Source: Octopus sinensis
Taxonomy: Eukaryota
Assembly: GCF_006345805.1 (NCBI RefSeq)
Contig: NW_021835868.1
Location: 1-38,193, forward strand
Length of the DNA stretch: 38,193 nucleotides
Reading direction: 5' to 3'
The position numbers were made by a program, and so were the translations under genes. Below the pieces are notes generated by a model. The model saw only the letters and a list, made by a program, of their open reading frames with translations. It made no database searches and was not told where the DNA came from. This document shows, piece by piece, positions 1 through 38,193 of the stretch. Numbering within the stretch: position 1 is the first letter of the stretch; each line of letters starts with the position of its first letter.

Positions 1-289
1 AAATATACGCACAAACACATAGACATTGAGAACTGCATCCGGAAAGATGCATTGACAGAGATATATACCTCACATACATACACGGATACCAATCCACCCA
101 CACAAACATACACACACAAGCGCGAATACATATCTTTACATACTTATATATACACATGCACACACAAATACATATCCATATTCAGGGAAGCAACGATCTT
201 CCCAGCATAATCACCACTTTCTGTCTTCTTCTGATATTCAAATCCAACGAACTTGCTCACCGTATATATATTTATATACACACAACATT

Positions 290-325
290 CGTACACACAC
301 ATACACACACCACACACACACACAC

Positions 326-400
<75 letters not shown>
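290..400. repeat. (CA)n/(TA)n compound microsatellite
   Basis: Directly visible dinucleotide runs; source of the spurious HT/YI ORFs. Confidence 0.95.
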
Positions 401-1299
401 CTATATTGTCATAATAAAAGGGTAAGTTCTCAAGTATCGATGTACGTGTGATCTTTCGTATTTTTCCCTCTATACCTGCGTGAATTATTTGAGTATACAT
501 TGTCTGGGAGACTTTTTTATAGTAGAGGAAATAGCTAAATTTTGGGCTGCTATTTCTAAAAGTTCGGTGTGTGGTAAAGTAAATTATTTTACTGAACCCT
601 AATTATATAACGTAATATATATTTCTATATATATATATTTATACATAAACACACATGTATGCATACACTCGTGCATACACATATACGCACAAACACACAC
701 ACACGCACATATATATATATGTGTGTGTGTATGTGTGTATGTATATATAAGTATGTATGAATGTATAATGCATTTATATATGTATAAGTTGTAAAGATAA
801 TATATGGACACACTATCATGTTTATACTTTAAGAATTACACACTTTACACAATTCGATTTCTCCGCATTTCGGAAGCTACAGAAATACATAACATTGATA
901 AGCTGCAAAAACAGCGAAATGCGCATGTATCATTCGCGCACTTAATTCCGAGCTAGCTTCGTTTCGCCCATTTCTAAAGTATATTCTTATAACAATATGC
1001 TTTAGATGTGTTGAAACACATCACGTCTATAAAGCAATTTTTTCCCGGAAGAAAATTGTAGCTTCTGTATTTTAAACAGTATACATACAATAATTCTGTT
1101 ATGCATACAATGATTCTGTTATGCAGATAAAAAATAATTTGTTATTTTCTTTGCAGATATTTTTATAAATTTTCTGTTTTTACGCGATATATTTGCATTC
1201 ATACCGTACACATTTTATAATACATTCCCACTTGCATAAGCCTCTTGAGTAAATATAAAAATATAATCATCTTTCTATGAAAGATTCTGTTTGATATAC

Positions 1300-2750
1300 T
1301 CCATATCGAATGGCGTTTGAGAATAGTACTTCTTAATATTCATATCTAATTGAATGTGTCCAATAATATCTTATAATATCTTATAATAATTTCCCAGTTG
1401 CACAATGCCTCTATACGCCTGTATTGCTGTATTTGTGGTAAATATAAAATTTCTATATCATACCTTAGCAAGTGTGTTCTAAAAGCAGCCATTAATTTTC
1501 TGATATTTCTCCATAGATCTGCACGTTTATTTTCACCCCGTTGGGAATACTATAATTTGAAATGATTTCAGTGACCTCAACCTTAATGATAATTAGTACC
1601 GTATTATTAGCTTTTAGCTCTGTCTTAATTATCCACCCACCGTATTTTATGTCATATAAGATACAATTTGTCAAAAACAAATGCCTGAAGAAAATCTCTC
1701 TAAGTCCTTATTTACGTGCAGCTACTTTAATACAATTTATGGATCTTTTCGGTTTGAACGGCAGTTTTTAACATCATTTCTAGGTAACTAAAAAAATTTA
1801 AACTTCGTATACTGGTAGAATGGCTTTACTGAGAAAATTCTATAGTTTGTAAGAAATTTGTTTTTTTCCTTCAATTTCTGCAATTTCAACCAATCAGTGA
1901 CGTCTATTGAGTTAAAAAGCATTCTGTGCCGTATGAATATGTCCCTCGTTTAAGAAACAGATTGGGTTTATTTGCATTTTTGAAGAAAAAAGATGCCCTT
2001 CCCCCACCCCTAACCCTAACCTTAACACTAACTAACCCTAACCCTAAAAGAGATTGAAATGCAATAGATCGATTCTAGGGTCATAATTATGGGTGAGAAT
2101 TTCGTATGACAGCGCTAGAAAAAAACTGCCGTTCAAACCGAAAAGATCCCAATTTATTTCAAGCTTCACTGCTCTAACATGTGTTTTTCTCAGTATGTGC
2201 CGCTGAAATGTGGGGCACGTCAAATGGAGCCATCCGTCTTGTTTGCCATCACATACGTTTATTCGCTTCCACTATTCCCTTCTAAAGTTGTCATTCCTTT
2301 GTGTATTCTATTCCATTGATTCCCAAATAATTCCGAGGCTTTGTTTGGCTTAATTCTTTTATCTCAGCTTCTGTATCTATCACGATATCAGTATTCTATT
2401 TGCTGTTGGTGCCGTATTGATTTCTATTATAGTTTTACTGTGTTCTTGAAATCGATTAGGGGCTCAAATTGAACTGCGTGTTTTGTTCAAAGAATCGTTG
2501 GCGTTTTTAATACTAACGGATTCTTTGTAATTTTAGCGAGGACCCCTTGTTTCAAACCTTCTTTGATTTCGGATACATTTTATTATGTAATATTTTTACA
2601 ATATAATATAAAATGCCCCGTTTTTAAGTTATGTCATTCTGTTATTGATTTTATTAACGATTAAACCATTTCCCCTTTATTTTCTAAAGTATATTCTGTA
2701 TATTTCTTTATTTTCCAGTTATAGCTTTGCATTTTTGATATTCGTACTAC
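1300..2750 (-). mobile_element. Degraded non-LTR retrotransposon ORF (R4/Dong-like RLE-type LINE), interrupted by a MITE
   Basis: Minus-strand hand translation, in expected order across stops and frameshifts: 'IKELSQTKPRNYLGI' (~2310-2365; cf. IKEL...YKYLGI), 'IKTELKANN' (~1605-1635; cf. LKTELNAKN), 'DIEILYLP' (~1435-1460; cf. DIERLYLP). Boundaries approximate. Confidence 0.55.
1741..2149. mobile_element. 409-bp non-autonomous DNA transposon (MITE) with 29-bp TIRs and 8-bp TSD; Merlin-like by end signature
   Basis: Perfect TIRs GGATCTTTTCGGTTTGAACGGCAGTTTTT (1741-1769) and its reverse complement (2121-2149); flanking direct repeat CAATTTAT at 1733-1740 and 2150-2157. Superfamily is an inference from GG-starting TIRs plus 8-bp TSD (hAT or P also give 8 bp). 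Confidence 0.88.
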
Positions 2751-2897
2751 AATGGATCGCGGGTGGTGATGGTGGCGATGGTTGTGGTACTGGGGGAAGC
2801 TAGGTACCCGCTTTCCTTTCTAACTACAGTGTTTGTTTCATTCATATATTACTGCATTTAGAATGACAGTATCGATAATTTTTTTCTAATAAATATA

Positions 2898-3040
2898 GGC
2901 GCAAATATGGCTTAGCGGTTAAGAAGCTCGCTTCGCAATCACGTCGTTTTAGGTTCAGTCACACTGCGCAGCACCTTGCACCTTGCACAAGTCTCTTCTA
3001 TTACAGCCCCGGGACGACCTTTGCCTAACGAGCGAACTTA
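2898..3040 (+). mobile_element. tRNA-derived CORE-type SINE (family B), head fragment
   Basis: A-box-like TGGCTTAGCGG, B-box-like GGTTCAGTC, then CORE-like 'ctgcgcagcaccttg...caagt'; similar to copies at 28155, 29585 and 36437. Confidence 0.75.
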
Positions 3041-3079
3041 AAATACGCAAATACACCACACACACACACGCGCACACAA

Positions 3080-3110
<31 letters not shown>

Positions 3111-3122
3111 CATGTATATATT

Positions 3123-3304
3123 GCTTGCCAACCACATCGTTCAAGTTCCGATACACTGCATGGCACCTCGAGCAAGTGTCTTCTACAATAGTTGGGACAA
3201 CCAAAGTATTGTGAGTGTCTCTAGCAGGTGGAAACAGAAAGAAGCCCGTCGTATATACATGCATACATAATACATACATATGTCTCTCTCTCTCTCTCTC
3301 TCTC

Positions 3305-3342
<38 letters not shown>

Positions 3343-3725
3343 GTATGTATTATATATGTATGTTGTATGTATGTATGTATGTATGTATGAATGTATGTTA
3401 TATGGATATTGGAATGGATGGATGGAGTATGGAGGATGGATGGATGGATGGCTGATGATGATGGATGGCTGGATGATGGATGGTGGATGGAGGATGGTGG
3501 ATGGATGGATGGATGGATGGATGGATGGTGGATGGATGGATGGATGGATGAATGGATGGATGGATGGATGGATGGATGGATGGATGGATGGATGTGTATA
3601 TTTGTGTGTGTGTCTATGTGTTTGTCCCACAAAGAATAATTCTTGGAGTTGATTTCTTCGACTTAAATGCGGTGCTCGAGCATGGCCGCAGTCAAATTAC
3701 TGAAACAAGTTAAAGAATGAAAGAA
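3123..3725 (+). mobile_element. SINE family B copy with microsatellite-expanded middle
   Basis: Head/CORE 'gcacctcgagcaagtgtcttcta...gaaagaagcccgtcgtatata', then (CT)/(TA)/(GTAT)/(GGAT) runs, then tail 'gcggtgctcgagcatggccgcagtcaaattactgaaacaag'. Confidence 0.75.
3410..3595. repeat. (GGAT)n tetranucleotide microsatellite
   Basis: Directly visible; source of the WMDG/HPSI ORFs. Confidence 0.95.
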
Positions 3726-4439
3726 CATGCACTGTGTGTATGTGCGTATGTTTGCGTGTGTGTGCGCGTGTTTGTGCCTGGGCTTCCCACCGCCACAGAA
3801 CCGTTGTTTATAGACGCTCTTCTAACTTAGCGCTTCCGCAAATGAAATCCGATAGAATACTTTCCAGACATAAGAATAGAAAATGAATAAGAACTGGGGA
3901 GATTTGCGCGACTAAGAACTTTGAAAGGTGTACTCCAGCATGGCCGTAGTCCAGTGACTGACTGAAGTACAAGATAAAAAATGATAACAGTTTATTTCCT
4001 TGGCATCGGAATGATGGAAGACACAAAACAATTAAAACCTTCACTCGGTTTGAGATCAGAATAGGCATAAACGCGTGACTTTATTCGGCATTTTCTTTTG
4101 ATCGACGCACTACCTAGTCGGCCTACGTGCAGCCCTTATTTTCGCTAAACCTATTAATGATAAAACAACCAATTTGTGGTTTAAGTAAAAGCACTTGCAG
4201 TAATGTTTAACTGTTCAGGTAAAAGCATCGGAAAAATATAAAACCTTCTGAAAAACTACACTTCCATAATTTCAGAAAGGAAAATTGCATTAATCTTGAA
4301 AAAACCGAAGAAAGAGAAGAAAAGAATTTTTATAAACCTTCAGATCTATAGAACAATAGGGTTACCTCACTAAAATACTTCTCTGAAGACATTATATCAA
4401 TGTAATCGTTGCAGAAATAGATAAATGCTTTCCTGACAG

Positions 4440-4489
4440 AGTATAATAATAAAAAAATAATAATAATAATAATAATAATAAAATAATAA

Positions 4490-4530
<41 letters not shown>

Positions 4531-4638
4531 GTGATAATAATAATCATAATAATAATAATAAATAATAATAATAATAATAATACAATAATAATAATAATAA
4601 TATATATACTAACAATAGTAATAATAACAAAATATATA

Positions 4639-4675
<37 letters not shown>

Positions 4676-4690
4676 TAATAATAATGATAA
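4440..4690. repeat. (AAT)n microsatellite
   Basis: Directly visible. Confidence 0.97.
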
Positions 4691-5080
4691 AAGCCTCCTT
4701 TACCGCAAGAACATACAAAATGTTAGGAAGCTTACTAGGTCTGCTAAAATCAGAATAAAACCATGAATGAAAATAATGGAAAAAGAAAGTCGCAACTGAA
4801 GACTGTAAGTTTAGTGGATACAGAAAAAAAAGGAATTTAAGGAACGCAAGGATTGATTACCGGAAACCTTTGACAGAATTCCTAACTAATGGATTCCTAG
4901 ATACAGTATTGGTAAGTGAGGTCGCATCCAATAATCAGCAGGTACATTAAATCTTGCTGCAATAAATGTATAATAAAAAAAATATATGGCACTTCAGAAA
5001 ACCGAATGAAAAAGGAGCTACCATAAATAATCAATATTCTTCCAAATTGCCGTGAGAGGGAGCCACTATGTTGTTGGAAA
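4690..5080 (+). mobile_element. Degraded RT fragment, R4/Dong-like LINE
   Basis: Hand translation: 'TARTYKMLGSL' (~4700-4735), then 'EDCK...KRNLRNARIDYRK' frameshifting into 'FDRIPN*WI' (~4797-4895); matches the RT motif NLxxAWIDYxKAFDSVPHxWI. Confidence 0.65.
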
Positions 5081-5529
5081 ATATATTAGAAATAATAGTC
5101 AATTCTCCTTCAAATTCCGATTTGCTTTTTTTTAACGAAAGTGGAACGGACGAAAGTATGCATTAAATAATGTAGTCTTGGTATCGCAGAAAAGAAAAAT
5201 AATCGATCGGAGATCGAGAGCCATTGATCATATATATATTGAGATCAAATATATTCTGGGGCCAAACATGAACGCCCAACAACAGCAATCTCTTAGCTAG
5301 AGCACACAACAGTCACACAAAAGTTCCTCAAATGCTATCCTATTATTTAAATAGGAAAGAAACACATATTTATGTATTGTAATCATAGTATTTCTAAAAA
5401 TACAAGCTACTAATCTCTGATGTGCTGTTTATTCTATTTTCACGTCGATCAGACATGATCGTGAACCAATCAACAACTTCACTATTGGTTTCAAATGTTG
5501 CCATAAGGACAGCAATTTCAGTGGAGAAA

Positions 5530-5686
5530 GGGAATCGATTTTATCGAACCCAGTGCTCAACTGCTACTTATTTTACTGACCCCGAAAGGATGAAAGGCAA
5601 AGTCGACCTAGGCAGAATTTTAACTCAAAACAGTTGGGACAGATGAAATGCATTTTACCCGGCATGCTAACGATTCTGCCGGCTGC
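5530..5686 (-). mobile_element. tRNA-derived SINE family A
   Basis: Reverse complement of the family-A core 'gtcgactttgcctttcatcctttcggggtc...agtaccag' plus head 'gcagaatcgttagcatgccggg'. Confidence 0.85.
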
Positions 5687-5733
5687 ATTCAACTATGTAA
5701 TATCAATATCAATATATATAGATATATATATAT

Positions 5734-5975
5734 AGTGGTTAGGGCAGCGGACTTGTGGTCGTAGGATCGCGGTTTCGATTCCCAGACCGGGCGTTGTGAG
5801 TGTTTATTGAGCGAAAGCACCCAAAGCTCCACGGCTCTGAAAGGGGGTGGTGGTGATCCCTGCTGTACTCTTTCGCCACAACTTTCTCTCACTCTTTCTT
5901 CTGTTGGCTTGCTCGCTTAGCCAGCGGGGTGGCGTCATTTGAAGGCTAAAACAATGCGAAGCGCATTGTGACCAG
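5734..5975 (+). mobile_element. tRNA-derived SINE family C, tail type 1
   Basis: Head AGTGGTTAGGGCAGCGGAC...GGTTTCGATTCCCAGACCGGG (B box), body near-identical to 7590 and 26282 copies; tail 'ggcgtcatttgaaggctaaaacaatgcgaagcgcattgtgaccag' shared with the 32780 copy. Confidence 0.9.
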
Positions 5976-6704
5976 TACCGGATCGATCCCAAAATCTAAT
6001 CAGTTCGTACCAGTCACCGGGCGAGACATCTCTCATGTTTCATCCGAATCCATCCAGGGACAAACAAGCAAATAAACACGACTGAAAACAATACCATGGA
6101 GGTAAAAATGAACGAATTTAACTAGTAACCCCATAAAATTTGGAGCACATAGTTGAAATGTATTTGGAAAGCAATAAAACCTATTAGAAATGTATCAGAG
6201 TTTTCTAAATGTTATTCAGACGTAAACTTCAAAATATTTATTTGGACAACTGATCGGTCGTTGACTTTCAAACATTAACATCTATTAATAATAAACTGAT
6301 AACCAATCATAGTTTACCAGAAAGAAGTCTGATCGAAAATATTAAATTTTAAACGTTAGGTAAATTACCAATATATATGGTTATTATAAAGTTCATTCAT
6401 AATTCATACGGAAATTGTAATAAATTAGTTCTATATATGGTAAATTTAATCTGTGTGGGAAAAATAAGTGAGAGAATTTATTATTTCTATAACGAGATAT
6501 ATTCTTGAAAATGTTAATTTCCTCTGTGTCCACCGTCGGTAGATATATATGGAACGTGATACCATTCTCGACTACGAAACGTACACCGTGTAGTAGAAAG
6601 AAGAGTGTTTTAGCTTGCATGACGCATTGTGATAAAAAGGCAAAAAATTTAAATATTCCATCTACTAGAGGCACAAGGTCCGAAATATTTGAGGAGGGGC
6701 TAGT

Positions 6705-7061
6705 TGATTAGATCGACCGTCATTACGCGAACGGTACTTAACTTATCGACCCCGAAAAGATGAAAGGCAAAGTCGACCTCGGCGGAATTTGAAATCAGAA
6801 CGTAAATACAGACGAAATACCGCTAAGCATTTCATCCGGGGTGCTAACGTTTCTTATTTCTTTATTGCCCACAAGGGCATAGAGGGGACAAACAAGGACA
6901 GGCAAAGGGATTAATTCGATAACATCGACGCCAGTGCGTAACTGGTACTTAATTTATCGACCCCGAAAGGATGAAAGACAAAGTCGACTTCGGCGGAATT
7001 TGAACTCAGAACGTAACGACAGACGAAATATCGCTAAGTATTTCACCCGGCGTGCTAACGT
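6705..7061 (-). mobile_element. SINE family A, two tandem units
   Basis: Two copies of 'atcgaccccgaaa.gatgaaag.caaagtcgac.tcggcggaatttgaa.tcagaacgtaa' (~6745-6810 and ~6955-7020). Confidence 0.9.
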
Positions 7062-7062
7062 C

Positions 7063-7382
7063 GATAAATGAAGTACCAGTTCGGGATCGATAAATTAAGT
7101 ACCAGTTGCAAACTGGAGTCGATCTAATCGACTACCCCACTCCTCTCACCAAAAATTTTGGACCTTGAGCCTAGAGTAGAAAAGAATCGTTAGCACGCCG
7201 GACGAAATGCTTAGCAGTATTTCGTCTGTCTTCACGTTCTGAATTCGAATGCCACCGGGGTCGACTTTACCTTTCATCCTTTAGGGGTCGATAAATTATG
7301 CACCAGTGAAACACTGGGGTCGAAATAATAACTTAATCCCACCCCTATAATTTCAGGCCTTGTGCCTACAGTAGAAAGGATT
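7063..7382 (+). mobile_element. SINE family A, partial tail plus near-complete unit
   Basis: 'gaatcgttagcacgccggacgaaatgcttagc...gtcgactttacctttcatcctttaggggtcgataaatt...caggccttgtgcc'. Confidence 0.85.
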
Positions 7383-7589
7383 TGATCTAAGATCAAAAGG
7401 CTAAAATAAACAAGATACACTTTTTTTTCCTAAGTCCTCCCCATTTCATTATCTTCCCTAGTAAAATATTTTCCTCGAGCATTGGGACTTACAAAGCCAG
7501 TTTCCCGGTTTTCTTGACGCTTAAGTAATTTAGTTACAACATTCCCTCTTAATGTAACACCGGTCCTTTGCATGGTTCAAGGAAATCAG

Positions 7590-7967
7590 TGGAAGCGCAA
7601 TGGCCCACTGGTTAGGGCAGCGGACTCGCGGTCGTAGGATCGCGGTTTCGATTCCCAGACCGGGCATTGTGAGTGTTTATTGAGCGAAAACACCTAAAGC
7701 TTCACAAGGCTCCTGCAGGGGGAGGTGGTGAACCCTGCTGTACTCTTTCACCACAACTTACTCTCACTCTTACTTCCTGTTTCTGTTGTACCTGTATTTC
7801 AAAGGGCCAACCTTGTCACACTCTGTGTCACGCTGAATCTCCTCGAGAACTACGTTAAGGGTACGCGTGTCTGTGGAATGCTCAGCCACTTGCACGTTAA
7901 TTCCACGAGCAAGCTGTTCCGTTGATCGTTTCAGCTGGGACCCTCATCCTCGTAACCGACGGAGTGC
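7590..7967 (+). mobile_element. SINE family C, full length, tail type 2
   Basis: A box TGGCCCACTGG, B box GGTTTCGATTCC, shared body, tail ending 'cctcatcctcgtaaccgacggagtgct'. Confidence 0.9.
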
Positions 7968-7999
7968 TTCTATCAAGGAAATCAATTCTGAGGAGACGA

Positions 8000-8160
8000 G
8001 AGAAATCGATGACATCAATTCCAGTACTTGACTGGTACATAATTTTATCGACCCTGGAGTAATGAAAAGCTAAGTGGGACTTGGTGGGATTTGAACCCAA
8101 AGAACCAGAAGACTTGCTGCTAAATATTTTGCCCGACGTGCTAACGGTTCTGGCAACTTG
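8000..8160 (-). mobile_element. Diverged SINE family A
   Basis: 'ctggtac...ttttatcgaccc...gaaaagctaagtgggac...ggatttgaac...cccgacgtgctaacggttctggc'. Confidence 0.65.
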
Positions 8161-8427
8161 TTGCTTCCTTTCTTCTCATCAATCATACAATGATGGTTTT
8201 ATAGATATTTTGTCCACGTGTTTTTTTGTTGTTGTTGTTGTCGTTGTTTTTTTCTGTAAACCGCAAATTTTATTTTTATTCTCTTCTGGAAATATGTCAT
8301 ATGTTTATGCCAAGCCAAAAAAAAAAACTGAAGTTCGATGGTTTGCATCAATCCATATTCCATATTCCACGGAGGAAAAGAAGGATATTTACTGTCTAGA
8401 ATTGACACTTTGTTTGTCAGAGAAATA

Positions 8428-8662
8428 CAGTTCTTCTTCTCCATCATTATCGTCTTCTTCTTCATCATTCTTCTTCTTCTTCTTCTTCTTCTTCTTCTTC
8501 TCTTTCTTCTTCTTCTTCTTCTTCTTCTTCTACATCTTCTTCTACATCTTCTTCATCTTCTTCTTCTTCTTCTTCTTCTTCTTCTTCTTCTTCATCATCA
8601 TCATCTTCTTCTTCTTCTTTTCTTCATCTTCTTCTTCTTCTACTTCCTCTTCTTCTTCTTCA
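8428..8662. repeat. (CTT)n microsatellite
   Basis: Directly visible; source of the 218-aa poly-F/S ORF. Confidence 0.97.
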
Positions 8663-9082
8663 CTCCTTTCACAAAAAACCCCAACAGAACAGAAGCGTCA
8701 ATATCCCACATCTCCCCAAAGACATGTCTCCACATAACTTTCCGACGTCGTTCTATAGGAAAACCTTCTACCTAAACATTAGCTTCAAAACAAAAACCTA
8801 ATTTTAAAATACAAATTTATGTATAGCAGCAATTGAGTGAGCAACATATAGTATACAAAAAGAAGAATTTTACCAAAATACACAATTTATTCAACCCCAG
8901 AAGCATCACTGAATATAATTATTCCTACTCAAATTATCATCTGTCTAATATGAAATTGGTTTTCTTTGGCGCGAAGAAACTGACAACGAGAAAGTAAAAG
9001 TGAAAGTAAAAACAAAATCCAGGAATCTGCTAGAAATAAATCTCAGGTATGGAATATCTACGACTATGTACTTGTATAGGTG

Positions 9083-9360
9083 TAGGTGTGGTTCCATGGC
9101 TAAGAGGCTCGCTTAGAAACGACGTAGCTTCAGGTTCAGTTCCACTGCACAGCACTTTGAGCAAATGCCTTCTACTTGCCCTTTGAGTAAATTTCTTAGA
9201 CGGGAACTGTATGGAAGCCTGCCGTAAAAGAATACGCGACAATAATTACCAGAATTTGAAAAGAATTACTAAGAACAAAGGCAGATTAGTTCTACTAAAA
9301 CACGTTAAGGCGGCGCTGTCGTATGGCTGTAGTTCAATGAGTGAGACAAGTAAACGATAT
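9083..9360 (+). mobile_element. Diverged SINE family B
   Basis: 'ggctaagaggctcgctt...ggttcagttccactgcacagcactttgagcaaatgccttctac' and tail 'aaggcggcgctgtcgtatggctgtagttcaatgagtgagacaagtaaa'. Confidence 0.65.
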
Positions 9361-10529
9361 AAAAGATACTATTTCACCTAAATATGTCTCAGGTTTTTTC
9401 TTTCCATCTCTTTCTTTTGTGTGCTGTCCATGATCAATCATTTTAGATACATTGATTGTACAATGAGATCTTCTATATCACATTTCCTTTTCTCTTGATA
9501 TATTTCCACTCTGATATATATTGCTTTCTGTCTGGTTTTTAATCAAAATATAATTTCCCAGGTTATAAACAATGTTATAACGACAGAATGGCTGTAAGAT
9601 TCATATTCTTTAGATTTTCTTTTGTTTCGATGTTGCAACCTAAGGTTGGTTGGGGTTGTTAGTCTACATTATTCTATAAAGTGTATACGGCCGGTCACTT
9701 CCTCAAAGTACAACTCTTAACCTCATCATTGTGGGATGGTGAAACAAGTTACTGTCAGAGCAATGCCGTCGGGGACTTCGAGTACCTGGTAGCAGAAGTC
9801 TGACACCAAGGTGGAAAGGTCTGACACAGGAGGTGCTAGGTCCGTAACCCGGCTAACTGGATGGCAATGGTGAATTTCAGACGGCGTCTGTTCCAGAACC
9901 CGACGACTTCCTGGTGGCGTTGGCTCGCATCTGTGGGGTCAAACTGCGGCGAGAAGGTATAACCTGAGGAAAACTTCATAAGGCACCATACACCGGCCGT
10001 GTATGGTGCCTTATGAATTCAGAGGGAAACTGTTTTCGGTAACTTTGTTCTTCCCTTGGGACACCTGTGGACACAATGACGGGGTGAGCTCAGTAGGAAC
10101 CGGCTAAACCCCTGCTGTATGGATGCCGTTGAAAGACAAGTGAAGGCAAGATGGGGCCAGTTTCCCGATGTTCTCTGTTGTATATATTCCGCCCTGGACG
10201 TGACGTCGGTCCATCACAAGCTGTGTGGACGGGAGCAACATAAAAATGAAGTGCTTTCTTCAAGAATACAACGCATCGTCCGTTCCAGGAATCGAAACGA
10301 CGATCTTACGATTGCAAAAATTCCAGCGAGTTTTACGAATCGCTGGAGAATCGTAAGAAAGAAGTAAAGGCTTCGAGGGAGAAGAGTTGAACTGTGAAGA
10401 AGAAATAAAGTTGATGAACAGGTGAAAATAAGTGGTGATGCAGGTGGTATAAACAGAAAAATGGCTGTGGGCAGAACTTTTCGCTTTTCAGTGAACAGCA
10501 GGTACTAAGGAAAGAGAAGCAACAGGAAA

Positions 10530-10565
10530 ATATATATATATATATATTATACATATATATTATAA

Positions 10566-10653
<88 letters not shown>

Positions 10654-10787
10654 TATATTATATATATATATATAATATATATACATATATATGCATACTA
10701 CATATATATATATATATATTAATTTATATTTATATATATGTATATACATCTATATTTTTATATACATATATTTATGCATATATATAT

Positions 10788-10838
<51 letters not shown>

Positions 10839-10860
10839 TTATATACACACACACGAACAT
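10530..10860. repeat. (TA)n-rich microsatellite
   Basis: Directly visible. Confidence 0.95.
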
Positions 10861-10927
10861 ACACGCAAACACACACCACATGCACATATATCTCATCTCA
10901 TTTACATACAAGCCTCTCTATTTTTTT

Positions 10928-11249
10928 TACTCTTACTCTTTTACTTGTTTCAGTCATTTGACTGTGCTCATGCTGGAGCACCGCCTTTTTTAGTTGAGCA
11001 AATCGACCCCAGGACTTATTCTTTGTAAGCCTAGTACTTATTCTATCGGTCTCTTTTGCCGAACCACTAAGTTACGGGGACGTAAACACACCAGCATCGG
11101 TTGTCAAGCGATGTTGGAGGGGGAAAAACACAGACACACAAATATATATATATATATACATAACAAGTATATATACTTATATACGACGGGCTTCTTTCAG
11201 TTTCCGTCTACCAAATCCATTCACAAGGCTTTGGTCGGCAAGAGGCTAA
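10928..11249 (-). mobile_element. SINE family B, 5'-truncated, well preserved
   Basis: Reverse complement of body 'ccttgtgaatggatttggtagacggaaactgaaagaagcccgtcgtata' and of the complete tail through 'gactgaaacaagtaaaagagtaa'. Confidence 0.88.
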
Positions 11250-12420
11250 ATTAGAGATGTAGTCTGAATCTTACCTGTTCCACTCCCCAAACATATATTT
11301 CTATATCTATATATGTGGTTGTACCTGCATCTTTTGTAAGAATACACAATAGCTTCCGTTATAACAGAATGGGTAAGGAGTATTACTCGGTAACGGTAAT
11401 GCTCCAGCGTGGTCTTAGCTTTGCTGGCTGAAGCCGAATCGTATGCACTAAAGAAATGAATAGTACGTGGATGGACAGATATGCCAAAAATAAAATAATT
11501 GGCATCAATAATGTAGTTGTTCCCATTATAAGTTTACAGATATAATAGGTTCTGTTGTTGGAGAGTAAGCTAAGTGAGTTAATGAGAAAAGGTAAGGACA
11601 ATGATGGCAAGCATTAATGACAGTAATTTGGAGAGCAGCACAAGAGAGTTGAGTCTGTGCAACTATATTTAACACTAACCAACTTAGCCGAGGAATCGTT
11701 AGCAATTTGATTTTTTTTTTCTTCGTTGTCGGATATTAGTAAGGAAAATAGGAAACCGTGGAGAGGTAACGAAAGAGAGAGAGGCAAGAGGGAGAAATTG
11801 ACAGGAAAGTGAGAAAGAGAGAGAAAGGCGTCAAGAGGAATGTGTGGGGAGAGAGACTTTTGGTGAAGATGGAAAGAGTCGGAGGGGGATAAAAGTTGGA
11901 GAGCAAGATGTAATAGATGGATGGAAGGGAGAGGAAGGAATATTGGTGTGAAGAAAAGGGGCGTATATATTTAGACAAAGATACATAATGGTGATCTCAT
12001 TGACCGATATAGGTAAATATGTGTATGTGTGTGTGTATGAGTGTGTGTGTGTAATTTGGCAGATATAGAGATTTTTGTAGAATATATATACGTGTAACTA
12101 TATATATTCAAAGATATACAAGTAACTATTTGTTAAATAATTACATAATTAACTGCATATATATGTATATATATATATAATATGTATGTATGTATGTATA
12201 TATATATATATGCATAAATATATGTATATAAAATTATAGATGTATATACATATATATAAATATAAATTAATATATATATAATATGTAGTATGCATATATA
12301 TGTATATATATTATATATATATATGTATATATGTATAATATATATGTATATATGTATAATATATATGTATATAAAAATATAGATCTATATACATATATAT
12401 AAATATAAATTAATGTATAT

Positions 12421-12460
<40 letters not shown>

Positions 12461-12864
12461 TGTGTATGTGTATAGTCAATTCAAACAAGGACTAGCAAGA
12501 AAAATCAACAACGCGAGGACGTGGTACAAGTACTGTGTTATTGGAAGCTCAGGAAAAGGACAGAAAGAGGATTTCGCGTATATACATACATGCATACATA
12601 CATATGCACATATATACGCGCCGGCGCATACACTCGCAAACACGCACGCGCACACATATTCCCAGACATTACTCATGCACCTGTGCCAACCTGGCCGAGT
12701 TCTAAAGAAATATTTGCATCGCTTTAATGTGATCGCGTGTTCCACCACGCTGCGCAGCATTTTAAGCAGGTGTTTTAATCTAACCTCGTGTTGATACAAG
12801 GCAGTCATGCATCTGCATAGGCATGCATTAGTGAATGAATACATGCACTTTGTATTACTTTAGG

Positions 12865-13006
12865 CATGTATATATATATATATATATATATGTATATGCA
12901 TGCATATATATACATATATATATATACATATACATATGTATATATATATACATACATACATACATACATATATATATATATATGCATGCATATATATACA
13001 TATATA

Positions 13007-13049
<43 letters not shown>

Positions 13050-13151
13050 GTATATATTATATATACATATATATACATATATATATGTATATATGTATAT
13101 ATATGCATGCATATATATATATAACACATATATATATATATTATATATATG

Positions 13152-13183
<32 letters not shown>

Positions 13184-13211
13184 CATATATATATATGTAT
13201 ATATATATGCA

Positions 13212-13260
<49 letters not shown>

Positions 13261-13290
13261 TAATGTGTGTGTATGTATGTATATATTATA
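12865..13290. repeat. (TA)n/(TACA)/(TATG) compound microsatellite
   Basis: Directly visible. Confidence 0.95.
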
Positions 13291-15084
13291 AATGCATTTT
13301 GGCCTTATGCGTGATGTTTATCAAAGTAAGTATGGAAATAATGGTGATACGAATTGTGTTTTTGCAGTAAATAGCATAAAATTAAAGTCGTGAATTAATA
13401 TGAAACTAGATTATGAATATAAGGAATGATACAAATATAATAAGCGGGATAAATATCCTTGAAGAATAGATTTTATTAGAATTACGTAAAGGAAATGTGG
13501 CCTGCATGAATCTCAAATCAGGTGGTCACGAGAAATTATTTAAAATATGAGAATTCAGGCATTTTGGATATGTTGGCGTCTGTGTTTATGTGTGTTTGTA
13601 TCAACGTATGCTTATATGTGGAGGTGCAACGGCTAAGTTGCAGGGACGCAAAAACACCAACAGCGGTTGTCAAGCGGTGGTGGGGATACAAACACAGATA
13701 TAAAAGTTATCGATAGAATAACTAATAGGCTTAAACAAAAAAAGTCCAACTCCTCTGTCAATTTGTTCTACTAAAACACCCTTCAATCTTGTGCCCCAGC
13801 ATGGCCGCAGTCAGATAACTGAAATAAGTAAAAATAAAATGATTAAAGATACACTCACGTACACGTGAATGCTCGGTTCGTTATTCGGAATTGTATTCCG
13901 AACAACGAACCGAGAATCCTCGATATTTTAGTCAGTGGTGAGGTTCTTGAAATAAATATATTATTTTGAACATAAGGCTTATTCGTTCGGAGAAAGAGAG
14001 ACTGGCTTAAAAACCCATTACTTCTTGCTGAAAATATCTACAGGGAATATTCAGCTGTGAACCCCTTACGAAACACCATTCATAATTTGTTTCCATCTTC
14101 AACCATGTCAGACATTTTTATTCGCGTTTTCAACACATACGTGCAGCTTATAGCTTTCCATTTGTTGATGAGAGAAGCGAGGCTATTGCTTCACATGTAG
14201 TCCAAGTTTGGGATTTGCTAATGGAGAGAGCAGTGCTTAGGCCAATTGGGAATTCCGAGCTAGCTGAAATGAAATGGTTTGTCAGACTGAAGATATAAGT
14301 GTTGGGAGGAAGTTTTTTACGTAATGAAATATTTACTAAGCGATTATCATTATACGGTAATATTGACAAAAATGAAAATTTATTGGAAAAAGCCCAAACA
14401 CTTTCTGTTATACGAGAAGTGATTGCCTTTAAAAATTACGCACAATTTTCCGCCGTTTATTTGTTACACGTTTCAGTCTTTGGATTACGACCATGCAGGA
14501 GCACCGTTTTGAAGGGTTTAGCGGAGGAAATCAATCCCAGTACCAATTATTTATTTATTTTACCTATTTATTTAGTTTTAGTGTGACTCTTATTATATAT
14601 CCCTCTCTCTTGCTGAACGGCTATGTTACGATATAATCGACTTAATCTGTTTGTCTGTCTGTGTTTGTCCCCTCTGTGTTTGGCCCCTTGTGGGTAGTAA
14701 AGAAATATATATGCACTTCAAGAGCCTGTACCTGTTGCGGTGCGGAAGTTTGTGTGCCTTACATAACACGAAAGCCATGCCAGTGGAGCACATTCTCCTC
14801 ATAAGGCTTCCTATGCTGGACTTGTCAAAGCATAGAGGCCAGAATATTTGGGCCATCTATTGTCAAATGGGATTTGTGTGGGGGCCAATTTCCCTACATA
14901 AAACCAAGCAAATTTACAGAAGCATCGCTGACAGTTCTAAATCCAAGACTTGAGAGAGGATGACACTCGTTCAGGGAAACATATCACGCAGGGACTCTAA
15001 ATCAGAAACGAAGCTGCGAAGCCAATTCTCCTTGTTGACCACGAAGATAAGAGTTGTACAAGAAGTGGGCGGGTAGTGCGGGTG

Positions 15085-15335
15085 TTAGTCGGAGGAGAGA
15101 TCCTGAAGCGCAAGTAGGAATGGATAGGCCATTCCTTAAAGTTAACCAACATCCTGCACTAAAGGTGAGACCCTCACCTGAATCCATAAGGTGGAAGACA
15201 GGACACTGTTAATAGCTGCAGGCGGTATACTGACCTCAAAAAGCAGAGAGCCAATTTGAGAGAAGCAGAAAAGATAGCCCTGAATATGAAAGAGTGAAGA
15301 AAATTCGTCGATCTCCAATGTTCTATAGAAACCAG
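15085..15335 (+). mobile_element. 3' end fragment of an RTE-clade LINE
   Basis: Translation from 15097 'EILKRK*EWIGHSLK', then 'LNP*GGRQ' and 'AEKIALN...RKFVD'; matches the RTE C-terminus IxxRKWxWIGHxLR...WNPxGKR...AxxRxxWRxFV. Confidence 0.7.
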
Positions 15336-15997
15336 AAGTGTTAATTAAAGCAAGTATAGTGTGGTATATGGTTTCAAGTGAACATTCTTCATATTTGTGC
15401 GTTCATGAATTGAATGAATGGAGCGTTATAAAGGGAATAAAAAGATGAAGCGTCGATGGTGTAAGAGGCGAGGTGGAAAGACATTCATTCTCAATTTACC
15501 CACTAATTCTGTCAAGAGTCTTTTGCTTCAAGGTTCTTCCAGTAGAAGCCCAAAGACATGTTCAATAATGTTACGAAAAGTATCTTATTTCTACAGCATA
15601 GATAAAAGATACACTTCAACGAAATAAACAATGAACATCCACTTGTATCGTCTGAATGGGAAACTATACACAAACCTTCATGACATCCGTCTTATCGCTT
15701 CATAATATTTCCTTTCTATAGTCACACTCTATCACACTCAATCAGTGTATATGTAAGAATATATATATACACACAAAGACCAAAGTCTACGTACGCTGCT
15801 ATATTTTATGTATAACAAATACAAAAATGGGACAAGAATGCAAAACATCCAGACAGATGTTACATAGAAAATAAAGACGGGTCATTTGGAGTTTTCATTC
15901 CTCAGTCGAGTTCCAGACTATCTTTGCAATTTCGGCTGGTTCTGATGAAAACTGTACTATATACATACATACATACATGCATACATACATACATACA

Positions 15998-16060
<63 letters not shown>

Positions 16061-16116
16061 CATTATTGGTGAATTGAAGAAATGGAGCTGAACGCAGATT
16101 GAACAGAAATCGTTTT

Positions 16117-16207
16117 ATTTCATTCTACACGTGTTTCGAAAGGCACAAATTACCAAAATCCGATTGAATAATGGGACCATATTGTGTCTTTCTCTTTAGG
16201 AAGAAAA
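16117..16207 (-). ncRNA. Hammerhead ribozyme motif, probably inactive (core CUAAAGA, G5A)
   Basis: Reverse complement reads cCUAAAGA-GAAAGACACAA...UUGUGCCUUUC-GAAA-CACGUG-UA-GAAUGAAA; same as the 17218 motif except G5>A. Confidence 0.7.
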
Positions 16208-17217
16208 AAAAGGAAATCCGTTGGAAAAACAAAAACAGAACAGAGGCGGAGCAAAAAACAAATCGAACTGTGCTCCTAAGAGCCCATGGCGAAACTGTTT
16301 ATCAGTGTATGTTGAGAACCGGTGGCTGAAGAATTCACGGGTCAGGCATCGGTCAATCATGTGGGTGAGGGTGTATAGATGTTCTTTGTGACCGAGAATA
16401 AAGTTCTGACTATTTAAGGAATATTGGATGTTTTATAAGGGGCGAGAAAAAATCTACTTAGAGGTGTGTGTGTGTATACTGTTCTATATATGTGTGGTTG
16501 GCGTGGGGTAGGTAGAAAACATTTTTTGTGTACGTATGTGCGTTTGATCGTTCGGCTGTCAGTGGCTACTGCCGTGATAACCGTTGGGTGGCAGAAAGAA
16601 AAAAATAATATAAAATTAAAAAAATAAAATAAAAAAAATTTAAAAAAATAAAAAAATATATATATTATGTTTTATATGTGTGTGTGTTCATCTAAGCCTG
16701 CCTTGTCAAGGAAACCCCCCGCTGTGAAAAAACCAAGCCCCGTTTGTCTTACAGGAGTAATTCCCCTTGCAGTGGTTAATCGTAGATATCTTAAATATAT
16801 ATTTTTTTTTATTTTATATTATTTTTATCTTTCTGCCACCCAACGGTTATCACGGCAGTAGCCACTGACAGCCGAACGATCAAACGCACACACGTACACA
16901 AAAAATGTTTTCTACCCCTACGCCAACACACACATATATAGAACAGTATACACACACACACGTCTCTAAGTAGATTTTTTCTCGCCCCTTATAAAACATC
17001 CAATATTCCTTAAATAGTCAGAACTTTATTCTCGGTCACAAAGAACATCTATACACCCTCACCCACATGATTGACCGATGCCTGACCCGTTGAATTCTTC
17101 AGCCACCGGTTCTCAACATACACTGATAAACAGTTTCGCCATGGCTCTTAGGAGCACAGTTCGATTTGTTTTTGCTCCGCCTCTGTTCTGTTTTTGTTTT
17201 TCCAACGGATTTCCTTT

Positions 17218-17305
17218 TTTCTTCCTGAAGAGAAAGACACAATATGGTCCCATTATTCAATCGGATTTTGGTAATTTGTGCCTTCGAAACACGTGTAGAA
17301 TGAAA
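17218..17305 (+). ncRNA. Type I hammerhead ribozyme (Penelope-type, palindromic minimal stem III)
   Basis: CUGAAGA 17225-17231; stem II GAAAGACACAA (17232-17242) with UUGUGCCUUC (17276-17285); GAAA 17286-17289; palindrome ACACGUGU 17289-17296; GUA triplet with predicted cut after 17297; stem I UUUCUUC with GAA(U)GAAA. Confidence 0.78.
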
Positions 17306-17768
17306 TAAAACGATTTCTGTTCAATCTGCGTTCAGCTCCATTTCTTCAATTCACCAATAATGTTTTAATTTCAATTATCCGCACCAACGCACGGTTGCAA
17401 CGCCAGATGGTTGTACCTCCAACCGTGCTGTTTACTGCTGTGATTTTTGCTACTAAGGTATCGGTTAAACTTTTGATTAATCTACTACAAGATTATTCAT
17501 CTTTCTATTTCACATAATATATATATAATATATAGATACTCAATGCTCCAAATGAAAACACAGTACGAACATATTCATTACATTAGCGTATCTTTCTCTT
17601 TCTTTCTCTATCTCCTTCGCTGTCTCTCACTCTCTCTTTTGTCTCTCTTTCTGGCATTCTCAAGCACAACCAATTGTTCTCTCCTCTTCTCGCACACGGA
17701 CGTTACACCACACATGATACATACGCGCATACATACATATACACACACATGCACATACACACACATAT

Positions 17769-17826
<58 letters not shown>

Positions 17827-17859
17827 TATATATATAATACATATATATATATGTATGTG

Positions 17860-17901
<42 letters not shown>

Positions 17902-18261
17902 TATGTATGTATATATACATAGGTTTTTATTCAAAACAGAATTTATCTCCGGAAAGAAGTTTCTTTTGTAGGGATGCGCTATCGAAGCGGGCACCAATTT
18001 TGCTCTGCTATCGATTGATCATTCTGGATATTATTCTCGTGTTTATGTACAAATGTTCTTGGTTGGTTTCCATTACCATTTAAGTACTTTTCACTTCCGA
18101 AAGTCCACTTGTCTCTATCTCTATGGAGATGTCATTCTTTTCTATATAGGAGAAATAATTAATTTAAGAAAGTTTTAATTGAATGCTCTATGATTAAAAA
18201 GCGATTATTCTATGTATACACTTTGCTTTCTTTAAACTATTCATTATATATATGTATATAC

Positions 18262-18304
<43 letters not shown>

Positions 18305-18450
18305 CCCATGTGTTTATGTGTATATGTGTGCATGAGGGTGAGTGTGTATATCTATATAAATATACATAAATATATGGATATTCGTACGGTGAATTTTATT
18401 TGTATATTGCGTACGTTTCCTGTAAATGAATTATATATGTGTGTATGTAT

Positions 18451-18492
<42 letters not shown>

Positions 18493-18719
18493 GCATATAT
18501 ACATACCTAAATGTGTTTGTGTATACATGTATACACATACATATATATATGTGTGTACGTGTATTTATATATGTATATATATATGTATGTGTGTGTATAA
18601 ACATATATATACATAGAGGTGTGTGAACATGTATATACGTACGTATATATATCTATGTATATATGTGTGTGCCTATACACACATTTACAAAACAAAGATT
18701 GAAATAGACTAATAGTTGT

Positions 18720-18798
18720 GTAGATAGATAAAAAATAGATAAATATATAAATAGATTGATAGATTGATAGATAGATAGAGAGATAAATAGATAGATAA

Positions 18799-18887
<89 letters not shown>

Positions 18888-18947
18888 GATGGATAGATAG
18901 ATAGATAGAGATGGATAGATAGATAGATAGATAGAAAGATAGAGATG

Positions 18948-19006
<59 letters not shown>

Positions 19007-19044
19007 GGATAGATAGATAGATAGATAGACAGAAAGCTAGATAA

Positions 19045-19120
<76 letters not shown>
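18720..19120. repeat. (GATA)n microsatellite
   Basis: Directly visible. Confidence 0.97.
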
Positions 19121-19121
<1 letters not shown>

Positions 19122-19409
19122 CCTGTATTTACCATTTCCGATAGGTCAATTCGAATGGCGAACTTTGTTATTTCTGAATGTCAAAGTGTCAAAACGCGTT
19201 TTACTCGAATCATTGTTTTTCATAAAACCCTAACACATACATGTGTGCATGTGTGCATGAGGCGCGTGTATGAACGGATGCGAATGCATTCATTTTTCAA
19301 CCAATAAACAACCCGCATATGAGTGTGTGTATGTATCTGCGAATCTACATACGGATCCATCTTTTCCTCTTTCTGTTTCTTTCGCTCCTACTCTCTGTAT
19401 TTCTCTATC

Positions 19410-19624
19410 GTTCTCTCTGTATACACACACACACACACACACATACACGTATATATGTATGTGTGTATGAAACAAAACGCAAGTATATATGTATACATAT
19501 ATATAATTGTATATATATACATACGTGTATATATATATATATATGTGTGTGTGCGTGTGTGTGTAGATATATACATATTACATCATGTATATATATACAT
19601 ATACATATATATATATACGTGTAC

Positions 19625-19656
<32 letters not shown>

Positions 19657-19696
19657 ATACATATACATACATATATATATATATATACACATATAC

Positions 19697-19747
<51 letters not shown>

Positions 19748-19780
19748 CATATTTATATAAATACATATATATATATGTAC

Positions 19781-19849
<69 letters not shown>

Positions 19850-19850
19850 C
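19410..19850. repeat. (CA)/(TA) compound microsatellite
   Basis: Directly visible. Confidence 0.95.
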
Positions 19851-20585
19851 ATGTAGTCACTTATATATTTATACTACTATGTATGTATACACTTATATAC
19901 ACGCTCACACACTTCTACATACACGCTGAAACCCATGCGTGCATATTTCTCTGTATTGTTCATACGTGTGAGGCTTGCGAGTGAGGAACGTGTGAAAGAT
20001 GCCAGAGAACCACCAGAACAGAAGAATTGTAAGGATTTTTACTTCGGTTATGGCGGGAAAGAATATAGAAATTGCTCAGTCAGTGATTTTTATTAGAGAG
20101 TTCCTTAAGTGGAAACAGGTTTAAGAAGCAACTGATTCGCCAATGTTTGACATTTCGCGCGTTTTATCTTTTTCTTTTTTTTTTTGCATAAAATCCTCTC
20201 ACCGCAACCCCAGAATCCGCTTTTATAATTTTGTTGTTTTTTTTTTTGCTTTTTTGGAATTACTCTTTCCAAGATTGTTCGTAAATATCGATGCTGTTTT
20301 TGTTCTTGATGTCGTTGTTGTCGTCGTAGTCGTTGCTGTTGTTAATATTGTCGGTTGTAGTGATGGGGATGCCGTTGTTAGATTTGCTTCTAGTGTCGTT
20401 CTTGGATGGTGACGATAGTGATGATCCTGTTGTTGCCGTATGTTATTGCTGTTGTTGTTATTGGTGTTGTTGTTGTTCCTGGTGGGGATGGTGTCGTTTG
20501 CAGTAATGTTGTATTTGGTGCTCTTATCGTTGGCATAATTCTTGTTGTTGTTATTGATATCGTTGTTGCAGTTTGTAACGTATTT

Positions 20586-20998
20586 TTTCTTTATATTGCC
20601 CACAAGGGGGTTAAATATAAAGGGCACAAACAAAGATAGGCAAACAGACTAAGTCGATTACATCGACCCCAGTCCGTGACTGGTACTTCTTTAATCGACC
20701 CTGAAATGATAAAATGCAAAGTCAACCACGGCGGAATTTGAACTCAGAACGTAAAGACAGACGAAATTCCTATTTCTTTACTACCCACAAGGGGCTAAAC
20801 AGAGAGAGGACAAACATGGACAGACAAACGGATTAAGTCGATTACATCGACCCCAGTGCGCAACTGGTACTTATTTAATCGACCCCGAAAGGATGAAAGG
20901 CAAAGTCGACCATGACGGAATTTGAACTCAGAACGTAACGCCAGACGAAATAGCGCTAAGCATTTCGCCCGACGTGCTAACGTTTCTGCCAGCTCACC
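20586..20998 (-). mobile_element. SINE family A, dimeric (internal tandem duplication)
   Basis: Two core units (~20660-20765 and ~20845-20950); one complete head ending 'ctgccagctcacc'; unit junction 'gaaataggaatttcgtc' on the minus strand. Confidence 0.9.
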
Positions 20999-21002
20999 AC
21001 CT

Positions 21003-21031
21003 TAATAATAATAATAATAATAATAATAATG

Positions 21032-21070
<39 letters not shown>

Positions 21071-21540
21071 TTGTCGCTATTATGGTTTTTGCGGTGGGTA
21101 TTGATGTTGCTGTTCTTGTTGTCGATATTATTTTTGCTGATGTGGTCGTTGTTGTTATTCCTTTTGTTATTGTTGTCGCTTGTTGTTACAAACGCTGTCA
21201 CTGCTGTTGTTATTGTTGTTCTTGTCGTTGTTGTTATTGTGGCCGCTATTGAATGTTATTATTGTAAAACTTATTACTGTTGACGTGGTCGTTGTTAATC
21301 TTATCGTTGCTATTGCGGTTGCTCTCGTTATTGTTGCTGTCGACTGTTCTTAAAACTGCTGTCACTACTGCCGATGTAGTTGTTATTGTTGCTGCTGTTG
21401 TCGATAACATTGTGCTTAATCGTGTCGTTCCGATGTAGCAGTTACTGCTGGCGTTGTCGTTCGTGCGGATGTAGTTACTGGAAGTGATGGATGTTCCTTT
21501 ACCACTGATGACCCAGTTATTGTTGTTACCGTTGCCGATG
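21003..21540. repeat. (AAT)n followed by degenerate (GTT/GCT)n simple sequence
   Basis: Directly visible; a similar degenerate tract lies at ~20290-20580. Confidence 0.85.
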
Positions 21541-23399
21541 CTAGCCCTAACAGTTTCTATATCTGCATTTCTTATTTTTTATGGTACAGCTGTTAGAAAT
21601 GATGGATGAGCATAGTGCTGTTTATAATACTGATGATGCTGTCCTTCGTAGTCATGTTATAGCGGTGGAGATGAAAACCGCCATTTTGTTAATGTAGCAT
21701 GGTCGGCGGTGACCGTGGCAGAACGGACTTAATGTATTTAGTTCCCTCTAAGTTATTTCACTCAAAGTATTGTATTAGATACTTAGACAAGGCTTTTAGG
21801 TTTTAGGGCCGAGAATTTGAGAATTTATGGAATAAATATTATTAGGTTTGATAGCTGCTATTGTGCTTTATGTTTTATCTCAATCGCACTGTCATTGTTG
21901 GAGGGATATAAAGATGGATATATAGAAAGTTAGATAAACAGTTAGATACATATATACACACATATATTGTATATATATATATATATATGTTGTGTGTGTG
22001 TTGTGTATGTTGTGGTGTATGTATGTATGTATGTGTATATATATATATATATGGTGTGTGTGTACAAAACATGTACACATATAAATAAATATATAATATA
22101 AACAACACACATATATAATATATATATATATATATAATAAATATTATATATTATATAAAGTTTATGCATTTAGGATAAAATGCTATGTATACACTTATAG
22201 TCACATATAAAAAATATCGTATTATATAAGCACAGAATATATATAAACACACACATACACACACACACACATATATATATATCCATACACATACACACAG
22301 GTATCAATCAATATACATATTTGGCTACACACAAGCAGTGATGTGTGCTAATGTATATGCATGTATGTATGTGTATGTATGTACGTTTGCATTTATATAT
22401 GTATGTGTGTGTGTGTGTGTTCAGTGCTTCAAACGAAAACTTAGCACGTACACTCTGTTCGTATTCATTACATTAACGTATCTTTCTTTTTCTTTCTCTC
22501 TCTTTCCCACCACTCTCTCTCTCTCTCTCTCTCTCACTGTCTCTCTGTCTTGTCTCCTTCTAAAATTCTCATGCGCAACCATTTGTTCTTTCCTCTTTTT
22601 ACACACGAACGTTCGGTCACAATACGCACATATATACACTCACAGATACACACACACATACAAACAACACACACACAAACACACACACACCACACACATA
22701 TATATAATAATATATATATATATATATGTTTATTTATATATGTATATATATATATATCTATATAATATACATATATATAGATTTAATATATATTTATATA
22801 TATATATGTAATATATATATACATAAGCAAACATATATATATATTATTATATATATATATATATATATTAAAATATACCCACATATGTGTTGCACATTGG
22901 GTGACATCTTTTTTCTCCATTCAAATATATCACATAGCCGCACACGTACTGACATGACACGTAGTCATACACTCACTCACGCATGCAGATATGCACACAC
23001 ACACACACACTCATATACACACGCGCGCACGCGCATATATATGTATATATGTATTTACACATACATACACACGCACATTCACTCACCATCACAGAAGCTG
23101 ATAGAAGTAAATACAGAGACATATGCAAACATATACGTGTATCGGAAATCCAACCCGTAAACACCATTTAGAACTACAAATATGTGTGGGGGGTGTTTTC
23201 TCCGTGTTTGCATTTGTGTATGTGTGTGTGTGAGTGTGTGAGCGTGTGTGTCAGTGCGTTATTCCTTAAACATGCCTACATATGATATATATTATGAATC
23301 AGTGATATACACATAAGTATATACCAACTTCGTATCCATTTCACACATATAGAGCCCCAGATCCGATGAAAAGATATATGTATCTATACGGATAGGTAT

Positions 23400-23462
23400 A
23401 AGTTTGAGGTTATATATATATAGAGAGAGATAGATAGAAAGACAGAAAAATAGATTGACAGT

Positions 23463-23526
<64 letters not shown>

Positions 23527-23650
23527 CAGATAGATAGAAGTAGGTAGGCTGATAGATAAACAGACAGACACACAGACAGATAGATAGATAGATATATTGA
23601 TAAATACATACATACATATATACATACATGCATACATGCATAGAGAGATG

Positions 23651-23686
<36 letters not shown>

Positions 23687-23830
23687 TAGACGTAAATATA
23701 TATATTATATATGAATAAAATTATCGAGCATACATTTATGTGTGTGCAAATCTACATATGCACATGTACATATATATACATATATATATACATATATATG
23801 TGTGTGTGTGTGTGTGTGTGTATACATAGC
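23400..23830. repeat. (GATA)n/(TACA)/(TG) compound microsatellite
   Basis: Directly visible. Confidence 0.93.
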
Positions 23831-24379
23831 TGCGCACCTACACTGATAGTTCCATGTAGTGACTCACCCATACGTACCCCCCATAATGCGTGTAACATTT
23901 TCCCAGCACACTTCAAATACAAAACCCGTGGAATTATGCCCCCTTCCCCGCACTGCGCCTCGCTGACACAAAATACATTCACGTATACACACATACACAC
24001 ACACAAAATTCATATCCATGCACGCTAACGATCACAATCACACGTAGACATCAGCAAACGCATTCATATACACGAAATGAGAAATGTGCTTACTCGCATA
24101 CATAGGAAGACGCAACGTAGACACGCACATAGCAAATATAGACCACGGAAGAAAAAAATAAAGGAAAAATGAAAAGAACAAAATGGTGGAATATACAGCA
24201 AGCAATAAATAGATGGCGTCACGTGACGACAGTGAACACAATGGCCTCTGTAAACGCTAAAATCACAAAGTGAAGTTGGCGTGAACAATATAAAAATATT
24301 CTCTTGTTAATATCGGATTGCATTAAACACTTCCATCAAACATTTAAGAAATTTTTCCTTCGCGTTGACTTCCTTGTAT

Positions 24380-24437
24380 TTGTTGCTGCTGTTGCTCTTC
24401 TAATTTTTCTTGTTGTTCTTCTTCTTCCAGTTCTCAA

Positions 24438-24483
<46 letters not shown>

Positions 24484-24585
24484 GCTGCTGTTGTTGTTAC
24501 TGCTGTTGTTGATGGTGGTGGTGATAGTGGTTGTGTTGCTCTTGTTTTTGTTCTCATTGTTATAGTAGTTGTTCTTCTTCATTGA

Positions 24586-24630
<45 letters not shown>

Positions 24631-24772
24631 CATTATTATTATTGTTATTATTATTATTATTTTTATTATTGATATTATCATTATTGTTGTTATTATTATT
24701 ATTTTTTTATTATTATTGTTATTTTTTTATTATTATATTATTATTATTAGTAGTAGTAGTAGTTGTAGTAGC

Positions 24773-24815
<43 letters not shown>

Positions 24816-24818
24816 CTA

Positions 24819-24880
<62 letters not shown>
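24380..24880. repeat. (ATT)n then (AGT)n microsatellites
   Basis: Directly visible. Confidence 0.95.
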
Positions 24881-24881
<1 letters not shown>

Positions 24882-26281
24882 TCGCTATTGTAAAAATGCA
24901 GGATCATTAGAGCATCGTAAAAAATGGTTCGCCATATTTTCCTCTGGCACTTTACATTTTGATTTCAAATCTCGCCAAGATCTCTTCTGCTTTTCAAACT
25001 TCAAGTGTTGATTTCCATGTACTCAGTTTGACCTTTCCTCTAAAATTTGCTGTCTTTGTGCCAAAAACTACAAATAATGTTAATAATTTTTAATACGTTT
25101 TTGTATGCTGTAACGTTGGAAGATCTTCGCTGCGATGAATGTCTCAAAATAAAGTCCTCTTTTCAGACAAAGTAGGTGAAAACTCATCTATGGATAACTT
25201 CATTGCTCTACTGTGTAAAACGCTTTTTTCTGTTGTGGTTATGTTTCGTCATTTACAGATACCGATCCAATAGTTTCCGCCCACTAACAACTGTCGTACC
25301 TACATACAAATAGCTAAAAATAAATTTGCTGGTGTGTACAAAGCTTTGTTAAGCCAGAAATAATTAATAAATGGCATACTAGGCCCCGATAGCTAAAATA
25401 TACCTTTGCGCTATAAACAAGGCTTTCACTTGTTGATTCTACGTAGCTGTAGCAAATAATTTTTCACAATATCCTTCCTCTGTGAATAATGGTTCCAATT
25501 TCTCAGGGTAGATGTTGTTCAAAACTCTTGAATTGTAGGGAGTCCCGCTTTGTTTGTGAAGCCAACATCATTTTCTTTGTTCAATCTGTCAACTTGATTA
25601 ATAATTTGACACGTCGTTTTAGTGTCATTCTTGACAGTGTTTAGTGTTGGGTTTACCACTATTAAATAAATATCACTTCGTTTGCCATCGGGACCGTGAA
25701 TATGAGCCTAAGATCCCCCTTTGCTTTTAAGATCTCCCCTATATTGGTTGATGGATATGATTCATTAACACCGATGTCACTTTTCCGCAGAACTGTTCAA
25801 GAATTACGGGACATAATCACCGAGATTGTCATCGAAGATTTAAAAACACAACAGAAGCATCTTGTGGCGGACAAAATCAAAAACAAAAAGCAACGCTTGC
25901 GGACCACAACATTGAATGGCGTTCAGCAAAGACAACAGTAAACCACGTAATATTAATGGCATTGTAATTGTTTTTGAAACTGTTTCCTGAATCTCATGAG
26001 CAACAAGTCTTAAGAGCGCACCTAAACAAGTAGTTTTATCCCAAAATCCAATGTCAAACAGACTTGTCATTGTATCGTCGTTCTTGTTGCTGATGATGAT
26101 GTTGCTGTTGAGCGAACAGTCTTCGTCCCAGAGCTCGCAAGATGGGAGAAGTCCGAAACGTGGCCCTTTGCTATTCGTAAGATCCGCAGAAGAGAAAGCA
26201 GGTCAACCTCCGACACCGAGAGCATCGACGGATGGATGAATGCGCATCCAGGCTCAGCGGTTGCGTAGGACGTCGGGGACA

Positions 26282-26477
26282 AGAAACAAGAAGAAAGAGT
26301 GAGAGAAAGTTGCAGCGAAAGAGTACAACAGGTGTCGCCACCACCCTCTGCCGGAGCCTCGTGGAGCTTTTAGGTGTTTTCGCTCAATAAACATACACAA
26401 CGTCCGGTCTGGGAATCGAAACCGCGATCCTCCGACCGCGAGTCCGCTTCCCTAACCATTGGGCTATTGCGCCTCCA
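26282..26477 (-). mobile_element. SINE family C, head plus body
   Basis: 'ctgggaatcgaaaccgcgatcctccgaccgcgagtccgcttccctaaccattgggctattgcgcctcca' is the reverse complement of the 7590 head. Confidence 0.9.
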
Positions 26478-27196
26478 CTGTTGTTGCTGCTTTCGGTTCC
26501 GATCAAAAAGACATGTTAAAAAAAGTCTCTGCTCATCCCGTCATATTCGCAGCGTTTGGGATTACGGTATACAGTATGGGTTCTAAGTATTTTTAGCCGA
26601 TAAAGATGCGATTTGAGGGAGATTTGGCTGCTGTTTCCAGAAAATTAAACGATCGCCGAGGCGATGCTCCATTATCAAATACCACACCGACGTTCGTATT
26701 TCTTTTAAACACAGTATCCATACATGAGAATAACGAAGCTGCACATCAATGTTGTTTAGGAGTATTGGAATATTAATGAGCTTTTAAAATTGCATCAATT
26801 TTGATACATTGTCAAAACGATAGCCCAAAGGACATGAGAATCTGAAGTTTTGTTCTAGGAATTCGAATAAACCGCTATATGTTTCAAGAGTTTGGCATAA
26901 CATCTCATACAATGGTTAGAGTTGAATGAACTGCGTGGGATAGTTCCTGAGGAGAGAAGCCTTTTGAAATACAAAGCATAACCCTTATAAAATAAATGAA
27001 CCACCAACCTCGCATGAAATAATCTTAGTTATGTTTCCTGTTTGCCTTGGTAACAAGACTTGGTAGTCAAGATAGAATTTTACAGTGAATTATTCGAATT
27101 TGAAGTCTAAGTTTGTAATAAATTCACACGTTTTGACTTACGTAACAGGATGTATAATTTTCAGCAAAATTTCGTGGCAATATTATGAGCATATAA

Positions 27197-27762
27197 GGCA
27201 GCGAGCTGGCAGAATCATTAGCACGCCGGGAAAAGGCTTAGCGGCATTTCGTCTGCCGTTACGTTCTGAGTTCAAATTCCGCCGAGGTCGACTTTGCCTT
27301 TCATCCTTTCGGGGTCGATAAATTAAGTACCAGTTACGCACTGGGGTCGATGTAATCGACTTAATACCTATGTCTGTCCTTGTTTATCCTCTCTGTGTTT
27401 AGCCCCTTGTGGGTAATAAAGAAATAGGTATTTCGTCTGCCGTGACGTTCTGAGTTCAAATTCCGCCGAGGTCGACTTTGCCTTTCATCCATTCGGGGTC
27501 GATTAAATAAGTACCAGTTACGCACTGGGGTCGATATTATCGGCTTAATCCGTTTGTCTGTCCTTGTTTGTGTCCTCTGTGTTTAGCCCCTTGTGGGGCA
27601 ATGAAGAAATAGGTATTTCTGAGTTCAAATTCCGCCAAGGTCGTCTTTGTCTTCCATCCATTTGGGTCGATAAAGTAAGTAGCTGTTGAACACTGGGTCG
27701 ATGGAACCATCTTAACCCTCCCTTAAACCTGCTGGCCCTGTGCCAAAATTTGAAACCAATAT
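27197..27762 (+). mobile_element. SINE family A, trimeric (one head plus three ~185-bp units)
   Basis: Units restart at ~27244, ~27429 and ~27612; each junction is 'gaaatagg|tatttc'. Confidence 0.9.
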
Positions 27763-27775
27763 TATTGGCATATAA

Positions 27776-27960
27776 GGCGATGAGCTGGCACGCCGCACAA
27801 AATGATTCATGACATTTGGTCTGTCATTACGTTCTGAGTTCAAATGCCACCGAGGTCAACTTTGCCTTTCATCCTTTCGGGGTCGATAAAATAGATACCA
27901 GTTGGGCACTGGGGTCGATGTGATCGATTTATCACCTTCTCCGAAATTGAAATCAATAAT
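27776..27960 (+). mobile_element. SINE family A monomer
   Basis: Head 'ggcgatgagctggc' and core 'gaggtcaactttgcctttcatcctttcggggtcgataaaat'. Confidence 0.85.
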
Positions 27961-28154
27961 ATTAAGATATTAATGTTTTACCCAAACAATAGTATATAAA
28001 GAAACGTTGTTCTACATCACAATATTCGTCTTCCATTTCTGTGCGGTCAAAATTTCACATTTTACTAAAAATGATAAGACTTGCTCATGCGAACACACTT
28101 CTACGTATTCCAATGTTCATAATAATACTGTGGATATATTCCCATTGTAGATTC

Positions 28155-28316
28155 GTGGTAAGAAGCTTGCTTCCGAACCACGCGATTCCGGGTTCAGTCT
28201 CACTGCGTGGAACCTTGGGTAAGTGTCTTCTAGTATAGGCACGCGTCGACGAAAACCATGTGAATGGATTTGGTAGACGAAAACTGAAACAAGCCCGTCA
28301 TGTGTGTGTGTGTGTG

Positions 28317-28359
<43 letters not shown>

Positions 28360-28572
28360 AATCCTATCCGTGTGTCTTTCAGTCTGTGTTTTTTTCCACC
28401 GCCACCGCTTGACAACCGGTCCTGATATGTTTACTCCCCTCTAGCGGTTCGGCAAAGAGATCGATAGAACAAATGCCAAGTTTTTAAAAAGAGTACTGGT
28501 GTTGATTTGTTCGACTAAATCGTTCAAGGCCTTACCCCAGAATGGCCGCAGTCTACTGACTGAAACAAGAAG
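28155..28572 (+). mobile_element. SINE family B, near full length, internal (TG)n
   Basis: Head 'tggtaagaagcttgcttcc...gggttcagtc', CORE-like 'ctgcgtggaaccttgggtaagtgtcttct', tail '...atggccgcagtctactgactgaaacaag'. Confidence 0.88.
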
Positions 28573-29279
28573 TTCAAAGATCTTAGCTTTTATCTATGTA
28601 CAAGCACAGGCAGTTTTCCACGCCACATGATGGATAGACTTTTAGGTCGACATGATCAAAATGTTCAACTTTTAGCGAAGTGATGAGATTTACATTATGC
28701 CAATCTCACAAGTCGAACCCACGGTTCACCGTTCTTGTCAATGATATTAATAGAGAATATTTGACGGAGGTACAAAGACGACCTGGTGTAAATATACATT
28801 TCCCTACATCACATCTTTTCACTTGCGTATGAATAGGGTCACTAAATGATGCCGAAGAGCAAGCAACACGTTATTTCATTTCCTCGAACGTAACATCAAA
28901 CACAAGCATCTCTTCAATTATCGGCTATTGTCTTCATCATTAACAATGGTGATTCCATAGGAACGGAGAGAGAGGTGGAGAGAAAGATACAGAGAGAGAG
29001 AATGGAGTAGTGAGGTATATTGATCCAGAGATGATGAAATACATTAATAGTCCCTCAATGTGGTCGCTAATTTCCTTTTATTAATCCACTGAGTCAAATA
29101 TCAAATTAGTAATTAATATTCGATATAGCTTAACGTCAATGGATTCTCAGAATTGTTAGGAACTGCAGAGAAAATTCTTTGGGGTATTTAGTTATGCCTC
29201 GTTGGTTCGAATCCTACAACGGTCTGATTTCCTTAATTTATCATTGTTTGACCTTATCTAAGAAACGCTGATTAACCTG

Positions 29280-29490
29280 CATTTGTCTCAGTCATTAGAC
29301 TGCGGCCATACTGGGGCACCGCCTTAAAGAATATTTAGTCGAGTGGATACAGCATAGTACTTTGTTTTGGGTTTGTAACCGTGGTACTTATTCTATCGGT
29401 CAATTTACGAACCGCTAATTTACGGGGTTGTAAACACACCGGTTGTGAAGCGTTGGTGGGGGAAAACATAGAAACAATGACACACACACA
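29280..29490 (-). mobile_element. SINE family B tail fragment
   Basis: 'tcagtcattagactgcggccatactggggcaccgcc...gtacttattctatcgg...ttacgggg.tgtaaacacaccggttg'. Confidence 0.75.
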
Positions 29491-29538
29491 CATACACATC
29501 TTATATACATATGTATCTATATGTATATATATATTATA

Positions 29539-29578
<40 letters not shown>

Positions 29579-29584
29579 GTTTGA

Positions 29585-29890
29585 CTGTGGTAAGAAGATG
29601 GCTTCTTAACCACATGGTTCCAGGTTCACTCCCACTGCGTGGTACCTTGGGCGAGTGTGTTCTCCTATAGCCTCGAGCCGACCACAACCTTGTGCGTGGA
29701 TTTGGTAGACAGAAATTGAAAAAAGCCCGATGTTGGTGTTTTTACGTCCCCGTAACTTAGCGGATCGGCAAAAGAATCGTTAGAATAAGTACTTGGCTTA
29801 CAAAGAATAAGTTTTGGGGTCGATTTATCAAACACTTTAAGCCGAAGCTCCAGCATGGACGCAATCAAATGACTGAAACACATTGAAAGA
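29585..29890 (+). mobile_element. SINE family B
   Basis: Head 'gtggtaagaag...caggttcactcccactgcgtggtaccttgggcgagtgt', body and tail present. Confidence 0.85.
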
Positions 29891-30780
29891 TATATAAATA
29901 TACATAGTATAAGTACATACGTATAATTATATATATACACACACATGTATGTATCTATATATGTATGTATCTATGTATGTATGTATGCATGTATGTATGT
30001 ATGTATGTATATAAATATATATACACTCCTCCACACTCCAACACCACCACAACACACCACACACCACCACACCACACAACCAAACCATACACCACCACAT
30101 TCCACTCCACCATATCACACCACACCACATCACACCACCCGCACACACTAGCACTAACCACTTTCCAGTACCTACACCATCATCCACACACCTACACATG
30201 CACACACGCACAGGTCAATGTCACCAGCCCCCTTCCACACGCACATACAGGCTCTCGCATACACACACAGGCGCACCTTCGTTTTGAGATCATCACTACT
30301 TTATTATCTCCCCTTCTTCCTAGCTCTCTTGTGTGACCCCTCTGTCTAGCATTCGCCATGACAGATCGCTAGCTACTAAACCTTTTCCTATTTTCTCTCC
30401 CTGTTTATTTATGTGTTCCTTTCTGTCGAAGAGCGTAGGCTCGAAATGTAAAAGACATTCCCAGTTCCCGTGCGTTAAACTAATACATCTGTTTGTTGTT
30501 TACACACCCGTCTTCGTCTTTTGTTTCTTGTAAATTTTCACTATATACATATATATATATATATATAGCAATAATAATTCTCTAAATGAGATATAGACAG
30601 TGACTGCCCCATAATATAAGGGACATTAGCGAACTGAATATGGCTAGGGACAGGGCAGGGTGGTGGGGATGTCACTGTTGCATTTAGCCCCAGGCGAACA
30701 TCAACGTCACCAGATAGGCCGACGCCATCACGGCGTCCTCTATCTTGCAAAGGGAGATCATTCCCCAAGAAGCGGATGCC

Positions 30781-30826
30781 CACACGGACCTAGGTTTCAA
30801 GGTGTATTGCCTATTATCAACGTGTG
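30781..30826 (-). ncRNA. Type I hammerhead ribozyme, U3-A8 variant (inverted copy)
   Basis: Reverse complement: CACACG-UUGAUAA-UAGGCAAUACACCUU-GAAA-CCUAGG-UC-CGUGUG; predicted cut between 30787 and 30786. Confidence 0.8.
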
Positions 30827-31047
30827 GTAGGCACCGCTTTTCGACGAACGACTCACCGTGCAAGATATATATAAAGATTTTCAAGTAAATACATTTACTG
30901 ATTTCGAAAATCTGTTCGACAGTCTATATCTCATTTAGAGAATTATTATTGCTGTCGAACAGATTTTCGAAATCAGTAAATGTATTTACTTGAAAATCTT
31001 TATATATATCTTGCACGGTGAGTCGTTCGTCGAAAAGCGGTGCCTAC

Positions 31048-31093
31048 CACACGTTGATAATAGGCAATACACCTTGAAACCTAGGTCCGTGTG
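31048..31093 (+). ncRNA. Type I hammerhead ribozyme, U3-A8 variant
   Basis: Stem I CACACG 31048-53 with CGUGUG 31088-93; core UUGAUAA 31054-60; stem II AGG/CCU (31062-64 with 31072-74) behind a U.U; GAAA 31076-79; palindrome ACCUAGGU 31079-86; GUC with predicted cut after 31087. Confidence 0.82.
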
Positions 31094-31402
31094 TGGCATC
31101 CGCTTCTTGGGGAATGATCTCCCTTTGCAAGATAGAGGACGCCGTGATGGCGTCGGCCTATCTGGTGACGTTGATGTTCGCCTGGGGCTAAATGCAACAG
31201 TGACACCCCCACCACCCTGCTCTGTCCCTAGCCATATTCAGTTGGCTAATGTCCCTTATATTATGGAGCAGTCACTGTCTATATCTCATTTAGAGAATTA
31301 TTATTGCTGTCGAACAGATTTTCGAAATCAGTAAATGTATTTACTTGAAAATCTTTATATATATCTTGCACGGTGAGTCGTTCGTCGAAAAGCGGTGCCT
31401 AC

Positions 31403-31448
31403 CACACGTTGATAATAGGCAATACACCTTGAAACCTAGGTCCGTGTG
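31403..31448 (+). ncRNA. Type I hammerhead ribozyme, U3-A8 variant (second tandem copy)
   Basis: Identical to 31048-31093 shifted by 355; predicted cut after 31442. Confidence 0.82.
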
Positions 31449-31688
31449 TGGCATCCGCTTCTTGGGGAATGATCTCCCTTTGCAAGATAGAGGACGCCGT
31501 GATGGCGTCGGCCTATCTGGTGACGTTGATGTTCGCCTGGGGCTAAATGCAACAGTGACACCCCCACCACCCTGCCCTGTCCCTAGCCATATTCAGTTGG
31601 CTAATGTCCCTTATATTATATATATATATATATAAACATACGTAATTATATATAGATACTCATACACATCTCTCCCTTTCATTCAATG

Positions 31689-31720
<32 letters not shown>

Positions 31721-32168
31721 GCTAGATAGATAGATATAGATATATACACATACACACACATACATGTTTTCAGTATCGGAGCATTGTTAAAATTTCAATT
31801 AAAACTGTTTGATTAATTCAAACTTTTGAAATATTATTTAGAAAATAATTCTACTGCATTGTCTCAATATATTTTTCCAACAGAACGACATTGAAGCAAT
31901 TAACTCATACATTTGCATACCTTCCAACATTTCCGTATATAACATTCTTTTGTCTCTGTTTATTGTTCTACAAATAAAGATTTTTTCCAATTTTTCAACA
32001 TATACTTAGAAATAATATGTACTTATTAAATGTATTATATTATACGTGTTATATAAATATACATCATATGTAATATATATACACTTACACAGATTATTCT
32101 ATGTGTATATGTAAGATAATACAATATAATATAATATAATATAGTATTAATATATATATATATAATAT

Positions 32169-32270
<102 letters not shown>

Positions 32271-32779
32271 GTAGGTTATTTTATATTCTTTCCTGTGTTG
32301 TATCTGTTGAGGACATTGTCTCATCGCTTTGGACGAAGTGTTAATTTCTTTCATTAGTTCTTTAACTAATAAACACTACATTGATTTGAGACAGAATTAT
32401 CTACTTGGTATATTCAAGTGGGTGTGTATATTACTAAAAACAAAGAAAAAATCTTTATGAAGGTATGCGTGTATGTATGTATGTATATTATTTTACTCAT
32501 TTCTCTTTTTGCACGATCGTCTTGCTGCGTCGCCACCGTTTTAAATGGTTTTAAAGACTCCAAAACTAATCGAGTCCAATACGTATTTCTTTTAAATCCC
32601 TGTGTTTACTCTGAAGGTCTTTTTGAGCGAGCTTGTAACTTTAGGGGTCGTATACAAACAGACACCGGTTGTGGAGCAGTGGTTGGATTAAAACATGAAC
32701 ACAGAGACACAGAAGCACCCATACATACAGGCACACTCACTCTGTTTTCCTCTCTCCACACACACACACATACATATAT

Positions 32780-32945
32780 ATCACCGTGATCACCGTGACC
32801 GACCAGGCTATCAGATGTTGCTACACATCGCTGGTCACAATGCGCTTCGCATTGTTTTAGCCTTCAAATGACGCCACCACGCTGGCTAATCGAGCAGGCC
32901 AACAGAAGAAAGAGTGAGAGAAAGTTGTGGGGAAAGAGTACAGCA
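32780..32945 (-). mobile_element. SINE family C 3' part, tail type 1
   Basis: Reverse complement of the 5890-5975 tail, continuing to terminal 'ggtcacggtgatcacggtgat' repeats. Confidence 0.85.
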
Positions 32946-33143
32946 AAGTGGCGTACTGGGGTCGATCTAATCGACTGGGTCCCTCTCCGAAATTTTCAGG
33001 CTGGAAGTACTGGAATTTTCTATTATGGAGCTTTAGGTTTAACATGGATGTTTTGAAAAAGAAAACGAATGCCTTTTCGACTTGAAAATCTAATGATATC
33101 ATTCTATATGAATTTTCAACACTGTACACACACACACAAACCA

Positions 33144-33191
<48 letters not shown>

Positions 33192-33379
33192 TATATATAT
33201 AGATATATAGATATATAGATAGATATATTTATATATACATAGATTTATATATATATATATATATTCACAATTTGTTTATTGGATACTAATTTAAATTTAA
33301 AACTAGTAGAAGAAAGAAAATTTCAATAATAAAGTTAGTGCATGGAGCTAAAATAAAATATATTCCGATTAAGAACGTA

Positions 33380-33950
33380 GAAGGATTTATGTCCAGTAAA
33401 GATACAATGGGTATACTAAGGTAAATAAAATTTAAAAGTTAATTGAGTTTGTATTAAATAATGCATACATTTTGTTTCCGAGTAAACTTTTTAGACAAGT
33501 TAGCGGCATTCCCATGGGGGTAATGGTAGTCCTTTCTTAGCTGACTTACAATTAGCATCTTTTAAATTTAGTTTTCTCAGTGATTTATGGAGAAGAAAGA
33601 AATTAGTTCTACTTAGACGACAGCTTAGTGGCTGTTGTATATATGTAGGCGATATCTTTTCGTTTAAATTATAGGCTCTTTCAAGGTTTATTATTTAAAA
33701 TTTACTCTAGGGATTTGAAGATTTGCAAGTGTGGTAAGGATGTTAAAAAGATGAATTACCTGGCCAGTTAGATTGAGATTTGTAACAAATCTATGTTACT
33801 ACTGTGTACAATTGTACTATAAGTCAATAAGAGATGTGAGTTTAAGTTTCAAGTGCCAGCGATGCTTTCCGCTGATAGCTGCACTTTTAGTATATTAGGA
33901 TATTATAAAGTTTGGTAAAATAATGAGTAGAAAAGAAATAGTTTTGTTGT
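33380..33950 (+). pseudogene. Decayed Penelope-like retroelement reverse transcriptase (Neptune-type motifs)
   Basis: From 33439 'LIEFVLNNAYILFPSKLFRQVSGIPMG', frameshift to 'GNGSPFLADLQL...CIYVGDIFS' (YVGD at 33642-33653), then 'KIYSRDLKI...MNYLAS*IEI' and 'NKRCEFKFQV...ADS'. These correspond in order to PLE motifs RQxxGIPMG, SPxLAxL, YIDD, IYPxEL, FLDL and YDKRDDF. Multiple stops and frameshifts. Confidence 0.8.
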
Positions 33951-33978
33951 TACAAATATCCTTCCTGAATGGTCCTAG

Positions 33979-34104
33979 GGGCATCGGTGCCTGAGGTGGC
34001 TCTTCAGGCAAACGGTGGCATAGAGAACCTCACCGCCGTGATAAATCCCCACGGCTTCTCTATACCATCGTTTGCCTGAACAGCCACCTCAGGCACCGAT
34101 GCCC
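33979..34104. repeat. Near-perfect inverted repeat, 49-nt arms
   Basis: 33979-34027 versus 34056-34104: 46 of 49 positions complementary (one of the three differences is a G.U wobble); inner hairpin GCCGTG/CACGGC. Confidence 0.9.
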
Positions 34105-35558
34105 TTCGAAGCCTTCAGGAGGAAGATGCCCAATCACTCTCTATTGATCTGCTACTCGATTACGAGTTAACACCGACGATTGTAAACGTTTAAACTTAAA
34201 GAGACCTGATGTAAATGACCTGAGATCTATCGCATTCCAAGCGTGACTATTCCACAGATTTTTATTTTTCGTCTGACATATGCCGCAATCTAAATTGTTC
34301 GATATGCTTTTTGTGTTTAAGACAACAGATTGTTTTTACGGAGAATGTGTCTTATTTCTAGCAAGGTGAGTGACAGTATTGGATCCCATCAACCACGTTG
34401 GCTAGGTTGTAGCCTCCCCTTGTGTGACTGTGAGATGTATTAACAGGGGGACTTGGTTGCTATTTCTTGCACATCATACAGAAACACGTCCATTGGTACA
34501 TGCCATTGATAGTCAGCTCTCGTCAGATTCAGCAAAAGTAAATTAATTGATATTCATTCATTTAATCTGTTGAAGATAAGAAAAGAGACTGGCAAACAGA
34601 CAAGCAGAGAGATTTGTAACTGTATCAAAGACACAGGCATATAAATCACTCATTAATTTAGTCAGTCAATCAGTAATGTAATCAACCAATCATTAATTTA
34701 ATCAATCAATCATTCAATTTATTAATTATACAATCATTCAATGAATCAATCAGTCAGTTAAGAACGGTGGACGGAACAAAACCTATTTAACTCTCGTGGA
34801 ACAAATTAATTAGTGACAGCAGGGAGGTTTTCCATGGGATGACATCTGCAGAGATAACATATAGTTAAGTGCATGCTAACATAATGTAGTGAACTCCTAT
34901 CTCGAGTTTCCAATCAATTCAAAATTGCATCGGTAATGAGAAGGAAGCTCATTAGTGATAAAACTATTCTTGTAAGACTGGAAAAGAGAGAACTACGGAA
35001 TTGAAATTAATTAAAATTAAGCGATTTAATGTCTGAGTCATAGAAAGGAAACGTACAAGAAAATCATTCCCTCTGTTATAAAATTCAACGAGGGCTCTTC
35101 AAATAAAAAAAAAAGAAATAAACAGGTCCTGTAATAAAATAAAAGACCGTATTAGATGTTATAGTTCTAACTATGTAAATTGCAATTTATGCAAATGTGG
35201 GAAAAACATTTTATTTAACGGACAAATATCGTTCCAATCGCTTATATTGGGAGACTGTCTTCCGCTGTACAAAGAGACTTCTCAACATAATCAACACCTG
35301 AAGCGATGTGTTTGCCTCATCCTTGAAACCAACTCTCAGAATCAACTTTAACAAAATTCATTTGTGTATTTCTTCACTTCATCTCTGTCATCGTATCGTA
35401 ATCCCTGACGATTGCCCTTCATTGAAACAAACAGGCGGTAGTTGAAGGGTAAGACATTTAGGAGGGGAAACGTTGCCGACGCAATTCGCTAGTTGTATAT
35501 TTTGCTGCCAAAGGATATGTATTGTATGATCGAGCAAATCATGGGTGAATGTGTGAAA

Positions 35559-36104
35559 GCTCATGGCTTAGTGGTTAGAATAAAAGGGTGCCATACCTCT
35601 TCTGCGAGGCCGAAGAATTTCAAGAGCCAGCGAACCGCAGAGAAAGTCACGATGATTCTTTTGCGGGATGACAAGGATGTAATTCTCTTCATTTGGATGG
35701 AATGTCGTTGCACACTGAACTGCAATTAGTACTCTGTAACTAAAAAATAATTAGTGGATCTATTAAGAAGAAGAAAATTAAGAAGAACCTAAAAATGATC
35801 CTCATTCAGCTGAACTGGTTCTCCGTTTGCTAACGACGATTTCACTCACGATTGTGTGTTCGATATCCGGCGCCGAGCTGTGTCCTTGAGCAAGACTCTC
35901 TATTTCAGTTGCTCCAGTCCACTCAGCTGGCAAAAACGAATCATACCTGTAATTCAAAACGGACAGCCTTGTCACATCCTCTGACCCACTGAAGAGCTAA
36001 GTCAAGTGTATTTCTCAACCACTTGGACGATAATTTCACCAGTAATTTGTTCCGTTGATGAGACAAACTAGAATGCTCATCGTCGTTAGCAAACGGAGAA
36101 CCAG
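35559..36104 (+). mobile_element. tRNA-derived SINE (family C-related tail type 2) with its head interrupted by an inverted duplication
   Basis: A-box 'catggcttagtggttag' (35559-35580), head resumes 'ttcactcacgat...gttcgatatcc' at ~35841, CORE-like 'gtgtccttgagcaagac', tail to 'cgtcgttagcaaacggagaacc'. Confidence 0.7.
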
Positions 36105-36339
36105 TTCAGGCTGATGAGGATCATTTTTAGGATCTTGTTCATTTTGTTCCTCTTAATAGATCCACTAATTATTTTTTAGTTACAGAGTACTGATTGCAGT
36201 TCAGAGTGCAACGAAATTCCATCCAAATGAAGAAAATTACGTCCTTGTCATCAAGCAAAAAGAACCATCGTCAATTTCTTTGCGGCTCGCTGGCCCTTGA
36301 ACCCCTTCGGCCTCGGAGAAGAGGTATGGCACCATTTTA
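35581..36339. repeat. Diverged ~260-bp inverted repeat (35581-35840 versus 36079-36339)
   Basis: For example 'gtactctgtaactaaaaaataattagtggatctattaag' versus 'cttaatagatccactaattattttttagttacagagtac'; outer parts are more diverged. Confidence 0.85.
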
Positions 36340-36436
36340 TGGACTGAGTCTTCCTGTTCGTATAATATAGATACAACTACGTTTCCTATTCTGCCAAGAA
36401 ATCGGAGGAAAACTGTCTTCTTCAAACATTTTCAGC

Positions 36437-36700
36437 AGGAGTGGCTGTGTGGTAAGTAGCTTGCTTACCGGCCACATGGTTCCGGGTTCAGTCCCACTGC
36501 GTGGCACCTTGAGCAAGTGTCTGCTGCTATAGTCTCGAGCCGAACAAAGCCTTGAGAGTGGATTTGGTAGGCGGAAACTGAAAGAAGCTCGTCGTATATA
36601 TGTATATATGTATATATATATGTATGTGTCTGTGTCTGTGTGTTTGTGTGTCTGTGCTTGTCTCCTCAACATCGCTTGACAACCGATGCTGGTTGAGTAA
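36437..36700 (+). mobile_element. SINE family B, 3'-truncated
   Basis: 'ggagtggctgtgtggtaagtagcttgc...gggttcagtcccactgcgtggcaccttgagcaagtgtc...gcttgacaaccgatgctgg'. Confidence 0.88.
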
Positions 36701-37269
36701 AGAGTAAGAGTATATGAACTTTCCCGACCAATCATAAGTCCAAACTAAAAATATAGATATTAACTATGGAATGTGAACCTAACTCGCTCTATCTTTAATG
36801 CATAGCTGACATTAGGAATTCAATTGTGCTAATTGGAAAGGAATGGAGAAGAGACATTAAATACCAGGTGTTATTTTTAATAATACCATATTGCAAATGA
36901 GATTTCAATAACTCCGTGAACAATTGACATGCAAGCGAAGCAAAGTTCTACCGACAACACCTATAATTTGCTGTCCATTTGACTTTGCAGCCAACTGGCA
37001 ACCAATCAAAACCGATACACATATTCATGTGATTACAATTTCATTTCCAATCTTATGGGATTTCCAATATCGAACGACGATACGCGCGTAAACACACACA
37101 CAAAACACTTACATACATATACATGCAAACACACACACACACACACACACTACGTACCCGTGCGGACACACATAGTAACGACACAGTCGCAGCACATTCC
37201 CATAAACACATGCACATATGCACTCATTCGGTCCTTCATTCTATTCTTTCTTTGTTATCCATTCAGAGA

Positions 37270-37493
37270 AACAGATCAGTAATATATATATATATATATT
37301 ATATATATATATATATATTATATATGTATGTATAAACATAAATATATACAACATATATATATATAATGCGTGTATTTATAATATATATATATATATGTAT
37401 ACATATATTACTTATATATGCATATATAATCTTATACAATACAGACACTAATTGGATGTCCATTTCTGTATGATTATCTAATTATATACATCA

Positions 37494-37566
<73 letters not shown>

Positions 37567-37656
37567 TGTATATCCATAACTTTGTGTCTATATACACACA
37601 TTATATATGCATATATATCCATGTAGACATGTATATTTATATATATGTATGTAGAG

Positions 37657-37688
<32 letters not shown>

Positions 37689-37760
37689 CATAAATATATA
37701 CATACATACTTATATGTATGTATATATATACATATATACACATATATATATGTAAATAAT
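37270..37760. repeat. (TA)n-rich microsatellite
   Basis: Directly visible. Confidence 0.95.
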
Positions 37761-38193
37761 GTGAGGCAAAATATCAAGATGCATATCATACATTGTACAA
37801 ACGTTAAATATTACCTGATAGAGAACTCCCTGAGAATTGACTGAGTAGATTGGACAAATATATTTATATCAACAACTGCCAGTCAACACAAGTTTAACCG
37901 TTCTTTAATCGCGATAGCCACAATTAGCCAAGGGTGAAACCATAAATGTAATTGTATACGTCTGTCTTACAGACTGAAGTAGGAAGTGAAAGGAATACGA
38001 TTCTCTCAAATGTAGCAGTTCTCATCGAGAAGAGATTGAGAGCGAAAACACCAAAGATCCAGTTCTTGTGAAATTATTTCTAAGACTTGAACACAATGCT
38101 GCGGAAATAGAAAATCAGAGAGGTCAACTTATCTCCTCTTTCTCTCTCTCTCTCGATATATATATATATATATATATATACATTAATAAATAA

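What the first reader, a model, noticed from the sequence alone, without database searches (positions are those of the whole stretch)
30567..31619. Candidate cephalopod retrozyme: 355-nt self-cleaving tandem unit that could yield a circular RNA
Seen: three near-identical copies of a non-coding 355-bp unit, each with one complete type I hammerhead motif; the two forward motifs are exactly one unit apart (predicted cuts after 31087 and 31442). Established: tandem units of a few hundred nt with one type I HHR each define non-LTR retrozymes (newt satellite 2, Schistosoma SM-alpha, cave-cricket and mussel/coral types), whose multimeric transcripts self-cleave into monomers that circularise. Inference: a plus-strand transcript would release monomer 31088-31442. 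Near-identity of the copies implies recent mobility. I do not know of this family being described in octopus, but I could not search.
Basis: partly seen in the sequence, partly recalled or inferred. Interest (0 to 1): 0.93.

Follow-up and report, generated by a model that had tools for sequence, protein, structure and literature searches.

The report
Retrozyme-like repeat with variant hammerhead
A 355-bp non-coding repeat (one inverted and two direct copies inside a TA microsatellite) looks like an animal 'retrozyme' mobile element, but its self-cleaving hammerhead motif is an unusual variant that standard models miss, so RNA cleavage and circle formation are plausible but unproven.

Summary
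The repeat is real: one inverted copy (30567-30922) and two direct copies (30922-31619) of a 355-bp non-coding unit, differing at only 5 positions. The 'complete type I hammerhead' is only partly confirmed. No canonical CUGANGA box exists on either strand, and no Rfam hammerhead model matches, even at E<=10 on 91 nt. The predicted sites hold UUGAUAA-UAGG(CAAUACA)CCUU-GAAAC(CUAG)GUC|CGUGUG. All three helices and 10 of 12 core bases are present; C3-G8 is replaced by the covarying U3-A8, and the base of helix II is a U.U pair. Each deviation has a published precedent: U3-A8 in Schistosoma Penelope-like-element hammerheads, and U.U plus a 2-bp helix III with a palindromic tetraloop in the cleaving axolotl retrozyme Ax353. 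A relaxed descriptor gives <=1e-4 chance hits per unit. A model built only from four published retrozyme ribozymes gives E=0.59 over the whole window and E=0.011 within the array. The unit matches retrozymes in size and GC and is highly structured (z -5.2). The inverted-plus-tandem layout, 44-bp extension and (TA)n target match Penelope-like-element insertions. Activity, circular RNA, copy number and host could not be tested. Verdict: a probable retrozyme-like element with a variant hammerhead, of moderate interest.

The parts
30536..30566 (.). Left flank: (TA)n microsatellite, half of the presumed target site
   Evidence: Sequence read. Joining the two flanks gives one continuous (TA)n tract.
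30567..30922 (-). Inverted full-length copy of the unit (356 nt). It contains the unit-to-unit junction, so it derives from a tandem or circular template.
   Evidence: blastn and alignment, 98.9% identity to the forward copies; inverted repeats I1-I4.
30567..30610 (-). 44-bp extension ('tail') by which the inverted copy runs past the point where the forward array ends
   Evidence: Alignment of the inverted copy to a dimer reference. Compare the 30-40 bp tail of PLE insertions.
30781..30826 (-). Hammerhead-like motif of the inverted copy. Predicted cut on the minus strand between 30787 and 30786. Helix I is 7 bp here because of a single-U deletion.
   Evidence: Descriptor hit; model R1 hit at 10.9 bits, full length; copy differences.
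30781..31093 (.). Head-to-head junction: perfect 142-nt inverted arms (30781-30922 and 30952-31093) around a 29-nt spacer. The two copies meet at 30922 with a 1-nt overlap.
   Evidence: Inverted repeat I3, 100% complementary. Sub-threshold 'miRNA' Rfam hits here are by-products of this palindrome.
30922..31264 (+). Forward copy 1 (343 nt, lacking the first 12 nt of the unit as defined by the right end of the array)
   Evidence: TRF; blastn to dimer reference, 99.7%.
31265..31619 (+). Forward copy 2 (full 355 nt, ending ...CCCTTATATTAT at the microsatellite)
   Evidence: TRF; alignment.
31048..31093 (+). Hammerhead-like motif 1: CACACG-UUGAUAA-UAGG(CAAUACA)CCUU-GAAAC(CUAG)GUC|CGUGUG. Predicted cut after 31087.
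31403..31448 (+). Hammerhead-like motif 2, identical to motif 1. Predicted cut after 31442.
31007..31134 (+). Long imperfect rod (about 45 bp) that extends helix I outward from the motif. The same rod recurs one unit downstream.
   Evidence: MFE folds.
31088..31442 (+). Predicted 355-nt monomer that would be released if both forward motifs cleave
   Evidence: Geometry of the two GUC sites. Fold z-score -5.2, with 0 of 100 shuffles as stable.
31620..31636 (.). Right flank: (AT)n microsatellite, the other half of the presumed target site
   Evidence: Sequence read; joined flanks.

Best explanation
The locus is one insertion of a short (355-nt), non-coding, non-autonomous retroelement of the animal non-LTR retrozyme type. 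It is related to the hammerhead-bearing terminal repeats of Penelope-like elements (PLEs) and is probably mobilised by a PLE reverse transcriptase/endonuclease. Shown: the copy layout, the motif, the fold and the flanks. Inferred: a multimeric or circular RNA of the unit was reverse-transcribed from nicks on both strands of a (TA)n microsatellite. This gave one cDNA of about 1.97 units (forward) and one of about 1.0 unit (inverted), which met head-to-head at 30922. Each unit carries a derived type I hammerhead with a U3-A8 pair in place of C3-G8, a U.U pair at the base of a 3-bp helix II, and a 2-bp helix III with the palindromic tetraloop CUAG. In a plus-strand transcript spanning both forward copies, the two motifs are predicted to pair through ACCUAGGU into a double hammerhead and to cleave, probably slowly, after 31087 and 31442. 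That would release a 355-nt highly self-paired RNA, which a host tRNA ligase could circularise. My confidence that this is a retrozyme/PLE-type retroelement with a hammerhead-derived motif is about 0.75. My confidence that the motif still cleaves is about half of that, which gives the overall figure.
For: 355-bp tandem plus inverted copy at 98.9-99.7% identity. The motif has all three helices, GAAAC and GUC boxes, and 10 of 12 core bases; the two changes sit at the two positions that pair with each other (U3-A8 covariation reported in about 1,300 S. mansoni PLE hammerheads, PMC4209133). The rest of the architecture matches the experimentally cleaving axolotl Ax353 (CUGAUGA-U-GCC-CACUA-GGC-U-GAAAC-ACGU-GUA) and mussel Mg353 helix III (GAAAC-GCGC-GUC) (PMC7229834 text and Supplementary Table 2). 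Descriptor nulls give <=1e-4 per unit. A model built only from four published ribozymes aligns the sites full-length in the predicted register with all pairs standard, ranks 2-4 in the window and E=0.011 within the array, while the other long-period arrays score <=2.5 bits. Two copies cofold into the double hammerhead, -24.6 versus 2 x -10.8 kcal/mol. Unit size, GC of 45% and energy per nt equal those of validated retrozymes, and z is -5.1 to -5.2. An inverted 5'-truncated copy plus partial tandem plus extension, inside (TA)n, is the published PLE insertion signature (bioRxiv 10.1101/2021.04.23.441226). Retrozymes are reported to derive from PLE terminal repeats (bioRxiv 10.64898/2026.07.22.740005).
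Against: No Rfam hammerhead family matches at any threshold. The a-priori model is not significant window-wide (E=0.59), and a solitary non-repeat site scores higher. The canonical CUGANGA box is absent. G10.1-C11.1, highly conserved even in PLE hammerheads, is replaced by U.U. The monomeric hammerhead fold is 6 kcal/mol less stable than an alternative fold. PLE-type minimal hammerheads cleave poorly in vitro. Only one locus with three near-identical copies is available, so there is no covariation and no evidence of dispersal. No relatives were found in any searchable collection. No PLE gene lies in the window. The copy ends do not coincide with the predicted cleavage site.
Confidence: 0.42

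Rival explanations
1. Same kind of element (a PLE-mobilised, retrozyme-derived tandem repeat), but the hammerhead is a catalytically dead relic. The element spreads, or spread, as an uncleaved multimeric transcript, or it is simply a fossil. No monomeric or circular RNA is made.
For: No Rfam hit. Two essential core bases are changed and the conserved G10.1-C11.1 pair is lost. The hammerhead fold is disfavoured in the monomer. Reverse transcription ran through all three predicted cleavage sites, and no copy ends there. Naiad PLEs, which target (TA)n and occur in Octopus, proliferate without any hammerhead.
Against: The two core changes are exactly the pairing partners (U3-A8), while the other 10 core bases and all helices are intact. 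That pattern is expected under selection rather than decay. U.U at this position occurs in a cleaving axolotl ribozyme. The double-hammerhead cofold is favoured. Read-through of the sites is equally expected from a religated circle.
Confidence: 0.33
2. A local DNA-level duplication and inversion (replication slippage, unequal exchange or fold-back repair) of a structured non-coding sequence next to an unstable (TA)n tract. The hammerhead resemblance is coincidental.
For: Only a single locus is available, and there is no other copy in 38 kb. The window-wide model E-value is 0.59 and a better-scoring solitary site exists. AT-rich boxes such as UUGAUAA and GAAA are easy to find in a 64% AT genome. 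(TA)n tracts are fragile.
Against: The full motif is expected <=1e-4 times per unit under composition-preserving nulls. It sits precisely at the apex of a 45-bp rod, and the unit's fold has z -5.2. The size, GC and tandem plus inverted layout all match a known element class. Microsatellite flanks on both sides have p of about 0.045 for a random site.
Confidence: 0.1
3. A foldback or MITE-type DNA transposon with long (about 312-bp) inverted arms (30611-30922 and 31308-31619) inserted at a TA target.
For: Long inverted arms at 98-99% (I1, I2). TA-rich flanks are compatible with a TA target-site duplication.
Against: The actual termini are not inverted repeats of each other, because the left end extends 44 bp beyond the right-end homology. 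The spacer between the arms is itself another copy of the same unit. There are no short terminal inverted repeats and no transposase. This model explains neither the tandem junction nor the hammerhead-like motif.
Confidence: 0.05
4. An assembly artefact: a collapsed, expanded or chimeric palindromic read in a repeat-rich region.
For: PLE-type tandem/inverted structures are reported to cause assembly problems. A perfect 142-nt palindrome lies at the junction.
Against: The inverted copy carries four private differences from the forward copies, and the forward copies differ from each other at one site. The structure is bounded precisely by microsatellite on both sides.
Confidence: 0.04

Closest known systems
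Metazoan non-LTR retrozymes (Cervera & de la Pena 2020, PMC7229834), especially mussel Mg353 and axolotl Ax353 (HHR_Amex2)
   Same: Non-coding tandem unit of about 350 nt with GC <50%. One type I-topology hammerhead per unit, with a 6-bp helix I opening into a long self-paired rod. Helix III of 2 bp plus a palindromic tetraloop, as in Mg353 and Ax353. A U.U pair at the base of a 3-bp helix II, as in Ax353. Predicted to work as a dimer.
   Different: The core box is UUGAUAA, not CUGAUGA. There is no sequence similarity outside the motif. Only 2 direct copies plus 1 inverted copy are seen at one locus. Expression, cleavage and circularity are untested. The fold z-score is more extreme (-5.1 versus -0.8 to -3.0).
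Hammerhead variants of Penelope-like elements, including the U3-A8 covariant family of Schistosoma mansoni Cercyon (Cervera & de la Pena 2014, PMC4209133)
   Same: U3-A8 in place of C3-G8. Palindromic helix III/loop 3 implying dimeric action. Motifs found in tandem or on opposite strands a few hundred bp apart.
   Different: PLE min-HHRs usually lack helix III, have a long helix II (6-8 bp), a short helix I and a conserved G10.1-C11.1. Here helix III is present, helix II is short with U.U, and helix I is 6 bp plus a long extension. No RT/EN ORF lies between or near the copies.
PLE insertion architecture (Craig, Yushenova, Rodriguez & Arkhipova 2021), notably (TA)n-targeting Naiad elements reported in Octopus spp.
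   Same: An inverted 5'-truncated copy abutting a partial direct tandem. An extension on one end only. Insertion into a (TA)n microsatellite that hides any target-site duplication.
   Different: The element is 355 nt and non-coding rather than a 3-4 kb RT/EN element. The extension is 44 bp rather than 30-40 bp. Naiads themselves lack hammerheads.
Newt satellite 2 and Schistosoma SM-alpha hammerhead satellites
   Same: [quoted passage not shown] Weak helix III and dimeric cleavage in the newt (literature cited).
   Different: Those carry the canonical CUGANGA core and occur in very large arrays or copy numbers. Neither is shown here.

Membership tests
Metazoan non-LTR retrozyme | Short tandem repeat, monomer about 150-450 bp, at least a dimer | tested here: met
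   355-bp period, 2.0 direct copies at 99%, plus one inverted copy.
Metazoan non-LTR retrozyme | Low GC (<50%), non-coding, no LTR/PBS/PPT | tested here: met
   GC 45.4%. Only a spurious 114-131-aa open frame, with no Pfam hit and no homologue.
Metazoan non-LTR retrozyme | Each of at least 2 consecutive units carries a complete type I hammerhead with the conserved catalytic centre CUGANGA / GAAAY / RUH | tested here: not met
   GAAAC and GUC are present and 355 nt apart in both units, but the first box is UUGAUAA. There is no CUGANGA on either strand and no Rfam hammerhead hit.
Metazoan non-LTR retrozyme | Monomer RNA predicted to be highly self-paired | tested here: met
   MFE -118.5 kcal/mol, z -5.18, 0 of 100 shuffles as stable. 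The circular fold has z -5.1 to -5.4.
Metazoan non-LTR retrozyme | Self-cleavage of transcripts; linear and circular monomer RNAs in tissues | not testable with these tools
   Needs in vitro transcription, northern blots or RNA-seq.
Metazoan non-LTR retrozyme | Many dispersed copies or arrays in the genome, co-occurring with PLEs | not testable with these tools
   No host genome is searchable. There is no other copy in the 38-kb window and none in the metagenome, viral or prokaryote collections.
Type I hammerhead ribozyme (Rfam Hammerhead_1 and related models) | Score at or above the family gathering threshold | tested here: not met
   No hammerhead family is reported at gathering score or at E<=10, even on a 91-nt stretch.
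Type I hammerhead ribozyme (Rfam Hammerhead_1 and related models) | Three helices around the core with helix I open; core C3 U4 G5 A6 N7 G8 A9 / G12 A13 A14 / A15.1-U16.1 / H17 | tested here: inconclusive
   The topology and 10 of 12 specified core bases are present. C3 to U and G8 to A are the two mutually pairing positions, and 10.1/11.1 is U.U. The model from four published ribozymes gives 10.9 bits, E=0.59 window-wide and E=0.011 within the array.
PLE-associated hammerhead | Located in the terminal repeats (pLTRs) of an element encoding RT and GIY-YIG endonuclease | tested here: inconclusive
   No long ORF, and no Pfam hit among the ten longest non-repetitive open stretches of the window. 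Decayed or intron-split genes were not excluded.
PLE-associated hammerhead | Palindromic positions 15.2-16.2 / loop 3, allowing a dimeric ribozyme | tested here: met
   ACCUAGGU is a perfect palindrome. The self-duplex is -12.8 kcal/mol, and the two-copy cofold adopts the double hammerhead.
PLE-associated hammerhead | Conserved G10.1-C11.1 pair | tested here: not met
   U.U at this position. The precedent is axolotl HHR_Amex2, not PLEs.
PLE-type insertion | Inverted 5'-truncated copy adjacent to a partial direct tandem; extension of 30-40 bp on one end; microsatellite target | tested here: met
   Inverted copy 30567-30922 abuts direct copies 30922-31619. There is a 44-bp one-sided extension, and (TA)n lies on both flanks. 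The features are as described. The extension is slightly longer than the published range.

The most novel reading that the evidence does not exclude
This is an active retrozyme family whose ribozyme uses a U3-A8 core pair plus a U.U helix II base within a full three-helix type I hammerhead. It lives in a cephalopod and is mobilised by (TA)n-targeting Naiad-type PLEs that have no hammerhead of their own. The locus would then be a near-pristine fossil of twin-primed, rolling-circle reverse transcription of a circular RNA. That would give direct structural evidence for how retrozymes integrate and which PLE clade they parasitise.
Probability: 0.12. Interest if true: 0.6.

Novelty: new variant of a known kind. 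Interest (0 to 1): 0.35.

Why it matters
If the motif cleaves, it would extend animal retrozymes to another lineage; the library search found no relevant paper linking retrozymes or hammerheads with cephalopods. It would also show that a U3-A8 core, so far reported bioinformatically in PLE minimal hammerheads, can operate in a full tandem retrozyme. Independently of catalysis, the locus is a clean example of a very short element integrated with the inverted-plus-tandem, microsatellite-targeted signature of Penelope-like elements. That supports the recent proposal that animal retrozymes are non-autonomous PLE derivatives. It also shows that Rfam-based or CUGANGA-based screens would miss such elements.

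Tried and rejected
1. Rfam scans at gathering score and at E<=10 on 1.4 kb and on 91 nt found no ribozyme family. The only hits were sub-threshold 'miRNA' matches caused by the head-to-head palindrome and by (TA)n.
2. A search for a canonical CUGANGA box on both strands found none in the array.
3. The search for relatives found nothing. I tried a protein search with the unit's 114-aa open frame and exact-pattern scans of the metagenome (2 patterns), viral and prokaryote-genome collections. These collections hold no cephalopod genomes, so this says nothing about copy number in the host.
4. Host identification via a SINE-like ORF gave no hit, and ARAGORN found no tRNA-like gene. The cephalopod origin remains unverified.
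5. A Pfam scan of the ten longest non-repetitive open stretches found nothing, so no PLE RT/EN was detected nearby.
6. blastn of the unit against the four published retrozymes gave only chance-level matches.
7. A covariation analysis was not possible, because the three copies differ at 5 sites and none is in the core.
8. Lunse et al. 2017 (PLE hammerhead variants cleave as dimers) is not held in the library. I found no kinetic data for U3-A8 in the accessible papers.
9. The foldback/MITE reading was rejected because the termini are offset by 44 bp and the spacer is itself another unit.
Full report
**The observation**

Tandem Repeats Finder reports a 355-bp period at 30922-31619, with 2.0 copies and 99% matches. 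The repeat finder and blastn show a third copy in inverted orientation at 30567-30922. Aligned in one frame, the three copies differ at only five positions:
- a single-U indel (30781 versus 31094/31449);
- four substitutions (30669, 31221, 30631, and G/A at the unit junction).

The unit has no other copy in the 38-kb window. It has no credible coding capacity. Its one 114-131-aa open frame has no Pfam hit and no homologue.

**Anatomy**

I define the unit by where the forward array ends (...CCCTTATATTAT at 31619). On that definition the forward part has two pieces:
- a copy lacking its first 12 nt (30922-31264, 343 nt);
- a full copy (31265-31619, 355 nt).

The inverted copy, read on the minus strand, starts at 30922 and runs 356 nt to 30567. 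It crosses the unit-to-unit junction (...TTATATTAT|GGGGCAG...). It ends 44 nt beyond the point where the forward array stops. Both orientations therefore derive from a tandem or circular template, not from a single linear unit.

The two orientations meet head-to-head at 30922 with a 1-nt overlap. This creates perfect 142-nt inverted arms around a 29-nt spacer (I3). The sub-threshold 'miRNA' matches that Rfam returns here are by-products of this palindrome.

The whole 1,053-bp block is bounded by (TA)n on the left (30536-30566) and (AT)n on the right (31620-31636). Joining the flanks gives one uninterrupted TA microsatellite.

**The hammerhead claim**

- No Rfam family, hammerhead or other ribozyme, matches at gathering score over the window.
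- None matches at E<=10 over 1.4 kb, or at E<=10 over a 91-nt stretch centred on the site.
- There is no CUGANGA box on either strand of 30567-31619.

What lies at the predicted sites is:

5'-CACACG UUGAUAA U-AGG CAAUACA CCU-U GAAA-C CUAG G-UC | CGUGUG-3'

The parts of this motif are:
- a 6-bp helix I (7 bp in the inverted copy);
- a helix II of three Watson-Crick pairs on top of a U.U pair, closed by a 7-nt loop;
- the GAAA box;
- a helix III of A15.1-U16.1 and C-G, closed by the palindromic tetraloop CUAG;
- the cleavage triplet GUC.

Of the 12 specified core positions (consensus quoted in PMC7151607), 10 are canonical. The two exceptions are C3 to U and G8 to A. These are the two core bases that pair with each other.

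**Precedents**

Each deviation is documented in the literature.
[quoted passage not shown] A descriptor with that core retrieved about 1,300 motifs. They also stress palindromic helix III/loop 3, action as dimers, and low cleavage in vitro.
[quoted passage not shown] It cleaves 22% per hour as a monomer and much better as a dimer.
- Their Supplementary Table 2 gives the cleaving constructs. Ax353 reads CUGAUGA-U-GCC-CACUA-GGC-U-GAAAC-ACGU-GUA|. The mussel Mg353 helix III reads GAAAC-GCGC-GUC|.

Apart from U3-A8, the motif here has the same architecture as Ax353.

**Is it more than chance?**

I ran two kinds of test.

The first is post hoc. I wrote a descriptor with these requirements:
- either CUGANGA or its covariant UUGANAA;
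- helix II of at least 3 bp, with at most one extra nucleotide on either side;
- the GAAA box;
- helix III of at least 2 bp;
- UH at the cleavage site;
- helix I of at least 5 bp.

It finds exactly the three predicted sites plus one AT-rich site at 14363-14405. The expected counts are as follows:

| Null | Hits |
|---|---|
| Dinucleotide shuffles of the window | 0.003 per 38 kb |
| Block shuffles preserving local composition | 0-0.01 per 37 kb |
| Reversed window | 0 |
| 43,000 shuffles of the unit | 0 |

The second test is a priori. I built a covariance model (R1) only from the four published cleaving retrozyme hammerheads.
- Over the whole window with filters off, the three sites rank 2-4. 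They align over all 44 model positions in the predicted register, with every pair standard. They score only 10.9 bits, E=0.59.
- A solitary site at 889-933 scores higher, at 14.2 bits and E=0.063.
- Following the published pipeline of tandem repeats first and hammerheads inside them second, the 355-bp array gives E=0.011.
- The two other long-period arrays give nothing above 2.5 bits.

These E-values are rough by the tool's own statement. Together the tests make a chance origin unlikely, but they do not prove a ribozyme.

**Folding**

The 355-nt monomer (31088-31442) folds to -118.5 kcal/mol with z = -5.18, and none of 100 shuffles is as stable. As a circle, z is -5.1 to -5.4. Helix I continues outward as an imperfect rod of about 45 bp, with the motif at its apex.

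On its own, the 46-nt domain prefers an alternative fold (-10.8 kcal/mol) over the hammerhead fold (-4.6). Two copies together prefer the double hammerhead, with an 8-bp intermolecular helix III (ACCUAGGU, -12.8 kcal/mol) and a total of -24.6 versus 2 x -10.8. This is the behaviour described for newt, axolotl and PLE hammerheads: cleavage in multimers and quiescence in the monomer.

Benchmarks against the four validated retrozymes:

| Property | This unit | Validated retrozymes |
|---|---|---|
| Size | 355 nt | 224-353 nt |
| GC | 45.4% | 37-57% |
| Circular MFE per nt | -0.323 | -0.21 to -0.41 |
| Fold z-score | -5.1 | -0.8 to -3.0 |

blastn finds no sequence similarity to any of the four.

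**Integration signature**

Craig et al. [quoted passage not shown] They also describe a 30-40 bp 'tail' on one end, and a strong bias for microsatellites, '(TA)n in Naiads'. Naiad families are present in Octopus spp. but lack hammerheads.

The locus matches on every point, except that the extension is 44 bp. About 4.5% of the window is perfect (TA)n, so a random site would lie in such a tract with p of about 0.045.

Li et al. (2026) report that retrozymes co-occur with PLEs and are sister to PLE terminal repeats. Recently active PLE insertions are reported in Octopus vulgaris.

My inference is two target-primed reverse transcriptions, one from each nicked strand of the microsatellite, on a multimeric or circular template, with the two cDNAs joined in the middle. 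Reverse transcription passed through all three predicted cleavage sites, and no copy ends at one. The template was therefore either religated (circular) or uncleaved. The data cannot tell which.

**What could not be done**

No relatives were found by any route.
- The protein search with the unit's open frame found nothing.
- Two metagenome pattern scans, one viral scan and one prokaryote-genome scan found nothing.
- An attempt to identify the host through a SINE-like ORF failed.

The window holds no tRNA gene and no Pfam-recognisable gene. The cephalopod origin, the copy number and any covariation are therefore untested. The library search found no relevant paper linking retrozymes or hammerheads with cephalopods.

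**Verdict**

The repeat is real, and the element most likely belongs to the retrozyme/PLE world. I put that at about 0.75. The hammerhead is a variant, not a canonical motif.

The pattern of changes is two substitutions at mutually pairing core positions with everything else intact. That favours a still-functional, probably slow, dimer-dependent ribozyme. A dead relic is nearly as likely.

If the octopus calibration in PMC13282606 applied (a distance of 0.09 for about 25 My), the 0.3-1.1% divergence between copies would date the event to roughly 0.5-2 My. This is a rough inference only, and it may reflect a single event rather than ongoing mobility.

This is a new variant of a known kind and is moderately interesting.

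Noticed in passing
window 889-933 (+): A solitary hammerhead-like motif that also has a UUGAUAA box: AUAACA-UUGAUAA-GCUG(CAAAAA)CAGC-GAAAU(GCGC)AUG-UAUCAU. It is the top hit of the published-retrozyme model (14.2 bits, E=0.063). However, it has G at position 17 and two helix I mismatches, and it is not in any repeat. It may be a decayed PLE-type relic or a chance match.
   Followed up: partly
window 14357-14411 (+): A second solitary, AT-rich match to the covariant-core descriptor (UUGACAA ... GAAA ... UC|UGUUAU), where shuffles predict 0.003-0.01 hits. It is probably a chance match in AT-rich sequence. It lies next to a dispersed repeat shared with 29830-29879, 10941-11024 and 28493-28566.
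   Followed up: partly
window 20599-20951 and 27246-27619 (also about 6700-7070): Tandem dimers (period 184 bp, 84-91% matches) of one SINE-like family in opposite orientations. They contain a B-box-like GAGTTCAAATTCCGCC segment. ARAGORN calls no tRNA, and the hammerhead model finds nothing in them.
   Followed up: partly
window 2008-2047: A short interstitial telomere-like (CCCTAA)7 tract, i.e. TTAGGG on the other strand.
   Followed up: no
window 30839-31035: Sub-threshold Rfam 'miRNA precursor' matches (MIR8562, MIR7993 and others, E down to 6e-15 but far below gathering scores). They are caused by the perfect 142-nt head-to-head palindrome. Read-through transcription would give a long dsRNA hairpin, a possible small-RNA source.
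   Followed up: partly
whole window: The microsatellite load is very high (83 TRF rows). Perfect (TA)>=5 runs cover about 4.5% of the window. There are long (TA)n, (ATA)n, (TTC)n, (TAGA)n and (ATGG)n tracts, 35.6% GC, and no recognisable protein-coding sequence in 38 kb.
   Followed up: partly
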